A stretch of 59,330 nt of DNA, taken from a virus (taxonomy: Duplodnaviria > Caudoviricetes). Below are positions 1-59,330 of this stretch, one piece after another; within the stretch, counting starts at the first letter, position 1; every line of letters begins with the position of its first letter. The stretch is from the IMG/VR virus record IMGVR_UViG_3300017747_003223, positions 1 through 59,330 of that record. One strand, written 5' to 3'. Made by a program: the position numbers and the translations under genes. The notes below the pieces were generated by a model. That model saw only the letters and a program-made list of their open reading frames with translations, made no database searches and was not told where the DNA came from.

Positions 1-89
1 CCATCATCCTCGTTCTTGAGGATCGTGAAGCCCGCCTCTACCTGCCCATAACCCGGACCAAGCGTGTCCTCGCCGGTAGCCCCGGCTAA
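1..89 (+). CDS. 3' end of the secreted Cys-rich protein that begins at 59021 (spans the circular junction)
   Basis: The last base A of the window plus CC at 1-2 gives ACC; the frame continues IILVLEDREARLYLPITRTKRVLAGSPG to TAA at 87-89 with the C3-rich codon usage of other + strand genes. Confidence 0.75.
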   Translation, partial: IILVLEDREARLYLPITRTKRVLAGSPG

Positions 90-94
90 CCCTG

Positions 95-178
95 TGGGGT
101 GCAGTGGCAAGCTCATCATTGAGCAGGTAAAGCAACGATAGTCATCGTATAATGTGGGTTCGTATCCCACCCACCCCA
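95..178 (+). ncRNA. degenerate tRNA-like element
   Basis: TGGGGTG/CACCCCA acceptor-like stem and canonical T-arm GTGGG-TTCGTAT-CCCAC. Internal hairpins GCTCA-TCAT-TGAGC and ACGAT-AGTC-ATCGT; no 7-nt anticodon loop. Confidence 0.5.
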
Positions 179-188
179 TTCAATCTAC

Positions 189-288
189 GGGGGACCAGCC
201 TTCGGCTCTGGAGAGTAGGCCCTAGCAATAGGGCCGATGCGGTTCGATTCCGCTGCGATGCCATGAAAAGTGGGTTCGCTGGTCCCCC
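189..288 (+). ncRNA. structured RNA with T-loop and GNRA hairpin, unknown class
   Basis: 11-bp closing stem GGGGGACCAGC/GCTGGTCCCCC; GGCCCTA-GCAA-TAGGGCC; GCGG-TTCGATT-CCGC T-arm; non-coding gap before the 322 ORF. Confidence 0.6.
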
Positions 289-321
289 TTATTCTTTTCA
301 TTCCTCAGAGGAGCCCGTCCC

Positions 322-1113
322 ATGACCGCCACCACGGCCACACGTCCCGCCACCTTCCCCACTTACATCCATTTTGCTCGTGTCTCCACCCTCAACAATC
401 CTCGCATCTGCCCTCATGGCATCGCCTATGCCCATGAGTTGAACATGTTGGATTGGGAGATCGACACCACCGAGTTCATTAATAGGACCATCCCCATCCT
501 CATCGAGATGGGCAAGGCCCCCTCTCCCACCAACAAGCTGGGCAAGTTCCCCTCCCTCCTTGAGGGCGTCGGCATCATCAACCTCGAAGTGAAGCATCGG
601 TGGCGTGAGCAACTCCTCCGCCAACAGAACCGGGAAACAGAGGAAGGCTCTGTGGATTACCAGATCCAAGAGCGTCTCGATCTCCTCGCCCACCTCGCTC
701 GGTCCATTTGGGACCGTGACATTGCCTATTGCGGGCCAGAAGATAGTGACTTTGCTCGCTACAAGGCCATCATGTTCTATGCCTCCATGAAAGATGGTAA
801 GGTCCGCCTCCCCTATGGGGTGGACTACGCCGGTGTCTCCAAGCCCCTCATCCCCCTGTTCTGGGATCGCATCGTCAACTTTGATGCTGTCGATCCCGCC
901 GACCACCCCAAGCTAACTCAGGAGCAGATGGCCCACATCATGGGCCAAGCCAACAAGCTCAATGCCATCGAGGGCTTCAGTCAGGGTGGCATCTTCTGGT
1001 GTGACCGCTTTGCCAGCGAACAGCAGGAGTTCATCGACAACTTCGTTAGTGCCACCCCCCAAGTTTCCCTTCCTCCCTCCCGTGTCCCCCTCCCCCTCAT
1101 CCAAAGAGTTTGA
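322..1113 (+). CDS. hypothetical protein
   Basis: 263 aa ORF with GAGGAG SD upstream and typical codon usage; no motif recognised. Confidence 0.75.
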   Translation: MTATTATRPATFPTYIHFARVSTLNNPRICPHGIAYAHELNMLDWEIDTTEFINRTIPILIEMGKAPSPTNKLGKFPSLLEGVGIINLEVKHRWREQLLRQQNRETEEGSVDYQIQERLDLLAHLARSIWDRDIAYCGPEDSDFARYKAIMFYASMKDGKVRLPYGVDYAGVSKPLIPLFWDRIVNFDAVDPADHPKLTQEQMAHIMGQANKLNAIEGFSQGGIFWCDRFASEQQEFIDNFVSATPQVSLPPSRVPLPLIQRV

Positions 1114-1406
1114 CCATGATTACCACCACCCATGAGTGCGACCGATGCCATCGGCGGGGTGAACCCGCCATCATCGAGCTTCGCACTGTCTTCGTCCGCA
1201 TCTGTGCCAACCCCGTTGCCCTCAACAACTACTCCACCAGTCCCTACCGAGACCTCAACGCCCACTGGTGTGATGTGTGCTGTCGCCAAGTGGGCATCTA
1301 CCCTCCCGTTGCTTCCTCTCCCGCCGTGCCCATCTCTCCTCCTCCCACTCTGGAAGACATTGTGCGGGAGATCATCGCGGACGAACTCGCTAATCGAGAA
1401 CCATAG
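1110..1406 (+). CDS. small putative Zn-binding protein
   Basis: CDRC and CDVC CxxC pairs; coupled to the upstream stop; its stop abuts the tRNA. Confidence 0.6.
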   Translation: MTMITTTHECDRCHRRGEPAIIELRTVFVRICANPVALNNYSTSPYRDLNAHWCDVCCRQVGIYPPVASSPAVPISPPPTLEDIVREIIADELANREP

Positions 1407-1479
1407 GCCACATAACTCAGTTGGATAGAGTACCCCTTTCCTAAAGGGGAAGTCGTAGGTTCGAGTCCTACTGTGGCTG
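1406..1479 (+). tRNA. tRNA-Arg(CCT)
   Basis: Full cloverleaf: GGCCACA/TGTGGCT acceptor, ACTC/GAGT D-stem, CCCCT-TTCCTAA-AGGGG anticodon arm, GTAGG-TTCGAGT-CCTAC T-arm; no encoded CCA. Confidence 0.95.
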
Positions 1480-1578
1480 TGATTGGTGGTGGTGCGGGGG
1501 GTGGTGTGCTGAGAAATCGCCACCACCCCTATTGTCCTTGTGTCCTCTTTCCTTTCCTTCCTCCTTTGGAGTATCGTC

Positions 1579-1887
1579 ATGGCTCAGCTCATTCAGGGTC
1601 CCCTCTCCTCCTTGGTTCAGAACCCCACCGCATTGCGGGTGCTTGAGGACACCGCCTCCCAGCGTGAGGACTTCCCCAAGCCCGGCTCCAAGTACACCTT
1701 CGCGGCAGAAGCCGCCGACGTGGGTGCCTACAAGGGCATGGTCGTCCTCGTCATGAGTGCGGCAGCGGCCCGCGATGTTTCCCACCTCTTACATAAGGCC
1801 TGCTTGCAGCCCTCCCATGGCCATCCCCCCTTCATGCGGGCCCTCAGCACCACCCTGTTCACCACAGCCAAGGCTGTCCTTCCTTAA
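1579..1887 (+). CDS. hypothetical protein
   Basis: ATG at 1579 preceded by GGAG. Confidence 0.65.
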   Translation: MAQLIQGPLSSLVQNPTALRVLEDTASQREDFPKPGSKYTFAAEAADVGAYKGMVVLVMSAAAARDVSHLLHKACLQPSHGHPPFMRALSTTLFTTAKAVLP

Positions 1888-1942
1888 CCGTCCCTCCTCC
1901 TCCATCTTCCTTTCCCCTTTCCACTTTTCAGAGGCTCAACTC

Positions 1943-2191
1943 ATGATTTCCGATACCGCTCCCGCTCCCGATACCATCGTCGTGCAGAACCCCTCCCCCA
2001 CCTTCACCTTCGACAGCGCCACCGGTGAGTACACCATCAAGGGTACCATCAAGAACTGGGACGGCAAGCCCAGCGAGTCGGGCAAGCTCTCCAAGTTGGT
2101 GTTCATGCCGTTCACCCGCCTCATGGGCGTCAACTCCCCCTCGGGCAAGCCGGTCGCCGTCCAGTTGAACATCAGCCTTGACAACCGTTAA
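1943..2191 (+). CDS. small hypothetical protein (PSESGK motif)
   Basis: ATG at 1943 after GAGG; strongly biased codon usage suggests high expression. Confidence 0.65.
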   Translation: MISDTAPAPDTIVVQNPSPTFTFDSATGEYTIKGTIKNWDGKPSESGKLSKLVFMPFTRLMGVNSPSGKPVAVQLNISLDNR

Positions 2192-2202
2192 TAGGGGGTG
2201 TC

Positions 2203-2460
2203 ATGGCTCGGCTTCGCACCAAACTCAATCCCCTCTGTGGTGGCATCCGCTTCTCCATTACGGAAGTCATCAAGCCCGCCACCTTCAAGTTGCGGGCCCC
2301 CCACCACCCCCTCCATAAGGGCTGCGACTACATCCTCATTCCTACCGCCACCTACTCTTCTCCGCCTAAACCTTCCCAGCCCACCCGCGTCCTCTTCCCC
2401 AAGTGCCCGAAGGGCAAGCGTAAGTGCCGTCGCATCGGTGCTTACCCCAGCAAACCTTAA
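2203..2460 (+). CDS. small basic hypothetical protein
   Basis: ATG after GGGGG; frame with C3 bias. Confidence 0.5.
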   Translation: MARLRTKLNPLCGGIRFSITEVIKPATFKLRAPHHPLHKGCDYILIPTATYSSPPKPSQPTRVLFPKCPKGKRKCRRIGAYPSKP

Positions 2461-2497
2461 CCCCACCTCCACCCTCACCTCATTTAGATTGGCCACC

Positions 2498-3094
2498 ATG
2501 CTCCCCCAAATCATTCGTCAGCCCGGATTCCGTCGTCTGGATAACTCCTTCATCATCCTCACCGTGATGGCCTCGGGCCTCTGGGCCCCCTGTCTCCACC
2601 TCGGCAACGGCAACCTCATGCTCACCAACTCATGGTGTGAGAGTGCCACCCCTTTGGGTGCCCTTAACCGCTGGTACGATCTCAACCCCAACGAGCGGGG
2701 TAACCTCTCCGCCGTGAACGATGCAGCCGTCCTTGTCGTCGGCGTTGACCCCTTCTCCATCGCCCCCACCTTGGAGCCCTTCCTCTTCGGCGACATCAAT
2801 GCCCCCTCCGTCTACCGCGAGCCCGAGCCCGTGGTCGAGCCCACCCCCGTCCAGCCCGTGGTGTCCGACTTCACCCCCATCGAGCCCGCCACCACCGTGG
2901 CGGTCGATCCGCGTACCGTGGAGGCTACTGACGAGAACCTTCTCGCCTTGGGCCGTCAGTCCCACATCCTCATCATCCTCCGCGACAAGCTGCGGGTCTT
3001 GGAGGAGGAGTACGACGCCCAGCAGAAGGCCTATGCCAAGCTCGTCGAGGGCTTCTCGACCTTCAAGCAGTTCCCGCAGCAGTCCGAGCAGTAA
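2498..3094 (+). CDS. hypothetical protein with C-terminal coiled coil
   Basis: Likely start ATG 2498; the upstream part of the listed ORF is an out-of-frame shadow of 2203-2460. Confidence 0.7.
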   Translation: MLPQIIRQPGFRRLDNSFIILTVMASGLWAPCLHLGNGNLMLTNSWCESATPLGALNRWYDLNPNERGNLSAVNDAAVLVVGVDPFSIAPTLEPFLFGDINAPSVYREPEPVVEPTPVQPVVSDFTPIEPATTVAVDPRTVEATDENLLALGRQSHILIILRDKLRVLEEEYDAQQKAYAKLVEGFSTFKQFPQQSEQ

Positions 3095-3170
3095 CCACCT
3101 CCACCCGTACCATCTTCCAACCTCCTCTCCTCCCTCTTTTCCCCTTACCCCTTTTAGAAGGTAGTATCTC

Positions 3171-3395
3171 ATGAGCGACAACACCACCTGTTCGATCCGT
3201 TTCATTGACCCCTCCGGCCTCTCGACCACCGCCGTCATCCCCGCCGGTACCACCGTGGACGTGTTCCTGCGTGAGCGGAACATCAACCCGGACGATGTGA
3301 CCGTGCGTGTCAACCGGCAGGAAGCCAACCTCGGCACCAAGCTGACGAGCGGCGACACCGTGATGGCTAGTGCGGCCAAGGTCGCCGGGGCCTAA
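3171..3395 (+). CDS. ubiquitin-like (beta-grasp, ThiS/MoaD/Ub-fold) modifier protein
   Basis: 74 aa with the beta-grasp pattern (GTTVDVFL, VRVNRQEA, LTSGDTV) and C-terminus KVAGA; first gene before E2, JAB and E1. Confidence 0.85.
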   Translation: MSDNTTCSIRFIDPSGLSTTAVIPAGTTVDVFLRERNINPDDVTVRVNRQEANLGTKLTSGDTVMASAAKVAGA

Positions 3396-3423
3396 CCCCC
3401 TCCTCTTCATCATCCCTTCGATC

Positions 3424-3452
3424 CACACCTCCTACCGGGGGTGTGTTTCATT
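3424..3452 (+). terminator. intrinsic terminator/attenuator after the Ubl gene
   Basis: CACACCTCC-TACC-GGGGGTGTG hairpin followed by TTTCATT. Confidence 0.55.
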
Positions 3453-3498
3453 ATTAGAGATTCAAGTCCTCCTCCCACCACCCTAGAAAGGAGGTTTC

Positions 3499-4836
3499 GT
3501 GGCCGCTCCCCCAGGCTTTCGCTTCACCCCCACCACCAATCCTGCAACCGCCCGTAAGAAGTGCCTTCGCTTCTTCAGTCTTCTTCGTCAGCGTTGTCTC
3601 ATGCCACCCGACATTGACAACTCCCTTCAGGGCTTCCGCTCCAACATATTGAGGGAGGCAACCCGCCTCAAACAGGGCCTTGCTCAACTCAACTTCATCC
3701 TTCGCAATCCCAACCCCGACATTGCCACCCTTCGCTCGCTCGAACACAGCGTCAACAACATCCGTTCCCGTTTGTCGGGCACCTCCAACAGCCTCATTCA
3801 GAACACCGGCAGCTTTGCTCTACGGCTCACAGACAAACGATCATCCGCCGACAATTTCCGCATCATCCCCCTTCGCCTCACCAGCGATATCCTTTTGGAG
3901 TTGGATGCCTTTGTCCGCGTCTACCCCATTCAGGTCACCAAGACCCGCATCATCATCAAGCTGCCGGACATAGTTATTGATGGAGTCCCCTTGGGGGACT
4001 ACTACTTCACACTGTCCATGCCCGAAGAAGCCACCCGGCCTAACCTTCCCGGCTACTCAGCCTGCAACTACACCATCTTCCGTGATCCCAAGCTGCCTGC
4101 CCTCTGGGGTAACCGAGACCACCCCCACATCTATGACCGTCCTTGTTGGGGCCATGCCAGTGCCCCCCTTACTGCGGCCATCAGTCGTGGTGATCTCTTT
4201 GCCATCCATGATGTTTGCCGAGCCTATCTCACCACCTACAACGAGGACTCGCCTTACATCCCCCTCTACTTGTTGGGCCTTCCCGACGTTGCCAATGCTG
4301 TTCGTGCCGGTACCATCCCTCATCGTGGTAACCGCTACTACCAGCAGAACGGCATCCCATTCGTCATTCCCTCCTTCACCAAGAAGTTACGGATAGTGGG
4401 GGAGAACGGTAGATCTGAGCCCCGCCTCCAATGCTCGCGGGACGATAAGTGGGTCTGCATTGCACGGGACTGCTGGGATATCTTCCCCCCTCCCCGCTAC
4501 ACCCCCGCCATATTGCGGGCCCTCTCTACCAACGTAGCCATCATCGACTCTCCCGGCCTCATTCCCCACCTTCAGGCTCTTTATCCGGGTCGCTACGTCC
4601 CCGCCTACGTCAACTTCACTAATCGTCCCCTTACCGTCACCACCTTCCTCCCCCGTCCGCATATGGGTAGCATCCCCAGCAACATCATCATGACTATGCG
4701 AAGTATGCGTCACGTTCACGGGTCCCTCAACTCTCTCGAACCCATCATGTCATTGGGACCCTCTGATCGTCGCCTCGTCCAGCTCCCGCGTCGTTCTCGT
4801 CGCTCCCGTTACACCACCACGGATAACCCATCATGA
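3499..4836 (+). CDS. prokaryotic E2-like ubiquitin-conjugating enzyme with N-terminal helical and C-terminal extensions
   Basis: HPHIYDRPCWG matches the E2 HPxV/I...C catalytic motif, followed by ...YNEDSPY; GTG start with AAAGGAGGT SD; lies between Ubl and JAB. Confidence 0.78.
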   Translation: MAAPPGFRFTPTTNPATARKKCLRFFSLLRQRCLMPPDIDNSLQGFRSNILREATRLKQGLAQLNFILRNPNPDIATLRSLEHSVNNIRSRLSGTSNSLIQNTGSFALRLTDKRSSADNFRIIPLRLTSDILLELDAFVRVYPIQVTKTRIIIKLPDIVIDGVPLGDYYFTLSMPEEATRPNLPGYSACNYTIFRDPKLPALWGNRDHPHIYDRPCWGHASAPLTAAISRGDLFAIHDVCRAYLTTYNEDSPYIPLYLLGLPDVANAVRAGTIPHRGNRYYQQNGIPFVIPSFTKKLRIVGENGRSEPRLQCSRDDKWVCIARDCWDIFPPPRYTPAILRALSTNVAIIDSPGLIPHLQALYPGRYVPAYVNFTNRPLTVTTFLPRPHMGSIPSNIIMTMRSMRHVHGSLNSLEPIMSLGPSDRRLVQLPRRSRRSRYTTTDNPS

Positions 4837-6020
4837 CCCCCAAACCCCTTCGCGTCACCATCTCTCCCTTGGCAGAGGCCAAGATGCGTTCAGCCATCTC
4901 TCATGCCTCACCTAACGAGGTGGGCGGCCTCCTCATCTTCCATCCCACCGAACCTTTCTTGATAACGGATATCTTCTTCCCCAAGCAGGAAGTGAAGCCA
5001 ACCTATGTCGAGTTCGATGACAACAGCATCGCCGACTGGTTCGAGTACAACGTCCTCGACCTGAACAACCGCCCTCCGCGTGAGTGGCGCTACGGCTGGT
5101 GGCACCACCACCCCTTCAACAACTCACAACCTTCAGGGAAGGACGAGGATACCCATACTCGCCACTTCACCCACGCCAACATCCCCTGGTCCATCATGAT
5201 GATTACCTGCGATGGGGCGGGAGACTTCTGCCGCCTCCGGGTTAACGTGGACGGCGGTGCCTACGTCGATATCAACCCCACTGTCATCTATGGTCGCCAT
5301 CGCATCGACCTCTTCCCCGGTGAAGAGAACTTTCTCGACGAGCTTGAGAAGTTGGTCGTCGCCACCCCCCTTCCCTCTGCCTCCGTCACCCTCCACAACA
5401 ACTGCTCCCTCTACCGCAGCTATGGGGACTACGTTGAGGCCATCGCACGGGAGGAGCGGGAACAGGGCAAAGGGGAAACGGGGGTCGTCATCGTGGGTCC
5501 CCAACCAGCGGTCACCCCTCCGGCAACAGCAGCATTCGGTGAGGGCCCCGTCAACGTCATTCGGTCGATGCAGCCGCGTAAGAAGGCCGTAGAGTCCGCT
5601 AAGACCCTCAACTACGACATTGGCCTTCGCTCCCCCCTCAACGAGAAGGAAGCCGCCGCCTTCGCTGACGTTCTCATCCGCATCGTGCCCCAAGTCCACC
5701 CCGACCTCACCCTCTACCTGTTCTACGTCTGGCAGGCCCTCGCCCCCGAGGACCGCATCACCGTCAAGAACATCCTCAACACCACCACCTCGCCCACCAT
5801 CTCCAACTTGTCTACTTGGTTTTATCCGTTCGTCATCCAATACGCCGACACCCCGAAGGAGCTTCGCAAGCGTGCAGCTTTCTTCCAGCGTATCTCCTCA
5901 GATCGGATGCCCTCATGCGTGCAACGCGCTACACCGATATCGTCAACCCCCTCCGCTACTCCCAACTCCGAGTCCTCATCGTCGGCGTCGGTGCCATCGG
6001 GCACCCCCTCGCCAGCATGA
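4833..6020 (+). CDS. JAB/MPN+ (JAMM) metalloprotease, deubiquitinase-like
   Basis: EVGG ... WWHHHPFNNSQPSGKD is the canonical ExnHxHx7SxxD motif; ATGA coupling to E2. Confidence 0.9.
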   Translation: MTPKPLRVTISPLAEAKMRSAISHASPNEVGGLLIFHPTEPFLITDIFFPKQEVKPTYVEFDDNSIADWFEYNVLDLNNRPPREWRYGWWHHHPFNNSQPSGKDEDTHTRHFTHANIPWSIMMITCDGAGDFCRLRVNVDGGAYVDINPTVIYGRHRIDLFPGEENFLDELEKLVVATPLPSASVTLHNNCSLYRSYGDYVEAIAREEREQGKGETGVVIVGPQPAVTPPATAAFGEGPVNVIRSMQPRKKAVESAKTLNYDIGLRSPLNEKEAAAFADVLIRIVPQVHPDLTLYLFYVWQALAPEDRITVKNILNTTTSPTISNLSTWFYPFVIQYADTPKELRKRAAFFQRISSDRMPSCVQRATPISSTPSATPNSESSSSASVPSGTPSPA

Positions 6021-6601
6021 TCGCTCAAGCTGGTGATTGCACCCTCACGATCATCGACCCTGACACCGTGGAAGAAGTCAACTTCGGGGCTCAGGGCTAC
6101 TCCCCCTCCCATCTTGGCGAGCCCAAGGTGGCCTGCGTCTCCCACCGCATCCACACCCTCAATCCTCAGTGCAACTTGTTCGCCATTGGGGATGCCTTCC
6201 CCTCCGCCCACCTCTCTCCTCCCACCGAGTACGATATCATCATCTCCTGCGTGGACAACATGGACATTCGCGGTGCCATCTTCGAGTGGTCCCGTGCCTC
6301 TCCTTGCCTCTTCTTGGATGCCCGCATGGGGGCCGAGATCTTCCGCCTGTTCTGCGTGCCCCCCACCAACTCTGAATCAGAGGGTGCTTATCGCTCCCGC
6401 CATGTCTCCTTCCCTCAGAGTGAGGCCTCCCCCCTTCCCTGCTCCGGGCGTACCACCCCCCATTGCTCCGCACTGGCTGCATCTTTCATCTTCCACGCCA
6501 TCACCCTCCACCTTCGTAACATCCCCATCCCCTTCTGCACGAACCTGAACCTGCCTGCATTGGACTTGTTCGCACAGAACGCCTCATCCTTCCCCCCTTG
6601 A
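5915..6601 (+). CDS. ThiF/MoeB/E1-like ubiquitin-activating enzyme
   Basis: VLIVGVGAIG Rossmann motif, IIDPDTVEEVN..Q, KV, CVDN..R and DARMG; candidate catalytic Cys in PLPCSGR; start ATG 5915. Confidence 0.92.
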   Translation: MRATRYTDIVNPLRYSQLRVLIVGVGAIGHPLASMIAQAGDCTLTIIDPDTVEEVNFGAQGYSPSHLGEPKVACVSHRIHTLNPQCNLFAIGDAFPSAHLSPPTEYDIIISCVDNMDIRGAIFEWSRASPCLFLDARMGAEIFRLFCVPPTNSESEGAYRSRHVSFPQSEASPLPCSGRTTPHCSALAASFIFHAITLHLRNIPIPFCTNLNLPALDLFAQNASSFPP

Positions 6602-6613
6602 CGGACTATCCTC

Positions 6614-7168
6614 ATGGCTCACCAACTCCTCGCCGAACCCCACTTCGATCTCACCACCGTCCTTCCCAACACCTACGACCATTGTTCCGACCTCTACAGA
6701 GACTTCGAGTACCCCGATCCCGAATCCCCCAACCTCCTACCGGGTATGCAACTCGACATTCCCGGCGTCACCCTCCATCGCATGAACGACGTTGAGGGAC
6801 AGACCCACTACCAGCTCGCCTACTACGGCTTCGTCTTTGCATCCTTCGTCCCCGATGGATGGATCTTCCTCTTCTTCCCCTCCATCCGCTTCCCCGCCAT
6901 GGCCCACGTCTACACCCGTCTGCTTCGTGGTAGCTCCCTGTTCTTCGGCCACCTCACCGGCTCCCCGAGTGATTGGGTCATCGTTCGCAAGGGCATCGAC
7001 CCCATCACCCGCCTTCCCTCGGCCATCCGCCAAGTCTACTCCGTGGACTCCCCCACCTTGGCCGTGTTGCTGGCCATCGGTCAGATCCTCGGCCAACCCT
7101 CATCCAGTGGCTCCTTCCAAGCCGCCTCCGGCCAACCCGCCTCCACCCCCGTCGTCATCTTCGAGTAA
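6614..7168 (+). CDS. hypothetical protein directly downstream of E1
   Basis: 184 aa, 12 nt after the E1 stop. Confidence 0.7.
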   Translation: MAHQLLAEPHFDLTTVLPNTYDHCSDLYRDFEYPDPESPNLLPGMQLDIPGVTLHRMNDVEGQTHYQLAYYGFVFASFVPDGWIFLFFPSIRFPAMAHVYTRLLRGSSLFFGHLTGSPSDWVIVRKGIDPITRLPSAIRQVYSVDSPTLAVLLAIGQILGQPSSSGSFQAASGQPASTPVVIFE

Positions 7169-7206
7169 CCTTTTGTCCTATCATCTCTCGTCAAAGTGAG
7201 TACCTC

Positions 7207-7557
7207 ATGGAAGCCAAAAACATTCTCAAGCGTCAGCATGTTCGAGCAGTCGAGGACGCTATCATGGACCTGTCAAAAGAGCCTGCTGGGCTCAAGACCT
7301 TCGACAACCTCCCCTCTCTCGCCGCCCACATCACCCGCAAGCTGGGCTTCAAGGTCACTCCGACCAACGTGCGAAGTGCTTGCCGCACGCTCAACGTGGA
7401 GTACAATCGGGGCAGCACCAGCCCCGTCGCCTCCCTCCACAACAAGATGACCGGGCTTCAGCTAGCCGTAGACGTGCTCACCAAACGAGTGCAGAACATG
7501 GAAGAGGTTCTCACCCGTCCCTCCTCGGCTCCCCGAGCCGTCCCCCTCAACCGTTAG
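7207..7557 (+). CDS. putative winged-HTH DNA-binding protein with coiled coil
   Basis: LAAHITRKLGFKVTPTNVRSACRTLNV resembles IS630/Tc-type winged HTH; start ATG 7207. Confidence 0.55.
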   Translation: MEAKNILKRQHVRAVEDAIMDLSKEPAGLKTFDNLPSLAAHITRKLGFKVTPTNVRSACRTLNVEYNRGSTSPVASLHNKMTGLQLAVDVLTKRVQNMEEVLTRPSSAPRAVPLNR

Positions 7558-7565
7558 GCCCCCTC

Positions 7566-8018
7566 ATGAGTAACGTGCGTCCCTCTTTACCTGTACGGAC
7601 AAGCCCTACAACTTGTCACCTGCTCAACCTTGCTGATTGGGTCATCATCTACGGCCCCAACTTGGCACCTATTCGAGCATCTGCATCCTCCACCAGTGAC
7701 GCTGAAGAGTGGGACAACGGGCTCGACCCCAACCAGCCCGTCCACCTCGTTACCTCTCCTAACCTCCTCGCCTTGATGGGTATCCCTGTCCACATCCGGG
7801 CCATCCTCGATCCCTTCGTCCTCGCCCTCATGTTCGGTCTCGATGGCAAACCCCAGCGGGTCCTCATCATCGACACCCGTACCGTGTGCATCGCTCCTTG
7901 TACACCGGCATGGAAAGAAGCCTACTTCACGGCCTACAAAGACATTCAGCCCGGTGCCTTCAAGGCTACCGGCATCACCGCCGTCGATCAGGGCCTCACC
8001 TCCATCGAAACCCCCTAA
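7566..8018 (+). CDS. hypothetical protein
   Basis: ATG 7566; fits operon spacing. Confidence 0.6.
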   Translation: MSNVRPSLPVRTSPTTCHLLNLADWVIIYGPNLAPIRASASSTSDAEEWDNGLDPNQPVHLVTSPNLLALMGIPVHIRAILDPFVLALMFGLDGKPQRVLIIDTRTVCIAPCTPAWKEAYFTAYKDIQPGAFKATGITAVDQGLTSIETP

Positions 8019-8046
8019 TACCAACACCTTTTAACAGGGTAACCCC

Positions 8047-8358
8047 ATGCCCAGCGAATCCACGCTCATTGTCAACCGTCCCCCCATCGGCTCCACCATC
8101 TTCTCCCTGCCTGTCGAGATGGGACCCAAGGGTCTCGCCAGCCTCCACACCGACTTCCTCCCCATCGCCACCGAGATGATCTCCCACCTTCATGGCCCAT
8201 CATGCGGGGTAGCCCAAGTCATGATCCGCGTGGAAGTCAACATCATGGTATACAGGAAGCCGGATCATTTGAGTGAGGATGATACCGACGAATCCGGTCC
8301 CTCCGTCTCCGCTCCGGGCCCCACTTGGGACAACCCCATCACCCCATCATCGAGATAA
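8047..8358 (+). CDS. hypothetical protein
   Basis: 103 aa ORF in operon. Confidence 0.55.
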   Translation: MPSESTLIVNRPPIGSTIFSLPVEMGPKGLASLHTDFLPIATEMISHLHGPSCGVAQVMIRVEVNIMVYRKPDHLSEDDTDESGPSVSAPGPTWDNPITPSSR

Positions 8359-8363
8359 CCTCC

Positions 8364-9092
8364 ATGCTCCTCCCACTTTTCATCTCACACAAGGAGTGCA
8401 AACGCTGTGACCTCCATACACACGTTAAGTCTGTTGGGATGCCTGCTCGCCGTGTTCATTACTCTCTTGTATCTTCTCAAGATACGCCCGCTATTCTCAT
8501 CGTTGGACAAAACCCCGGCCAGCGAGAAGACGAAGCCGGAGAGTGCTTCGTCGGACCCACTGGACGCCTCCTCCATGCCGCCTATATCGGACAGCGAGTT
8601 GAGAAACCTGGACACCCTCTTGATGGAACAGAGGTTGGAGCCGGACTCTGGAAACGAGCAACTATTTTCCTATCTAATGTGGCTCGCTGTGGCACATGGT
8701 CAGGGCTCGAACCCTCTAACTCTCAATACGCCCTCTGTGCCCCCTACCTCCTTGAAGACATTCGCCTCATCCTTCCCACCTGTTCCCGGCTTATACTTCT
8801 TCTATGTGGTGCCCCCGCCATCTTCCATACCTACAAAGCATTAACAGGGACGGGCATGAAGGCGAAGCAAGCCTTCGACACATCCGGCGAGTACCTTCCC
8901 TTCCACGATACCTCCATCCAAATCTTCTCCACCTACCATCCAGCATTCGTTATTCGTAAGAACGCCATGCTGGAAGCCGTCATCAACCACCTCCAACTCC
9001 TCCTCGATTCCCTTGACGGCATCAGTGCCACCCCCTCCTCCCCTCACCTCATCCCCCCCTGCTACCCTTCCTCCATCATCAGGGGACTCTAG
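8364..9092 (+). CDS. uracil-DNA glycosylase family 4-like (4Fe-4S)
   Basis: CKRCDLH, VGQNPG..E...G..FVG..G..L, NVARC...C and TYHPA motifs. Confidence 0.88.
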   Translation: MLLPLFISHKECKRCDLHTHVKSVGMPARRVHYSLVSSQDTPAILIVGQNPGQREDEAGECFVGPTGRLLHAAYIGQRVEKPGHPLDGTEVGAGLWKRATIFLSNVARCGTWSGLEPSNSQYALCAPYLLEDIRLILPTCSRLILLLCGAPAIFHTYKALTGTGMKAKQAFDTSGEYLPFHDTSIQIFSTYHPAFVIRKNAMLEAVINHLQLLLDSLDGISATPSSPHLIPPCYPSSIIRGL

Positions 9093-9102
9093 GAGTATCC
9101 TC

Positions 9103-9459
9103 ATGGAAGTGCGTTCAGTTAAAGATGGTACCTACGACAAGAACAACGTCAAGCATTTCTACTGTGGGCGGCGTACCCGTCGTGACTACACCTACTTCGG
9201 ATTGGGTAACCCCCACGTTGTCACCTCTCACGGTGAAGAGTGCCCTCAGTGCCACCTCGAACACAGCCTAGGGCAGGCCATCGAAGCCTTCCGCACGGAC
9301 CTCTTCGGCGGCAGCCTCCCCTCCCATGCCCGCCTCATCGCCCTATTACCAGAGGATGCCATCCTCTACTGTTGGTGCCGTCCCCGTGCCTGCCACTGCG
9401 ACATTATCATCGACTACTGGAACCACGTACATGTCAAACCCCCCTCCCCCCCTGTCTGA
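9103..9459 (+). CDS. DUF4326-like protein
   Basis: YCGR...GNP...AIEAFR...LYCWCRPRACHCDII pattern; AGGAG SD. Confidence 0.8.
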   Translation: MEVRSVKDGTYDKNNVKHFYCGRRTRRDYTYFGLGNPHVVTSHGEECPQCHLEHSLGQAIEAFRTDLFGGSLPSHARLIALLPEDAILYCWCRPRACHCDIIIDYWNHVHVKPPSPPV

Positions 9460-10732
9460 GGACCAGCAAGTAGCATTCGATGCCATCAAGAAGTGGTTCC
9501 TTGACACCGCCGATCCCGTCTTCCGTCTTGGCGGGCTAGCTGGTACGGGCAAGACCACCCTCATCCGCCACCTCTGCAACTTCTTAGAGCCCTCCTACAA
9601 CATCACCGTAGCCTCCTTCACAGGCAAAGCAGTTCACGTATTGCGGACCAAGGGCATGACCGAGGCTACCACCCTCCACAACTTCCTCTTCATCGCAACC
9701 AAGGACCACAACGAGGTCAAGTACACCTTCATTCCTCGGCCCGCCCACGAGATCCATCAGACAGCCCTGCTCATCGTAGACGAAGCCTCCATGGTGGACA
9801 CCTTCCTATGGAACACCATCCGCTCCTACAAGCACCTCCGCGTCCTATGCGTGGGGGACCATGGCCAGCTTGAACCCGTGGGTGACAACCCCCGCCTCAT
9901 GGACATGCCCGACGTTCGCTTGGAGAAGATCCACCGTCAAGCCGAGCATAACCCCATCATCCGCTTCGCCCATCACCTTCGAGAGGGTAACACCCCTCCA
10001 TACGGCGAGATCGGTAACAACCTCCGCATCTGCAAACGGAGTGACAGCCCCCTCTTCGATGCCTCATGGCAACTCATCTGTGCCTTCAATCCCACTAGAC
10101 ATAAGGTGAATGCTATTTGTAGGCAGACAGCAGGCTATACCGGGCTCATCAACATCGGTGAGAAGGTCATCTGCCTCCGCAACAATCCCCATCACAAGAT
10201 CTTCAACGGCATGATGGGTATCATTACAGACCTTTACTGGACCCGCTACCGTGGAAACGACCCCATTCCCGTCATCACCATCCTTACAGATGGGGGCGAA
10301 GTTCGTGGCCCCATCCCCTGCATCCCCTCCCTCTTCGGCACCACCCCCGAGAAGGATGTTCCTCTTCGCCCCCCTTACCATCCCGATTACAAGGTCCATG
10401 AGTTTGGCCAGTTCGACTACGGCTACTGCATCACCGGCCACAAGGCTCAGGGCTCAGAGTGGGAACGTGTAGTCGTCATCGAAGAACTCAGTCGTCTTTG
10501 GAACGCCGCCCGTTGGCGTTACACCGTATCCACCCGTGCCTCTAACCAGTTATTGTACCTCACCGAGAAAGGTAGTGCCACATGGCCAAGCGTCCTTCCC
10601 CCAAGCGCTCCCCCTCCAAGAGCGACCCCATCCCCCGATTCGGTCGCCACTTCTACATCACCACCGACGTTGCCGACGACGGAGGCTTCACCACCTACTA
10701 CAAGCACCGAACCACCAACGTCATCCACCTGA
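9431..10732 (+). CDS. SF1B RecD2/Dda-like DNA helicase
   Basis: GLAGTGKTT, IVDEASM, GDHGQLEPV, IHRQ, TGHKAQGSEW and YTVSTRA motifs. Confidence 0.92.
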   Translation: MSNPPPPLSEDQQVAFDAIKKWFLDTADPVFRLGGLAGTGKTTLIRHLCNFLEPSYNITVASFTGKAVHVLRTKGMTEATTLHNFLFIATKDHNEVKYTFIPRPAHEIHQTALLIVDEASMVDTFLWNTIRSYKHLRVLCVGDHGQLEPVGDNPRLMDMPDVRLEKIHRQAEHNPIIRFAHHLREGNTPPYGEIGNNLRICKRSDSPLFDASWQLICAFNPTRHKVNAICRQTAGYTGLINIGEKVICLRNNPHHKIFNGMMGIITDLYWTRYRGNDPIPVITILTDGGEVRGPIPCIPSLFGTTPEKDVPLRPPYHPDYKVHEFGQFDYGYCITGHKAQGSEWERVVVIEELSRLWNAARWRYTVSTRASNQLLYLTEKGSATWPSVLPPSAPPPRATPSPDSVATSTSPPTLPTTEASPPTTSTEPPTSST

Positions 10733-10884
10733 CCGAGAAGGTCCGTGCCGATGGGTCGTGGGTCGCCTCCTTCAACATGTGCGAGCTGTACGGCGTTCCC
10801 ATCGGAGCCTCCGTCCTCATCGACAGCGACTTCAACGCCTCCGAGATCTTCAAGTCCTGGCTCCTGGTTTTGCAGAAGTCCTGA
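10582..10884 (+). CDS. hypothetical protein
   Basis: Frame with normal composition overlapping the low-complexity tail of the helicase. Confidence 0.6.
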   Translation: MAKRPSPKRSPSKSDPIPRFGRHFYITTDVADDGGFTTYYKHRTTNVIHLTEKVRADGSWVASFNMCELYGVPIGASVLIDSDFNASEIFKSWLLVLQKS

Positions 10885-10977
10885 TGGGTTATTGAGCCAG
10901 CCCTTCAGACTCCCCCTCATCAGGGTTACCACCTTCGTGAGGGGTTTATCCCCTTCCCCTTTTCTTGGAGCTAACAC

Positions 10978-11466
10978 ATGCCCGCATCATCCAAGCCCGT
11001 TTCACCTGCCGGTCCTCGCGTCAAATGCACCGCCCCCGTCCATCGTGGTGCCGCCCTCTTCATCTCCTTCCTCGGTGATTACGATCTCGTCATCTCCACT
11101 GCGGGGGGCCTCGGCGTCCCCTCCCACCTTCGCGGCAGCGATAAGAGGGACTTCGAGGCCTTCGCCAAATACTTGTGGTGGCACATCCACGACATGGCCA
11201 AGCTCCCCATCTCCCCTCCCTCCTCCGAACCCGAGGGCCCCTCCTCCCGCACCATCCTCTCCGCCGAAGAAGAAGAAGAAGCCATCGAAGAGAGTGATGA
11301 AGAGGGTGGTGAAGAGGGGGACAGTGACGAGACCGGCGACCCCGACGAAGCCCCAGAAGCGGGCGTGATCCCTCCTCCTCGGGTGATGCCTCGGCCCCAG
11401 CGAGTCATCCTCGACGACCCCGAGAACGAACTCCCCCCTCCTCAACCTCAACACGATCCCTTTTGA
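10978..11466 (+). CDS. hypothetical protein with acidic tract
   Basis: GGAG SD; EEEEEAIEESDEEGGEEGDSDE. Confidence 0.65.
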   Translation: MPASSKPVSPAGPRVKCTAPVHRGAALFISFLGDYDLVISTAGGLGVPSHLRGSDKRDFEAFAKYLWWHIHDMAKLPISPPSSEPEGPSSRTILSAEEEEEAIEESDEEGGEEGDSDETGDPDEAPEAGVIPPPRVMPRPQRVILDDPENELPPPQPQHDPF

Positions 11467-11588
11467 CCTTTTACCTTTCCAGCAGCAGATTCTCAATGAG
11501 GCCTACGCACGTTTCGAGCGACGTATGCACCGTGACTTCCAAGGTGAATGGTTAGCCTTCCCCTCTTTCCCCTCCTTAGAACCTCCCC

Positions 11589-14120
11589 ATGCTGACAACC
11601 TCCCTCGACATTGAGACCTATGGTGCGTGCGAGGTGGATTGGTATGGCAACCCCCTCCCCAACCAGAAGTCCCCCAAGAAGCACGATGGTCGCTTCCACC
11701 CCATGCGATCCCTTTATACGGATCGCGTTCCTCTTTCATCCCTCATCCTTACTGCCTCTATTACTATCGTTTACGAAGACGGTGAACCATGCCTAACCTT
11801 ACCCTCCAAGACCTCAATCAAGTCTGCTCCACCATTATTAAGGCGGGACACACCGAGGTTGCCGATCCCGTCTGTCGAATCTACTGGACGGAGTGTGCCT
11901 TCGTATTCAGGGACCTCCTTGCCCAACGTATGGGATGCCCAACGAATATCGCGGCTAACACCGGGTCCTACGATGGTGTTCCTGATGCACTTGGCGGACC
12001 ACCGAGCGATGCTGGCGGAGTGGCTCCGTCAATCATCGACAGTGTTAGGCATGAACCTCATGTTCGACTTCCCCTACCTGAGAGTCCTGCCTGAGTTCCG
12101 ATTTTTACTTACCCCATCCAACCAGCGATACCTCATCGACCTCTCATGGGTCAACTTCTTACACTCAGAGCTTCGTACTGCGAAGTCCTTGAAGGCTTTA
12201 GGTCCTGTTACCCGCAAGTTCGCTTACAGCGACGACAACTCCTTGAAGAAGCGTCGCTTCCCCTCTCCTCAGTGGGTGGACAAGGTTACTGGTGCCTCCC
12301 TCATCTCCTATCAGGCCCAAGACCCTCACAACACCGTCCTCGCCATTGCCGAGTTTGCTCGCCGCATCATTCGTGATTGGGGCCCCGACACCCCCAAGCT
12401 CTCTCCCTATTCCATTCGCTTCTTTACCGACAACATGTGGTCCTGCATCCGTATGCTTGAAGCAGGCATCCCCATGTCTTACAGCCGCCTTTATTCGTTG
12501 TTGGATAGCTGTAACAAGACCAAAGAAGAGACCTTCGCCCTTGCCAAATCACAGGGCCTCCTCCTTGGCGGTAACAAGAGCGAGAAGTCCAAATCCACAT
12601 TCATTCAGTCTGTGGTACAGGAGATAGATAACCCATGCGTCATCGCCGACCCGCCCCCTACGCCCTCTTCTGCTACGGTTGCCTCATCATCGCCTTCGCC
12701 GGTGCCATCAACCTCACCATCACGGCCTGGGCAACCTACCTCCATTCTGTTGCATCCTCTTCTCAAGAAGACCGACAAGAAGCGGCAAGTCTCGTGGGCA
12801 GATCAGAACCGCCTCTTGTTCCGTCTCGCCCTTCCTCCCTCCCACCCCCTCCAATCCCAGCTCAAGCTCATTGACCGTTACTCGGGGGCCTGCAAGCTCA
12901 TCGGCTCATACATTACCCCCTTGTTGTTTCATAAAGCTAACGATGTGGATGATCGTTGCTCCGCCCTCATTCCCCATGAGGAACCACCACCATGCCCTTC
13001 CGATACCAACTTCCAGTTAGTTCTTTCCTCTACACCATCTCCATCTTCACCATCTCTATCGCCTACAAGTCCTTCACTTCCCTCCCCCTCCTCCTCATCG
13101 CCACCCTCGTCCTCTGGGCCACCTTCTTCTTCTGGGCCCGCGAAGTCCTACACGAAGCCCGCCGTGCAACAGCGGCTCGGTATCAGTGATCCCGACATAG
13201 GCCTCGGCTTCCCTGCCATCTACATCATCCCCTCTTATTCCTCTGACTCCTCAGATGATGAGGGGGGCCAGCAACAAGTTCGCCTCTCCTTCAAGAAGCC
13301 CGCCGCACAGACCTTTCCCAAGCTCGTCAAGGCCTGTTACAAGTCTCGCTTCGGTGCCTCCGGTCACATCCGCTCCTACGATATCAAGCAAGCCGAGTTG
13401 GCGAGTGCGGCTGTCCTCTCGGGCGAACAGACCATCATCGACGCCTTCCTCCACAACCTTGACCTACACACCATCCGTGCCGAGCAAGTGTTCGGCATCC
13501 CCATGCTCATTGCTAAGTACGGCCCTAACTATGCGAAGGACCCTTACTTCAAAGAACTAGAGCGGCAGTGCTGCAAGCATGGTAACTTCACCGACCTCAA
13601 CTGGGGCTCCGCTGAAACCCTCCGCATCACCATCCTTAAGAAGGGCAAGGCCGACATCCCCATCGCCTTTTGCAGGGACGTAGTAGCCTCTAGATCTAAG
13701 GTCCGTCCTCAGTTGTTCAGGTGGCAGAACCAATGGCTAGAAGAAACGATGCGGACCCACCGCTGCATCCTCCCTTATACGGGCCACTCTCGTTCCTTCA
13801 CCGGCGAGATCAAGGGTAACGATGCCTGCGAAGCCATCAACTTCCCCATTCAAGCCATCGCCGCTACCGCCGAACTCAGCGTCCAAGCCTACATCCACGA
13901 TCATTTACCCTCCATCAATGATCCCTCCTGCCCATGCTACATGTTCCTCAATACCTATGACGCATTGTGGTTCGACACATTGAACAGCTACGCACCCACA
14001 TTGGATCGTATCGTGGAGGATGCGTATGAGTTCGTCCGCACTAAGGGTTACTGGTACATGATGTGCGACCACTTTGGCCATAGCGTCCCCCTATTATACG
14101 ATGCCTCCATCCACACATAG
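11589..14120 (+). CDS. polA: family A DNA polymerase with 3'-5' exonuclease domain
   Basis: ExoI LDIET, ExoII NLMFD, ExoIII YQAQD; motif A YDIKQAE, DLH, motif B R..CK..NF, AINFPIQ, motif C variant NTYDA. Confidence 0.9.
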   Translation: MLTTSLDIETYGACEVDWYGNPLPNQKSPKKHDGRFHPMRSLYTDRVPLSSLILTASITIVYEDGEPCLTLPSKTSIKSAPPLLRRDTPRLPIPSVESTGRSVPSYSGTSLPNVWDAQRISRLTPGPTMVFLMHLADHRAMLAEWLRQSSTVLGMNLMFDFPYLRVLPEFRFLLTPSNQRYLIDLSWVNFLHSELRTAKSLKALGPVTRKFAYSDDNSLKKRRFPSPQWVDKVTGASLISYQAQDPHNTVLAIAEFARRIIRDWGPDTPKLSPYSIRFFTDNMWSCIRMLEAGIPMSYSRLYSLLDSCNKTKEETFALAKSQGLLLGGNKSEKSKSTFIQSVVQEIDNPCVIADPPPTPSSATVASSSPSPVPSTSPSRPGQPTSILLHPLLKKTDKKRQVSWADQNRLLFRLALPPSHPLQSQLKLIDRYSGACKLIGSYITPLLFHKANDVDDRCSALIPHEEPPPCPSDTNFQLVLSSTPSPSSPSLSPTSPSLPSPSSSSPPSSSGPPSSSGPAKSYTKPAVQQRLGISDPDIGLGFPAIYIIPSYSSDSSDDEGGQQQVRLSFKKPAAQTFPKLVKACYKSRFGASGHIRSYDIKQAELASAAVLSGEQTIIDAFLHNLDLHTIRAEQVFGIPMLIAKYGPNYAKDPYFKELERQCCKHGNFTDLNWGSAETLRITILKKGKADIPIAFCRDVVASRSKVRPQLFRWQNQWLEETMRTHRCILPYTGHSRSFTGEIKGNDACEAINFPIQAIAATAELSVQAYIHDHLPSINDPSCPCYMFLNTYDALWFDTLNSYAPTLDRIVEDAYEFVRTKGYWYMMCDHFGHSVPLLYDASIHT
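11789..12094 (+). CDS. candidate overprinted ORF inside polA
   Basis: Starts at CCATG where the pol frame turns S/P-rich; N-terminal half reads as normal helical sequence. Confidence 0.4.
   Translation: MPNLTLQDLNQVCSTIIKAGHTEVADPVCRIYWTECAFVFRDLLAQRMGCPTNIAANTGSYDGVPDALGGPPSDAGGVAPSIIDSVRHEPHVRLPLPESPA
12635..12874 (+). CDS. candidate overprinted single-TM protein inside polA
   Basis: MRHRRP plus hydrophobic YALFCYGCLIIAFAGAINLTITAWATYL, coincident with a pol S/P insertion. Confidence 0.5.
   Translation: MRHRRPAPYALFCYGCLIIAFAGAINLTITAWATYLHSVASSSQEDRQEAASLVGRSEPPLVPSRPSSLPPPPIPAQAH
12992..13189 (+). CDS. candidate overprinted two-TM (holin-like) protein inside polA
   Basis: Two hydrophobic segments plus a basic tail, co-extensive with the longest S/P insertion in pol. 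Confidence 0.55.
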   Translation: MPFRYQLPVSSFLYTISIFTISIAYKSFTSLPLLLIATLVLWATFFFWAREVLHEARRATAARYQ

Positions 14121-14131
14121 GAGCCTCATCA

Positions 14132-14380
14132 ATGCCTCCCTCCATCACCGTCAACCTCAACCCCCCTCCCATCAAACCCCCACCTCCTCGTCCCGAGTTA
14201 TATGGGGTGGTGTATTGGAATCCCGACTACTCCCTCTGGATGTTCAGTGCATCCTACACCGAGATAGACAAAGCTAACCAGCTTGCCATCGCCAAGCGGG
14301 GTTGCTCACCCCAAGTTATCACTATTCCCTCCGAGCATCCATTGACTTCTCCCCCCTCTTCATCTACCCTGTTAGGATGA
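14132..14380 (+). CDS. hypothetical protein
   Basis: AGGAG SD; 82 aa. Confidence 0.55.
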   Translation: MPPSITVNLNPPPIKPPPPRPELYGVVYWNPDYSLWMFSASYTEIDKANQLAIAKRGCSPQVITIPSEHPLTSPPSSSTLLG

Positions 14381-14727
14381 CCCAAGGCATTTCGTCTGTC
14401 GCCGGGCTATTCGTCTTCCTAACCGCGTCACGTTTCGTATCCCAAACACCTCCCGCCCTTCCGACCGACATTTCCTTGAAGTCCATCACAGAGGCGGGCT
14501 CTGTCGCCGTCATCACCGCCCTGTTGGTGTGGCATATCTGTATCTATGGCCCCCGCCGCGAGCGTGCCCAAGAAGAACGGGAGCAGCGTGATCGTGCTGC
14601 CCGCGACGCCCAAGTTCAGGCCTACCTCACCCTGATTCAAACCATCAGGACTGAGGAGAATGCCCGCCGTAACGAACTCATCTCGCTGTTGCGTCCCGAA
14701 CACGGTAAGCCCTCCAAGGGTGCCTAA
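14377..14727 (+). CDS. membrane protein, possible holin (BhlA-like topology)
   Basis: Hydrophobic segments followed by a charged RE-rich coiled coil; ATGA coupling. Confidence 0.45.
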   Translation: MTQGISSVAGLFVFLTASRFVSQTPPALPTDISLKSITEAGSVAVITALLVWHICIYGPRRERAQEEREQRDRAARDAQVQAYLTLIQTIRTEENARRNELISLLRPEHGKPSKGA

Positions 14728-15296
14728 TGGCTTCCACCATCATTCTCCTCCAAGATGCTAGAGAGAAGACACCCCTCACCTTCCCCTCTACCATCAACAT
14801 CCTCACATCCTCAAATCCTTATAGGGTAGTCCCCCACTTTGTCCACGTTGTCAAGAAGACCCTCATCACAGGGGACTACGCCATTCAAGGTGCAGAGGAT
14901 GCCTGCCTCGTAGAGCGTAAGGGCAGCCTCCAAGAAGTGGCCATGAACTGTACCGATGATCGGGACCGCCCCCGCTTCATCCGTTCCCTAGAACGCCTCT
15001 CCTCTTCTTGTCGCCACCCCGTCCTCCTTTTCGAGGGGGACATGAAAGCTGTCCTCAAACCCACCCCTCGTCTACCTAATCCGGGTCCAGCCCTTGACGC
15101 ACTGTTCCGACTGCTCCTAGACTACCGCATCTCTTTCCACACTTATCGCCCCACGTCTATGGCAGACCGTAGGACGTGCGGTGAGCTGGTCGTCCGACTT
15201 CTCTTTGCGGGAGCTAACTCATGCCTCTCTTCCTCCGTCAAGTCCAACTCTTCCCCCGAATGTGCGATGATGAGTCTGGCGGGCTTGCCGTCCTAA
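14727..15296 (+). CDS. ERCC4/XPF-type structure-specific nuclease
   Basis: QDAREKTP, GDY and VERKG motifs. Confidence 0.85.
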   Translation: MASTIILLQDAREKTPLTFPSTINILTSSNPYRVVPHFVHVVKKTLITGDYAIQGAEDACLVERKGSLQEVAMNCTDDRDRPRFIRSLERLSSSCRHPVLLFEGDMKAVLKPTPRLPNPGPALDALFRLLLDYRISFHTYRPTSMADRRTCGELVVRLLFAGANSCLSSSVKSNSSPECAMMSLAGLPS

Positions 15297-15844
15297 GCCA
15301 GACCTCCACCACCATCGTCGCCAATACCAACAGCAAGGTGAAGTCGGGCACCAACACATCTGGTGCAGACTCCCAGCTCAATCCTTATGGGGTCGTTGCA
15401 TCTACCGTCCTCAACCACGGCAACGTCGTCATCCTCTCCGTGCCCGATGGTGCGAACTACCTCGATCTCTTTAACGAGTGGGTCGGTTCTAACCCCACCG
15501 TCAGCCCTGTCGTCCGGGTCTTTGGCGAGGTTCCCCACCGTGTCGAGAACCCCGGCTCCGGTAGCCTCGCGGGCCAAACCTTCAACTGGCCCTACGATTA
15601 CAACAGTGCCTTCTTCAACCCCTCCACGGCCAAGGAGGGCACCGATTGGAAGCCCCTGAACAACATCGCCTCGGGCTCCCACGACATTACCCTTTCCAGC
15701 ACCATCGTGTTGGACAACGGTACCTCCAAGCGGGGTGCCTCCACCACCGTCAATCTTCGTGGCTGCAAGCGTGTCATGGTCCTCATTGACACGGCCTGCG
15801 TCACTCCTACCCACTCTCTGGTGGGCGGCCACTTCGGTTCCTAA
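15221..15844 (+). CDS. beta-rich hypothetical protein, possibly virion-associated
   Basis: G/S/T/N/V-rich composition; adjacent to the SGNH tail-like gene. Confidence 0.5.
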   Translation: MPLFLRQVQLFPRMCDDESGGLAVLSQTSTTIVANTNSKVKSGTNTSGADSQLNPYGVVASTVLNHGNVVILSVPDGANYLDLFNEWVGSNPTVSPVVRVFGEVPHRVENPGSGSLAGQTFNWPYDYNSAFFNPSTAKEGTDWKPLNNIASGSHDITLSSTIVLDNGTSKRGASTTVNLRGCKRVMVLIDTACVTPTHSLVGGHFGS

Positions 15845-15907
15845 CTCCGTCCTCTCCACATCCCCTCTGCACCCGACCGGCACCGTTGGGGAGACCCGAC
15901 TAGAAAG

Positions 15908-17638
15908 GTGGCTCCTTTGAAGATTAATCCGAAGGCTATCCGTAACGTATCCAAGATTGCCGGAGCCCTCGGGCCCCTCTTCAATAGGACCGGCAAGGTA
16001 TCCGTCTGCCTCTTGGGGGACTCCACCATCGAACTCGGTGGGCACGGATGGGACAATGGCATCACCTTTGCTCTCATTCAGCAGGGTATCCAGCAATTCG
16101 GCACCGGTCTCCACGGCGTCGGTGAGTCTACCGGTGTTGGTGCCCACCACTCCAACACCCCCAACACGCAGAACGGTCTTTATAGTGCCCTCCCTGCTGA
16201 GTGGCAGAACTACTGCCGCAACAAGTCCGGTGAGGCCGGTCACCTTGGTCTCCTCGATAACTGGTTCTGCACGGCCAACCAAGCTGCTGGTACCTTCGGC
16301 GTCTCCCTCTTCGGCAACAACGCTTACGGATATAGCCGACCCGCCCCCTTCCTCGCAGAGAACCTCACGGGCCAGTTGTGGTACCTCACTACTACCGCCG
16401 CTACTGCGGGTGCCCAGCTTACGGTGGGCGGTCGCAAGGAAACGGGCTCCGATCAGACCCAAGTAGTCAACGTAGAGAACTTTGATGGGGCCATCGGCGG
16501 CACCTTCACCCTCACCTTTGGTGCCGTCACTACCGGCAACATCACCTACAACACCACTGCGGCTACCTTGCAGACCAACATCAAGACCGCCATCGAAACC
16601 GCCCTGCCCGGCAAAACGGTGACGGTAACTTGTACAACGGTGACTCCGGGTGCCTTTGTTGCTCAGATCGTCTTTACGGCCCCCGCTGCTACCGATCAGG
16701 CCATTTGCACCGTGAATACGGGCACCCTAGTTCAGAGATTCGCTGGGCGTCCTATCGAAACTCTTGTCTATGCAGCCCCTTCGGGCAAGGGCTTCTACCT
16801 TGCTCAGGGTAGCGATACGGTTCTTGATGCCGACAGCCAAGCCTCCATCGGCATGGCCCGCCACGACCGATCCTTTGCTGCCAGTGCTGCACGGGATTGG
16901 CAGATTGGCTTTCAGCTTAACAAGACCTCTACGTGTCTGGCCCCGTGGGTGAGCCTCTTTGCGGCCTTCAAGGCTACCGACAGGACCACAGGCTTTGCCC
17001 TTACCCCCATCATGTATGTGGGTGGTCAGCCTGCTAGGATTCATGCTACCCGCCTCCAAGCCCAAACGGTGGAGTTCCTCGGTAGCCTCTTTCAAGCCAT
17101 CGCGGAACATGCGGGTGCCGCCTCACCAGCCGTCCACCCCATCCTCATCCGCATCACAGATGGTGCCAATGATCGCAGCGACTCCACGCTTTCTGTGGGG
17201 CCCTCTCCGGCTGCATCCAACACCCAAGCTGGTTTCTACGATAACCTTCTCGCTATCGTGAACCGCATCGAAGCCGTCTACGCCGCCCGTGGATGGTCCA
17301 CTGCCAACCTCTTCTTCTACTGTGCCACGTCTACGCCCCTTGTGGATGGGGATGCGGATATGGCATTCGCCCGAGCCGGAGCCAATCAGCTATCTGATGT
17401 TCTGCCTCGCTTCGCCGCCTACGATCCCTCCAAGGTGCATGAGGGCTTTGCTACGGATGTGACAGGCCTAGCCTACTCGGGTGCAGACTTTGCCCACTGC
17501 TCAGTGACGGGCTTCAAGGTGTGGTCCGAATACGAAATGGGCAGTATGCGAGAAGCCTACCTCAACTACACAGCCGGTTACCCCACTGAGGGGAATGCTG
17601 GTACCCGTGTCGAGTCCCGCTCCGGTTCCCGCTCCTAA
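15908..17638 (+). CDS. SGNH/GDSL esterase-domain protein, possible tail spike/appendage
   Basis: LLGDST, GAND and DFAH catalytic blocks; internal GGTFTLTFG..TT..I.YN.TAA segment typical of phage tail proteins. Confidence 0.65.
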   Translation: MAPLKINPKAIRNVSKIAGALGPLFNRTGKVSVCLLGDSTIELGGHGWDNGITFALIQQGIQQFGTGLHGVGESTGVGAHHSNTPNTQNGLYSALPAEWQNYCRNKSGEAGHLGLLDNWFCTANQAAGTFGVSLFGNNAYGYSRPAPFLAENLTGQLWYLTTTAATAGAQLTVGGRKETGSDQTQVVNVENFDGAIGGTFTLTFGAVTTGNITYNTTAATLQTNIKTAIETALPGKTVTVTCTTVTPGAFVAQIVFTAPAATDQAICTVNTGTLVQRFAGRPIETLVYAAPSGKGFYLAQGSDTVLDADSQASIGMARHDRSFAASAARDWQIGFQLNKTSTCLAPWVSLFAAFKATDRTTGFALTPIMYVGGQPARIHATRLQAQTVEFLGSLFQAIAEHAGAASPAVHPILIRITDGANDRSDSTLSVGPSPAASNTQAGFYDNLLAIVNRIEAVYAARGWSTANLFFYCATSTPLVDGDADMAFARAGANQLSDVLPRFAAYDPSKVHEGFATDVTGLAYSGADFAHCSVTGFKVWSEYEMGSMREAYLNYTAGYPTEGNAGTRVESRSGSRS

Positions 17639-17647
17639 CTCCCGCCT

Positions 17648-18988
17648 ATGGAAAATGTTGAGCCCCCCGACGTAACTCCCGTTCCCCCTCCTGATGGATG
17701 GAACGAAGGAGTTCTTCCCTATCTCCGTGCATACGGGATCATTCCCCGCCCCTTCATCCCCATCACATCCTCCATGCACCGGTCAGCCTCCTGTGACCCC
17801 TTCCTCTTTTACCTCACCTACATCCTTGGCCTAGCCCCCTCCTTCCGCGTCTCTTCTAAGGCCCTAGTACGAGGATCGTGGGCCCATGTCCGCTTGGAGT
17901 ACGCTGAATCCCCCGCCGCCGCTGTCCCCTCCCTCATGCAGGGTCGTCTCAATACCCGCTTGGCAGAGATAGATCTTACGGGGGAGGCTTGGGGCTTGGA
18001 TCGTCCCACCCTTGATAGGTACAAAGAGGATGAAACGAAGTCCTTCAAGACGGCGTGGGCATGGTTCGATGCTCTCTCCGATGTTCGGCTACCCGCAGAA
18101 GCTACGGGCTTGTCCCGTCCCAGCACCTTCCTTGACTACCTCCTCCATCCCTCCCTCATGTGCCTCGGGCGTGAGATCAGGGCCCACCTTTGGGTCCGTC
18201 TCCCCAATCGTGAACCCTTCCTCGTCAGTGCTACATTCGATAGGGTCTACCTCAACACTCAGACCAACCAACTGTGGATCTTTGACTTGAAGACCTGCGA
18301 CGATATCCCCTCTCGCCGCTTAGAGACCGTCCACTTCGAGTTCCAGACCCAGCACTACCTCTTCATCCTCCGCTCGTTGTTAGAAGGGGGACACCTCAAT
18401 CACATTGCTGGTATCAACGCTCAGACGGTAGTGGGGGGTATGTGCCATCTGGCCATGCAGAAGCCCTCCATCAACTTTGATCGGCGGGTGGACCGTCCCT
18501 TCAAGTTCAATGAGCATGTCCTCAAGTCTGGCCCACGTAAGGGGCAGATCGAACTGCGGAAAGAGTTCCTGAGCGAGGAACCCCTGTTCGACCTCTATGT
18601 GGAACGCTGCAAGCGGTGGTACCGTGGTGAAGGCGAGTACCTAGAGGAACGTGCTGAGCGTGTCGTCCATCCCCCGGTCAACTTTTCTTTCAGCCCGACA
18701 GTGAAGGTGCTTGACGAGGATGGACTGCCCGACTACTATTCCCGGCTGGGAACAATCTTGGACCTGTGCCAGAAATCGGACCAACCCCCCGGATGTTTTA
18801 CCCGCAACGCTCGTTCCCTTTCTGCTAGGGAGGGGAACGATATTCTCCGCTCCTTCTACTTGTGTACCCCCCGTCAGTGGCCTGAGATCGTCGCCAGTAA
18901 CAAGATGATCCAGCATTGGCGGGATTCCGATGTAACCCCCAATACTTCATCCGGCTTTTACAACACCTTTCCAGTGAGTCCCACATGA
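17648..18988 (+). CDS. PD-(D/E)XK exonuclease (RecB/Cas4-like)
   Basis: ATFDRVY...IFDLKT...FQTQHY. Confidence 0.8.
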   Translation: MENVEPPDVTPVPPPDGWNEGVLPYLRAYGIIPRPFIPITSSMHRSASCDPFLFYLTYILGLAPSFRVSSKALVRGSWAHVRLEYAESPAAAVPSLMQGRLNTRLAEIDLTGEAWGLDRPTLDRYKEDETKSFKTAWAWFDALSDVRLPAEATGLSRPSTFLDYLLHPSLMCLGREIRAHLWVRLPNREPFLVSATFDRVYLNTQTNQLWIFDLKTCDDIPSRRLETVHFEFQTQHYLFILRSLLEGGHLNHIAGINAQTVVGGMCHLAMQKPSINFDRRVDRPFKFNEHVLKSGPRKGQIELRKEFLSEEPLFDLYVERCKRWYRGEGEYLEERAERVVHPPVNFSFSPTVKVLDEDGLPDYYSRLGTILDLCQKSDQPPGCFTRNARSLSAREGNDILRSFYLCTPRQWPEIVASNKMIQHWRDSDVTPNTSSGFYNTFPVSPT

Positions 18989-19434
18989 GTGATCCCACCC
19001 CCATCGTCCCGCCCACAGAGACCCGTATCATCCCCCTCTACGATCATATCATGGTCGTGAGGGACCAAGCCACTCAGAAGGTGGGAGGCATCATCATCCC
19101 CGAGCAAGCCAAGGAACCCCCGAACACAGGACAGGTCATCTCCACCGGTGAGGGCCGTCTGTGCCTCAGCCAAGTCATCGTTGAGGGGGGCGGTGCTGAT
19201 AACCGCGACCTCCTGTGCAAAGCTCATGTGGAGCCCCTCCGCGTTCAAGTGGGTGATAAGGTTCTCTTCCAGTCCTATGCCGGTACTCAGATCAAGATCC
19301 CCGGCACCGACGTTGAGGCCCTCATCATGCGAGAGGATGATGTGATCGCCATCATCTTGGAGCGGCCCGCCATCGACACTACCGATGTTGCCGCTGCCGA
19401 CTGTGCTGATCCGGCTCCCGACCCCTCCATCTAA
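18985..19434 (+). CDS. groES: co-chaperonin GroES
   Basis: PLYDHIMV, GGIIIPEQAKE, GQVISTGEG, VGDKVLF..YAG and LIMREDDVIA. Confidence 0.93.
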   Translation: MSDPTPIVPPTETRIIPLYDHIMVVRDQATQKVGGIIIPEQAKEPPNTGQVISTGEGRLCLSQVIVEGGGADNRDLLCKAHVEPLRVQVGDKVLFQSYAGTQIKIPGTDVEALIMREDDVIAIILERPAIDTTDVAAADCADPAPDPSI

Positions 19435-19450
19435 TCGTCAGTCCCTATTT

Positions 19451-19480
19451 GCACCCTCGCTGTGAGGGTGTGGTTTTCTT
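19451..19480 (+). terminator. intrinsic terminator
   Basis: GCACCCTC/GAGGGTGT hairpin followed by GGTTTTCTT. Confidence 0.5.
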
Positions 19481-19510
19481 GTCCCCCTATTCCTTGAAAG
19501 GAATAATCTC

Positions 19511-19936
19511 ATGAGTAACACTGCCCCCGACCTCACTCAGCCCGTCACCACCAAGGCGAAGAAGCTGAAAGCGGATGGTACCCCCGTCGCCGTGTCGAAG
19601 AAGAACGACTTCGGCGTGTCCGAGAAGAACCCCTTCAACACCTACGCTCCCCGCATCATGGAGCAGATGATCCGCCCCGACATTGCGGCGGCCATCGCGT
19701 CCTTCGGTGTGGCGGGCCCCAAGTCCGTGAAGCAGATCACGGATGCCTACAACACGGCTACCGGGGCTGGCGTGTCCGTCAACACGGTGCGGTCGTGGCT
19801 CCGCACCCTCGGCTACTCCATCGCCGTCCGGGCCGTCCTCACCCTCGACCCGAGCAAGCAGGCTCCCGCCGCCAGTGCGGACCCGGAAGCGGCCAACTTC
19901 CAGTTCGACCGCCCCCCGTCCATGGGTAACGGCTGA
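19511..19936 (+). CDS. putative winged-HTH DNA-binding protein
   Basis: SVKQITDAYNTATGAGVSVNTVRSWLRTLGYS; AAGGA SD; strong codon bias. Confidence 0.65.
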   Translation: MSNTAPDLTQPVTTKAKKLKADGTPVAVSKKNDFGVSEKNPFNTYAPRIMEQMIRPDIAAAIASFGVAGPKSVKQITDAYNTATGAGVSVNTVRSWLRTLGYSIAVRAVLTLDPSKQAPAASADPEAANFQFDRPPSMGNG

Positions 19937-19998
19937 TCGTCATGCTGGCCCCTGCCGGTACAACCTTCACTGTTCTCAATGACAAGGGGAGTCTAGCC

Positions 19999-20883
19999 AT
20001 GTCGAAGTTTGGATCGTTCGGCGTTGCTTCAACCCGCCAGTGGATCAAGCCATCCCGCCTCAAGGCAATCATCATTGGCGACTACAACTCAGGGAAGACT
20101 ACCTTCCTTGCTTCTAACCCGGCTGCGTTGATCGTTAACGTAGACCTCTCTTCTACACCAGTCCCCTCGCCGGACTCTCCTCCGCCCCCTGCTCAGATTT
20201 GGCCTGCCATGTCTCCTGATGGGTTTGCGATGCACCCGGACGGTACCCCCGTCAAGGGTTTCGGCTTCGCCCCCATCAGGAAGCTGGCGGACCAACTCGT
20301 TGAGGCAGCACAGAAGAACCTACCTCGTCCCGAGATGGTAGTCTTCGATTCCATCACTGAGTTGTTCAACATGTTGCGTCGCTACACGCTTGAACACTTC
20401 GAGAAGGAAACTTGGGATGAGGGCCGTGGTGATGCCATGTGGGAGTGGCTCTACCAACAGCTTAACACCTTGTTCACTGACCTTCGTGAGGTCGGCTACG
20501 GGGTGTGGGTTGTGGCTCACATCTCTCCTGAAACCATTACTGACGGGGACGGCAAGAAGTCCGTTCGGTGGTCCCTCTCAACTCCCCCAGGGTTCTTCAA
20601 ACGCTTCTACGGCACCTTCGAGTTGGCCTTGGAGATGCAAAAGGGCGTGCAGGTATCCGTGAAAGAAGTCGAACGGAAGGTGAAAGTCGGTGACGGCTAC
20701 ACCATCATGAAAGACACGGAGACTGTCAAAGAATCCTCCTTCACACTCATCGGGGAGAATCCCACTCGAATCTCCCTTTACAAGCGACGAGTTTGCTTCC
20801 CCGAACGTCTCAACGTACCCGCCATAGGGGGTTGGGCTATCTTCGAGGAAGCCTACTTGAAGGCGGCTAAGCCCGTCACCTAG
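19999..20883 (+). CDS. Sak4-like/AAA_24 recombination ATPase
   Basis: Walker A GDYNSGKT, Walker B VVFDSIT, VVAH; next to an exonuclease and an SSB-like gene. Confidence 0.8.
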   Translation: MSKFGSFGVASTRQWIKPSRLKAIIIGDYNSGKTTFLASNPAALIVNVDLSSTPVPSPDSPPPPAQIWPAMSPDGFAMHPDGTPVKGFGFAPIRKLADQLVEAAQKNLPRPEMVVFDSITELFNMLRRYTLEHFEKETWDEGRGDAMWEWLYQQLNTLFTDLREVGYGVWVVAHISPETITDGDGKKSVRWSLSTPPGFFKRFYGTFELALEMQKGVQVSVKEVERKVKVGDGYTIMKDTETVKESSFTLIGENPTRISLYKRRVCFPERLNVPAIGGWAIFEEAYLKAAKPVT

Positions 20884-20940
20884 TAGCCTCCTCCCTCTTC
20901 CATCCTTCCCCTTTCCCTTTCACTCTTTCGGAGCATCACT

Positions 20941-21513
20941 TTGGATACCAATCTCTCAGCTAATATCGTTTCGGGTCTCGACGCTTTCAATGAGGACTAC
21001 GCACAGGCGAAAGCCTCCACTGGCGGTGCCCAGCGCCCCCCCAAGGGCGAATGGGACAACACCGTGAGTTCCATCAACGTCACTACCGAAGATGTGAAGA
21101 TGCGTATCGGCAAGTCCGAAGAGATCCCCGCCTTCGCGGTGGACTTCAAGTACAAGCTGCTCGGCGGCTCGTCCTCGCTGCCCAACGAGATGAAGCAGGG
21201 TCAGGAATGGCCCGGTCGCCGCTTCATCTTCCCCACCTGCGGCATCCACAAGATGCCCGCTGGCGTCACTGAGGGCAAGAAAACCCAGCTCCGCATTCAG
21301 CTCGAACGGCTCAAGGGACACTTGACCACGCTGCTCGGGGCGGCCTATACTGGCAATCTCCCTGCCGACATTCAGAAGGCGATCCAACTGGTGTCGAACA
21401 AGGACGCGATCATCGCCGTGCGTGTGAACTGCACGTACCGGACGAAGGAAGATGACACCAGTGACGAAGGTACGACCTACTTCGATGAGTACCTCATGCG
21501 GCGTCTCTCGTAA
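20941..21513 (+). CDS. putative single-stranded DNA-binding protein (DUF669-like)
   Basis: PPKGEWDNTVSSI pattern, acidic C-terminal region, position after the Sak4-like gene. Confidence 0.6.
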   Translation: MDTNLSANIVSGLDAFNEDYAQAKASTGGAQRPPKGEWDNTVSSINVTTEDVKMRIGKSEEIPAFAVDFKYKLLGGSSSLPNEMKQGQEWPGRRFIFPTCGIHKMPAGVTEGKKTQLRIQLERLKGHLTTLLGAAYTGNLPADIQKAIQLVSNKDAIIAVRVNCTYRTKEDDTSDEGTTYFDEYLMRRLS

Positions 21514-21650
21514 TCCGAGAACACCCGACTACATCCTTTTCTCCTCTACCCCCACTTCGGGTGGGAGCTTGCTTCCCCAGCGACTCCCACCCTTATTCGT
21601 TTAATGGGAGTGCCCCCCTAACCGGGGGCCCCCCCTTTGGGAGACCCGTG

Positions 21651-21684
21651 GCCCCCCGCCGAGGAAACAGAGCGGGGGGTTTTT
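21651..21684 (+). terminator. intrinsic terminator
   Basis: GCCCCCCGC/GCGGGGGGT stem followed by TTTT. Confidence 0.6.
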
Positions 21685-22249
21685 GCCCCTGATCCCGTGT
21701 CAGACAGAGATTGTGTGCATCCCGCCAGCCGTACCGGAACCGGGCAACCCCTTCATTGCCTACTACACCTTGAAGGTTCTGGTCCCACCCTCTCCTCTTC
21801 ACCTGCCATCCTGCTTCGTAACTGACCTCAGTGAGAAGCCCCACTTCGTCACCGTCCCTACTACATGGTCCTACCTACAGACCTCTCAGGGTAACTACTG
21901 GTGCCTCACCCCTACCTTTCCCACTTCCAAGCCTTCCTATCCTGCGGGCCCCTCCTCCACCCTCTTCCCTCCCATCAAGCTGTTGTTGAGGTATACGAAG
22001 GACCAACTAACTCATATCAACTGCCAGATCAAGCAGAACTACACCAAGATATTGAGGGATAAGTTCGGTCCTCCCAACCCCTCCAACCTCGACGTATACA
22101 TCACGTTCATGGAGGCCCTTCGTCCCTCCTGCATCGACTACACCTCTCCCACCTCCTTCTCCCTTTGGGTTCAATCCCCCCTCGTCCCCGAATCCTTTCG
22201 CACTTGGCTAGCTAAAGAGCAAGGCCCCATCTTTATTGGAGACACATGA
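21683..22249 (+). CDS. hypothetical protein (start uncertain)
   Basis: Open frame coupled by ATGA to MazG. Confidence 0.5.
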   Translation: MPLIPCQTEIVCIPPAVPEPGNPFIAYYTLKVLVPPSPLHLPSCFVTDLSEKPHFVTVPTTWSYLQTSQGNYWCLTPTFPTSKPSYPAGPSSTLFPPIKLLLRYTKDQLTHINCQIKQNYTKILRDKFGPPNPSNLDVYITFMEALRPSCIDYTSPTSFSLWVQSPLVPESFRTWLAKEQGPIFIGDT

Positions 22250-22659
22250 TTATCCTCGATCCCGAGCAACGCGATTCTACCGTCCAGTGCCTCACCCTGA
22301 ACGCCTATCAGGGTGCCGCCCGCTCCACCGCCCTCTATCCGCCGGGCCTCATCTACCCCACCCTGAAACTGTGCGGAGAGGCCGGTGAATTCTCTGAGAA
22401 GGTGGGCAAGATCATCAGGGACTTCCCTGCCGCCCGCAAGGACTTCATCATCGACCTCACCGACGCCCAACGCATGGCCCTCCGTGCAGAGTTGGGGGAT
22501 GTGCTGTGGTATGCTGCGGCCCTCGCCCACGAACTCGGCACCACCCTTGGCGAGATTGCCTATGACAATCTGGTTAAGCTGCAACAGCGGAAGGCGACGA
22601 ACACCATTCAGGGTTCGGGCGACAACCGCCATCTCACTGCCTCCTCCTCCAATAGTTAA
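22246..22659 (+). CDS. mazG: MazG-like nucleoside triphosphate pyrophosphohydrolase
   Basis: YQ..A..TA.YP, GEAGE..EKV.K and ELGDVLWY...N..KL..R. Confidence 0.9.
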   Translation: MIILDPEQRDSTVQCLTLNAYQGAARSTALYPPGLIYPTLKLCGEAGEFSEKVGKIIRDFPAARKDFIIDLTDAQRMALRAELGDVLWYAAALAHELGTTLGEIAYDNLVKLQQRKATNTIQGSGDNRHLTASSSNS

Positions 22660-22690
22660 TCAGCCCCCCTTCATCCAGTAAGGCCACGCC

Positions 22691-24697
22691 ATGAGTATTT
22701 CTGTTTCTGCTCGGGCCGAGATCATTGCTCGGCGTAACTACCATCGCCCTCTCAACCTCAATGATCCCCGCTCTCCCTTTGAGACTTGGGAGCAGGTCAT
22801 TGGTAGGGTCATCCAGCATCAAGCATGGCTTTGGAACAGGGCTATCGGTCGCGGTGACGTAGACCCCTCCAACCTCTTCACCCGTGCGGACCTCATCGCC
22901 TACTTGGGCTCAGAAGCCCGTGCCGATGAACTCTGCGAACTCTTCAAGTACATGCACGCCCGTGCCTGCCTCGTTGCCGGGCGTACCCTTTGGCTGGGCG
23001 GCACCCCCACTTCTCGCCGCCGCGAAGCCTCTCAGTTCAACTGTAGCTACACGGAGTTGGAAACCCCAGCCGACAAGCGGGACGCCTTCTGGCTGTTGTT
23101 GCAGGGGTGTGGAGTAGGGGGCCATCCCCTGCTTGGCTCCCTCTACTCCTTCCCCCGTCACATCCCATTACTGGAAGTCATACCCACGAACCCCGACCTG
23201 CGAGAACGTATCCAGCACAGTGCCCTCAAAGTGGTAGACGATGGAGGGGTCAAAACCGGCGTCCTCGTCGTAGGGGATTCCGCCGAGGCCTGGGCCTACG
23301 CCGCTCAACTCTTTCTGACCTTCTCGAAGAGTGTGGGTAAGCTGGTGCTGGACTGCTCGAACATTCGTCCGGGCGGGCAACGGCTGAAAGGTTACGGTTG
23401 GATTAGTCATGGTCATGGCCCCCTTGCTACGGCGTTCAATGAAATCTTCAAGATTCGGAACGAAGCACCGGGTACAGCCCTGACCTTCGCCCAAATCCAC
23501 AACATCTTCAACCTTCTCGGTACCGTCCTATCTACCCGTCGCAGTGCCGAGATTGTTCTCTGTGATGCTACGGATAAGCATATGGAGGAGTTTGCTCTTT
23601 TCAAGTCCGACATGAAAGATTCTGGCTGGTGGAAGTACATGTCGAACAACACCGTGTCCTTTGACACCTACGATCCGCCCGTAGACGAGATCAACCGCCT
23701 TTTTGACCTCATGGTGGCCTCTGGCGGCAGCGAACCCGGTATCCGCAACGCCTACATATCCAAACAGCGTGCCCCGTGGGCCCGTGGCTGCAACCCCTGC
23801 GGCGAAATCCTCCTCCCTAATAAGGGCTTCTGCAACCTCGTGGAAATCAACGTAGCCCATCAGTGGTTCCTCGATTCCCCCGCCCTCCTCCAACGTGCTA
23901 CCTACCTCATCGCCCGTGCCAACTATCGTCAGACCTGTGTTAACCTTCGTGATGGCATCCTCCAAGATGCGTGGCACACCAACAACGAGAACCTCCGTCT
24001 CTGTGGCGTCTCCTTGTGCGGGTTGGCTAGGTTGGGCAAGCTCGATCCCATCTGGTTGGAGGAGTTGCGTTCAGTAGCCCATTGGGGAGCCGATAGCATG
24101 GCCGACGAGCTTGGCACCCCCCATTCCGCCCTTGTCACCACCATTAAGCCGGGCGGCACCCTCCCCAAGATCATGGACACCACCGAGGGATTCTCGATGC
24201 CCCTCGGTCGCTACATTTTCAACTGGGTCAACTTCGAGAGTTACGACCCACTCCTTAGCCTCTTGAAGCTGGCTGGTTACGAGGTCATTCCCCATCCTTC
24301 CAATGGAATGGAGAATAAGTTCCTCGCCTGCCTTCCGCAAGATTTCGGGTTCGAGCCCCACATCGAAACTGCCGTAGAACAGTTGGATCGTTACGCCATC
24401 CTCATGCAGTCATGGTGTGACCACAACGTATCCTGCACCATCTACTACGAACCCCATGAGATAGAGTCCATCAAGCAATGGTTCGCCGAACCAGCCAACT
24501 GGCGGTCCTACGTCGGTTGTTCTTTCCTTCCCCGCACCCCCACAGAGACCTATGACTACTTTCCCCAAGTGGCCGTAACAAGAGAACAATATGAGCTATA
24601 CACGTCCAAACTTCGTCCCATCGACTTCAATGGGTTCGGCTCCCTCAACCGCACAACCGAAGTCGAGTGCGGCGGTGGGGCCTGCCCCGTCCAGTAG
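22691..24697 (+). CDS. nrdJ: class II (adenosylcobalamin-dependent) ribonucleotide reductase
   Basis: ETW..V..R, GRTLW, FNC, GCGVG, RRSA, NPCGE, FCNL and TTIKP.GT; C-terminal CGGGACP; no beta subunit gene. Confidence 0.92.
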   Translation: MSISVSARAEIIARRNYHRPLNLNDPRSPFETWEQVIGRVIQHQAWLWNRAIGRGDVDPSNLFTRADLIAYLGSEARADELCELFKYMHARACLVAGRTLWLGGTPTSRRREASQFNCSYTELETPADKRDAFWLLLQGCGVGGHPLLGSLYSFPRHIPLLEVIPTNPDLRERIQHSALKVVDDGGVKTGVLVVGDSAEAWAYAAQLFLTFSKSVGKLVLDCSNIRPGGQRLKGYGWISHGHGPLATAFNEIFKIRNEAPGTALTFAQIHNIFNLLGTVLSTRRSAEIVLCDATDKHMEEFALFKSDMKDSGWWKYMSNNTVSFDTYDPPVDEINRLFDLMVASGGSEPGIRNAYISKQRAPWARGCNPCGEILLPNKGFCNLVEINVAHQWFLDSPALLQRATYLIARANYRQTCVNLRDGILQDAWHTNNENLRLCGVSLCGLARLGKLDPIWLEELRSVAHWGADSMADELGTPHSALVTTIKPGGTLPKIMDTTEGFSMPLGRYIFNWVNFESYDPLLSLLKLAGYEVIPHPSNGMENKFLACLPQDFGFEPHIETAVEQLDRYAILMQSWCDHNVSCTIYYEPHEIESIKQWFAEPANWRSYVGCSFLPRTPTETYDYFPQVAVTREQYELYTSKLRPIDFNGFGSLNRTTEVECGGGACPVQ

Positions 24698-25583
24698 CAT
24701 CACCCCCGCCGAACTCTTCGACCTTCACTCACGCCTCACCGAAGAAGCCCGCACCCTCATGGGTAACAAAAACCATGACTACACGGCGGGCTCCGGTGAT
24801 GCCCTCCACAACTTTAGGGGTGCTGTCACTCGGGGACTGGTGAGGAACGCCGGGGCTAGCGTCCTCGTTCGCATGGACGACAAGTTCGCACGCCTCTGCT
24901 CCGCCTCCCTCACAGACCTTAAGGTCGCTGATGAGAAGGTAGTCGATACTGTCAAAGACCTCATCAACTACGCTGTCCTGTTCTACGCGGCCTATCGAGA
25001 GGGTGATGCCCAAGCCCTTAACAACATCAAGGAGGGCATCAGCACTAACCTCGAAGACCTCCGAACTGCGAGTGACCCCATCGCTGGGCAGCATACCTCT
25101 CTCCCTCCTCGTTTTCGTGGCTCTCGCCCTTATTCAAAGGTGCTGGTAGCTACGGGATGCTTCGACCAACTCCATGCGGGCCACATCCATCTCCTCGCCC
25201 GTATGTTCCATCATGCCTGCGACGTTAAGGGGGCCATCGAACTGTTCATTGATAGTGATGAACGGGTAACCCAACTCAAGGGACCCGGCAGGCCCATCCA
25301 GTGTTTCGGGGCTCGCTGTGAAGCCATCTTCACCTTCTTCAAGACCTTCCTCACCCTGCCGGGAGAGTTCCGTCCCCCCATCAGCATCTTCAGCTTCACT
25401 ACTATGGGGCAGTTGGAGGACCTCTTCAAGTCAGCTAACCCCACCCATGTCTATCGTGGTGGCTCCGCCCTCCAGAATGTCTACACGGGGGGCCTGCATG
25501 GTGTAGAGTTGGTATTCGTCCCCATCCTGCCCGGTCACTCAACCACAGAGAACCTCGAAGCCAAGATGGGTAAGGCCCTCTAG
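24591..25583 (+). CDS. fusion of Nmad1/DUF1599-like domain and RfaE/HldE-type cytidylyltransferase-family domain
   Basis: N-terminal KNHDY...NF...VRMDDKFARL...D..NYA; C-terminal TGCFDQLHAGH, SDERV..LKGPGRPI and GHSTT; start uncertain. Confidence 0.78.
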   Translation: MSYTRPNFVPSTSMGSAPSTAQPKSSAAVGPAPSSSITPAELFDLHSRLTEEARTLMGNKNHDYTAGSGDALHNFRGAVTRGLVRNAGASVLVRMDDKFARLCSASLTDLKVADEKVVDTVKDLINYAVLFYAAYREGDAQALNNIKEGISTNLEDLRTASDPIAGQHTSLPPRFRGSRPYSKVLVATGCFDQLHAGHIHLLARMFHHACDVKGAIELFIDSDERVTQLKGPGRPIQCFGARCEAIFTFFKTFLTLPGEFRPPISIFSFTTMGQLEDLFKSANPTHVYRGGSALQNVYTGGLHGVELVFVPILPGHSTTENLEAKMGKAL

Positions 25584-28500
25584 GGGTTGAAGTCGGCAGC
25601 GGAGAAGGGTCCCCACCTATTATCGCCGGGCTGTTCAGCCCTCCTCCTGTTGGGTACCCTCTCCGCCTTTATCGCTTCACGGATGGCAGCCACGGTTTCC
25701 GGGTGTAGCACAGACTCACGGGGAGTCCTACTCGCGGCTGTCGAGAGACCGACCAACGCTTCCGGTGGCACATTGAAGTTCTCCGGTATAGCCTGACCTG
25801 CGATCTTTGCATATTCTTCCCTCACTTCGGGCGGCATCCTATCCAACTGCCGTTCCACCCTCGGGGTATCCATCCTGCTCAGGAACTCTTTCCACTGAGC
25901 CTTGGTCACCGTCAAGGGTACCTTGAACCTCTTATCGAACTCCTTGGCCATCCGTTCCGCCTTATCGGATTGGCCATTCACCATCATTCTCATATACTCT
26001 CGTCGAGCATTAGTGATCTCATCCCTCTGCTTGACCAGATATTGCATCATCCCACTCTCACCCCCTAGGGCTCCCATGTCCACGCCTAGACTCTTAGCCA
26101 TTAGCGTGCCCACCCCTTCCAGCCCAATCAGGTTACCGGTCTGATCGTACACGGGGGCCCTACCATCACTGGTAAGAGTGTTCCATCCGGCATACCTCTT
26201 CTGCCCAAGGAACTTGAGGGGCCCCAAGTCGGGCATACTCCCCATCATCCTGCTTAGGGCCACGCCCGCAGGCAACAGCCTAGGCAGCGTCCTCGTCAGC
26301 AGGGCCTGATCCTCTTCAATCCATCCCTTGATTGCATCCAACGGGATATCGAGAATGGGAGGCAGTGGCAACGGGGTGGCCGTGTCCCTCGAATCTATCC
26401 TGCCTTGGGAGAGGCCGGGCACGATATCCGTAACCGCACTCGCCAAGCCCGCCCTACTGATATCGGCTCCTGTTAGGCTCTTGGCAACCTCATATCCGAG
26501 AGCCGAAACAGCCATACCCCTCGCCGTGTCATTTGCGAACCCAATGAGCGATTGCATCCCCTCCCGCCCGGCTAGCTTGGGGCCGGTGTAGGTCCACGCC
26601 GTAAAGCTCCGTAGCGGGAATGTGAGGAACTGCCTCAGCAGCGGGTTAGCCAGTGCCCGTCCCGTGATAAATCCCTGCCCCCTCGATCCCAGCGTAGTAG
26701 TCTCATCAAGGAAGGCCTGTGGCGTATTCATCCAATGGCTACCATACTGACTCTCTCTAGTCAGGGTGCGGATGTTGTCCACCATCAGTTCAGGGCTAAC
26801 CTTGATCCCCTTACTGATCGCCTGTTGGGTCCTGTAGTAGGCCGTATGAGCAGCCACATTCCTATTCATGATCTCCGCCTTGGAGAACAGGGCCATCGGA
26901 TACTCAAAGAGCCATCGTTCGGCCTTTCCCTTCACCTTATGCTCCGTCAGCATACTTTGGAAGATGCGACCCTCCAAGTTCTCCATCGTGTCACCGGCCA
27001 CCTCAAGAAGATCTTCTCCCTTCCAGTTGGCGAACTTATGGGTCTCCCTCAACAGTTGGGCCCGTTCATAGCTGGTGATGGGCTTGAACCCCGTTGCCGC
27101 CCTCTTACTGATATAGGCTCCCATCTCCTTGAAGGCTTCGGAGTACCCCTTCAACACATTACCATACCCACCCCACATCCCCGCGAAGAGGAAGGGCTGA
27201 GTAGCGTTGACGATAGCCGAAGGTATATTCAGTGCCAAGTGGCTACTGTAGAGCCCCTTCGTGATCCAGTTCTGTAGCTGCTGGCCCTCCTCGAAGGCAT
27301 CATCCGTGTTGTCGCCCCACTCCCTCATGGTCTTGATGAACTTCTTGCCGAAGTCACTCCCGCCCTCAATAGCGGTAGCAGCGTCGGTATCGAGGAACGC
27401 CCCCATCAGTTGCTTACCCTTCGTGATCGCCGATACCTTGAGCAGGCTTTCCGTACCTACCCTACCCAGCAGTCGGGGTACCACGATCTTGCCAATACTG
27501 TCACGCTGCCACCAGTTACGGGCTACCCCATAATCAGCGAAGAGTACATCGGCCACAGTGAACCCGCCCATCGGCTCATCCGCCGTCCCCTCAATCTCTT
27601 TCAAGGTCTTGTCGAGCCCGGCCCTCTTACCACCGAACGCCGCCCTATGAGTGGCCGCGTCCGTACCCGTCTCACCCCATGGCTTCATCTTGCCGATCAG
27701 CGTACCATCCACTTCTCGTACACCGGGGCCTACATCCTGCACGAACATGGCATAAGTGCGGCTCATCGAGTCTACATGCTTGCCAATAGATTCGCTGGGC
27801 CTGATCCTAAAGAACCTCACCGACCGATCATGGTTAGAGGTATCCTTCAAGATCTCTACAGCCTGCTGATACTTCTTGGTACCCTCCTCCGTCGCCCCCA
27901 ATATCTCAGCCTGAGCCAGCAGATCATCGGGGTGATAGACGACCGGATTAAGCTGCCGTGGCACAGCACTACCACCAACCCTCATCGAAGAGGCCCACCG
28001 AGCCTCCTTGACAGGCACGCCCCCAACTTCCTTCCCCTTGTTGATCGTACTCACCACATTCAACGGCATATAGAACTGATCCTTCCGAATAGGATCAAGC
28101 ACTGCCGTCTTCACCATCCCCTCGAACGCCTCCCTCGTAATGGTGCCAGCTTCGACTTCCTTAACGAGGTCTCCCATGACGGTGCGGACCATCTCCCGCC
28201 CGGCGAGTTCTTGGGCGTTCATCTTCTCCCCCAGCCCCTTGGGAAGGTTAGCCCACAGCCTTGTTACCGCCCTCTCATCCTTGAAGACCATCTCCGCCGT
28301 CTTCTTGAACGAACCCCTTGCCGAATCGACCAATCCCTCAGCTCCATACTTACTAAGAATAGTGCGGGGATCAATCATCACCTCCCTCGGGAACTCGACA
28401 GCCTGCAACTCCATCTTCCCATCCTTCAAGATGGGAACCATCCGGGTCACATCCTTATCCGCTCCCCTCAGTGCAGCATCCAAGCTAACCGAGATTTCCT

Positions 28501-29062
28501 TGGCAGCCGTGGCCTCTCTACTTCCCGCTGCGTACTTCTGCCATTCGAGCCCATGCTTGCCTAGACCATTCCCCAAGATAACCTTCTCCAACTGGTCATT
28601 GAATGCGACGTACTCCCCACTCCTCAGCATCTCACCCTGGCCCCGGAGGAACTGGTTGACTGCCTTGCCCGCCCTTGTATTCATGAGAGCCTGTTGGGTG
28701 GTGAGGGCCCCCGCACTAGCGAGTAACGGGGCCCTCTCCATCACATAGGCCGTGTACTTCGATGCCAGCTTGAACATATCCCCCACGGGCTTCTCACCAA
28801 TGGGGCTAGTCAGAAACAACATCCATACCCACGGGTTCATGGCCACATCAACGAGGGCATTCGTAACACTGCTGTTACCAGCGGCCATCTTCAACCTATC
28901 CGTCATGCTATCCCGCTCGCTGGGGGATAGGGACGAGGGATCAGTAATGGTGCGACCGAGGGCCCCCCACTCGCCATCCCAAGCCTGCTTGAACATGACG
29001 CCCGGTGCATCATAAACAGTAACGGGACCGAACTTGTTCCCCATTTGCACTTCAACTGGCAT
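25580..29062 (-). CDS. large internal virion/DNA-ejection protein
   Basis: ~1160 aa helical protein at the end of the structural module; AAGGAGG SD before ATG 29062; function inferred from synteny. Confidence 0.55.
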   Translation of the reverse strand: MPVEVQMGNKFGPVTVYDAPGVMFKQAWDGEWGALGRTITDPSSLSPSERDSMTDRLKMAAGNSSVTNALVDVAMNPWVWMLFLTSPIGEKPVGDMFKLASKYTAYVMERAPLLASAGALTTQQALMNTRAGKAVNQFLRGQGEMLRSGEYVAFNDQLEKVILGNGLGKHGLEWQKYAAGSREATAAKEISVSLDAALRGADKDVTRMVPILKDGKMELQAVEFPREVMIDPRTILSKYGAEGLVDSARGSFKKTAEMVFKDERAVTRLWANLPKGLGEKMNAQELAGREMVRTVMGDLVKEVEAGTITREAFEGMVKTAVLDPIRKDQFYMPLNVVSTINKGKEVGGVPVKEARWASSMRVGGSAVPRQLNPVVYHPDDLLAQAEILGATEEGTKKYQQAVEILKDTSNHDRSVRFFRIRPSESIGKHVDSMSRTYAMFVQDVGPGVREVDGTLIGKMKPWGETGTDAATHRAAFGGKRAGLDKTLKEIEGTADEPMGGFTVADVLFADYGVARNWWQRDSIGKIVVPRLLGRVGTESLLKVSAITKGKQLMGAFLDTDAATAIEGGSDFGKKFIKTMREWGDNTDDAFEEGQQLQNWITKGLYSSHLALNIPSAIVNATQPFLFAGMWGGYGNVLKGYSEAFKEMGAYISKRAATGFKPITSYERAQLLRETHKFANWKGEDLLEVAGDTMENLEGRIFQSMLTEHKVKGKAERWLFEYPMALFSKAEIMNRNVAAHTAYYRTQQAISKGIKVSPELMVDNIRTLTRESQYGSHWMNTPQAFLDETTTLGSRGQGFITGRALANPLLRQFLTFPLRSFTAWTYTGPKLAGREGMQSLIGFANDTARGMAVSALGYEVAKSLTGADISRAGLASAVTDIVPGLSQGRIDSRDTATPLPLPPILDIPLDAIKGWIEEDQALLTRTLPRLLPAGVALSRMMGSMPDLGPLKFLGQKRYAGWNTLTSDGRAPVYDQTGNLIGLEGVGTLMAKSLGVDMGALGGESGMMQYLVKQRDEITNARREYMRMMVNGQSDKAERMAKEFDKRFKVPLTVTKAQWKEFLSRMDTPRVERQLDRMPPEVREEYAKIAGQAIPENFNVPPEALVGLSTAASRTPRESVLHPETVAAIREAIKAERVPNRRRAEQPGDNRWGPFSAADFNP

Positions 29063-29081
29063 CACTGCCTCCTTGTTAACG

Positions 29082-29113
29082 AAAAAGCCCGCCACGCTTG
29101 GGACGTAGCGGGC
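29082..29113 (-). terminator. intrinsic terminator
   Basis: Minus strand GCCCGCTACG-loop-CGTGGCGGGC-TTTTT. Confidence 0.75.
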
Positions 29114-29190
29114 CTCGCACATGGCCTTAGCAAGCTCGTTGGGGTGTGTCCCGCCTCCCCCAACTCACGAGGCCATCACCGAACTTCACA

Positions 29191-29667
29191 TCATGTAGTG
29201 CTCTTTAGCCTCACATGAATGATGAGTCCTTCCATATCCAATTCAGCATGGGCACTGGTATGTATGAACAACCTTGCCCCTGCCGGTACGATTACCTTGG
29301 TGGGATCAATGGTCAGCTTGAACATGGTGTTAGCCACCGTGGACTCGCTCAAGTCCTTCTCTAACGTGATGTACTGACCAGCGATATCCGCAGCCGCCGT
29401 CGTCTGCCCATTATTAACCCACCCCAGCCTGATTATAAGTTGGTCAGCAGCCACTACCGTGCAGATGCAAGTAGCTAGCAGCACTTCCATCTCACGGTCC
29501 AAGAAGTAGGGCAGGACCTGATTGGTCTCACTACCAAGCAAGACTTGCCCCGGCGTATCCAGATTCGCACCGAAGGGCCCGAAGTCCTTGTTCACGTACT
29601 CCTGGGGATACGTGACCGCCCCATCTCCCGTCTCAGAAGGCGATCCAAAAGGAATGCTCTCCATCAC
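29191..29667 (-). CDS. virion protein, paralog B (possible capsid decoration)
   Basis: Clear similarity to 29684-30145; AGGAGG SD; followed by a terminator. Confidence 0.6.
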   Translation of the reverse strand: MMESIPFGSPSETGDGAVTYPQEYVNKDFGPFGANLDTPGQVLLGSETNQVLPYFLDREMEVLLATCICTVVAADQLIIRLGWVNNGQTTAAADIAGQYITLEKDLSESTVANTMFKLTIDPTKVIVPAGARLFIHTSAHAELDMEGLIIHVRLKSTT

Positions 29668-29683
29668 AGTTACCTCCTTCCTC

Positions 29684-30145
29684 CTAGCTGTTCTTCGTAG
29701 TCAGCCGGGCTTGAAGTTGCAGGGACCTCATAGCCGTGTTGGCCGAGGCTCCGAATACGAGGAACAGCCGCGAGAAGGCCGGGATCACGTTCTTCAACCT
29801 ATCCACGGTCAGTGCGAACTTCGTATCATCCGTGGCCGTGTTCAGGTCATAGCTGGCCGTGATGTACTGGCTAGCCGTAACCGCCTGTGCCATGGTCTGC
29901 CCATTCGTAGCATAGGCCAGCCTCATGGTCAGTGCAGCACCGGGCTTCGTCAGCATCGTGCCGATCACCGAATCCACCTTGATCTCCCTATCCGTCATGA
30001 AGGGGAGAGCTTGGTTCGCACCGTTGGTCACCGTAGTGCCACCGTTGCTCGTCGCCGCACCATTGAAGGTGCCGAAGTTGACCTGCACGAACTCCTCCGG
30101 GCAGAGTCGGGGTTCCATCGCAACTTGGGTATCAGAAGCCGCCAT
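29684..30145 (-). CDS. virion protein, paralog A (possible capsid decoration)
   Basis: Shares NQxLP..DRE, NGQT, QYIT, F.LT.D and VIPA..RLF with its neighbour. Confidence 0.6.
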   Translation of the reverse strand: MAASDTQVAMEPRLCPEEFVQVNFGTFNGAATSNGGTTVTNGANQALPFMTDREIKVDSVIGTMLTKPGAALTMRLAYATNGQTMAQAVTASQYITASYDLNTATDDTKFALTVDRLKNVIPAFSRLFLVFGASANTAMRSLQLQARLTTKNS

Positions 30146-30181
30146 CGTTCACATCCTTTCAAGAAGTCATAACAGGGTTCG

Positions 30182-30601
30182 TCAGATCATCCCGTCCAAG
30201 GGATTCTCAGGCACATCGGGATTCTTAAACTCTCCCGTACTCATCTTCATGGCGAGGGCTTCCATCAAGTCCTCCCTTGGCTTACCGCCAAACATCACAG
30301 CCCCCTTCGGCAACCTTCGTCCAGCAAGGACTTCATTGTAAAGGTGGGGATCAATAGAAGCAAGCCTGCTAGTGTTGATTGCCATCTGCCTAAGCAGACG
30401 TTGGTTCTTGGCCTGTGCCAGAGCCATCTCCCTCTGGCTATTTACTTCCATCTTGATCTGATCTTGGAGGGGGGTACCCATCGCCGCCCTAGCAATGGGG
30501 GGTGCAACCTCTGAGGCCAGCCCGCCAGCGATAGACGCACTCATCAACGGCATCTTCATTGCCGCCGACGCCCCCGCTTTTAGTGCAGTCACCAATCCCA
30601 T
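30182..30601 (-). CDS. hypothetical virion-associated protein
   Basis: ORF in the structural operon. Confidence 0.6.
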   Translation of the reverse strand: MGLVTALKAGASAAMKMPLMSASIAGGLASEVAPPIARAAMGTPLQDQIKMEVNSQREMALAQAKNQRLLRQMAINTSRLASIDPHLYNEVLAGRRLPKGAVMFGGKPREDLMEALAMKMSTGEFKNPDVPENPLDGMI

Positions 30602-30993
30602 TCCATTGCTCCTTGGCTCCGAATAATCGTCAAGCCGGGATTCCGCCTTACCAACCGCAGGCCCACTTGTTGGGGCACGACCGCCGCAAAGCCCACATAC
30701 GTGATCTTATCCGCCTCATCCCACGCTGTCCAGAGAACCGCACCATTACGGGAGACCCATCGCCGACCCCGCTGCTCAAATAGGATTCTTCGTAGCTCGC
30801 GGGCACTCACATCCCTGTGAGGAACCTTGGCGACTTTCGTTTCATCCGTGATGTTAACTACTACTTCCCCCTCACCCAATTCCGCTTCCATGATGTTCAG
30901 CCCATCCTCCAACCTAAAGAAGGAGGCCCCCACCGTATGGTGAAGAGAGGCCATCTGGCGGGACAACACCTTCACCGCTTCCCCGTTAGTCAC
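30589..30993 (-). CDS. hypothetical protein
   Basis: ORF in the structural operon. Confidence 0.55.
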   Translation of the reverse strand: MTNGEAVKVLSRQMASLHHTVGASFFRLEDGLNIMEAELGEGEVVVNITDETKVAKVPHRDVSARELRRILFEQRGRRWVSRNGAVLWTAWDEADKITYVGFAAVVPQQVGLRLVRRNPGLTIIRSQGAMEWDW

Positions 30994-33040
30994 TGACGAC
31001 TCCTAGCATGTTGGCCACGATCTCGCGGGGGTCGGGTGCCGCCTGAACGGCGATCCTACCCAGCGAGCGTTGCTTGCTCATGATGATGGATTCCAACTCC
31101 GAGTTAGCCTTGAGGGCCTCCATCCCAAACGCCCTCTGCCCCCTCTGTGCCGCATCCTCATACTCCGTCAGATTCCTGCTCAGGATATCCTCGTTGACTT
31201 GGATGCCACCCTCTTCGAGGGCCCGAGCCGCATTCATGTTCTCGACAGTCCTTCGCACTGTCTTCTCATCTTCTTTGGTGACCACCTGATTATAAGCCTC
31301 GCTGGCGATCTCCAAGCCAGCAAGGACCTCACCCGCAATCGGGATGGCCATAGCTGCCGTCTTATACCCACCCCTGCCCAGCACCCGTAGGGCCCCCCTC
31401 TTCAACTTGCTCATCTTGCCAAGCCCTGCCCGATGAGCCTCAGCAGAAGCCTTGAACCCAGCCCTAGCCTCCGTGGTAGCCTTAGCAGCTACCTCATCAC
31501 CCAGCTCCTTGGCCATCCGGCCCGCCCCCTCCTGCTTCATGTACCGCTGGGCAAACTTCTGAGGGGACTCGAACGCCGCCTTCTCCTGATACATCCTCTC
31601 GAAATGATCGGGATACTTCTTGAGCATCCGCTTTGCAAAGTCCAGCTTGGTCTCACCGGGATTCCTCATCTCCGTGGAGAAGCCCTCCGAGAGGGGGGTC
31701 TTGGAGTTGAACATCCTCTGCAAGAACTCTTCCTTGGACTCCTTCCCCCTCGTAGCCATGTATAGTTGTTGGAACTTAGGCCCCTTGGTGTTCATGTACA
31801 CCTTGCCAGTCTTCTCGTCAAACTGGATGGGAGGCCTCTCGCCCCGATAAGCCGTCCCCGAACCGTAGTAGGGGCCACCGGCCTTTTCGGGCAGAGCTAG
31901 CAAGGGCTTGTTGGGCTCGAAGGGCTTATCTACCGCGAAGCCCCTATTGACTTCTACGGGGAGCGTCTTGTTGTGCCTTGCATGGCCCAAGCCATAACGA
32001 GCAGCCGTATCCTCTGCTGTCTCTCCCGGCAAAGCGTTCGCCTTGACAAACTCATCAAACTTCGCATCACCCCCAACCACCTTACCCTCGGGGGTAGCCA
32101 GTACGGCGGGCTTACCCGGATGCTGCTTAGCGATCTCATCATCTAGATAATCGGTGGCTCGTTCCTTGGTCGTTACATCAGTGTACTTCGCAGCCTCATC
32201 TTGGGTGGGCGTACCCAGCTTCTTGAACTCAGACTTCTTTACCTTGCCCTCTTCGTCAATGTCGATGAGGTCGTCAAGGTCTTCCCCTGTGGGAGCAGCC
32301 GCCCTAGCCACCGTCCTCTTAGCGGGACCGGTCTCACCGGTTACCGCATTGCCGCTGACAGAGATTGCATCGCCCACATCATCTGCATCATCAACGAGAG
32401 AGGCAATGGTACGTCCAGCCGCCAACCCCTCGCTCTTGCCGAGTTCATGCGTGATGGACCCCAACCTCTTAGTGACCAGTGCCGTCTCTTCATCGCTCAG
32501 CTTGAGGACGTTGAGGTTCTGGTTAATCACATCGACCTCAGCCCTCCACTGTTGGAGTTGGCGGATATCGGTCTCTGTAACGATGCGATTGGGCTTCCGC
32601 AGGGCATCCATCTTGAGCTTAATGTCCCGCTCCTTGATACCCAACGCACTAATCACTCTCTTGTTCTGGCTATCGACGGGGGCATCCAGCAGGGCCTGCC
32701 GAGCGGCAGCGGCCTCCTCCTCAGCACTCAACTGATCCAGCACGGTGCCCGTAGTGGCTCCGCGACCCTGTGCGTCTGCTACTTCCAACTTGGCCTTGTT
32801 GCGGCTGGGAGCATCGGGGGTCTCAGCCTTGTGACCCTTCTTGGGCTTATCACCACTGGCCCTCTTCTTTGCAGCAAGGGCGGCGAGCCTTTCGCTCTGA
32901 GCCTTCTTCATGGCCGCAGCCTCAGCCAACCTCTTTTCAAGGGCCTGCTGAGCCGGAGAGATGACCGTAGCCTTCCCTACCTCCATCCTGCTGGGAGAGG
33001 GAATGGCCATAGCCTTCTTCACGGGTTCTTTCTCAGCCAT
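30986..33040 (-). CDS. putative internal virion/ejection protein
   Basis: 684 aa A/E/K-rich helical protein with short internal repeats (GESKEEF, GETKLDF, FESPQKF). Confidence 0.55.
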   Translation of the reverse strand: MAEKEPVKKAMAIPSPSRMEVGKATVISPAQQALEKRLAEAAAMKKAQSERLAALAAKKRASGDKPKKGHKAETPDAPSRNKAKLEVADAQGRGATTGTVLDQLSAEEEAAAARQALLDAPVDSQNKRVISALGIKERDIKLKMDALRKPNRIVTETDIRQLQQWRAEVDVINQNLNVLKLSDEETALVTKRLGSITHELGKSEGLAAGRTIASLVDDADDVGDAISVSGNAVTGETGPAKRTVARAAAPTGEDLDDLIDIDEEGKVKKSEFKKLGTPTQDEAAKYTDVTTKERATDYLDDEIAKQHPGKPAVLATPEGKVVGGDAKFDEFVKANALPGETAEDTAARYGLGHARHNKTLPVEVNRGFAVDKPFEPNKPLLALPEKAGGPYYGSGTAYRGERPPIQFDEKTGKVYMNTKGPKFQQLYMATRGKESKEEFLQRMFNSKTPLSEGFSTEMRNPGETKLDFAKRMLKKYPDHFERMYQEKAAFESPQKFAQRYMKQEGAGRMAKELGDEVAAKATTEARAGFKASAEAHRAGLGKMSKLKRGALRVLGRGGYKTAAMAIPIAGEVLAGLEIASEAYNQVVTKEDEKTVRRTVENMNAARALEEGGIQVNEDILSRNLTEYEDAAQRGQRAFGMEALKANSELESIIMSKQRSLGRIAVQAAPDPREIVANMLGVVSD

Positions 33041-33042
33041 GC

Positions 33043-34602
33043 TTAGTCACTTTCAAAAGTATCAAGGGAGAGTTCGGCAGCCCTATTGATGGAGCGGTTC
33101 TTCATGCGGTTGGTCATGAATTCCAACTCTAGCCCCAACCGATCCTTCTGAGCCTCCAACTGCTTCATCTTCTTGGCCAACTCAGATGGGACAGGCCTCT
33201 TGTCCTTCTCCATCTGGCTAATCAGATCTTGAATGTCGCGGGGCTTCATGCCAAGCCGCCTCATCTGTTGCAGGAAGTCTGGTGCAGTGTAGGACTGCTT
33301 GGCATAGCTATCCAGTAGCTTGGGCAGGAAGTCGTCCAACCGCTGGTCATACTTCACGGCCCCGATCTTGGAGCCATCCCGCCCCGCTGCCAACTCAAAG
33401 ACTTCCTTGATCCTCGACAACCCCCCATAGACACTGAGGCGGGCCTTCTTCTCCGACTCGGGCAGGCTCCTCATTTCCTCAGCCATGCTATCCCCCTTGA
33501 GGGACTTGAAGGCTTCCTTGCTGCTGCCCAATCCATCCACCAATCCTTGAACAGTTTCGATGCCCACCAGATCACCTAAGCGTGCTGAGGCCTCCTCGAA
33601 CTCGGCCAGCATCTTCTCTTCATCAGCCCCCTTGATGGCACCATCACTGGCGAGGGCCTGCTGTGCCGCGATACCAGCGGCCATGAAGTTGGTCAGGCCC
33701 GCACTGAGGTCAGCACTGGTGCCGTTCTGAACCAATGGAGCCAGCTTAGTAGACAGCTTGGTTACGATGGAATCTCCCATCATGGAGATCCTTGTAAGGG
33801 GGGAGTCGGCAACCGGCGTCTCCATCCCCACAAAGTCCATCACAGAGCGAAGCACAGAACTCTGGATAGGGTTCAGGCCTGCCTGCTGAAAGCGATCAGT
33901 AGTGGCCCTTTGGAATACTCCCTTGATACCAGTCTTCATATTCAGAGTGGTGTCGTCGATAGCCTCAGTGATGGCCTCCTTCACACCCGTAGCACCGAGG
34001 GTACCGGACTTGGCCCGAGCCGAACTGATCTTGCCCAACGTGCCCATCAACTCGCCACCCAGCGTCTCCATCTTTCCCTCGGAGAGCTTCATCTCAACTT
34101 GAAGGGCAGCCAGAGCGTCGTCAAGCTCCTTGGCCTGCTTCCGGTTCTCCTCATACTCCTTGGTATAGGCACCAAACTCTTCAGTACCCGCCCTAGCGAT
34201 CTTGGCCTTGAGAGCCTGATCCTTCTCTCGAAGAGAGGTCTTGATCTCCATCACCTTGTTCTCTTGGGCGATGAGCTGATCTTGACGAGCCTGCATGGCC
34301 TCCTGAGACTGCTTCTCGCTGGCGGCCCGAGCCTCCCTCTCCTTCTCGTTCTCGCGGGACTGATGCTCCTCGATCCTCCGCTGTTGAAGAGTGTTAGCCT
34401 CTAGCTCCTTCTCAGCAAGGGCTTCGCGGGCCTTCAACTCCTTGTCCTTCATCTGCATCTCAACTTGGAGAGCAGCCCTCTGGCGGGCAGCAGCAGCCGC
34501 CCTATCAGCAGCTTGATTGAGGTTACTCGAAATGATGCCAACCCCCGTCATGCCTTGGGGGGTCATCACATCTTCCGTAATCACGCCAGGTTGAACCGCC
34601 AT
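33043..34602 (-). CDS. coiled-coil putative ejection protein
   Basis: 519 aa with a long E/K/Q/A heptad region; synteny. Confidence 0.55.
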   Translation of the reverse strand: MAVQPGVITEDVMTPQGMTGVGIISSNLNQAADRAAAAARQRAALQVEMQMKDKELKAREALAEKELEANTLQQRRIEEHQSRENEKEREARAASEKQSQEAMQARQDQLIAQENKVMEIKTSLREKDQALKAKIARAGTEEFGAYTKEYEENRKQAKELDDALAALQVEMKLSEGKMETLGGELMGTLGKISSARAKSGTLGATGVKEAITEAIDDTTLNMKTGIKGVFQRATTDRFQQAGLNPIQSSVLRSVMDFVGMETPVADSPLTRISMMGDSIVTKLSTKLAPLVQNGTSADLSAGLTNFMAAGIAAQQALASDGAIKGADEEKMLAEFEEASARLGDLVGIETVQGLVDGLGSSKEAFKSLKGDSMAEEMRSLPESEKKARLSVYGGLSRIKEVFELAAGRDGSKIGAVKYDQRLDDFLPKLLDSYAKQSYTAPDFLQQMRRLGMKPRDIQDLISQMEKDKRPVPSELAKKMKQLEAQKDRLGLELEFMTNRMKNRSINRAAELSLDTFESD

Positions 34603-34615
34603 ACCCTACTCCTTA

Positions 34616-35818
34616 TTAAGCCCTGCGGCCCCCACCCAATGCTGGGATGTTCATGCCGCCCGGAGCCGTCGCCACGCCACCAATCGCCAGCAGGGCACTC
34701 AGGAAGCCCACCACTGTCTCGGGGTTATCTCGCACGGCCTGAGCAATAGCTAGCCTGCCGTTCATCTCGAAGTCGAGAGAGGCCAACTGAGTACCTTGAC
34801 GGGACTGGCTCCTGAACTGGCCCAGCCCCGAGATCATATTGTACCAAGCCCGCTGACCTTCTTGACCCCCAAGCAGGGCGGAGACACTGTTGGCTTCGGC
34901 CTGTCCCAGCCGACTCGCTGCCTCACCCTTGAGGGCCTCACCCTGTAGTGCGAGGGAGGCCCCACCCGTCTTCACCTTATCCGCCTCCAACTGCACGTTG
35001 GCCAGATTGACCCGGAGTTGGGCCAGAGTGTTCTCGGTCTGTTGACGCACGCCCGCCGCCATGGTAGCCGTCTGCATCCCCACATCGAACCTCAGATTCC
35101 TAGCAGCCTCCTGCCGTTCAGAGGGCGACATGAGATTACCGTCAGGCCCCAATCCCTTGGCAATCATCTTGCGGGTTTCGTCCATACCCCTTCTCAACCC
35201 AGCCACCGTAGCCTGAATCACGTTCTCTTGGGTATCCCTCGCAAACTTGGTGATGGCACCAGCAGCCGTCTTCACAGCCCTATCGCCGACTACTTGGAAG
35301 GTCTTCATACCTTCCGCAACCACCTTGTCAATCCCTCCCACTTCCTTACCGTAGCGATCCCTAGCCCCCTGCACGTTGGCCTTGATAGCCCCCTTCAACT
35401 CGTTCATCTGGTCGGTGGCCATCCCGCCAAGGCCACTCATAAGGCTATCAAGATACCCCGTGGTATCCTTGTCAATAGCCCGGAAGCGATCATCAGCCGT
35501 CCCCACAAACTCCCTCAGCAGGTCGATCTCTTTCGCGTTGCGGCCATATTGACGATCAGCCGCCCCCTGTTGACGGCCTGCCTCGGTCCTTGCTTGGCCG
35601 AACAACTGATCGACAAACGAGGGCCCACCCCGATTGCCCGGAGTCGGAGGCGTGTAGTAGGGGATGCCGCTGGGACCATAATCGACTTGGCCACCTTGAC
35701 CGGGACGCGGACTAGGCGTGCCACCGGCGTCCGAGCCGCCACCCGAGAACATGAAGTCCCCCGGATTGCGGCCAAGTGCGTAGTCGCCAAACAAGCTATT
35801 ACCGCTCTGCATAGGCAT
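34616..35818 (-). CDS. putative pilot/ejection protein
   Basis: G/A/Q-rich helical protein with a C-terminal hydrophobic segment; follows the nozzle-like gene. Confidence 0.55.
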   Translation of the reverse strand: MPMQSGNSLFGDYALGRNPGDFMFSGGGSDAGGTPSPRPGQGGQVDYGPSGIPYYTPPTPGNRGGPSFVDQLFGQARTEAGRQQGAADRQYGRNAKEIDLLREFVGTADDRFRAIDKDTTGYLDSLMSGLGGMATDQMNELKGAIKANVQGARDRYGKEVGGIDKVVAEGMKTFQVVGDRAVKTAAGAITKFARDTQENVIQATVAGLRRGMDETRKMIAKGLGPDGNLMSPSERQEAARNLRFDVGMQTATMAAGVRQQTENTLAQLRVNLANVQLEADKVKTGGASLALQGEALKGEAASRLGQAEANSVSALLGGQEGQRAWYNMISGLGQFRSQSRQGTQLASLDFEMNGRLAIAQAVRDNPETVVGFLSALLAIGGVATAPGGMNIPALGGGRRA

Positions 35819-38667
35819 TAGTCACGCCTCCTCATTGTGTCCTCGTCACGAATAGTACCCGTGACTCTCACTGATAGCAACTGGAAATCTAGGTCACTGA
35901 CAAAGATACGCACACCGGGATGCACCGCATTACCCTGTACGCCCGTGCGACCTTCTGCATCCGTGTCGAGCGGATCAGAGAAGGCAGCAGCATTGACACT
36001 GGCCCCATTCATCACACTTTGGACTTGGGCCCGTCGATTATCTTCGGGGAACCTCTTGTCGGCAGGCATCGTGGCATTGCCCAAGTAGACCGTACCCTCA
36101 TAGCGGGCCTCAGTATCATCCACACCCGAGTAAGTAACACTGGTGAAGGATGCAACGAGGGAGTCCACATGCCTCACCGCATGGAACTCACCATTCTGCC
36201 CATACTCAAAGCCCTCTTCATTCTCCAACCCAAGTGCAGAGCCCACCCACTCAAAGTACATGGGGCTCACGGAGAACTTGGTGCCGCTGGGCAGGCTCAC
36301 CATCTTAGGCTGAACATCCAGCCGATTAGCACTGACCCGATAGTTGACGGTCAGCTTCCATCCCACGTAGGGCCCATCCAGCACATACAGCACGGCCCCC
36401 TCAGCATTCAAGGGCACGCTCTCGACCGCATCAAACGTAGTAGTACCAGCCAGATAGGGCTGGGCTAGCGTCAGGATGAGGTTACCGCTGGGCTGTAGCG
36501 TGGTAACCGTACCCTTCGTCCGGTTGTAGTCATACACGAACACCCGCCACTTGTAGTCAGTAGCATTGGTCCTGATGTATTGTACGAATACGGCCCGCTT
36601 TTGAAGCCTCGTTAGGGTGCCCACCGAATACGGAACATCACCCTCTTTAACGTGGATGAAGGTCATATCCACGAACTCGGTCATCCTGTCCGCTCGGACC
36701 CATAGAGCCACAGCTTCTTCAGCGTTAGGATTGAGAAGGAACACCACACTCGAAGGCGTGTCGTATGCCATCTCCACCACATCAAGATCCGGTGCCCAAT
36801 CGAGTTGGATAACCTCATTGATAACTCCAAGGTCCGTCAACTGTCCCTGTGAGTTGACCTTTTGAAGACCATGCTCCGTGATATAGAAGACGCTGCTACC
36901 TACTTGACAAGAGGCCCTATGGCCCGGAATGCCGTAACCACCGTGCATGATCTGAGCCTTCATGTGGGTGATCTCGCGGCGGAACAAGTAGGGGTTCTGC
37001 CTACTGAGTGCGAGTACATTAGGTCCCAGCTTGTGGAACCTATTGATCTCTTCGTCGGGCATCTCAAGGGTGTACCGATTGGATGGGGGCACCAGCTCTG
37101 GACTGATCTCCAAGAGGCTGGACCACATCACCTTACCCAACCCACCAATCGTATCATCCAACTGACCGAAGGCCCCCATCAGCAGTGCCCCCTCATAGGG
37201 GATCACGCTACCGGCGTAGGGCATCTGCTCAAGGTATACATCATCCCCTTGGAAGGTCTCCTGCACGTTCAGTTCTTCATCTGAGAGGACGGGGAAGTAC
37301 GCAGCCACCTTCCACGGGGCGGCGGGCTGGGTATCAATCAGATAGTCAGCAAGAGTGACGCTGGCCTCTAGGGAGAGGATGGTCTCATCCGCCGTTAGCC
37401 CCTGTGCCGTCCTCCCCCTATACAACAGCATCGTATCGTATCTAGTGCTATCGTAGATGATCTGGATCATCGGGAAGGTGATGGGGATGATGTTGGAGTT
37501 CTTAGACCCCAACTCCGTGTTCACTTCCTCGATGACCCCCGAATCTCCATACCCATCACTCCCACTTTCCAATCGGGTGCTAAGCTGCGAGAGCCTACCC
37601 GTGGTAGAATCAAATAGCCTATAAGCCCATACGAACGAGGTATGAGTGAAGCCCATCGGGGTGTTGCTTGCCCTTGCTCCCTTGTTCCAGCCCCAATCCT
37701 CCCGCTCATGGTTCGCACTAGGGGGAGCTGGATAGCTGTAGCCAGACCTGACTCCGTTGACCCACCAATCCACATCAAGGAAGGTGGGATCGGGCTGGGG
37801 CGGCACAGCCCACAACCCAAGGTCCGATGGTCCGTTGAGGGCCTGATCCGTTATGGTGGGGCTGGGCAGATTCCTGATCTGCAAGGCGGGGTTACTGACA
37901 TAGGTAACACCATCCGAAGATACTTGATGGAGGCCAGAGAAGCCGAAGTAGACGACGCGGGCACTGGCATCCAGATCCCCTGCGGGAGCCGTCATGGCCG
38001 GTACCACTTCCGTCACATCCTGATTGGCCGTCCTACCACCACCCACCGTAATCAAGGCACTGGCGGAGTTCTTCGCGGGATTGATGAGTTCGGGCACGGG
38101 ACCGGGCCCCGTAGTCTCCGTCACCACCAGCGTGTAGTTACCCGGTGTAGGCTCATCGAGGTAGAAGACGAAGGGCCTCTTGCTGCTACGGAAGACATAG
38201 ACGAAGCGGCCCACCATCGCTACTTGAGCCTGCTCCCCGTCCCAATCTTCCGGGGCCGTCAATCCTTGAACCTTGCCCATGTCGGCATCGTTCAGCCACG
38301 TAAGACTATCCCCCACCCTAATCTTCAATCTCCAGATGGCCTTGGTCTCAGTATCATTCAGCACCTGATAGAGGAAGCCATAAGCGTACTTGGCATCGCC
38401 CACGGAGAAGGTGATGGGCTCCCACGCGGTCATCCGCCCGCCCTTATTCAACCCGTTGGTACTCAGCAACTCAGCATCAGTGCCGAAGCCGTAGGTGAGG
38501 TCCACGACGCTCTTAAAGCCCGTGGAGGGACGCAAGCCACCGTCCCGGTTTCCGTCCACTCCAATAAGGCGAGCGGCCATCCCAGCCGGGGTAGCCGTTC
38601 GGGAGGCCCGTCGCGTTGCCGTCACATTGGTGAGGTTGTATCGCCAGCCGGGCTTGACTTCCGCCAT
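35818..38667 (-). CDS. tail nozzle/stabilisation-like protein (P22 gp10/T7 gp12-like position)
   Basis: 949 aa beta-rich protein; propeller-like segments (GIPGHRAS..VGSSVFYIT); synteny. Confidence 0.55.
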   Translation of the reverse strand: MAEVKPGWRYNLTNVTATRRASRTATPAGMAARLIGVDGNRDGGLRPSTGFKSVVDLTYGFGTDAELLSTNGLNKGGRMTAWEPITFSVGDAKYAYGFLYQVLNDTETKAIWRLKIRVGDSLTWLNDADMGKVQGLTAPEDWDGEQAQVAMVGRFVYVFRSSKRPFVFYLDEPTPGNYTLVVTETTGPGPVPELINPAKNSASALITVGGGRTANQDVTEVVPAMTAPAGDLDASARVVYFGFSGLHQVSSDGVTYVSNPALQIRNLPSPTITDQALNGPSDLGLWAVPPQPDPTFLDVDWWVNGVRSGYSYPAPPSANHEREDWGWNKGARASNTPMGFTHTSFVWAYRLFDSTTGRLSQLSTRLESGSDGYGDSGVIEEVNTELGSKNSNIIPITFPMIQIIYDSTRYDTMLLYRGRTAQGLTADETILSLEASVTLADYLIDTQPAAPWKVAAYFPVLSDEELNVQETFQGDDVYLEQMPYAGSVIPYEGALLMGAFGQLDDTIGGLGKVMWSSLLEISPELVPPSNRYTLEMPDEEINRFHKLGPNVLALSRQNPYLFRREITHMKAQIMHGGYGIPGHRASCQVGSSVFYITEHGLQKVNSQGQLTDLGVINEVIQLDWAPDLDVVEMAYDTPSSVVFLLNPNAEEAVALWVRADRMTEFVDMTFIHVKEGDVPYSVGTLTRLQKRAVFVQYIRTNATDYKWRVFVYDYNRTKGTVTTLQPSGNLILTLAQPYLAGTTTFDAVESVPLNAEGAVLYVLDGPYVGWKLTVNYRVSANRLDVQPKMVSLPSGTKFSVSPMYFEWVGSALGLENEEGFEYGQNGEFHAVRHVDSLVASFTSVTYSGVDDTEARYEGTVYLGNATMPADKRFPEDNRRAQVQSVMNGASVNAAAFSDPLDTDAEGRTGVQGNAVHPGVRIFVSDLDFQLLSVRVTGTIRDEDTMRRRD

Positions 38668-38670
38668 TCC

Positions 38671-40866
38671 TTACTCCTTGTAACGTATCAGTATCATACC
38701 CCTGCTGAGTGGGAAGTCGAACGGAATCAACCCCGGATAGTGGGCCAGCACCTTCTTGAACTGCTCATAGAAGGTAGCCGTCCTCTCGTCGGGCAGTCCC
38801 GTCTTTCGATGAATCCTCAGCGGACTCGTATCATGGATCGCAATGAGAGCCCCCTCAGCAATCATGTTCGCGTCCAGCATGGCTTGGAGTTCTTGAGCCC
38901 GCTGTTCGAGTTCCGTATCAATGAACACCATTTCAAACTGGGGCCCATCATAGTTCTCGATGAAGTTGAACACATCCTCAGCTACTACAACGTGCCCACT
39001 CAGCCCGTAGGAGTCCAGCTTGTGGGCGAGGCACTTAGCCTTCACGGTATCCTTCTCGATGCTCACCACGGAGCCGAACCCATTCCTCTGCATGGCCATC
39101 GCCATCGACAGAGTACCGCTGCCGTTCCATGCCCCCGTTTCGAGAACAAGGCGGGGCTTCTGCACCCTAACAAGAGCACTGAGGAGTTCGAGATATTCGA
39201 TCTCGGTCGATTGACTATCCTCTGCCTTGAAGAGTTCTGCCTTCTCCAAAGGAACATGGGGATGCACATCAGCTTCATTACGCACGGCGGGACCCGTATA
39301 CACCATGGGGACACCATCTCCTAGTTTGGTAAACCATTGATACACTTCGCGGAGCATCTCGGTTGGTGTGATGCTCATTAGGGCCCGGCACCCCGCATCA
39401 CAGATGTTAGAGAAGCCCCGGCGTGCATCGAACGAACAGTCAACACAACCACACCTATCCGGGCTAACTTGTACCACCTTCACATGATCCCCCATGCCCT
39501 CATAGCATTTAGATTCAGGGCCCATCATGATAAGGGTAGGTACCCCAAGAGTAGCAGCAATCACGCTGGGACCACTGCTCACACAAATAACCAGATCAGA
39601 GGCTAACATTATAGCCATGATCTCTTCCAAAGTCCTCCCCCACATCGAATGGGGAAACTGAGGCTGGCTATCAGTGAGCCAGTGCTGTTGACCCTCTTCC
39701 ACCATCGTGAGGGCCCCGATCCCAATAGCTTCCAGCCGGAGGGCAAGGTCTACAAAATGCCCACGGGGCCAGTTCCTCGTATTGTAATAGGAAAGGGGGA
39801 AGAGGGTTACCATCCTCCTCGTACCATTCCTCGTGATCCCCTTCTTGATCTTGGCGGCCTTCTCCAACGCTTCCTGACCCAGCGTGAAGGTAGGCCGGAT
39901 AGCCGTCGTCGGAATAGGTAACAGCTTGCCACGGAACTCCAATCTCCCCGTCTGCCCAAAGTCATGGTGCCGCTCTTGTTGGCAAATGTGGTCGTAGTTC
40001 TCAGGCCAGCATCCTCCCGCCGTCTTCGCTAGCTTGTGCCCAGCCAACTGGATCAGGTCCTTGAAGGGTTTGCGGCCCGCAAAGAACTCCACATCTACTC
40101 CTTGCTTCCTCAACCCCTCAGCAAACCACAGGAAGTAGATGATATCGCCCATGCCCCCAGCCTCTGTGTTCAGCTTGATCCATTGCTGAACAAACTCACG
40201 GGGAGGTCCCTCTTCAGAATTGCTGAAGCCATTCCTCTTTCTCGGGCACTCCAAGTAAGGGTAGTCTAGTTTGGTGTATCCTTCGCCCCCCAATCGGGCA
40301 ATCTCAACTTCGCCACAGCCACACGCACCACAGAAGTAGAAGTTCGACCCCCTCATTAAGGACGGGCAGGGATCTTCGCGGCGAACACCATCGAGGGTAG
40401 TCCCAAAGCAGGAAACATGCCTCGCCCCCTTGATGGTTAGGTCCACCTTCTTCCCGGTGATCCCCTTGGACAGCATTGACTTCACAAAGGCTTCGGCCAT
40501 CTCCCAAGTCGGCAGTACCTTGGCCCATGTCTTCTTCCTCTCTTTAAGGAATTCGTAATCGGGCTGACCCTCAATGGAGAGCTTCTGTTCGGGGGTTATT
40601 CCCGTCCACGTCAACAACGCCTTCATTGCATCAGGATTACCATTGCCCTTCACGGCAATCATCTTAGCCCTGATACGATCTTCCTTCTCCTTACGAAACG
40701 CATCCCCTTCCTTGCTGCCATAACCCCCCAATAGATAGCACTGGTCGCAGACCTCCATCGAACAACCATGCTTCCACCCAAGAGATTGGCTCATCGCCCG
40801 GCACTGTCCTGGTGCCCTTTGAGAGCAATCTAACGCTCGGCTCAGTTCTCGTTGATCCATACCCAA
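38671..40866 (-). CDS. Cys-rich N-domain + GT9 (heptosyltransferase-like) glycosyltransferase + class I SAM methyltransferase
   Basis: GGMGD, RNWP..HF..LA, SDLVICVSSGP..IAA.LGVPTL..MGP and CxxC..C..C; then VLETGAWNG, VFID and HDT. Confidence 0.82.
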   Translation of the reverse strand: MGMDQRELSRALDCSQRAPGQCRAMSQSLGWKHGCSMEVCDQCYLLGGYGSKEGDAFRKEKEDRIRAKMIAVKGNGNPDAMKALLTWTGITPEQKLSIEGQPDYEFLKERKKTWAKVLPTWEMAEAFVKSMLSKGITGKKVDLTIKGARHVSCFGTTLDGVRREDPCPSLMRGSNFYFCGACGCGEVEIARLGGEGYTKLDYPYLECPRKRNGFSNSEEGPPREFVQQWIKLNTEAGGMGDIIYFLWFAEGLRKQGVDVEFFAGRKPFKDLIQLAGHKLAKTAGGCWPENYDHICQQERHHDFGQTGRLEFRGKLLPIPTTAIRPTFTLGQEALEKAAKIKKGITRNGTRRMVTLFPLSYYNTRNWPRGHFVDLALRLEAIGIGALTMVEEGQQHWLTDSQPQFPHSMWGRTLEEIMAIMLASDLVICVSSGPSVIAATLGVPTLIMMGPESKCYEGMGDHVKVVQVSPDRCGCVDCSFDARRGFSNICDAGCRALMSITPTEMLREVYQWFTKLGDGVPMVYTGPAVRNEADVHPHVPLEKAELFKAEDSQSTEIEYLELLSALVRVQKPRLVLETGAWNGSGTLSMAMAMQRNGFGSVVSIEKDTVKAKCLAHKLDSYGLSGHVVVAEDVFNFIENYDGPQFEMVFIDTELEQRAQELQAMLDANMIAEGALIAIHDTSPLRIHRKTGLPDERTATFYEQFKKVLAHYPGLIPFDFPLSRGMILIRYKE

Positions 40867-40875
40867 GTTACCTCA

Positions 40876-41712
<837 letters not shown>

Positions 41713-41714
41713 TG

Positions 41715-42614
41715 TTACTCGAACGCAATGGTTGAAAGAGGATTGTCGATGGTGTTCCGTTCCACCACCTTGGGTACACGTTCCTGCATGGCGAACAACG
41801 TATCCCTGAGCGTCTTCATGTCATTCGCATACTGCTCTTTGAGCATCCCGTAGTGAGAGCCCGTCACCTTCCTTCCTGTAGCAAGTCTCAGAGCGGCCCC
41901 ACTTGCGATGGCTCCCCAAAACGGCAGCGTCCAACCGGGCACCACCTCATAGATGATGCCGGTCGCAGCAGTTAGAGTAGGTAGAGGTAATCGGAGAGTG
42001 GCATCCCTCGTCACTGCATCATACGTGGCGATGATCCGCTCGGCGTGGTAGCGGGAGGGATCAAGCACCCTCAGCATACATCCCACATACTCATTCTCAT
42101 TCCTGCCCATGAGCCCCATCGCGGGAGCCGCACTGAGATTGAGTTGGGTGGGGGTAGTCACGAACGACGCCGTGCCATCCGTGGCATAGTGCATATTAAC
42201 AAAACCGCTGGGCACATACCAAATCTCCAACTCCACATCCTCCGAAGGAAGGGGGGTGAAGCGGATGGTGTTACCCTCGATGACCCAGCCCGGTCCATTC
42301 CTATGGAACTCGTTCTTGGGCACCCAATCATACGTGATGTTCCCGTCATCATCCTTCTCGATGAGACGCACCACAGATTGGATATAGGAGGGCAGCAGAT
42401 AGAACTCTGTGCCCTGTGCGACGTTGATGACGAAGCGGGCATACACCCGCGTATCCGACAACCCATTGATCCTGCTCAGCATGTTGCCCATCTGCTGGCA
42501 CAGCACTGTCCGCGTCAAGTACGAGTCATCGTACTTCGCATCCAGTGAGGCCTCATTGAGCAACAGCCTTACGTCTTCAATGGCAGTCCTGATATACGAA
42601 CCGCTGGGGTGCAT
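41715..42614 (-). CDS. head-tail adaptor / tail tubular A-like protein
   Basis: YLLPS...[13 protein letters not shown].....IWY pattern of podoviral adaptors; downstream of capsid. Confidence 0.6.
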
Positions 42615-43180
42615 GGCTTCATTACCTCCACCATCTGGTCCATCAACTCCTTGCCGCCTTCACGCCGCCCAACAAAGGGTAGCTCGCCGCTCAGGATCTT
42701 GTTGGCGACTTCGGCCATCTTGGTGCCCTTGCCCATAAGCCACTTCGCCGTTTCCTTCTTCTCGATCTCCGTCTCCTCTTCGCCCATCATCTCTTCGTAG
42801 GCCTCAGCCTTCAACTTGTCGTCATACTGCTTGAACATCTCCCCCATGGGCTGGCATCGAGACTTCACATAGGCCATGCTGGGCCTATCATTCCCATACT
42901 GGCTCAGCCTCTTCCAATCATAATGATCGGGATGCTGGTTCATGGTCTCAAGCTCTACGATGAGGCCCGGCCCCTTACCGGTGTTGGGCTTCACGGCCCA
43001 TATCCCCAGCACATAGGTCCTATGCCGTCGATGGTAGTAGAGAAGGAGGTCCGGCCTTCCCGTCATCCTTCTTGCCGTATTGATCCAGTGGGTCTCAACA
43101 AGCTGATGGATGCCGGGATGATACATGGTACCCCCGGTTGTATAAAGTCGAACGACCTCATCAGAAACCATCTTCACCAT
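42569..43180 (-). CDS. hypothetical protein
   Basis: Start placed at 43180, after the capsid terminator. Confidence 0.6.
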   Translation of the reverse strand: MVKMVSDEVVRLYTTGGTMYHPGIHQLVETHWINTARRMTGRPDLLLYYHRRHRTYVLGIWAVKPNTGKGPGLIVELETMNQHPDHYDWKRLSQYGNDRPSMAYVKSRCQPMGEMFKQYDDKLKAEAYEEMMGEEETEIEKKETAKWLMGKGTKMAEVANKILSGELPFVGRREGGKELMDQMVEVMKPCTPAVRISGLPLKT

Positions 43181-43196
43181 GTCCAAGCTCCCAAGT

Positions 43197-43231
43197 AAAA
43201 ATAACGGACCGGGATTTCTCCCGGTCCATTG
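43197..43231 (-). terminator. intrinsic terminator after capsid gene
   Basis: GGACCGGGA-GAAA-TCCCGGTCC followed by GTTATTTTT on the minus strand. Confidence 0.75.
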
Positions 43232-43263
43232 TACCCGCATTCTAGAGACCAATCCACTAAGGA

Positions 43264-44913
43264 TTAGCTGGAAGGATCGCTGTTGATCCGCTCCTCAGTG
43301 ATGCTGACCAGCTTGAGGCCACGCACCTGCTTCTCGGGCACCAGCGTCATCCTCAGATGGCCGGGCATCTGGCTCGCCTCGGTCAACTGACCGTTCGAGT
43401 AGATGGGCCACCGGGTCGTGTTGAGACCCGTGATGGAGGGGACGAGGAACTCGAAAGGCACGCCCGGCTCGGCACCCGGCAGACCCTGTGCCCCCGGAGT
43501 GGAGGGCGGGGTATAGCGGGTCCAGTTACCCTGACGACGGTAACCGATGAGCGAGCCGTATTCCATCCAGCGGCTGACCCACAGCTTGTGGGGCTTGCCG
43601 TTGTGGTGATGGACCATGCCCGCCCCATCCTCACCTTCCATGCTGAGGCTCGACAGCCTCCCGGTGCGGTCCAGAATAGCCCGTGCTTCCTTCTGTGCCG
43701 CAGCCGCACGGATAACACCCTGGGTGGTCACCAGAGTATCAATGAAGTGCCCATCATCCTCGAAGGCCTCGGTCACCCTGTCGAGGTAGAGGTTGAGACG
43801 ATGCTCAGTGAGGACGGCACCCACGCTCTTGTAGAACGACATGAACGCGGGGAACGCTTCCACGTCGATGATGCCGCTGCCTACCGTACCGAGGGCTTCC
43901 GCACCGAGCAGACGCTTCTCAGCCGTGGTGCTACCACCGAACTTGAGCCACGAGTGGATACCGGGGATATCCACGAAGGCCGCACCACCAACGGTGCTGT
44001 TCGCCCACACCACATAGCTGTCGCTGGCAAGCTGACCGGCAGTGAGGGAACCAGTGCCCTGAAACTTGCCAATCGCAACCGCCGGGTCGAACTGGATGAT
44101 GACCCAGCCCTGCAACTTGTTGACAGCCGTGATGAAGGCCTTGACACGGGTGGAGAAAGTCTGACCAGCCCCGTCACTCGCCTGCGGGCCACCCGCCGTC
44201 ACGTTGGTGTCGTTCATCCGCACCGGCGTACCAGTGTAGTCACGGAAAACGTCCACCCGGTCACCCACGGCGAAGCGGCCCACGGCCTTGTTCGTCGGGA
44301 AGAACTTGATGGTACGGGTGGTATCCGTACTCACGTAGGGGTCCGTGCCGGTACTGGCACCCAGCCCAGCCAGCCGATAGTTCTCGGTCTGGCTGACATA
44401 CCACGAAGAACAAAGCCTTCGGGAGATGTTGCGGGCGAAGGCCACCATCCTCGGGGCCGTGATCTGGCCGATGACGGCGGGCAGGGCCTCGGCCTGCTTC
44501 TCCGCAAGGGTCATCTTGAGGTTCGTCATGATGGACCGCATCGGAACACGGAGGGTTAGCGGGAGGCCGCTGGGGTCCTCAAGGGCATCAGGCAGGGTCC
44601 TAGAGGCCCCCGTGATACCCAGCACAGCCTGTGCAGCCGTGGTGTTGTAGGCGACATGGCTATCATCGCCGAACGTGGTCCAGTCCATCCTCGGGCTACC
44701 ACTCTCGATCACGCCCGCCGTAGCGTGCATGAAGATCTTCTGAAGTTCCATACCACGCCCGAGAGCATCAACGCCCCCGACACCGGTGGAACTCAGGGCG
44801 GTCTCCCGCCAAACCGGATCAGCCTGCATGAGGAAGACTTCGATAGCCTTGCTCAGCCGCTCCTCGATCCTCTTCTGTTGAACGTCGAACAGACTGTTCA
44901 CTGTAGCTGCCAT
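43264..44913 (-). CDS. major capsid protein (putative)
   Basis: 549 aa after portal and scaffold; AGGAG SD; biased codons; strong terminator downstream. Confidence 0.7.
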   Translation of the reverse strand: MAATVNSLFDVQQKRIEERLSKAIEVFLMQADPVWRETALSSTGVGGVDALGRGMELQKIFMHATAGVIESGSPRMDWTTFGDDSHVAYNTTAAQAVLGITGASRTLPDALEDPSGLPLTLRVPMRSIMTNLKMTLAEKQAEALPAVIGQITAPRMVAFARNISRRLCSSWYVSQTENYRLAGLGASTGTDPYVSTDTTRTIKFFPTNKAVGRFAVGDRVDVFRDYTGTPVRMNDTNVTAGGPQASDGAGQTFSTRVKAFITAVNKLQGWVIIQFDPAVAIGKFQGTGSLTAGQLASDSYVVWANSTVGGAAFVDIPGIHSWLKFGGSTTAEKRLLGAEALGTVGSGIIDVEAFPAFMSFYKSVGAVLTEHRLNLYLDRVTEAFEDDGHFIDTLVTTQGVIRAAAAQKEARAILDRTGRLSSLSMEGEDGAGMVHHHNGKPHKLWVSRWMEYGSLIGYRRQGNWTRYTPPSTPGAQGLPGAEPGVPFEFLVPSITGLNTTRWPIYSNGQLTEASQMPGHLRMTLVPEKQVRGLKLVSITEERINSDPSS

Positions 44914-44958
44914 AGATCATACTCCTGCTTGGGTAACCCCATCCATATAGGGGGGCTA

Positions 44959-45918
44959 CTAGATTTTGCTTCCTGCCGTCATGGAATCCACTTCCTCTGC
45001 GGCTCTGGACAGGTCATCGGTAAACCAGTCCGTGATTTGCTTCTCCAACCCACCCACCGTCGATTCTTCCGTCCACACGGGAGCCTTGACGGGGGGCTTG
45101 CGATTGGCCGAGTACGATCCGTTGCTTGTTTCCGTGCCCCGTCCAAGAGCGGAGGGGTCTCCGATTACCGCAGCGAACTGTTCAACGACTTCTGGCACTG
45201 CCCTGCCCATTTCCTCACCGATCCAGTCTTCGGACAGGCTCTCGCCCGTTCGTGCCATCCGTTCCCTAAACTTCCCGAGAACCGCCTGAGTCAAGTTGTT
45301 CTTGAGGGCGTCCCGAGCCTTGCCTGCCTTGTCCGCTCCTTGGAGACGGGTTGCAGCCTTCAAAAGTGTAGCAACACCCGTATGAGTGTCAAGCACCTTA
45401 CTGATTTCCTTCTCGAAGCGATCATTCAGCCGCTGCCGCTTGTTGCCCCTCAACTCGGCCTCGGCCAACTCCAACCGCCGCTCAACCGCACTCTGGTTGC
45501 TGTTGTTAGACGGGGTAGGTGTATCCTGTTGCACGTTACCCTCCTCCTGTTCCACCACGCCCTTGACGTTCACGTTCACCCACTCATCAATCTGCTGTCG
45601 ATTGTATCCCAGCTTAGCCAGAGAAAGGCGGGCATTCTTCTCCCGCTCGGCTTCGGGCACCGTGGCATCCAGCACTCGACCGACCGCTCCTTGAAACTCG
45701 TCGGCCTCCGCCGCCTTACTCAGAGCAGCCTGCAACTGTTCCGGGGTGTACTCCTTACCGTTCACGACCACCTTCTTGTTACCTTCATCAGGGGCAGGAG
45801 CGGCAATGGGGGCCGCACCATCGCCAGCCGCTTCACCCGCATCGGGGTGCATCAGAGTACCGCTCATCCCAATGAGGCCCCTCTGAACGCCCAAGAACGC
45901 TGATCCATTCGTCTTCAT
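44959..45918 (-). CDS. capsid scaffolding protein (putative)
   Basis: Helical and acidic; VVVNGKEYT motif; lies between portal and capsid. Confidence 0.55.
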   Translation of the reverse strand: MKTNGSAFLGVQRGLIGMSGTLMHPDAGEAAGDGAAPIAAPAPDEGNKKVVVNGKEYTPEQLQAALSKAAEADEFQGAVGRVLDATVPEAEREKNARLSLAKLGYNRQQIDEWVNVNVKGVVEQEEGNVQQDTPTPSNNSNQSAVERRLELAEAELRGNKRQRLNDRFEKEISKVLDTHTGVATLLKAATRLQGADKAGKARDALKNNLTQAVLGKFRERMARTGESLSEDWIGEEMGRAVPEVVEQFAAVIGDPSALGRGTETSNGSYSANRKPPVKAPVWTEESTVGGLEKQITDWFTDDLSRAAEEVDSMTAGSKI

Positions 45919-45928
45919 AGTCTTCCTT

Positions 45929-47944
45929 TTATGAGCCCATCATCTGTGGAGGAAGGGCCTGTACTGCTGCTTGCTGACCCTGCATACCCGCAGCCAAGTC
46001 ATCAGGGTTGAACGGCATCGCATCGGGCAGCGTCCGTCCGGTCTCACCGATCAAGAATTCCCGATACGCAATGAACTCATCTTTCACATCCACGCTCGCC
46101 ACCTTCATCTTAATGCTACCCATGAAGGAGTCAAGCCACATCAACTGAATCTCGGGCCGTACAAAGTGCTTATTCTCTTCCAACTCGCCCGGCGTGATCC
46201 CATCATTATACAGAGTGAGGAGGTTCCTGACAATAGTGGCCTGTGCCGATTCCTGCACACCCAGCCACAACGGCAGATCCCACCCCTCCTCAATCGACTT
46301 CATCAGTAGCTGAGTAGGACTACCGATACCTACCTTCACCAGCTCTAGGGCTTCCAACTTACGCTGGGCTACACTGCGGGCACCCGCCATTGCCGGCCTA
46401 CATGTCAGCCTACTCATGGTCGGCAGGGGGTTCTCAGGGAACTTGACTACCTCGTTCTCCCAATCAATCACCACTCCAGCTAGATCGAGGGTGAGGCTAC
46501 CAACGGGAAGCTGGCCGGGATTCTCCGTAACCAGTTGGGCCCCCTTGGCAATCGCAGCCTTATACATCTGCCCAAACGCCCTCACCACACCCCTAGTAGG
46601 ACTGGTCATTGCCCTATCTGCTTGCTCCTGCAAGAAGGCCAGGCCGCTCTGGCTGTCCACCCTGCCCTTCTCACGGATAACATCAGTAAGAGGACTGAGA
46701 GCATCATAATACTGCTTGGCATAGACGGCAGCCTTTGTCCAAGAATCTCCTACTTGGTTAGGTTGAACGATGAAGGGACGCATACCAGAATCGGTCATGG
46801 AGTCAGGTTCCAACCCCAACACCCTCAACCCCTTGCCCACATCCCGCAGGGTCTGGTTCACCTGATAGCTACCTTGTGGTACGACCAGATAGCCATAACG
46901 CTCCCTATCCACCACCTCATTGAAGAGACCCTTGTTCATCGTCTCTAGACTGCGTGCCGTGGAGAACATCACATGATAGGCACCAGCCCCATACCACGTT
47001 CCATTCTCCATGAACCTCGCATACCCAATAGGGGTATAGACTTCCAATCCGCTGTAGTCATCATCTTGGATGACTGTCAGCCCCGATATGCAGACCTTCC
47101 GCGTACAAGTGCCACGGGGGCCATCCAGCCACACTTCCCGTAGCCTCACGTACCCGGTGATCTCTTGGTCGGCTTTGAGGGCCTCAATGCCAATAGTGTT
47201 ATTCGCATTGAGCCCCTCACTGCCCCACCATCCCGCCGTCGCACTTCCACCGCCTACCTCTTCGGGGTCCTGTCCCGTCTCCACCTTGAACCAGTACATC
47301 CTCTCAAGGTTATCACGGACCCACTTCTTCCCCTTGGGGGCCTTCCGCTCCAACTCCGTCACAGTCATGTAGTATTCACGGCCAATCCCCCTCACCTTGG
47401 TTAGGTCCATCCCAATAGAAGGGAAGGGGATCAGTTCTTGAGGATGAACAACTTCCAGATCAGCACTAAGGCCCATACTATTAGGACCCCCCTCAACATG
47501 GGCCATGAGACCGCAGCTACCCAAGCTGATGAAGATATGCAGGAATTGGGGACTAATCCGCCGAATGTCGTCCTCGGAGAACATAGCGTTCGAGAGTACC
47601 TGTCCAACGGCTCCCTCCCTCACCGCCCTAAGAGAGTTCATGGGCGTCTGCACTTTGCACCGGAGATCATAGCTGTCCATGTATCCGGCAATCTGGTCAA
47701 TGGTCCGCAATAGATCGGACCCCTGAAACTCCATCTTCCCTTCACGATCAGTCGTGTAGGCCTTGACCGCACCCGTCATCAGATCAACCACATCGAATCT
47801 ACGTGCCCCCGCGAGATACTCCCACACCACCCTGAACATGGTGGTCTGAGCCATCGTCCGCATCCTCTCCCTATCGAAGTGCTTGTTGATAACATTAGCC
47901 AATGACCGTTCAATCGTGGGGAGGATAACATCACTGGCTGGCAT
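45929..47944 (-). CDS. portal protein (putative)
   Basis: 671 aa downstream of TerL; G.VDSQSG...LQEQA segment and Q-rich C-terminus as in P22-like portals. Confidence 0.65.
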   Translation of the reverse strand: MPASDVILPTIERSLANVINKHFDRERMRTMAQTTMFRVVWEYLAGARRFDVVDLMTGAVKAYTTDREGKMEFQGSDLLRTIDQIAGYMDSYDLRCKVQTPMNSLRAVREGAVGQVLSNAMFSEDDIRRISPQFLHIFISLGSCGLMAHVEGGPNSMGLSADLEVVHPQELIPFPSIGMDLTKVRGIGREYYMTVTELERKAPKGKKWVRDNLERMYWFKVETGQDPEEVGGGSATAGWWGSEGLNANNTIGIEALKADQEITGYVRLREVWLDGPRGTCTRKVCISGLTVIQDDDYSGLEVYTPIGYARFMENGTWYGAGAYHVMFSTARSLETMNKGLFNEVVDRERYGYLVVPQGSYQVNQTLRDVGKGLRVLGLEPDSMTDSGMRPFIVQPNQVGDSWTKAAVYAKQYYDALSPLTDVIREKGRVDSQSGLAFLQEQADRAMTSPTRGVVRAFGQMYKAAIAKGAQLVTENPGQLPVGSLTLDLAGVVIDWENEVVKFPENPLPTMSRLTCRPAMAGARSVAQRKLEALELVKVGIGSPTQLLMKSIEEGWDLPLWLGVQESAQATIVRNLLTLYNDGITPGELEENKHFVRPEIQLMWLDSFMGSIKMKVASVDVKDEFIAYREFLIGETGRTLPDAMPFNPDDLAAGMQGQQAAVQALPPQMMGS

Positions 47945-47947
47945 GGT

Positions 47948-48337
47948 TTATTCCTTCGTTACAGCAGTAGTAGGAGTCCTCGATGCCGGACTCATTTGCT
48001 TGATCCAATCACTCGCAGCCGCCCCCATCGGAGTTGAACCAGAGGGTATACGGGCTTGCAGTTCCCGTAGGGCCTGCCGTCTCGCGTCATCCAACCTTCG
48101 GCCCTCGTCCTCAGTGATCTCGGGTTCCGGGTTGAATGCCTTCTCCATCCTATCCGAGGCCCCCACCGTTTCCTCGAACGTCCTCTCCTTGGGCTTGGGG
48201 GTGGGCAATCCCTTCGCCTCCCAATGATTCGGTCCACCACCATAGTAGCACGCGGCCATCCGCTCGTACAGGGACACCGGGATAACAATAGACGGGATTC
48301 CACCCACTCTCAACGGCTGCTCGATTTCATTGCTCAT
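47948..48337 (-). CDS. hypothetical protein
   Basis: Coupled ORF between TerL and portal. Confidence 0.6.
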   Translation of the reverse strand: MSNEIEQPLRVGGIPSIVIPVSLYERMAACYYGGGPNHWEAKGLPTPKPKERTFEETVGASDRMEKAFNPEPEITEDEGRRLDDARRQALRELQARIPSGSTPMGAAASDWIKQMSPASRTPTTAVTKE

Positions 48338-50394
48338 ATAAAGTTCCCCTTGGGATTGGCATTCCTTACCAACCTCATCATCTCTACCAAGTCCCCTACC
48401 TTCATGTTGTTGATATCGAGGCTGTAGGCAAGTGGATTACCCATATCATCCACCACCTTACCCTGCCCCATAAGAGTTACAACATCCTTAGTGTCGCTAG
48501 GTTGATCCTCCCCCCTATAAGCTCGACGCCCCTTCACAAACTCGCTCATGCTCACCGTGTCGATATGGTCATCATTAGCAAGGCCACCATCTGGCACATC
48601 CGGGTTGAATCCTTCGATCTGGTCGAACAAATCCACCCATGGCTTCCTCATCCTCATAAAGAAGGGCAGCTTAATCTTTCCATGCTCAAACCTAGTGAAC
48701 AACGCCCCGATCTTCGAGTTCTTGTCAGCCCAGCCGGGATTGAACCCATCAATCACGGGAAGCTGTTGTAGGTTGTAACCAAGGTCAGCCTTCCTCTTCA
48801 CCTCATTCTTCAAGCTACGTGCCAGCGTAATGCCGTCATCAATCATCTCGGGGCACACCAGCTTACAACGCCACTTCCCCGTCATCTCAAAGATGGACTG
48901 CATCAGCTTCTCAGGGTGTACCTTACCGGCCCACATATCCAGCACAAACAGGTCGTGCTGCTTGTTCTCGCCCATCAGGGTACATACCTTAAAGTCCGAA
49001 TCTGGCTTGGCCGTCTTGCTCGTATCCACCGTGGTAAACATCTTGAGGGATGCGAGGAAGTCCTTAGCCTCCATGCTCCTCTCCTCCTCACCGCTTCTCC
49101 ACTTGATGAGGGTCTTACTCTTCCATGGAGCCGTAGCCCACTCCTCATCTATACTACTTTGGAGTATCCACCAAGAATGCTTATGTTCATCCAGCTTGAA
49201 GTAATTATCATCATCATGGCCTGGATTGGCCATCATCTCGCTGTTGAAGTTATTGCTGCCAATGATCTTCCGAATGTAGGTGAGGGTCTTCGTAGACGGA
49301 TCAAGCCCCAGCCTTTCCTTCTCATCGTCATCCACGGGCCACATATGGGGCCACACGCTCACCAGCTTACCATCCACTTCCTTGCAAGCCTTGATGACCC
49401 GCCTCTCCCAATAATCGAACTCAGGCACCTTGGCCCGTTCAACAATCTTCCCATTCTCCACAACCTTCTCAGTCTCCATGGCCAGCCACGCATAGTGCCG
49501 CTTGCTAACAAACGTGGCCAACCAACTCAGCCTTGTCTGAGCCCTATTCAACATGGGCATGGCAATCTTGAAGATGAGCCTATACATATAGCTCCTCCTC
49601 TCAGCCAGACTGGTGGAAGCATGGGGATCATACTCGGGATCGTCAAGTGCGAACCAGCGGGGCCTACCACCCCTCATCTTAGAATTGACCGAGTAAGTAG
49701 CCAACTGGCTACCATTAGCAAGCTGGAACCACTCCAATCCCGTAGGAGCATCGCCCCTCTTCGGCCTAATCAGCCCATCCATCATCTCAGGACGCCAATC
49801 ATCCTGAATCCGGGGGTTCGTATAAAGCTGACCCCTCACCAACTGAGCCGTCTCAGTGGCATTCTTTTCACTGCTCGTACAGTAGAGAATCTTATAGACG
49901 GGGCACGTCAACATGTACAGGATGGCGGCCTTCCTGAACAACATGCTCTTGGCACTACCACGGGGAGCCACATCCAGTGTAGAGGGGCTGATAGCCCATC
50001 CCCTGATGATATCCCAATGGAAAGAGGGTGTTTCCAGTGGGTCCATGTCGTAGAACATGGGATCGAATCCCACCTCATTATCAGGATGCAGGTACCACTG
50101 ATCGAAGAACCTAAGCGAGGCAACCATGGCCTCCGCCCTATACATGTCTACCAGTGCCCCCTTATCGACACTGTTGAGGCGGTCCCATGTCGGGGTGACC
50201 TGCCTCATTTGAGTAGCGGCTTCCTCCCTAGAAACTCGCCACTGCTGGCACGCATTCACCCGTGCCATCCTCACGATATCCCTCTCACCCTCCGTAGTGG
50301 CGTTGGCGACCATCTCCAAATAATTGGGGGGCAACGGATACAACTCGTTGCCGTGCCACAACCTAGTCGGGATGGTCACCAACTCCCCGCTCAT
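48334..50394 (-). CDS. terL: terminase large subunit
   Basis: APRGSAKS Walker A, RGGRP...LDD Walker B; nuclease VDT...DF...NDDHID. Confidence 0.9.
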   Translation of the reverse strand: MSGELVTIPTRLWHGNELYPLPPNYLEMVANATTEGERDIVRMARVNACQQWRVSREEAATQMRQVTPTWDRLNSVDKGALVDMYRAEAMVASLRFFDQWYLHPDNEVGFDPMFYDMDPLETPSFHWDIIRGWAISPSTLDVAPRGSAKSMLFRKAAILYMLTCPVYKILYCTSSEKNATETAQLVRGQLYTNPRIQDDWRPEMMDGLIRPKRGDAPTGLEWFQLANGSQLATYSVNSKMRGGRPRWFALDDPEYDPHASTSLAERRSYMYRLIFKIAMPMLNRAQTRLSWLATFVSKRHYAWLAMETEKVVENGKIVERAKVPEFDYWERRVIKACKEVDGKLVSVWPHMWPVDDDEKERLGLDPSTKTLTYIRKIIGSNNFNSEMMANPGHDDDNYFKLDEHKHSWWILQSSIDEEWATAPWKSKTLIKWRSGEEERSMEAKDFLASLKMFTTVDTSKTAKPDSDFKVCTLMGENKQHDLFVLDMWAGKVHPEKLMQSIFEMTGKWRCKLVCPEMIDDGITLARSLKNEVKRKADLGYNLQQLPVIDGFNPGWADKNSKIGALFTRFEHGKIKLPFFMRMRKPWVDLFDQIEGFNPDVPDGGLANDDHIDTVSMSEFVKGRRAYRGEDQPSDTKDVVTLMGQGKVVDDMGNPLAYSLDINNMKVGDLVEMMRLVRNANPKGNFI

Positions 50395-50783
50395 GCGAGG
50401 GCCTTCCGCCAGTACAGCCGCTGGATAGCCATCCTAATCAGCACGACCCCCAACTCGGCCTCATTCTCCCTCAGATATCGCCCCGCGTCCCTCACCAGTG
50501 CCATCGCCAGCTTGTGGTACTCGGGCCTCAACGCTCCCTGTGCGTCCCCCATCTCCTGCTTCAACTCCCTCCACAGGTCCAAGATGCCCCCCTTGTACCA
50601 TCCCAGCACGTCCGTTATCAGCAGGTCCTGTAGCCCCCTCGCCGCCTTCGCCACCCAAGTCTCTGCGTCCCACTGGCTGCTGATTAAATCCCAGCAGCGA
50701 TTCACTTGTAATCGCCTCCTCTTCTCCTCGTCGGGCTCTCTTGACGTTGTTGGTGCTGTCGTCGTTGCTGCTGTCGCGTTCAT
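50391..50783 (-). CDS. hypothetical protein
   Basis: Helical ORF coupled (ATGA) to terL; overlaps the upstream gene's tail. Confidence 0.55.
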   Translation of the reverse strand: MNATAATTTAPTTSREPDEEKRRRLQVNRCWDLISSQWDAETWVAKAARGLQDLLITDVLGWYKGGILDLWRELKQEMGDAQGALRPEYHKLAMALVRDAGRYLRENEAELGVVLIRMAIQRLYWRKALA

Positions 50784-51135
50784 GCGGGTTAGCTCCTGTC
50801 ATTCTTCGCAAAAGGCCTCTGGTACTGATACTCTCTTTGATACGCCGCCCCTGCTGGTCCTCGCCCTCGCGGGTAGCATGGGATTCCCCCACCTTCCCAC
50901 TCAGTATAGCCGCGTCCTTCTTCATCTTCCACAGAAACTCGCGGGCCCTCAGTCGAACTTTCGGATCATCATTTCTTACATCAGCGATGATGCCAACCAC
51001 GAATTCCTGCTGATCGAAGTCGCTCTCGATCTCTGCGGCTCCGATCCCATCCAGATCAAAGAACGACATAGCCCTCTCCTCGGGAGTGTGGGGCTTATCC
51101 AAGTCCGTCCTCTTCTTCTTCTCGATGTTACTCAT
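50461..51135 (-). CDS. possible terminase small subunit
   Basis: DDPKVRLRAREFLWK helix pattern and position upstream of terL. Confidence 0.4.
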   Translation of the reverse strand: MSNIEKKKRTDLDKPHTPEERAMSFFDLDGIGAAEIESDFDQQEFVVGIIADVRNDDPKVRLRAREFLWKMKKDAAILSGKVGESHATREGEDQQGRRIKESISTRGLLRRMTGANPHERDSSNDDSTNNVKRARRGEEEAITSESLLGFNQQPVGRRDLGGEGGEGATGPADNGRAGMVQGGHLGPVEGVEAGDGGRTGSVEARVPQAGDGTGEGRGAISEGE

Positions 51136-51719
51136 GATCTGTCATCCTCCCATCCCCCCAGCCCAGCTTCTTCCATCACCTTCGACACTGCATCAGGGGC
51201 CAGCACCGCCATCCTCCCTATGGACCGCCTATCCGCATCCTTCTGTGCCCTAGCCGGTAGGGTTCGCATGGCCACCCATAGCAACTTCGTCGCGGCCTCA
51301 CTCGCCAACTTGGCGGTCTCATACGTCAACCGGTGCCCCGTAGTAGACTTGGAGTACAGCAGTTCCGCGATCAACTGCTTCATGTCCTTTCGATATTGTT
51401 CAGGGTCCAACACCAACTTGTACTTCTTGCGGTCATGGGCGTTACCCACCCTCAACATCTGGCAACCCGGTGCCGCAAAGTCCTGCTCTCCGATCCGGCT
51501 GATGGCCAGCAGTGCCAGCCTAAAGCTCTGTACGCGGACCAGCCGTTCCCGGCCTACCAGAATCACCGGGACGCCCAAACAGCGTAGCCAGCCCCTGAAT
51601 CCCGCCAACTGCATCCCCGTCCCCTTGAACTCCATCCACAGGGCTCGGTCGGTCATGAACGTAAGCCCGCCCCCAAGACTCGCCCTCTTGTACCCACTTA
51701 TTTCTTTTTTCTCATACAT
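51132..51719 (-). CDS. hypothetical protein
   Basis: 195 aa coupled ORF. Confidence 0.6.
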   Translation of the reverse strand: MYEKKEISGYKRASLGGGLTFMTDRALWMEFKGTGMQLAGFRGWLRCLGVPVILVGRERLVRVQSFRLALLAISRIGEQDFAAPGCQMLRVGNAHDRKKYKLVLDPEQYRKDMKQLIAELLYSKSTTGHRLTYETAKLASEAATKLLWVAMRTLPARAQKDADRRSIGRMAVLAPDAVSKVMEEAGLGGWEDDRS

Positions 51720-51720
51720 A

Positions 51721-51748
51721 TTGAAACACCTAGTACATCCGGTACAAT
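51721..51748 (+). promoter_or_regulatory. possible sigma70-type promoter
   Basis: TTGAAA-16 nt-TACAAT in an AT-rich intergenic gap, pointing toward the helicase and antisense to 51756-52361. Confidence 0.3.
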
Positions 51749-51755
51749 CATCGAA

Positions 51756-52361
51756 TCAATGCTGGGTCATCATCCCATTCCAAGTGTACGGGTTACCCTC
51801 TACGGGTTGCCGTTGGGTCACCACACCCGGCGTCAGCACTTGGGGCACCCTAGGTCCGAGAGACGATGGAGAAGTCTGCATCGCACGCCGCTTAGCTGTC
51901 CCCCACGCAGCATTGATCTTTTCCGCACTCTGCACTTTTGCGGCCTCGTTAATGGGAGACCTGTTCGGCGTAGTAGTGCCCGTACTTCCTCCTAACATTG
52001 AGGGGTCGTATCCCATCCTTCGAGAGTATCCTCCCTCCCCCCTAGTAATAGGGCCAAGGGGCATGGGTCTATCGGCGGCACTCAGGTCACCCTCCGCTAG
52101 CCCCTTCACCAACTTCCGTGCCTCCTCGATGGGTAACCGCTTACCGATAGCAATGTTCCTCGCTACCCTCTCGGATGCCTGCCCCCTCGTATGCCCTTGC
52201 CCCATCAGCCTATCCACGTTGCCGATGATGGCCTGTTCCCGCACCAGCTCACTGACGATCTGGTTCCTGCTCTTGCCCTCCGACTTCTTCTTGTCCACCT
52301 TCTTCATTGCGGACTTCCGCTTCCACTCGTCCTTCTTCGCCTTGTTGACCACCATGTTCAA
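51756..52361 (-). CDS. basic hypothetical protein
   Basis: K/R-rich N-terminus; AAGGAG SD; first gene of the minus arm. Confidence 0.6.
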   Translation of the reverse strand: MNMVVNKAKKDEWKRKSAMKKVDKKKSEGKSRNQIVSELVREQAIIGNVDRLMGQGHTRGQASERVARNIAIGKRLPIEEARKLVKGLAEGDLSAADRPMPLGPITRGEGGYSRRMGYDPSMLGGSTGTTTPNRSPINEAAKVQSAEKINAAWGTAKRRAMQTSPSSLGPRVPQVLTPGVVTQRQPVEGNPYTWNGMMTQH

Positions 52362-52424
52362 TCTCCTTCAAATGGATCTCGCTGTAGCTTCCCTGTAACC
52401 CCCACTTATCGAAAGGCCCCAAAC

Positions 52425-53879
52425 ATGACACCCCGTAAGATCGGCATCGCCACCAATCCCCTCGATGATACTAGCCCCATGGGTATCGCTTTGTCCATCC
52501 TCCAAGATGGGTTTTCTACTCCGGGGGGCTTGCAGGGCCTCTACGAACACCGAGCCGATTACTGGATGTGGACGGGTACCCCCGCCCAATGGTGCGTCAC
52601 TACTGAGCAGTTCATTGAGGACTGTATCATCAAGTGGATCTCGCAGGCTAAGTGCTGGACCACCATCAAGGACCAGCGGCTCCCCGTACCCCTCAAGTAT
52701 AACACGGCCCTCATCAAGTCGGTGCTACGGTGCTTGCAGGCCGTCATCCGCCTCCAAGCTAAGAACCTCCCCTGCTGGCTTGGGGGACCCCATACCGAGA
52801 TCAATCCCGAGTTGTGTATCGGGTTCCAGAACGTCATCCTCGATGTGGCTGCCTCCGCCAAGACCGGCGGGTTCGTCACCTACAACCGCACCGAGCACTA
52901 TCTGGATTGTCAGACACTGCCAGTAGACTTTGATATGGCTGCTACGTGTCCCACCCTGTTACGGTGTTGTGATGATTGGGGCGGGAATGATCCGATGTGG
53001 CCCGTTCTCATTCAGCGGGAGTTGGGGCTGGGGTGTATGGCCTATCGGGAGTTTGCTAAGTGGTTCATGCACTACGGAGTAGCCCGTGGCGGTAAGGGCA
53101 CCATCGAGCGTATCAGAAGGGCCCTCGTCGGGGACTATGCCTACGTGGGTGCGAGGATGAGTGCCCTCGGTAAGCAGTTCGGCCTCCACAAGCTACAGCG
53201 TGCTAGGGTGTTCGTCATCTCCGAAGTTACCGAGTTGGATAAGTACCTAGCCGAAGAATCCTCGGGATTGGTGAAGAACATCCTTGGGCGTGATCCTATT
53301 GATCTGGATAGGAAGCATGTCGAAGCTCTTGAGAATGTGGTGAGCGGGGCGATGGTCGTAATGATGGGGAATGAGTTGCCCAATCTGCCCAATAGGGGGA
53401 GGGGCTTGTCAAGTAAGATGGTGCCCGTTAACTTTGATGTGTCCTTTGAGGGGAAGGAGGACTATGGGTTGGAGGGTAAGTTGATGGGTGAATTGACGGG
53501 GATTGCCCTCTGGATAGCTCAAGGGGCCATTTCGGTGATTGAGGAGGCTGATCCCCGGAAGAAGTTCCCCCTGACGGATGGGGCTATACACGCTTTGGAG
53601 AAGTATCATATCCTGAATAACCCGGCTGATTCGTTCCTTCTGTGGTCTTTTACGAAGGTTAGCGGGAATCATGTGGACTCGACGATCGTGTATAATCGGT
53701 ATGAGCAGTTCTGCAAGGAGATGAAAATGAGGCCCCAACCCCGTAATCAGTTCAATAACTGGCTGGAAGCGAATAATTCGTGGGGTGTGACGAAGCACAG
53801 GGAGGCCGGTGGAGGACGGAATGGGTTCCGGGGGATTGGCTTGAAGGCCCAACCCGGCTTTGATGAGCGGCTGATCTGA
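52425..53879 (+). CDS. D5/P4-family SF3 helicase (no primase domain seen)
   Basis: Walker A GVARGGKGT, Walker B VISE, motif C GNELP; D5_N-like region; C-terminal winged helix; GAAAGG SD. Confidence 0.85.
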   Translation: MTPRKIGIATNPLDDTSPMGIALSILQDGFSTPGGLQGLYEHRADYWMWTGTPAQWCVTTEQFIEDCIIKWISQAKCWTTIKDQRLPVPLKYNTALIKSVLRCLQAVIRLQAKNLPCWLGGPHTEINPELCIGFQNVILDVAASAKTGGFVTYNRTEHYLDCQTLPVDFDMAATCPTLLRCCDDWGGNDPMWPVLIQRELGLGCMAYREFAKWFMHYGVARGGKGTIERIRRALVGDYAYVGARMSALGKQFGLHKLQRARVFVISEVTELDKYLAEESSGLVKNILGRDPIDLDRKHVEALENVVSGAMVVMMGNELPNLPNRGRGLSSKMVPVNFDVSFEGKEDYGLEGKLMGELTGIALWIAQGAISVIEEADPRKKFPLTDGAIHALEKYHILNNPADSFLLWSFTKVSGNHVDSTIVYNRYEQFCKEMKMRPQPRNQFNNWLEANNSWGVTKHREAGGGRNGFRGIGLKAQPGFDERLI

Positions 53880-53967
53880 TGTTAGTGACTGTTCGGTCTT
53901 TGAAAGGAGGCTGAACGGCTTGTGAGGGGGAAGGGTGTGAGGGGTGGAAAGGCAAAAGGCGGTCCCT

Positions 53968-54045
53968 ATATACGGGTATTAAATAAAAAAAGATAAGAGA
54001 AGTATATGAACTCAGTACATTCAGACAGCAACAAGTACCTAACAA
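53968..54045 (+). other. AT-rich tract (candidate unwinding element / genome-end region)
   Basis: TATTAAATAAAAAAAGATAAGAGAAGTATATGAA in an otherwise GC-rich genome, right after the helicase. Confidence 0.4.
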
Positions 54046-54099
54046 AGCCCCGTGTGAAGGGAAACCAGAGAGGGATCACCTTTCCGACCCCCTGTGCCC

Positions 54100-54700
54100 G
54101 CCCGTTCTGGGGGCCGGAGGGGGGTCCCGACTTCCGGCGGCGTAGGGGTGTCAGTGTTCGCCACTCGCCCCGGAAACGGGTCGGGCGGTCCAACTCTCGC
54201 ATCCCCGGTCGCTCGGGGGGATTCGGTCCCGAGCGAGCAGTGCAGCCCCTGCATAGGGCGGTAGGTCCGGGCCCTCATCCCGGAACATCGTGCCACGCTT
54301 GCATACTTCGGGCCCCGCAAGGGCAACCCCGATAATAGAGGGTAGAACCCTCAAAGTGGATGATACCCCCCGAGGTGACTAACGGGGCCACGAAGTCGCT
54401 CTGCCTAGGTAGGACCGACCCAGACCCCCCACGCAAGTGTGAGGATGGCATCGGGAGTAACCGAAGTAGATGTAGGAGCGGCGGGCGAACGGGTAAGGAT
54501 CTTGGCCACGGCCAGTAAGAGAGGTATAGCACCCTCCAAGCTGCATGGCCCATCCCCCACCCCAACAACGCCGGGATCGGCACGAACCGTAAGTGCCCCG
54601 GTAGATTCGCTCTCAACTCCTCAACATCTCGCGGGGCACACCCCCTCAACATCGGTGTGCCCCCTTCCCACCACCCCCATTCGATAATGGGGGTCATTCC
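54100..54700. other. hairpin-dense non-coding region
   Basis: Many inverted repeats, several with GNRA-type loops; no convincing ORF. Confidence 0.55.
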
Positions 54701-54727
54701 ATTCCCCTCCCAACAGGAGCAAGTGTT

Positions 54728-55177
54728 ATGCCTACCGAAACCAACCAGTCCGAAACCCTCACCGCCGAGCAGATCGCCCAGCGTGAAGCCGAAGCTGCCG
54801 CCCTTCAAGCTGCCGCCACCAGTGCGGCACGCCTGTCGGTCGCCTCCAAGGCCTCATTCATCAAGCTGCGGGCATTCGTCGAAACCCTCCCCAAGGGTGC
54901 CGCCGCGTGCTTGGTCGAACTCGGTGCCAAGTCCATCGACGGCGATGGGCCTCTGATGGAGGCCGACGAAGCCATCGAAGTGGTCCGGGCTCGCCTCAAG
55001 GCCATGAGTGAGGCCGTCGAAGAAGTCGCCTCCCTCCGCGATAACCGTGGCATCCGCTTCGGTCTCATCGGCAAGGCGGGCAAGGGCGACAAGGTGTCCA
55101 TCACCCTCTTTGAAGCCCTCTCGTGCCTGCTCGGTGCCAACAAGTCCCGCGATACGGTCATCCTCAAGGGTGTCTGA
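54728..55177 (+). CDS. hypothetical early protein
   Basis: AGGAG SD; strongly biased codons; followed by a terminator. Confidence 0.75.
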   Translation: MPTETNQSETLTAEQIAQREAEAAALQAAATSAARLSVASKASFIKLRAFVETLPKGAAACLVELGAKSIDGDGPLMEADEAIEVVRARLKAMSEAVEEVASLRDNRGIRFGLIGKAGKGDKVSITLFEALSCLLGANKSRDTVILKGV

Positions 55178-55182
55178 TCCAT

Positions 55183-55218
55183 GGGGGGTGCGGGTTGAAA
55201 CATACCCCACCCCCCTTT
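55183..55218 (+). terminator. intrinsic terminator
   Basis: GGGGGGTG..GGGT/ACCC.CACCCCCC stem followed by TTT. Confidence 0.55.
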
Positions 55219-55269
55219 AGTCCTTTCCACCTTGGGGCCTAACGGTCCCACCTTCAGAGGAGTATCATC

Positions 55270-55503
55270 ATGAGTGTTAGTCGAACCATACGTTCTATGG
55301 CTCGTGGCATCTGTGGTACCAACTATTGGTACCTCGTCGATGCCATCCTTCACGAACGTAACGGGGCCTCCATCACCGATGAGGCCATGAATACGGCTGT
55401 TGATTTCGGGTTCGTTCCCGATCTCATCGCTGCCGCCTCCACCGCCCAAACCCTGTTGTCCTGCGACCGTAACCCCTATTGGAACATGGAAGGGGCCGAC
55501 TAA
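55270..55503 (+). CDS. hypothetical protein
   Basis: GAGGAG SD. Confidence 0.65.
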   Translation: MSVSRTIRSMARGICGTNYWYLVDAILHERNGASITDEAMNTAVDFGFVPDLIAAASTAQTLLSCDRNPYWNMEGAD

Positions 55504-55646
55504 TGTATTACTGCATCCTCCAACTTCGATACGATAGTGGGCGTCGTGAGACGGCTGTTCTTTACAGCCCCACCCCTGACCCCATCCCCGGCATCCGTTG
55601 GTTCCTCATCCTCCCTCCTCCCTCTTGCGTGGAGGGTGCGGACTAA
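55503..55646 (+). CDS. 47-aa microprotein (not in ORF track)
   Basis: TAATG coupling at both ends; MYYCILQLRYDSGRRETAV...VEGAD. Confidence 0.55.
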   Translation: MYYCILQLRYDSGRRETAVLYSPTPDPIPGIRWFLILPPPSCVEGAD

Positions 55647-55846
55647 TGGACAAGCCCACCTATGACCGTCTCAAAGCCGCCCTCTCCTCCTCCTTCCCCA
55701 AGGAGCATCAACAACGAATCCGTTACCTCCTCTACACCCTAGAGGATATCGGTATCCCACTCAACGTCACCCTCAATGAGATCCACATGGTTCTCACCGT
55801 AGCTGAGAAAGAACGCCAACTAACTGCCACGCCCATTCCCACCTAA
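55646..55846 (+). CDS. hypothetical protein
   Basis: GGAGG SD and TAATG coupling. Confidence 0.6.
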   Translation: MDKPTYDRLKAALSSSFPKEHQQRIRYLLYTLEDIGIPLNVTLNEIHMVLTVAEKERQLTATPIPT

Positions 55847-55862
55847 CCCGATGACGTGGCGA

Positions 55863-56480
55863 GGGGCCCATTGGACTAACCTCCCTTGGGCCCCATTACC
55901 TAGGGTGCCTTACGGCTTGTCCGGGCACGGGGGGGTGTGATCCTGACGGGTCCCACTCCTCTTATCCTTTCTCCTTGGGCCTAGTCCACCCCAAGAGCCA
56001 CCCCTCGGACTCCTCCTCTCCTCTCTCATTTCAAGTAGGGGCCAAGCTATTTGCCCCCCACTCTCCATGGGTCTGCGATAGCATCTATGGCGAACACATA
56101 GGGAGCCTCCCACTTGTACCCGAGTGGGCGTCTCTTATAGGGCTGATCCTATTCAGCCTCGGGGTGGATACGCGGTTGTGTATCCACCCCTTTTCATTGA
56201 ACATCGGCTGGCCCCCTTTATCGGGCTAGGGGGTGTGTCTGCTGATACTCACACACCCTCTGTCTAGGGCTTCATATCAGTGTTGCCCTAGTCTCCATGG
56301 GCCCTTTCATCGGGGCCCATGGCTTTTGCTGGGTTGACCCCATGAGGTCCCCAGCCGGGGAGGAGCCGACCCACAGCGGCCCTCCCCCTTTTCTTGCTTT
56401 TCTTGAATACCTCCTCTCTCTTGGGAGGGAGCGGCCTACCAGCCCTCCCTCCTTTTTCACCCCGCTATCCTCGTCGGGTA
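55863..56480. other. tandem array of sequence-unrelated hairpins
   Basis: About a dozen back-to-back stem-loops, several followed by U-tracts. Confidence 0.6.
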
Positions 56481-56501
56481 GCCCATTCACAGGAGCCTAT
56501 C

Positions 56502-56771
56502 ATGGCTGTCCCCATCTTTTGGGTCATCACGACCCGCGTATCCGGGCCTAGAACCCTCGTTCATAGGCGTCATGACTGCTTCAACATCGGCGATGCCCGC
56601 AGTGTGGCCGCATCGCAGTCCCTCTCTCACCCCACCCTCCTTGTAAGGGCCGATGATGAGCACCCCCCACAACCCGGCTCCTCAGTCCCCCCCATCAGCA
56701 GCCTCTCTTCCGACCACGAATGTTGGAGTGGTGGTTCCGTCCTCTTCTCCAACATGGGCCACGCAGGCTAA
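56502..56771 (+). CDS. hypothetical protein
   Basis: AGGAG SD before ATG 56502. Confidence 0.5.
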   Translation: MAVPIFWVITTRVSGPRTLVHRRHDCFNIGDARSVAASQSLSHPTLLVRADDEHPPQPGSSVPPISSLSSDHECWSGGSVLFSNMGHAG

Positions 56772-57018
56772 ACGTACCACCATCGGGGCCCTCGTAGACG
56801 CCACCATAACATGTGGCGATCCCTCCTTTGAGTGGCGTAATCGTCCCAGCCTTAACCTTCGCCCCCTCCATAAGCCCCTCCGTCCTTGGGGGGTCTTCAA
56901 AGAGGCGTGGTGTGCTGACAACGAATACCTCATCGTTTGCCCCGAATGTGGTGCCCGCACAGCCATCATGTACCAGAAGAAAGAAGAACAGCCATGTCCA
57001 CCGGCACCGCCCTCCTGA
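56653..57018 (+). CDS. hypothetical protein with CPECG knuckle (start uncertain)
   Basis: IVCPECGART motif. Confidence 0.45.
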   Translation: MMSTPHNPAPQSPPSAASLPTTNVGVVVPSSSPTWATQAKRTTIGALVDATITCGDPSFEWRNRPSLNLRPLHKPLRPWGVFKEAWCADNEYLIVCPECGARTAIMYQKKEEQPCPPAPPS

Positions 57019-57137
57019 TCGTGGGCCTCACCTTCGCCGCCATCTGGCTCATCATGGGTAGCCTCAGCCTCCTCCTCGCATACCTCGCCCTGCGTCGAGA
57101 GGACGAGCTTAATAGTAAGAAGGGACCCTTCAAATGA
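56994..57137 (+). CDS. 47-aa single-TM microprotein
   Basis: Hydrophobic N-terminus and charged tail. Confidence 0.55.
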   Translation: MSTGTALLIVGLTFAAIWLIMGSLSLLLAYLALRREDELNSKKGPFK

Positions 57138-57313
57138 ACCACCTCCCCTTCCCATTATTCCTCTTCGCGGCCATCTTCCTCGTCCTCTTCGGGCTAATCC
57201 TCGCCTGCTTGGTCCTCATCAACCACCTTCACCCATTCACGGTGGTAGTCCTCTTCTGCATCATCTTCTCATTGTTCTACCGCCTCTTCACCTCTTACCG
57301 GAGGTGTGACTAA
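57134..57313 (+). CDS. 59-aa two-TM microprotein (not in ORF track)
   Basis: MNHLPFPLFLFAAIFLVLFGLILACLVLINHLHPFTVVVLFCIIFSLFYRLFTSYRRCD; ATGA coupling. Confidence 0.55.
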   Translation: MNHLPFPLFLFAAIFLVLFGLILACLVLINHLHPFTVVVLFCIIFSLFYRLFTSYRRCD

Positions 57314-57420
57314 TGATCCATCCCATTTGGATATTCAACCTCGGCATGATCTTTGCGGGCCTTTGCATCCTCCTCGGCTACACCATCACTCGTTGGGCCA
57401 GAAGGGATAGAGATGAATAA
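57313..57420 (+). CDS. 35-aa single-TM microprotein (not in ORF track)
   Basis: MIHPIWIFNLGMIFAGLCILLGYTITRWARRDRDE; GGAGG SD and TAATG coupling. Confidence 0.55.
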   Translation: MIHPIWIFNLGMIFAGLCILLGYTITRWARRDRDE

Positions 57421-57928
57421 TCCTCCCCTCCGTGTCCATGCTCGCATTCATGCCCGCGAAGAAGCTGACGGTCACAGCATTTGTCGTTGCTCCGCCTGTC
57501 ATCAGACCTTCCACGATGACCGGGGACCCTTCTGCCCCATGTGTGGCATTAACCTCCTCCCTGAGACCCTTCGCACAGCCCGCGATCCCAACACACCCCC
57601 ATGGGAAATCCGGGCCCAATCCCTCGGCATCAACACCGACACCCTTCACCTCCCTCCTCCCACCTTCACCTTCTGGATCATCGAGCACCTCTTACATAAC
57701 GGTGCATGGGCCCCCCTCACCTACTTGTGGCACTATCAAGCAGCTAAGCAGACCCACACAGCCCGCCTCAACATCCTCGCCGAACTCCGCTCCATCATGG
57801 CTCACTCCTTCAAGGGCAACACCTACCGTCTCTCCCTTGTCGAGTGTTCTGATCCTCGCACCTGCCGAGTTCTAGCCTCCCTCCCCCCCATCACCGTGCA
57901 ATCCAACACCCTCCTAGATGCCAGATAA
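57413..57928 (+). CDS. Zn-ribbon protein
   Basis: CSAC...FCPMCG. Confidence 0.65.
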   Translation: MNNPPLRVHARIHAREEADGHSICRCSACHQTFHDDRGPFCPMCGINLLPETLRTARDPNTPPWEIRAQSLGINTDTLHLPPPTFTFWIIEHLLHNGAWAPLTYLWHYQAAKQTHTARLNILAELRSIMAHSFKGNTYRLSLVECSDPRTCRVLASLPPITVQSNTLLDAR

Positions 57929-58048
57929 ACAGGGCCGGAGCCCCCAACGGGTCTCCCCGAGCCCTTTTCAGTGCCGATTGTCTGTAAAACAGTGCAGTTT
58001 GTGCTGTCCTGTTGTTGATTTCCTTCACCCCTTTGGAGTACCATCATC

Positions 58049-58300
58049 ATGCCTTGCTCCCCCTCCCGCATTCGTCGTCGTCTTTTGCGTGCCCACGCCA
58101 CCCGCTTCACCGCTGTGCGTATCAGTGCCCTCCAATACCTCAACCGTGTGGGGGCCCACGAGGATCAGATCGAGAAGGTCCTCAACATGCCCATCCCTCA
58201 TTACGAACCCATTGTGGAGATCCCTAACAATGTGGGTCGTCTCCCCTCATCGAACCAGCGGAAGCGTCGTACCCGCCTCCGCAACCGCCTCTCCCATTGA
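58049..58300 (+). CDS. small Arg-rich protein
   Basis: GGAG SD; basic termini. Confidence 0.5.
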   Translation: MPCSPSRIRRRLLRAHATRFTAVRISALQYLNRVGAHEDQIEKVLNMPIPHYEPIVEIPNNVGRLPSSNQRKRRTRLRNRLSH

Positions 58301-58614
58301 ACGGGTGTCCCATGTCCCTCCATTCTTTGTTGTTTCAATCTCACCTCCTCCCCAAGAGTGGACTAACCGTCCACCTCACTGAGGATACCAGAGGAACACA
58401 TACTCGGGATGGAGTGAAGATCCTTGCCATCATCATCGAGCTATTTCCTGATACTGCTGATCGCAAGATCTTTCATGCCTGCATCGCTTTAACTTCCGAG
58501 CGTGAGTTATCATCGAATACAGCCAATAGATTCCTTGCCCACCTCGATGAGACCCTTCCCTCCTTGTTGAACAAATCGGCCTCACCAGCCCCCTTAACAC
58601 AGAAAGGAGTATAA
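58297..58614 (+). CDS. hypothetical protein
   Basis: Coupled ORF; start may be the ATG a few codons downstream. Confidence 0.5.
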   Translation: MNGCPMSLHSLLFQSHLLPKSGLTVHLTEDTRGTHTRDGVKILAIIIELFPDTADRKIFHACIALTSERELSSNTANRFLAHLDETLPSLLNKSASPAPLTQKGV

Positions 58615-58722
58615 ACATGAGACACGTCATCCACACCTCTTTTGATGCAACTATCTGAACCAGCGCCGGCGTGATCGCCATTAAGTGTGATCCGGGGACC
58701 TCCATCAGGGGGTCCCCTTGTT

Positions 58723-58796
58723 TGCGGGGTAGCTCAGCCCGGTAGAGCAGCGGTTCCATGAACCGTTGGTCGCTGGTTCAAATCCAGCCCCCGCTA
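58723..58796 (+). tRNA. tRNA-Met(CAT), initiator-like with atypical anticodon loop
   Basis: T-GCGGGG/CCCCGC-T acceptor with 1:72 mismatch, GCTC/GAGC D-stem, GCGGT-TCCATGA-ACCGT, GCTGG-TTCAAAT-CCAGC. Confidence 0.85.
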
Positions 58797-58804
58797 TTTG
58801 CTGA

Positions 58805-58831
58805 TTAAGAGCTTTAAGAGCCTTAAGAGCC
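58805..58831 (+). repeat. three tandem 9-bp direct repeats TTAAGAGC(T/C)
   Basis: TTAAGAGCT TTAAGAGCC TTAAGAGCC. Confidence 0.85.
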
Positions 58832-58860
58832 TTGCCTGCTCTCTCTCCACTTGCTACACT
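58832..58860 (+). promoter_or_regulatory. sigma70-type promoter
   Basis: TTGCCT-17 nt-TACACT with TG extended -10, directly after the repeats. Confidence 0.5.
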
Positions 58861-59020
58861 CTCTCCTAGTTGACCCCTTTATCCTCTTCTGCGGCCTTTA
58901 GGAGATTGTGAAGGTTGCTAATCCGGTATCTCTCTCTCCTCTAGCTACCCCTCTGTTCATTTGGAGGGGTATGCTTTCTAAATCGTGCTTTCTTCTCCTA
59001 ATCTCCTTATGGAGGCCACA

Positions 59021-59330
59021 GTGATGAAGCGTTTACTTATAGCCCCCCTTGTCTCTCTCGTTTGTCTCGCCGCTCCCGCCCCCTCCACCCTACCCCCCTT
59101 ATGGCCCATTGTAGTGGGCGAGTCCTGCTCATGGTGCAGCATTCAATATATGCTGGACATGCAGGGCTGTCCCCTCAATGATGGGGAGCTTGACCCCGAG
59201 TGTCAGCGTGTCCGCACATGGGCCTTCAACCAGTGGCAGCAGTGCATCAGGGGCTGCGTGGACTCCACTGAGGACCCCATCCCCGTCATCTTCGACGCAT
59301 GGCAGCAGAACCTCATCAATAGTGATGAGA
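59021..59330 (+). CDS. secreted/periplasmic Cys-rich protein (continues at 1-89)
   Basis: GGAGG SD; signal-peptide-like MMKRLLIAPLVSLVCLAAPA; six further Cys; no stop before the window end. Confidence 0.75.
   Translation, partial: MMKRLLIAPLVSLVCLAAPAPSTLPPLWPIVVGESCSWCSIQYMLDMQGCPLNDGELDPECQRVRTWAFNQWQQCIRGCVDSTEDPIPVIFDAWQQNLINSDE

Follow-up and report, generated by a model that had tools for sequence, protein, structure and literature searches.

Why does a lytic-looking tailed phage carry what resembles a complete kit for attaching ubiquitin-like proteins, and where does that kit come from? The window analyzed here is an entire IMG/VR virus record (IMGVR_UViG_3300017747_003223; 59,330 nt), rated 100% complete. 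It encodes a terminase (PHROG 7e-41), and no integrase was found among its 61 ORFs scanned with Pfam. Surrounded by early replication genes of the phage, four co-directional and closely spaced genes on the + strand (3171-6601) encode, in order, a ubiquitin-like protein (Ubl), an E2-like protein, a JAB peptidase, and an E1, amounting to ~1140 codons. A preliminary description of this DNA had claimed that the phage carries a complete-looking Ubl-E2-JAB-E1 set with intact catalytic motifs. We confirmed all four ORFs on the + strand, in the gene order of the Bil systems, and found the JAMM residues, the E1 residues, and the HPH...Cys of the E2-like protein in place. The gene set, the motifs, and, in the model, the E2-like fold of that description stand, whereas membership of the cassette in Bil and its uniqueness to this phage are not supported. 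We predict that the four genes form one operon for ubiquitin-like protein conjugation, and we give protein conjugation, as the best reading of the phage cassette, a probability of about 0.7.

The four proteins of the phage cassette

The Ubl candidate (3171..3395, + strand) is a 74-aa ORF product ending in KVAGA, with Gly73-Ala74 as its last residues. It is placed among ThiS/MoaD-like beta-grasp proteins by family membership, and a family HMM built without window sequences matched it at 9e-7. Pfam ThiS was matched (E<=0.1) by 25 of 27 aligned family Ubls, and members of this set also matched TGS (17), Ub-Mut7C (15), ThiS-like (9), and SAMP2 (3); the window's own Ubl had no Pfam match in the same comparison. 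The Gly-Ala pair is invariant across the Ubl alignments; in relatives, as many as ~8 variable residues come after it. Because no family Ubl ORF stops directly after the Gly, and Gly-Ala forms the very end of 12 of the 85, the mature end of the Ubl could be Ala. Between the Ubl and E2 genes lies a terminator-like hairpin of nine pairs with a T-rich tail (3424..3445, + strand). Terminator-like sites in the region were not more numerous than expected by chance (5 versus 3.0 +/- 1.8 in shuffles), so we offer this hairpin simply as a lead for attenuation, which would favor Ubl over enzyme transcripts.

The E2-like gene (3499..4836, + strand) encodes 445 aa from a GTG start that follows a Shine-Dalgarno-like AAGGAGG (3486..3501, + strand). 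An alternative ATG at 3601 gives a 411-aa form that is present in the protein database. We prefer the GTG because a strong AAGGAGG precedes it and the ATG has no Shine-Dalgarno sequence. The protein comprises an N-terminal helical hairpin, a UBC-like core (3868..4320, + strand), and an orphan C-terminal region of ~190 aa with a basic tail end. It matched nothing in Pfam (0 families at E<=1, UQ_con included), PHROGs, PADLOC, NCBIfam, or PDB sequences, and the family E2 profile likewise had no E2 match among PDB sequences. A phmmer search returned 36 weak relatives, and a family HMM built without window sequences matched the protein at 8e-20.

The core contains the motif HPHIYDRPCWG, with H208-P209-H210 at 4120-4128 and the candidate catalytic Cys216 at 4144-4146. 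The H, P, H, C, and G of HPH-x5-Cys-x-Gly are invariant in 31 aligned E2-like sequences that share 18-25% identity, and HPH-x5/6-C-x-G was found in 73 of 74 family loci. One viral relative (L090) has HPN in place of HPH; "HPN motif" is the name of the E2 motif upstream of the catalytic Cys. PDB 9i9m uses this term in its title.

The model of the core (pLDDT 71; 58 for the full protein) has the features of a UBC-type fold, namely an N-terminal helix, a four-strand meander, and then helices, and it places HPH...Cys between the last beta-strand and the next helix, as in E2 enzymes. Most of the listed Foldseek matches to this model are E2s, and all 50 matches listed in a second structural look have a UBC-type fold, although with best Foldseek E-values of 0.056 and 0.12 and Z below 8 none is statistically strong. 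The preliminary description had let its reading hinge on an E2 fold for this protein. In silico the outcome agrees with it, as the core models as UBC-type and HPH/HPN...Cys is invariant. The best reading of the modeled 3499-4836 protein is that it is E2-like, with a UBC-type core predicted to form a thioester. What sets it apart from its relatives is its C-terminus. Most family E2s carry a fused, zinc-rich, B-box/RING-like tail with multiple CxxC motifs; the tail matches the MID1 B-box (7.3e-5) and, less strongly, RING/FYVE chains. The window E2 is the one full-length E2 without this tail: the 227 residues that follow its motif contain 0 CxxC, versus a family median of 10.

The E2 stop and the JAB start overlap at 4833-4836. 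The JAB protein (395 aa; 4833..6020, + strand) begins with a JAB/JAMM metallopeptidase domain (4833..5327, + strand) containing E29, H91, H93, S101, and D104. This domain matched Pfam Prok-JAB at 6.2e-5, which is under the gathering score, and PADLOC JAB at 7.5e-9. Its best solved relative is the Caldiarchaeum Rpn11-like PDB 6fjv (5.6e-4), with which E29, H91-x-H93, S101, and D104 align. The remaining ~230 aa (5328..6020, + strand) are an orphan extension whose Ser/Pro-rich tail overlaps the E1 start; among 4262 candidates its only relative was itself, and there was no usable Atlas match.

The last gene encodes a minimal ThiF/MoeB-type E1 (5915..6601, + strand; Pfam ThiF 4.8e-23). The frame is open from 5816 (261 aa), and ATG 5915 is the most likely start because it aligns with the N-termini of relatives; the resulting 228-aa reading overlaps the JAB gene by 106 nt. 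Among PDB sequences the E1 matched MoeB (4.2e-11), ThiF (5e-9), and Cap2 (8e-8). The GxGxxG residues (G24, G26, G29), D48, K71, D114, and Cys176 are invariant in 31 relatives, and the position of Cys176, the candidate catalytic residue (6440-6442), is Cys in 60 of 60 family E1s examined. Family E1s lack the Arg of the N-L-x-R-Q stretch of MoeB/ThiF, and the window E1 reads N-F-G-A-Q. The Pfam ThiF and PADLOC JAB scores, like the Ubl and E2 matches to HMMs built without window sequences, are better than chance would give.

The cassette family in Planctomycetota

Is this machinery unique to the phage? We found that it is not. The window cassette belongs, as a divergent copy, to a large family that integrative elements carry in Planctomycetota, and the family is almost entirely confined to this phylum and its mobile elements. 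Of the 54 Planctomycetota genome loci in which the sequence extends 3 kb or more beyond the Ubl gene, 48 have the order Ubl-E2-JAB-E1. The order recurs in 4 of 4 other, unrelated viral records, as well as in two metagenome contig types. The family Ubl profile matches 7650 database clusters. The genome cassettes are flanked by integrases and conjugative-element genes, and truncated or split copies exist elsewhere in the family. The family is apparently undescribed and has been spread through Planctomycetota by mobile elements.

The window copy is the most divergent that we found, and its E2 has no closer relative among 1.84 billion representatives. The window Ubl and E2 matched no curated family and are tied to the cassette family by HMMs and by alignments at 18-41% identity. 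The phage terminase had no convincing relative in the 401 sampled Planctomycetota genomes, where a single match (7.5e-5) was returned.

Proposed mechanism and role

How might the four proteins work together? The chemistry of every step, the site of cleavage, the targets, and the role of the cassette are inferred in what follows. The Ubl would be made as a 74-aa beta-grasp protein with a Gly73-Ala74 end and trimmed by the JAB protein. The cut is predicted to fall after Gly73 because the analogous BilC of E. aridi is described as cleaving BilA between Gly97 and Ala (Chambers et al., 10.1101/2023.09.26.559546). The JAB protein probably also strips the tag from targets. The E1, presumably a homodimer, would adenylate the exposed Ubl C-terminus and take the Ubl onto Cys176, from which it would pass to E2 Cys216 and on to a target lysine; the same work describes a precedent for E1-to-E2 relay in bacterial operons. 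In this scheme the HPH-x5-Cys of the UBC-like core is taken as equivalent to the HPN...Cys site of E2 enzymes, and the zinc-rich tail of most family E2s could serve as a built-in E3 or target adaptor. Replacement of that tail by an unrelated region in the phage E2, together with the orphan extension of the JAB protein, suggests a retargeted system.

Archaeal SAMP/UbaA systems conjugate a Ubl by means of E1 alone, and the 445-aa protein could in principle be a non-catalytic UEV/RWD-like adaptor or regulator of such a pathway. UEV and RWD domains, which are non-catalytic and share the UBC superfold, do head the structural match lists. However, the Z values of catalytic E2s, among them CdnG-E2 and the E2 domain of bacterial Cap2, are in the same range, and the invariance of the motif among highly diverged sequences, its recurrence across the family loci, its E2-like placement in the model, and the HPN of one relative make E1-only conjugation improbable. 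We regard it as highly improbable that the Ubl is a sulfur carrier of the ThiS/MoaD type, activated by ThiF-like chemistry and unmasked by JAB to supply a thiocarboxylate for phage thiolation of a cofactor, tRNA, or DNA. MoeB and ThiF are the best E1 matches, family Ubls match Pfam ThiS and are named ThiS or MoaD by some sources, and sulfur operons combining JAB with ThiS/MoaD are described by Iyer et al. 2006 (PMC1779556). Yet the window E1 lies far under the NCBIfam equivalog cut-offs (ThiF, 62.7 versus 275 bits; MoeB, 58.4 versus 266 bits), the Ubl ends in Gly-Ala rather than Gly-Gly, and in 48 of 54 loci the Ubl gene is co-inherited with one for an E2-like protein whose Cys is invariant. 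Moreover, in agreement with the preliminary description, which had seen no sulfur-transfer or cofactor genes nearby, the Pfam scan of the 61 window ORFs detected no gene of thiamine or molybdopterin type and no rhodanese, desulfurase, ThiG/H, MoaE, or TtuA-like gene. Decay of the phage copy into a non-functional remnant of the Planctomycetota cassette could explain its divergence and the missing zinc-rich tail, and damaged copies do occur in the family. This explanation is very hard to reconcile with four intact frames, the retention of every catalytic residue tested, a strong ribosome-binding site, and overlapping stop and start codons.

Protein conjugation remains our preferred biochemistry, and the cassette may use it for establishment or anti-defense, host takeover, or competition with other elements. 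The preliminary description had likewise proposed that it might tag host proteins, counter Bil/CBASS, or attack competing phages. Tentatively, the virus would bring complete Ubl machinery and tag host proteins early, for example defense or proteostasis factors. The parent cassette would be a distinct, undescribed class of prokaryotic ubiquitination that Planctomycetota mobile elements use to establish in new hosts. It is also possible, if doubtful, that the same biochemistry serves defense, as a Bil-like weapon of the phage or integrative element that tags, for example, virion proteins of competing phages or elements and is not directed at the host. Bil systems, with the same four activities, are described as tagging a phage tail protein and blocking assembly (10.1101/2023.09.04.556158). 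The location of cassettes on integrative elements of Planctomycetota, where their neighbors include an AbiE toxin-antitoxin pair and a DNA methylase, and their patchy, multi-copy distribution (15 of 401 sampled genomes, up to 5 copies each), are consistent with such a role. On the other hand, PADLOC gave no system-level match for the window cassette or two other family members, only generic E1 and JAB domain matches. The flanks are rich in establishment-type conjugative-element genes (DUF2958 in 4 of 10 loci, as well as ArdC-N, DUF932, and a type IV coupling protein), and the window cassette sits amid early replication genes in a phage in which no integrase was found.

To our knowledge, the demonstrated cases of ubiquitin-like conjugation in bacteria either belong to the host side, where it serves anti-phage defense (CBASS Cap2, Bil), or have no assigned role (Bub). 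If true, early tagging of host proteins by a virus would be the prokaryotic mirror image of host Bil/ISG15-like defense, and a phage-owned kit would place the same chemistry on the side of the invader. The cassette also offers a compact four-gene system in which to search for targets. The pairing of a RING/B-box-like domain with a classical HPN/HPH-type E2 bears on the pre-eukaryotic origin of E2-E3 cooperation, and comparison of the zinc-tailed family E2 with the retailored E2 and JAB of the phage opens a direct route to the way in which the choice of targets is encoded.

Comparison with known conjugation systems

The preliminary description had likened the cassette to Bil-type systems. The two do share their four activities and gene order (BilA Ubl, BilB E2, BilC JAB, BilD E1), a Ubl precursor with a conserved Gly followed by extra residues, and the expectation of a Cys-based E1 and E2. 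Membership in Bil types I/II nevertheless fails on E1 architecture and on the Cys/His pattern of the E2. BilD is described as a large pseudo-dimeric E1 with inactive and active adenylation domains and a helical, mobile CYS insertion (10.1101/2023.09.26.559546), whereas the E1 here is a single ThiF domain of 228 aa (261 at most) without an insertion. BilB is described as having, downstream of its catalytic Cys, a conserved His, and as lacking the classical upstream one. In contrast, the window family has the upstream HPH/HPN and no invariant His downstream of the Cys; further features of its E2 are the helical hairpin at the N-terminus and the B-box/RING-like tail of most relatives. Finally, Bil is a host defense system and the window cassette is phage-borne.

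Other conjugation systems share parts of this design. PRTRC (NCBIfam TIGR03734-03742) also combines a Ubl, an E2-like protein, and a ThiF-type E1 on mobile elements. The window's PRTRC_ThiF match reached 38.2 bits against a cut-off of 144.75, and no other PRTRC model was matched at E<=1 by the window set or by those of family loci L003 and L004. We found no functional test of PRTRC among 45 listed papers mentioning the name. Operon type 6d is described as having a JAB peptidase and an E2 without the classical His (Iyer et al. 2006, PMC1779556), which the window family E2 has. Type II CBASS (Cap2/Cap3) uses an E2-E1 fusion and a CD-NTase substrate, whereas the window has separate E1 and E2 genes and a free beta-grasp protein, and no CD-NTase/cyclase, nucleotidyltransferase, or effector was detected among its 61 ORFs scanned. 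Bub/6E operons also encode an E1, E2, Ubl, and peptidase on mobile elements. They are described as forming Tyr and Ser oxyesters with no catalytic Cys and as always encoding a DUF6527 (serine) protease; the window family has an invariant Cys in its E1 (60/60) and a Cys in nearly every E2 (73/74), and scanning of the 61 window ORFs gave no DUF6527 match. The ThiS-ThiF/MoaD-MoeB group is set aside by the sub-threshold E1 scores, the Gly-Ala end, and the failure to detect sulfur-transfer or cofactor genes in the scan of the 61 ORFs.

Eukaryote-like Ub operons of Caldiarchaeum, found also in some bacteria, encode Ub, E1, a UQ_con E2, a small RING E3, and an Rpn11-like JAB. They resemble the window family in the classical His...Cys of the E2 and in a RING/B-box-like zinc domain tied to the E2 in most family members. 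However, the window E2 does not match UQ_con, profiles place the family Ubl with ThiS and not with ubiquitin, and the zinc domain, absent from the window copy, forms one polypeptide with the E2 in the family. Although it lacks this zinc-rich tail, the phage cassette belongs by profiles and gene order with the mobile-element cassette of Planctomycetota.

The cassette and its ubiquitin-like candidate

Reading the ORFs of the window recovers four + strand genes at 3171-6601, exactly where the preliminary description placed its proposed phage-encoded conjugation system. The first gene (3171-3395) encodes the Ubl candidate, a 74-aa protein with the KVAGA end reported there. A terminator-like hairpin lies 3' of it on the + strand (3424-3445), such sites being no more numerous than in shuffles. 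The E2-like gene (3499-4836) has a strong AAGGAGG, read from the sequence, directly 5' of GTG 3499, and we therefore favour a product of 445 aa rather than the 411-aa one in the database. The stop codon of this gene overlaps the JAB start at 4833. Based on alignment with the N-termini of relatives, ATG 5915 is the most likely start of the E1 gene, which ends at 6601; this codon falls within the JAB gene (4833-6020), in its Ser/Pro-rich end. Two other readings of this region were rejected. The antisense ORF at 3063-3428 was not taken as a gene, because it is the + strand ORF that profiles support, and no evidence was found for a JAB-E1 frameshift fusion, JAB and E1 being separate, slightly overlapping genes in relatives.

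Searched alone, the 74-aa protein matches nothing. Small genes 5' of the E2 gene in four other loci encode proteins that align with it; R-V-N-R-Q is common to them, and the Gly-Ala end is invariant. A profile built from all five proteins matched 7650 protein clusters of ~75 aa, some named ThiS or MoaD at source and several from Planctomycetota. Pfam ThiS is matched by 25 of 27 aligned family members at E<=0.1 (best 2.7e-5), and other beta-grasp families are matched by fewer (TGS, 17; Ub-Mut7C, 15; ThiS-like, 9; SAMP2, 3). Against PDB sequences, the Ubl profile found only weak MoaD and RnfH matches (0.04-1.2), ranked behind designed repeat proteins. A family HMM built without the window protein matches it at 9e-7.

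In most family Ubls a variable tail, up to about eight residues long, comes after the Gly-Ala. Of 85 Ubls, 12 stop exactly at Gly-Ala and none stops at Gly. Trimming of a precursor by the JAB protein would fit this arrangement, and the mature end would lie at Gly73 or Ala74. The analogy is with BilC of E. aridi, which is reported to cleave BilA between Gly97 and Ala (10.1101/2023.09.26.559546).

The E2-like protein, JAB and E1

The 445-aa protein has no match in Pfam, PHROGs, PADLOC, NCBIfam or PDB sequences, a word-index search returned only the protein itself, and the ESM Atlas gave nothing usable. When 1.84 billion representatives were searched exhaustively with phmmer, 36 sequences came up as weak relatives (8e-7 to 1e-3). 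None is annotated; the alignment covers residues 125-256, and H, P, H, C and G are invariant in it. In the full-length model (pLDDT 58), a helical hairpin at the N-terminus precedes a confident core, and the tail is disordered. E2 enzymes predominate in the Foldseek list of this model (E >= 0.056). Because the hairpin swamped the full-length structure searches, we folded the core domain alone (window 3868-4320; pLDDT 71). The resulting model runs helix, four strands, loop, two helices, and all 50 rows examined from the Foldseek top 1000 are of the UBC superfold, which supports the predicted E2 fold that had been proposed from the gene at 3499. Structural scores of the core are modest, and the top ranks are held by non-catalytic UEV and RWD domains. 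In the model, the HPH-x5-C-x-G motif (x6 in relatives) comes after the final strand and ahead of the helix that follows. Across the family, HPH...C-x-G is found in 73 of 74 loci, the single miss being a fragmented ORF, and the viral relative L090 has an HPN version. From its motif and modeled fold, we conclude that the 445-aa protein is E2-like, of the catalytic type, and that its family is absent from the libraries.

The C-terminal domain of a typical family E2 is zinc-rich and contains a median of 10 CxxC motifs. By profile, this tail matches the MID1 B-box at 7.3e-5 and RING and FYVE domains more weakly, so that the common family protein would be a fusion of an E2 with a RING/B-box-like domain. 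The weaker matches, for example for residues ~240-340 of the relative P0024, are to cellulose-synthase RING-like, FYVE and TRIM21 chains. The window E2 lacks the zinc-rich tail, the sole such case among full-length E2s. Its C-terminus (4750-4836) ends in a basic P-R-R-S-R-R-S-R segment that aligns with the Arg/Ser-rich tails of P0024 and a second relative, P0025. The E2-like protein of L090 (4218-5582, +) has only 4 CxxC motifs and reads T-H-P-N where others have H-P-H before the Cys. C-terminal Ala-Ala, which recalls protease degrons, ends 11 of 30 E2-like relatives in one alignment (A1) and at least 15 of the 85 Ubl precursor tails, as in GAA, GAAA and GARAA (L008-L087).

The JAB domain (residues 1 to ~165) matches the PADLOC JAB model at 7.5e-9, the Caldiarchaeum Rpn11-like protein 6fjv at 5.6e-4 and Pfam Prok-JAB at 6.2e-5, the last under the gathering score. 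Its JAMM motif is intact, as first described: E29, H91, H93, S101 and D104 align with the JAMM residues of 6fjv. A search for relatives of the C-terminal 230 residues found none, and the ESM Atlas again gave nothing usable. The E1 is a minimal ThiF/MoeB-type protein (Pfam ThiF 4.8e-23; PDB MoeB 4.2e-11, ThiF 5e-9, Cap2 8e-8) that scores far under all NCBIfam equivalog cut-offs, including those for ThiF, MoeB and PRTRC_ThiF. The Rossmann motif and candidate Cys noted earlier held up on alignment with 30 relatives, in which the nucleotide-binding glycines, D48, K71, D114 and the putative catalytic Cys176 are invariant. All 60 family E1s examined have Cys at the Cys176 position. The Arg of the N-L-x-R-Q motif of MoeB/ThiF is replaced by Ala in the window E1 and by Ser, Pro, Thr or Ala in the family.

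The phage genome and the distribution of the family

The 59,330 bp virus record is 100% complete by CheckV. Pfam and PHROG matches define a + strand block at ~0.3-25.6 kb for replication and nucleotide metabolism, with a UDG-family glycosylase, DUF4326, RecD-like helicase, family A DNA polymerase, ERCC4 nuclease, PD-(D/E)XK exonuclease, Sak4-like ATPase and class II ribonucleotide reductase. A - strand block at ~25.6-52.4 kb carries packaging and virion genes, including the terminase large subunit (PHROG 7e-41) and an SU10-type adaptor. No integrase was found in a Pfam scan of the 61 window ORFs at the thresholds used. GenBank phages contain nothing resembling the window terminase (tblastn), no match to the cassette (DNA search) and no match to a family E2 (tblastn). 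Prophage kinship gave no host; the terminase has a single weak match (7.5e-5) across 401 Planctomycetota genomes. The sequencing runs listed as matching comprise two of DNA and none of RNA.

Other features of the genome include a GroES-like co-chaperonin in the replication block (18916-19434, +; Pfam Cpn10 1e-20, two stretches), and a tRNA-Arg(CCT) and a tRNA-Met(CAT) near opposite record ends (1406-1479 and 58722-58797, respectively). The + strand is C-rich in 28 of 29 bins (GC skew, -0.07 to -0.32); the bias extends over the - strand genes at 25.6-52.4 kb, and the skew is thus not simply tied to gene orientation. In the virion block, a 731-aa protein (38671-40866, -) has both a methyltransferase domain and a region of the family 9 glycosyltransferase (heptosyltransferase-like) type, and the ORF at 24591-25583 matches a heptose kinase/adenylyltransferase PHROG. 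Jointly these two genes hint at sugar modification.

Scans of collections were productive for viral contigs with a second E2 alignment (A2), for metagenomes with one protein and for genome contigs with the Ubl alignment. Scanning viral contigs with the window E2 found nothing, and scanning genome contigs with P0025 alone confirmed no relative. With one genome per prokaryote species, we confirmed 285 Ubl relatives, and 77 of the 80 loci kept are labelled as Planctomycetota lineages. The E2-like, JAB and E1 genes follow the Ubl gene on the same strand in 48 of the 54 loci that have 3 kb or more of downstream sequence. The E2 family is present in 15 of 401 evenly sampled Planctomycetota genomes, with up to 5 copies each; the sample includes the centre genome, picked for having the cassette. 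The flanks of ten loci encode tyrosine integrases (three loci), DUF2958 (four), DUF932, ArdC-N, a type IV coupling protein, an AbiE pair, a DNA methylase and IS21. These loci sit on integrative, partly conjugative elements.

The full set also occurs in four more IMG/VR records of 53-70 kb. One is a provirus, one has terminal repeats and two are classed as linear, one of these being rated only 33% complete. None shares the terminase or DNA polymerase of the window. In the provirus (L002), a large serine recombinase lies downstream of the cassette, and a 497-aa AAA+ ATPase (4359-5852, +; Pfam AAA 4e-26; AAA_lid_3 weak, 1e-3) lies ~2 kb upstream on the same strand, in this one locus only. In two metagenome contig types the cassette adjoins DNA ligase and nuclease genes; one contig type, L007, has a DUF6573 protein (5903-6841, +; 2.4e-23) between the JAB and E1 genes. 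In a 4.2-Mb Pirellulales chromosome (G005:C1), both E2-like copies are split over two frames (3366384-3367381 and 4102317-4103308; see also L024 and L041) and are either pseudogenes or the product of assembly indels.

Proposed activity and relation to known systems

How might the cassette work? By analogy with Bil, JAB would trim the Ubl first. From homology, the E1 would adenylate the Ubl and form a thioester at Cys176, and the Ubl would pass to E2 Cys216 and on to a target lysine; JAB may also be able to reverse the tag. This route, from JAB trimming through Cys176 and Cys216 to a lysine, is the most likely one on sequence grounds. In the common E2, the zinc tail is plausibly a built-in E3 or adaptor. 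Taken with the orphan extension of JAB, the replacement of this tail suggests that the phage cassette has been retargeted.

The cassette lies among early genes of a phage in which no integrase was found, and its relatives in bacterial elements have establishment-type neighbours. We therefore lean towards a role in helping the element to settle in its host. A Bil-like action against competitors is a conceivable but less likely alternative. Mobile operons of this kind have been proposed by Aravind and colleagues to be selfish pairs that modify and demodify (PMC3417536).

We rejected a sulfur-carrier system, since the Ubl ends in Gly-Ala, the E1 scores are sub-threshold and, as claimed at the outset, no sulfur-transfer partner genes are found among the 61 window ORFs. 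PADLOC has no system-level model for the cassette. Full-text literature searches turned up neither a phage-encoded E1/E2/Ubl/JAB set nor an account of the Planctomycetota family; supplementary Bil and Bub operon lists could include relatives. The cassette proteins do not pass the NCBIfam models for PRTRC. Unlike in CBASS Cap2/Cap3, the window E1 and E2 are separate genes, and no CD-NTase was found among the 61 ORFs. Bub, as described, lacks the catalytic Cys and has DUF6527, whereas in the family no DUF6527 was found and catalytic Cys residues are present. Bil, as described, differs from the window and family cassettes in both the architecture of its E1 and the motif of its E2.

What the first reader, a model, noticed from the sequence alone, without database searches (positions are those of the whole stretch)
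11789..13189. Three small genes overprinted inside the DNA polymerase gene
Seen: PolA has three Ser/Pro-rich insertions. Each begins with Pro-Cys (CCA TGC), placing an ATG in the same alternative frame at 11789, 12635 and 12992. In that frame the insertions read as plausible proteins: one helical, one with basic N-terminus plus single TM, and one two-TM protein with a basic tail that ends about where the insertion ends. The S/P richness of the pol frame is what an out-of-frame reading of C3-biased genes produces. Known: overprinted lysis genes exist (phiX174 E, MS2 L, lambda Rz1). Inference: whole small genes sit in surface loops of the polymerase without breaking its frame, possibly lysis or exclusion functions tied to pol expression. 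Alternatively the segments are bypassed or spliced.
Basis: partly seen in the sequence, partly recalled or inferred. Interest (0 to 1): 0.8.

Follow-up and report, generated by a model that had tools for sequence, protein, structure and literature searches.

The report
Small genes nested inside polymerase gene
Three loops of this phage's DNA polymerase gene each carry a separate small gene written in another reading frame, a rare way of packing extra genes into an essential one.

Summary
The family-A DNA polymerase gene (11589-14120) has three Ser/Pro-rich insertions that most homologs lack. AlphaFold models them as the only disordered stretches. Each starts with CCATGC, which puts an ATG in frame +2 at 11789, 12635 and 12992. 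A codon-usage score trained on the phage's other genes switches from the polymerase frame to frame +2 only in these three islands. Resampling synonymous polymerase codons never reached the observed frame +2 score (0 of 20,000 per ORF). The same architecture recurs at the same loops in related uncultivated phages. Of 18 Ser/Pro/Thr-rich insertions there, 16 hold an ATG-started +2 ORF and none a +1 ORF. In one close pair, 9 of 9 differences inside two nested ORFs change the polymerase, while 7 of 9 are silent in the nested frame. I read the three as real nested genes that the polymerase reads through as disordered linkers (confidence about 0.7). Expression is not shown, no homologs were found, and the lysis/exclusion idea is untested. 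The closest precedent is the ShiLan out-of-frame HNH insertion in mycobacteriophage methylases.

The parts
11589..14120 (+). Family-A DNA polymerase gene (843 aa) with a 3'-5' exonuclease part; it is the host gene and is read through all three insertions.
   Evidence: PF00476 matches residues 565-812. There are 85 homologs, and the exonuclease and polymerase invariant residues are kept. AlphaFold2 pLDDT is 80.
11775..11942 (+). Insertion 1 (polymerase residues about 63-118). It is Ser/Pro-rich in the polymerase frame and lies between exonuclease motifs I and II.
   Evidence: Alignment with 19 homologs. pLDDT is below 50 at residues 72-112. The codon-usage island in frame +2 starts at 11769 (first window won by +2) and fades by about 11990.
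11789..12094 (+). Nested ORF1, 101 aa, frame +2. It is soluble and acidic (net charge -5). The first ~51 aa are encoded by the insertion; the rest overlaps conserved polymerase sequence.
   Evidence: In one search the frame +2 score is 4.7 SD above the null. No hydrophobic segment. TGA at 11783 and GGTGA at 11781-11785 lie upstream.
12630..12737 (+). Insertion 2 (polymerase residues about 348-383), Ser/Pro-rich in the polymerase frame.
   Evidence: Alignment. pLDDT is below 50 at residues 354-382. Frame +2 island at 12624 to about 12775.
12635..12874 (+). Nested ORF2, 79 aa, frame +2. It has a basic N-terminus and one membrane-type hydrophobic segment (about residues 9-33). Its tail overlaps conserved polymerase sequence.
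   Evidence: Maximum Kyte-Doolittle score is 2.06. The frame +2 score is 4.4 SD above the null. AGGAG at 12619-12623 and TAA at 12629 lie upstream.
12972..13181 (+). Insertion 3 (polymerase residues about 462-531), poly-Ser/Pro in the polymerase frame.
   Evidence: Alignment. pLDDT is below 50 at residues 466-524. Frame +2 island at 12969 to about 13180.
12992..13189 (+). Nested ORF3, 65 aa, frame +2. It has one strong hydrophobic segment (about residues 29-49), a weaker one (about 9-25) and a basic C-terminal tail (net charge +4). Its stop lies at the 3' edge of the insertion.
   Evidence: Maximum Kyte-Doolittle score is 2.13. The frame +2 score is 4.1 SD above the null. GAGGA at 12978-12982 and TGA at 12977 lie upstream.

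Best explanation
The three Ser/Pro-rich insertions are three small protein-coding genes lodged in the +2 (= -1) frame inside three surface loops of the DNA polymerase gene.

Shown:
- The insertions exist and the polymerase frame stays open through them.
- Frame +2 carries an ATG at the 5' edge of each insertion.
- Frame +2 has the phage's normal codon usage there, while the polymerase frame looks like an out-of-frame reading.
- The same arrangement, under purifying selection in the nested frame, exists at the same loops in related phages.

Inferred:
- Ribosomes translating the polymerase read straight through and produce disordered Ser/Pro linkers that the enzyme tolerates.
- Other ribosomes start at the internal ATGs on the same mRNA and make a 101-aa soluble protein, a 79-aa single-pass membrane peptide and a 65-aa membrane peptide with a basic tail.
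- By the codon-usage criterion for overlapping genes, the nested frame is the older one. The small genes therefore came first and were inserted, and the polymerase-frame reading of them is the derived one.
- Frame +2 is the tolerated register because the nested gene's wobble base becomes the middle base of the polymerase codon. In this C3-rich genome that yields Ser/Pro/Thr/Ala and few stops.

Function: I commit to early-expressed accessory proteins made alongside the replication genes, two of them acting at the membrane (host take-over or exclusion type rather than a late holin). This is a guess with low confidence.
For: Window itself:
- In the 162 insertion codons, C at polymerase codon positions 1/2/3 is 0.33/0.59/0.28. 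In the 681 core codons it is 0.26/0.26/0.48.
- NNC makes up 28 of 95 four-fold Ser/Pro/Thr/Ala codons in the insertions, against 880 of 1481 in other genes (Fisher p = 1.3e-8).
- Minus-strand genes have G3 of about 0.4. The C-richness is therefore a strand-wide mutational bias, and free third positions should be C-rich.
- A sliding codon-usage log-likelihood score switches to frame +2 only in three islands of the gene: 11769 to about 11990, 12624 to about 12775 and 12969 to about 13180.
- Frame +2 there scores 0.19/0.44/0.36 bits per codon, as real genes do (0.13-0.44). Antisense frames score 0.05 or less.
- Under a polymerase-only null, 0 of 20,000 resamples reach the observed +2 score for each ORF, and P(ATG) is about 0.08 each.
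- Three of the 7 frame +2 ATGs in the gene sit at insertion starts, each just after a +2 stop.
- Shine-Dalgarno-like AGGAG or GAGGA lies 9-11 nt upstream of ORF2 and ORF3.

Relatives (69 non-redundant polymerases from 78 full-length loci):
- There are 18 Ser/Pro/Thr-rich insertions of 15 aa or more, at four recurrent sites (query residues about 72, 266, 349 and 467).
- Frame +2 has the best codon score in 17 of 18. An ATG-started ORF open through the insertion is present in frame +2 in 16 of 18 and in frame +1 in 0 of 18.
- Of the 33 other insertions, the polymerase frame scores best in 27.
- A Shine-Dalgarno-like core lies upstream of 12 of 21 nested ATGs, against 9.2% of background positions.

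Selection in relatives:
- L107 vs L108 (72 differences in 2457 nt): inside two nested ORFs there are 9 differences, 8 of them at polymerase codon position 2. None of the 9 is synonymous for the polymerase, and 7 of 9 are synonymous in the nested frame. In the rest of the gene, excluding a chance frame +2 ORF scored as a control, there are 51 differences: 39 at position 3, 40 polymerase-synonymous and 3 synonymous in frame +2. The control ORF shows the same pattern (12 differences, 10 polymerase-synonymous).
- In six low-GC relatives, polymerase position 2 is the most variable position only across the site-72 insertion.
- L070/L072: dN/dS is 0.12 in the nested frame and 0.88 in the polymerase frame. 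The control insertion L004/L005 shows the reverse (1.34 vs 0.11).
- The polymerase frame is open in all 21 nested ORFs, although the chance of that per ORF is 0.004-0.58 (sum of log10 = -18.8).

The closest homolog, P0001, has a Cys at the start of each of its three insertions, as an NNA-TGY codon pair (which creates the frame +2 ATG) would give.
Against: - No expression evidence exists for the window ORFs.
- No homolog, family or paralog was found for any of the three. They rest on composition and analogy.
- No close relative with DNA was available, so selection on the window's own ORFs could not be measured.
- ORF1 and ORF2 run 152 and 137 nt beyond their insertions, so part of each product would be an arbitrary tail over conserved polymerase sequence.
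- Given Ser/Pro-rich polymerase codons, frame +2 is easily open (P = 0.15-0.53) and is hydrophobic almost by construction. The 'TM' look of ORF2 and ORF3 alone therefore proves little.
- ORF1 lacks a GGAG/GAGG/AGGA core upstream.
- The relatives' insertions are not independent events; several are sister sequences.
- The window's nested peptides show no similarity to those of relatives at the same sites.
Confidence: 0.72

Rival explanations
1. Relics. Pieces of coding DNA were inserted out of frame into tolerant loops, or the nested genes have since died. Today only the polymerase-frame linker matters and frame +2 is not translated.
For: No homologs exist for the three ORFs. No selection test was possible on the window itself. 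Frame +2 stays open easily under Ser/Pro-rich polymerase codons (P = 0.15-0.53). ORF1 and ORF2 run on into conserved polymerase sequence.
Against: Under the strand-wide drift to C, unconstrained polymerase third positions would return to about 0.5 C; they are at 0.28. All three keep an ATG exactly at the 5' edge (joint chance about 5e-4). Their codon usage is fully native. Nested ORFs of relatives are under purifying selection.
Confidence: 0.15
2. Compositional artefact. These are ordinary low-complexity Ser/Pro linkers whose alternative frame only looks coding.
For: An out-of-frame reading of TCN/CCN codons automatically gives open, hydrophobic frames (reasoning from the genetic code; P(open)).
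Against: Zero of 20,000 synonymous resamples of the same linker peptides reach the observed +2 codon score for any ORF. Third-position C is depleted (28/95 vs 880/1481). In relatives, polymerase codon position 2 is the most variable position, which no single-frame linker model predicts. Frame +1 never shows the pattern (0 of 21).
Confidence: 0.03
3. The segments are removed (intron, intein or translational bypass), so the mature polymerase lacks them. The nested ORFs would then be intron-type cargo.
For: Phage polymerase genes are classic homes of introns and inteins, and relatives P0074 and P0084 carry intein domains. Presence or absence of insertions among close relatives is patchy.
Against: The polymerase frame is open through all 21 nested ORFs examined, although chance would allow this with P = 0.004-0.58 each. 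The ORFs fill the insertions, leaving no room for an intron core. No Rfam family reaches its threshold in 11300-14300. Pfam finds no intein domain. There is no in-frame stop and no slippery heptamer. RNA and protein data are absent, so this is not excluded.
Confidence: 0.05
4. Same architecture but a different origin. The small ORFs arose de novo (classical overprinting) inside pre-existing disordered loops, rather than being inserted as ready-made genes.
For: All three are ORFans. Ser-rich loops give hydrophobic open alternative frames for free, and 11 of 21 nested ORFs have a membrane-type segment.
Against: By the codon-usage criterion (Pavesi review, PMC8227390, passages), the frame with genome-like usage is the older one, and here that is the nested frame. 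Insertion-free sister polymerases at the same distance have no loop at all at the site. The nested proteins of L016 and L059 are 124-129 aa with ordinary globular composition.
Confidence: 0.15

Closest known systems
[quoted passage not shown] I read the abstract, sections 1.3 and 4, and search passages.
   Same: Both are insertions inside a conserved phage gene that give no stop when read in the host frame. Both hold a hidden ORF in the third frame, with a start near the 5' edge and a stop at the 3' edge. In both, the host-frame reading is predicted to be a loop, the distribution among close relatives is patchy, and how the ORF is translated is open.
   Different: Here the cargo is not an endonuclease: no Pfam or PHROG family matches, and the products are 65-101 aa. 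There are three per gene. The host gene is an essential DNA polymerase. Starts are ATG, with Shine-Dalgarno-like motifs for two of three. Two ORFs run beyond the insertion. No evidence of homing was found.
Hepatitis B virus polymerase spacer overlapping the preS/S gene (as reviewed by Pavesi 2021, PMC8227390, section 8, read).
   Same: A polymerase carries a dispensable, disordered linker whose DNA encodes another protein in a different frame. A sliding codon-usage analysis there suggested that the small gene was ancestral and the polymerase linker was the overprinted frame, as I infer here.
   Different: That is a reverse-transcribing animal virus with one long overlap and an essential envelope gene. 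Here there are several short, variable, lineage-specific ORFs in a dsDNA phage family-A polymerase.
Classical nested phage genes: phiX174 B in A and E in D, lambda Rz1 in Rz
   Same: A same-strand gene lies wholly inside another gene in a different frame and is translated by internal initiation.
   Different: In those cases both frames overlap functional, ordered protein sequence and are usually viewed as de novo overprinting. Here the host frame is an added disordered loop that insertion-free homologs lack.
Inteins, group I introns and free-standing homing endonuclease genes in phage DNA polymerase genes.
   Same: They are insertions at recurrent sites of a conserved replication gene, with patchy distribution. 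Relatives P0074 and P0084 carry intein domains.
   Different: No splicing domain, intron RNA family or nuclease domain was found. The host frame reads through without stops.
Class II-type holins (for ORF3 only).
   Same: Small size (65 aa), two hydrophobic stretches and a basic C-terminal tail.
   Different: No holin family matches. No endolysin was recognised among the 30 ORFs scanned. It would be co-expressed with a replication gene, not with late genes. Its hydrophobicity is partly a by-product of the overlap.

Membership tests
Same-strand nested (overlapping) protein-coding genes | Two ORFs share the same nucleotides in different frames, one wholly inside the other. | tested here: met
   The ORFs 11789-12094, 12635-12874 and 12992-13189 lie in frame +2 inside 11589-14120.
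Same-strand nested (overlapping) protein-coding genes | Both frames bear marks of coding. | tested here: met
   The polymerase frame shows homology and stays open. The nested frame has native codon usage; 0 of 20,000 resamples reach its score.
Same-strand nested (overlapping) protein-coding genes | Purifying selection on the nested frame. | tested here: inconclusive
   This is met in relatives. It could not be tested for the window's own ORFs, because no close relative with DNA was found.
Same-strand nested (overlapping) protein-coding genes | Both products are translated. | not testable with these tools
   One DNA run was found and laid on the region; it gave identical contigs. No proteomic data are available.
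ShiLan-type out-of-frame insertion element | An insertion relative to homologs, read through by the host frame without stops. | tested here: met
ShiLan-type out-of-frame insertion element | A hidden ORF in the third frame that spans the insertion, with its start near the 5' edge and its stop at the 3' edge. | tested here: inconclusive
   All three starts lie at the 5' edge. Only ORF3 stops at the 3' edge; ORF1 and ORF2 stop 152 and 137 nt further on.
ShiLan-type out-of-frame insertion element | The ORF encodes an HNH (homing) endonuclease. | tested here: not met
   No Pfam or PHROG family matches at E <= 0.01-0.1 for the three ORFs. None of the 12 relatives' nested ORFs scanned matched a nuclease family convincingly; the only nuclease-type hit was a sub-threshold PHROG RNase H match at E 0.025.
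ShiLan-type out-of-frame insertion element | Disjunct distribution among close relatives, as a sign of mobility. | tested here: inconclusive
   Among the 8 closest homologs, P0001 has all three sites filled, P0002 has none, and P0003 and P0004 have the third only. L059 and L016 have an insertion that six sisters lack. No homing evidence was found and there are no flanking repeats.
Group I/II intron or intein | An intron RNA core, or intein splicing blocks. | tested here: not met
   The best Rfam hits are far below gathering score. Pfam finds only DNA_pol_A.
Translational bypass or programmed frameshift | A stop or take-off site in the host frame, or a slippery heptamer. | tested here: not met
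   The polymerase frame has no stop. There is no X_XXY_YYZ heptamer in the polymerase frame.
Holin (ORF3) | A small membrane protein with a charged C-terminal tail. | tested here: met
   65 aa, maximum Kyte-Doolittle score 2.13, net charge +4.
Holin (ORF3) | Membership of a known holin family, or a place in a lysis cassette next to an endolysin. | tested here: not met
   No family matches. No endolysin was recognised among the 30 window ORFs scanned against PHROGs.
Holin (ORF3) | Causes membrane permeabilisation or lysis. | not testable with these tools
   This needs expression in a host.

The most novel reading that the evidence does not exclude
In a widespread lineage of uncultivated 50-60 kb phages, the DNA polymerase gene serves as a docking place for accessory genes. 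Ready-made small genes are taken up, lost and exchanged at four permissive loops, always in the -1 register. The polymerase reads them as disordered Ser/Thr/Pro linkers while internal initiation expresses them together with the replication genes. This would be a general, endonuclease-free form of the 'out-of-frame insertion' so far known only from HNH elements. It would mean that disordered low-complexity loops in phage enzymes can be the shadows of hidden genes.
Probability: 0.5. Interest if true: 0.85.

Novelty: new variant of a known kind. Interest (0 to 1): 0.75.

Why it matters
Gene callers forbid genes nested on the same strand, so these ORFs are invisible in every annotation. The polymerase loops would simply be filed as low-complexity linkers.

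If the reading is right, three things follow.
- An essential replication enzyme tolerates up to three foreign genes inside its coding sequence.
- Strong third-position base bias makes such nesting cheap, because the out-of-frame reading is stop-poor and Ser/Pro/Thr-rich.
- Ser/Pro-rich insertions in phage proteins become a practical search signal for hidden small genes, including small membrane peptides.

The finding also extends the one published precedent (ShiLan, an HNH endonuclease) to non-nuclease cargo. It offers a natural system for studying dual coding and internal initiation.

Tried and rejected
Homologs of the nested proteins:
- Pfam and PHROGs on the three window ORFs gave no family.
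- The word-index search found nothing for ORF3 and ORF2.
- The full HMMER search for ORF1 gave one marginal hit (E = 9e-4) to its low-complexity tail, which I do not count.
- The ESM Atlas gave no usable hit for ORF1 and only non-specific small hydrophobic clusters (scores 0.86 or less) for ORF3.
- tblastn of the three ORFs found nothing convincing in the window or in all held loci.
- ORF1 and ORF3 were searched against five complete relatives' genomes; the only match was one weak hit at E 0.014.

Closer relatives with DNA:
- The metagenome scan gave 7 loci, none close.
- The prokaryote genome scan gave none.
- The viral scan with the window's polymerase alone gave none.
- Cultured phages gave only 24-36% identical polymerase fragments and no terminase match.

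Public reads: one DNA run holds the region as identical contigs, with no variants to analyse, and no RNA holder is listed. The contig gaps over insertions 1 and 3 are not evidence.

Structure of a relative's nested protein (L059, with L016 as the only other row): pLDDT 55, uninformative, so no fold search was made.

Other negatives:
- No flanking direct or inverted repeats mark the insertions.
- No sigma-70-like promoter lies in 11300-14300.
- No Rfam family reaches its threshold.
- No slippery heptamer is present.
- Antisense frames score 0.05 bits per codon or less.

A protein-only test for 'Cys/Trp at insertion start' across 83 homologs gave 34 of 57 against about 35% expected. The fast alignment split long insertions into pieces, so I do not rely on it.

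Literature: five full-text searches found no paper on nested genes in loops of a phage family-A polymerase. The nearest is PMC11855218. Its supplementary files and any survey tables held only there were not seen and might list other host genes.

Full report
**What the window is.** The window is a complete 59,330-bp virus record from an uncultivated lineage.
- PHROGs recognises only a few genes among the 30 ORFs scanned: ribonucleotide reductase, large terminase, primase, a Sak4-like protein, an exonuclease and an ERCC4-type nuclease.
- Cultured phages give only remote polymerase matches and no terminase match.
- The + strand is C-rich throughout (GC skew about -0.1 to -0.35).
- Genes on the + strand have C3 of about 0.45-0.55, and genes on the - strand have G3 of about 0.4. 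The bias is therefore a property of the strand, not of translation, and unconstrained positions on the + strand should drift to C.

**The observation.** ORF 11589-14120 encodes an 843-aa family-A polymerase (PF00476; 85 homologs).
- Against 19 homologs it has three extra segments, at about residues 63-118, 348-383 and 462-531.
- These coincide with the only long stretches of the AlphaFold2 model with pLDDT below 50: residues 72-112, 354-382 and 466-524, in a model of mean pLDDT 80.
- Each segment starts with Pro-Cys encoded as CCATGC. The ATGs at 11789, 12635 and 12992 are all in frame +2.
- They are 3 of only 7 ATGs in that frame in the gene, and each follows a frame +2 stop by 3-12 nt.
- The ORFs are 101, 79 and 65 aa.

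**Is frame +2 coding?** In the 162 insertion codons, C at polymerase positions 1/2/3 is 0.33/0.59/0.28, against 0.26/0.26/0.48 in the core. CCA makes up 14 of 38 Pro codons there, against 2 of 40 in the core and 44 of 409 in other genes.
- A codon-usage log-likelihood trained on the other + strand genes, in 25-codon windows, favours the polymerase frame everywhere except three islands. These run from 11769 to about 11990, 12624 to about 12775 and 12969 to about 13180, and there frame +2 wins.
- Per codon, frame +2 scores 0.19/0.44/0.36, as real genes do. The polymerase frame scores -0.21 to -0.42 and antisense frames 0.05 or less (one training gene was out of frame there).
- With a corrected training set, I resampled synonymous polymerase codons for the same linker peptides. 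None of 20,000 resamples reached the observed +2 score for any ORF (z = 4.7, 4.4, 4.1). The ATG appeared in about 8% of resamples, and frame +2 was open in 18%, 53% and 15%.
- I also did the converse, resampling the nested proteins' codons. The polymerase frame stayed open in 33%, 34% and 52% of resamples, with an expected Ser+Pro+Thr+Ala content of 0.50-0.57.
- The Ser/Pro richness is therefore what an out-of-frame reading of a C3-rich gene gives, and such a gene can sit in the polymerase frame at little cost.
- A genome-wide scan of 58 ORFs flagged 22 islands. Apart from the three in the polymerase, the other 19 lie at ORF ends or in short ORFs whose coding status I did not establish.

**Relatives.** A scan of viral contigs gave 80 loci. 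Of these plus the other loci then held (87 in all), 78 hold a full-length polymerase, and 69 are non-redundant. None of the 9 left out was dropped because of a stop inside the gene: they are cut by contig ends, matched only in part, or are distant.
- Insertions of 15 aa or more cluster at four sites (query residues about 72, 266, 349 and 467).
- There are 21 Ser/Pro/Thr-rich insertions (18 in relatives plus the window's 3). Frame +2 has the best codon score in 20, using each locus's own polymerase core as the reference.
- An ATG-started ORF open through the insertion exists in frame +2 in 19 of the 21 and in frame +1 in none.
- Of the 33 other insertions, the polymerase frame scores best in 27.
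- Many nested ORFs stop within a few bases of the insertion's 3' edge. Their products range from 27-aa hydrophobic peptides to 124-140-aa proteins of ordinary composition.
- Eleven of the 21 have a membrane-type segment, including all six at site 349.
- A GGAG/GAGG/AGGA core lies 4-18 nt upstream of 12 of 21 nested ATGs, against 9.2% of background positions.
- These cases are not all independent, since several are sister sequences.

**Selection in relatives.**
- L107 and L108 differ at 72 of 2457 positions. Outside the nested ORFs, and excluding a chance frame +2 ORF in the core scored as a control, there are 51 differences: 39 at codon position 3 and 40 synonymous for the polymerase. The control ORF shows the same pattern (12 differences, 10 polymerase-synonymous).
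- Inside the two nested ORFs, 8 of 9 differences are at polymerase position 2, none is synonymous for the polymerase, and 7 are synonymous in frame +2. One nested protein is identical over 90 aa while the polymerase frame changes 4 residues.
- In six low-GC relatives, polymerase position 2 is the most variable position (0.49-0.64 pairwise) only across the site-72 insertion.
- For L070/L072, dN/dS is 0.12 in the nested frame and 0.88 in the polymerase frame. A control insertion that is not Ser/Pro/Thr-rich shows the reverse.
- L033/L040 and L016/L059 show the same trend more weakly.
- The polymerase frame is open through all 21 nested ORFs, although resampling gives 0.004-0.58 per case. The polymerase is therefore evidently read through them.
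- Insertions come and go. L059 and L016 carry a 119-126-residue insertion (nested ORFs of 124-129 aa) that six sisters lack, and those sisters are about equally distant (~71% identical to L059). Among the window's 8 closest homologs, the three sites are filled in different combinations.

**Interpretation.** The three window ORFs share every feature of the relatives' nested genes except a direct selection test, for which no close relative with DNA could be found.
- I therefore read them as real nested genes, with confidence about 0.7.
- By the codon-usage criterion for overlapping genes (Pavesi review, PMC8227390, passages and section 8 read), the nested frame is the older one and the polymerase-frame reading is the derived one. 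This favours insertion of ready-made genes over de novo birth.
- Why always frame +2 is my inference. In that register, the nested gene's wobble base is the middle base of the polymerase codon, so linker composition and stop avoidance cost the nested protein nothing.
- Function is unknown. ORF2 and ORF3 look like small membrane peptides, but hydrophobicity is partly forced by the overlap. Co-expression with a replication gene also argues against a late holin role.

**Rivals.**
- Relics: possible, about 0.15.
- Pure composition: rejected.
- Splicing or bypass: disfavoured, but not excluded without RNA data.

**Comparison with the known.** The closest precedent is the ShiLan domain.
- It is an insertion in mycobacteriophage methylase genes that reads through without stops. 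[quoted passage not shown]
- The architecture is the same. The differences are the cargo (no nuclease domain), the number per gene, the host gene and the selection evidence.
- The hepatitis B polymerase spacer over preS/S is a conceptual parallel.
- Five literature searches found no description of nested genes in phage polymerase loops.

**Verdict.** It is a new variant of a known kind. Expression and function remain to be shown.

Noticed in passing
window 10577-10732 (helicase tail) over 10582-10884: The RecD-like helicase (9326-10732) ends in a 50-aa Ser/Pro/Thr tail beyond its last Pfam domain. This tail is the out-of-frame reading of the first 150 nt of the next gene (ATG at 10582), where frame +2 has the coding signature. 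It is the same effect at a gene end.
   Followed up: partly
window 5913-6014 and 8860-9078: There are further terminal overlaps of the same type. The Ser/Thr-rich C-terminus of ORF 4833-6020 overlies a frame +2 coding island that begins with an ATG at about 5913. ORF 8860-9456 begins as a Ser/Pro-rich out-of-frame reading of the end of 8325-9092.
   Followed up: no
whole window; 53001-54000: The + strand is C-rich whatever the gene orientation (minus-strand genes have G3 of about 0.4). GC skew turns positive only at 53-54 kb, within the primase-like gene 52191-53879. The cause is unknown (replication-linked bias, a base modification or something else).
   Followed up: no
loci L018, L027, L028, L033, L040 and window 12635-12874 (polymerase site about 349): All six nested ORFs found at this polymerase loop encode a small peptide with one membrane-type segment, across distant relatives with different base composition. 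Only L027, L028, L033 and L040 are detectably similar to one another.
   Followed up: partly
L090/L091 (= L059/L016) vs L092, L094, L096-L099: A 119-126-residue insertion at site 467 (nested ORFs of 124-129 aa) is present in two phages and absent from six relatives about as distant (~71% identical to L059). The two nested proteins are only 24% identical to each other, while their polymerases are 72% identical.
   Followed up: partly
proteins P0026, P0074, P0078, P0079, P0084, P0085: Some polymerases of this family are fused to a uracil-DNA glycosylase domain, and two carry intein-type domains. The gene is thus a frequent target of insertions of several kinds.
   Followed up: no
window 11589-14120, polymerase motif A region (residues about 598-607): The Arg of the usual 'ELR' in motif A is Ala in this polymerase and in P0005. 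The other invariant residues are kept.
   Followed up: no
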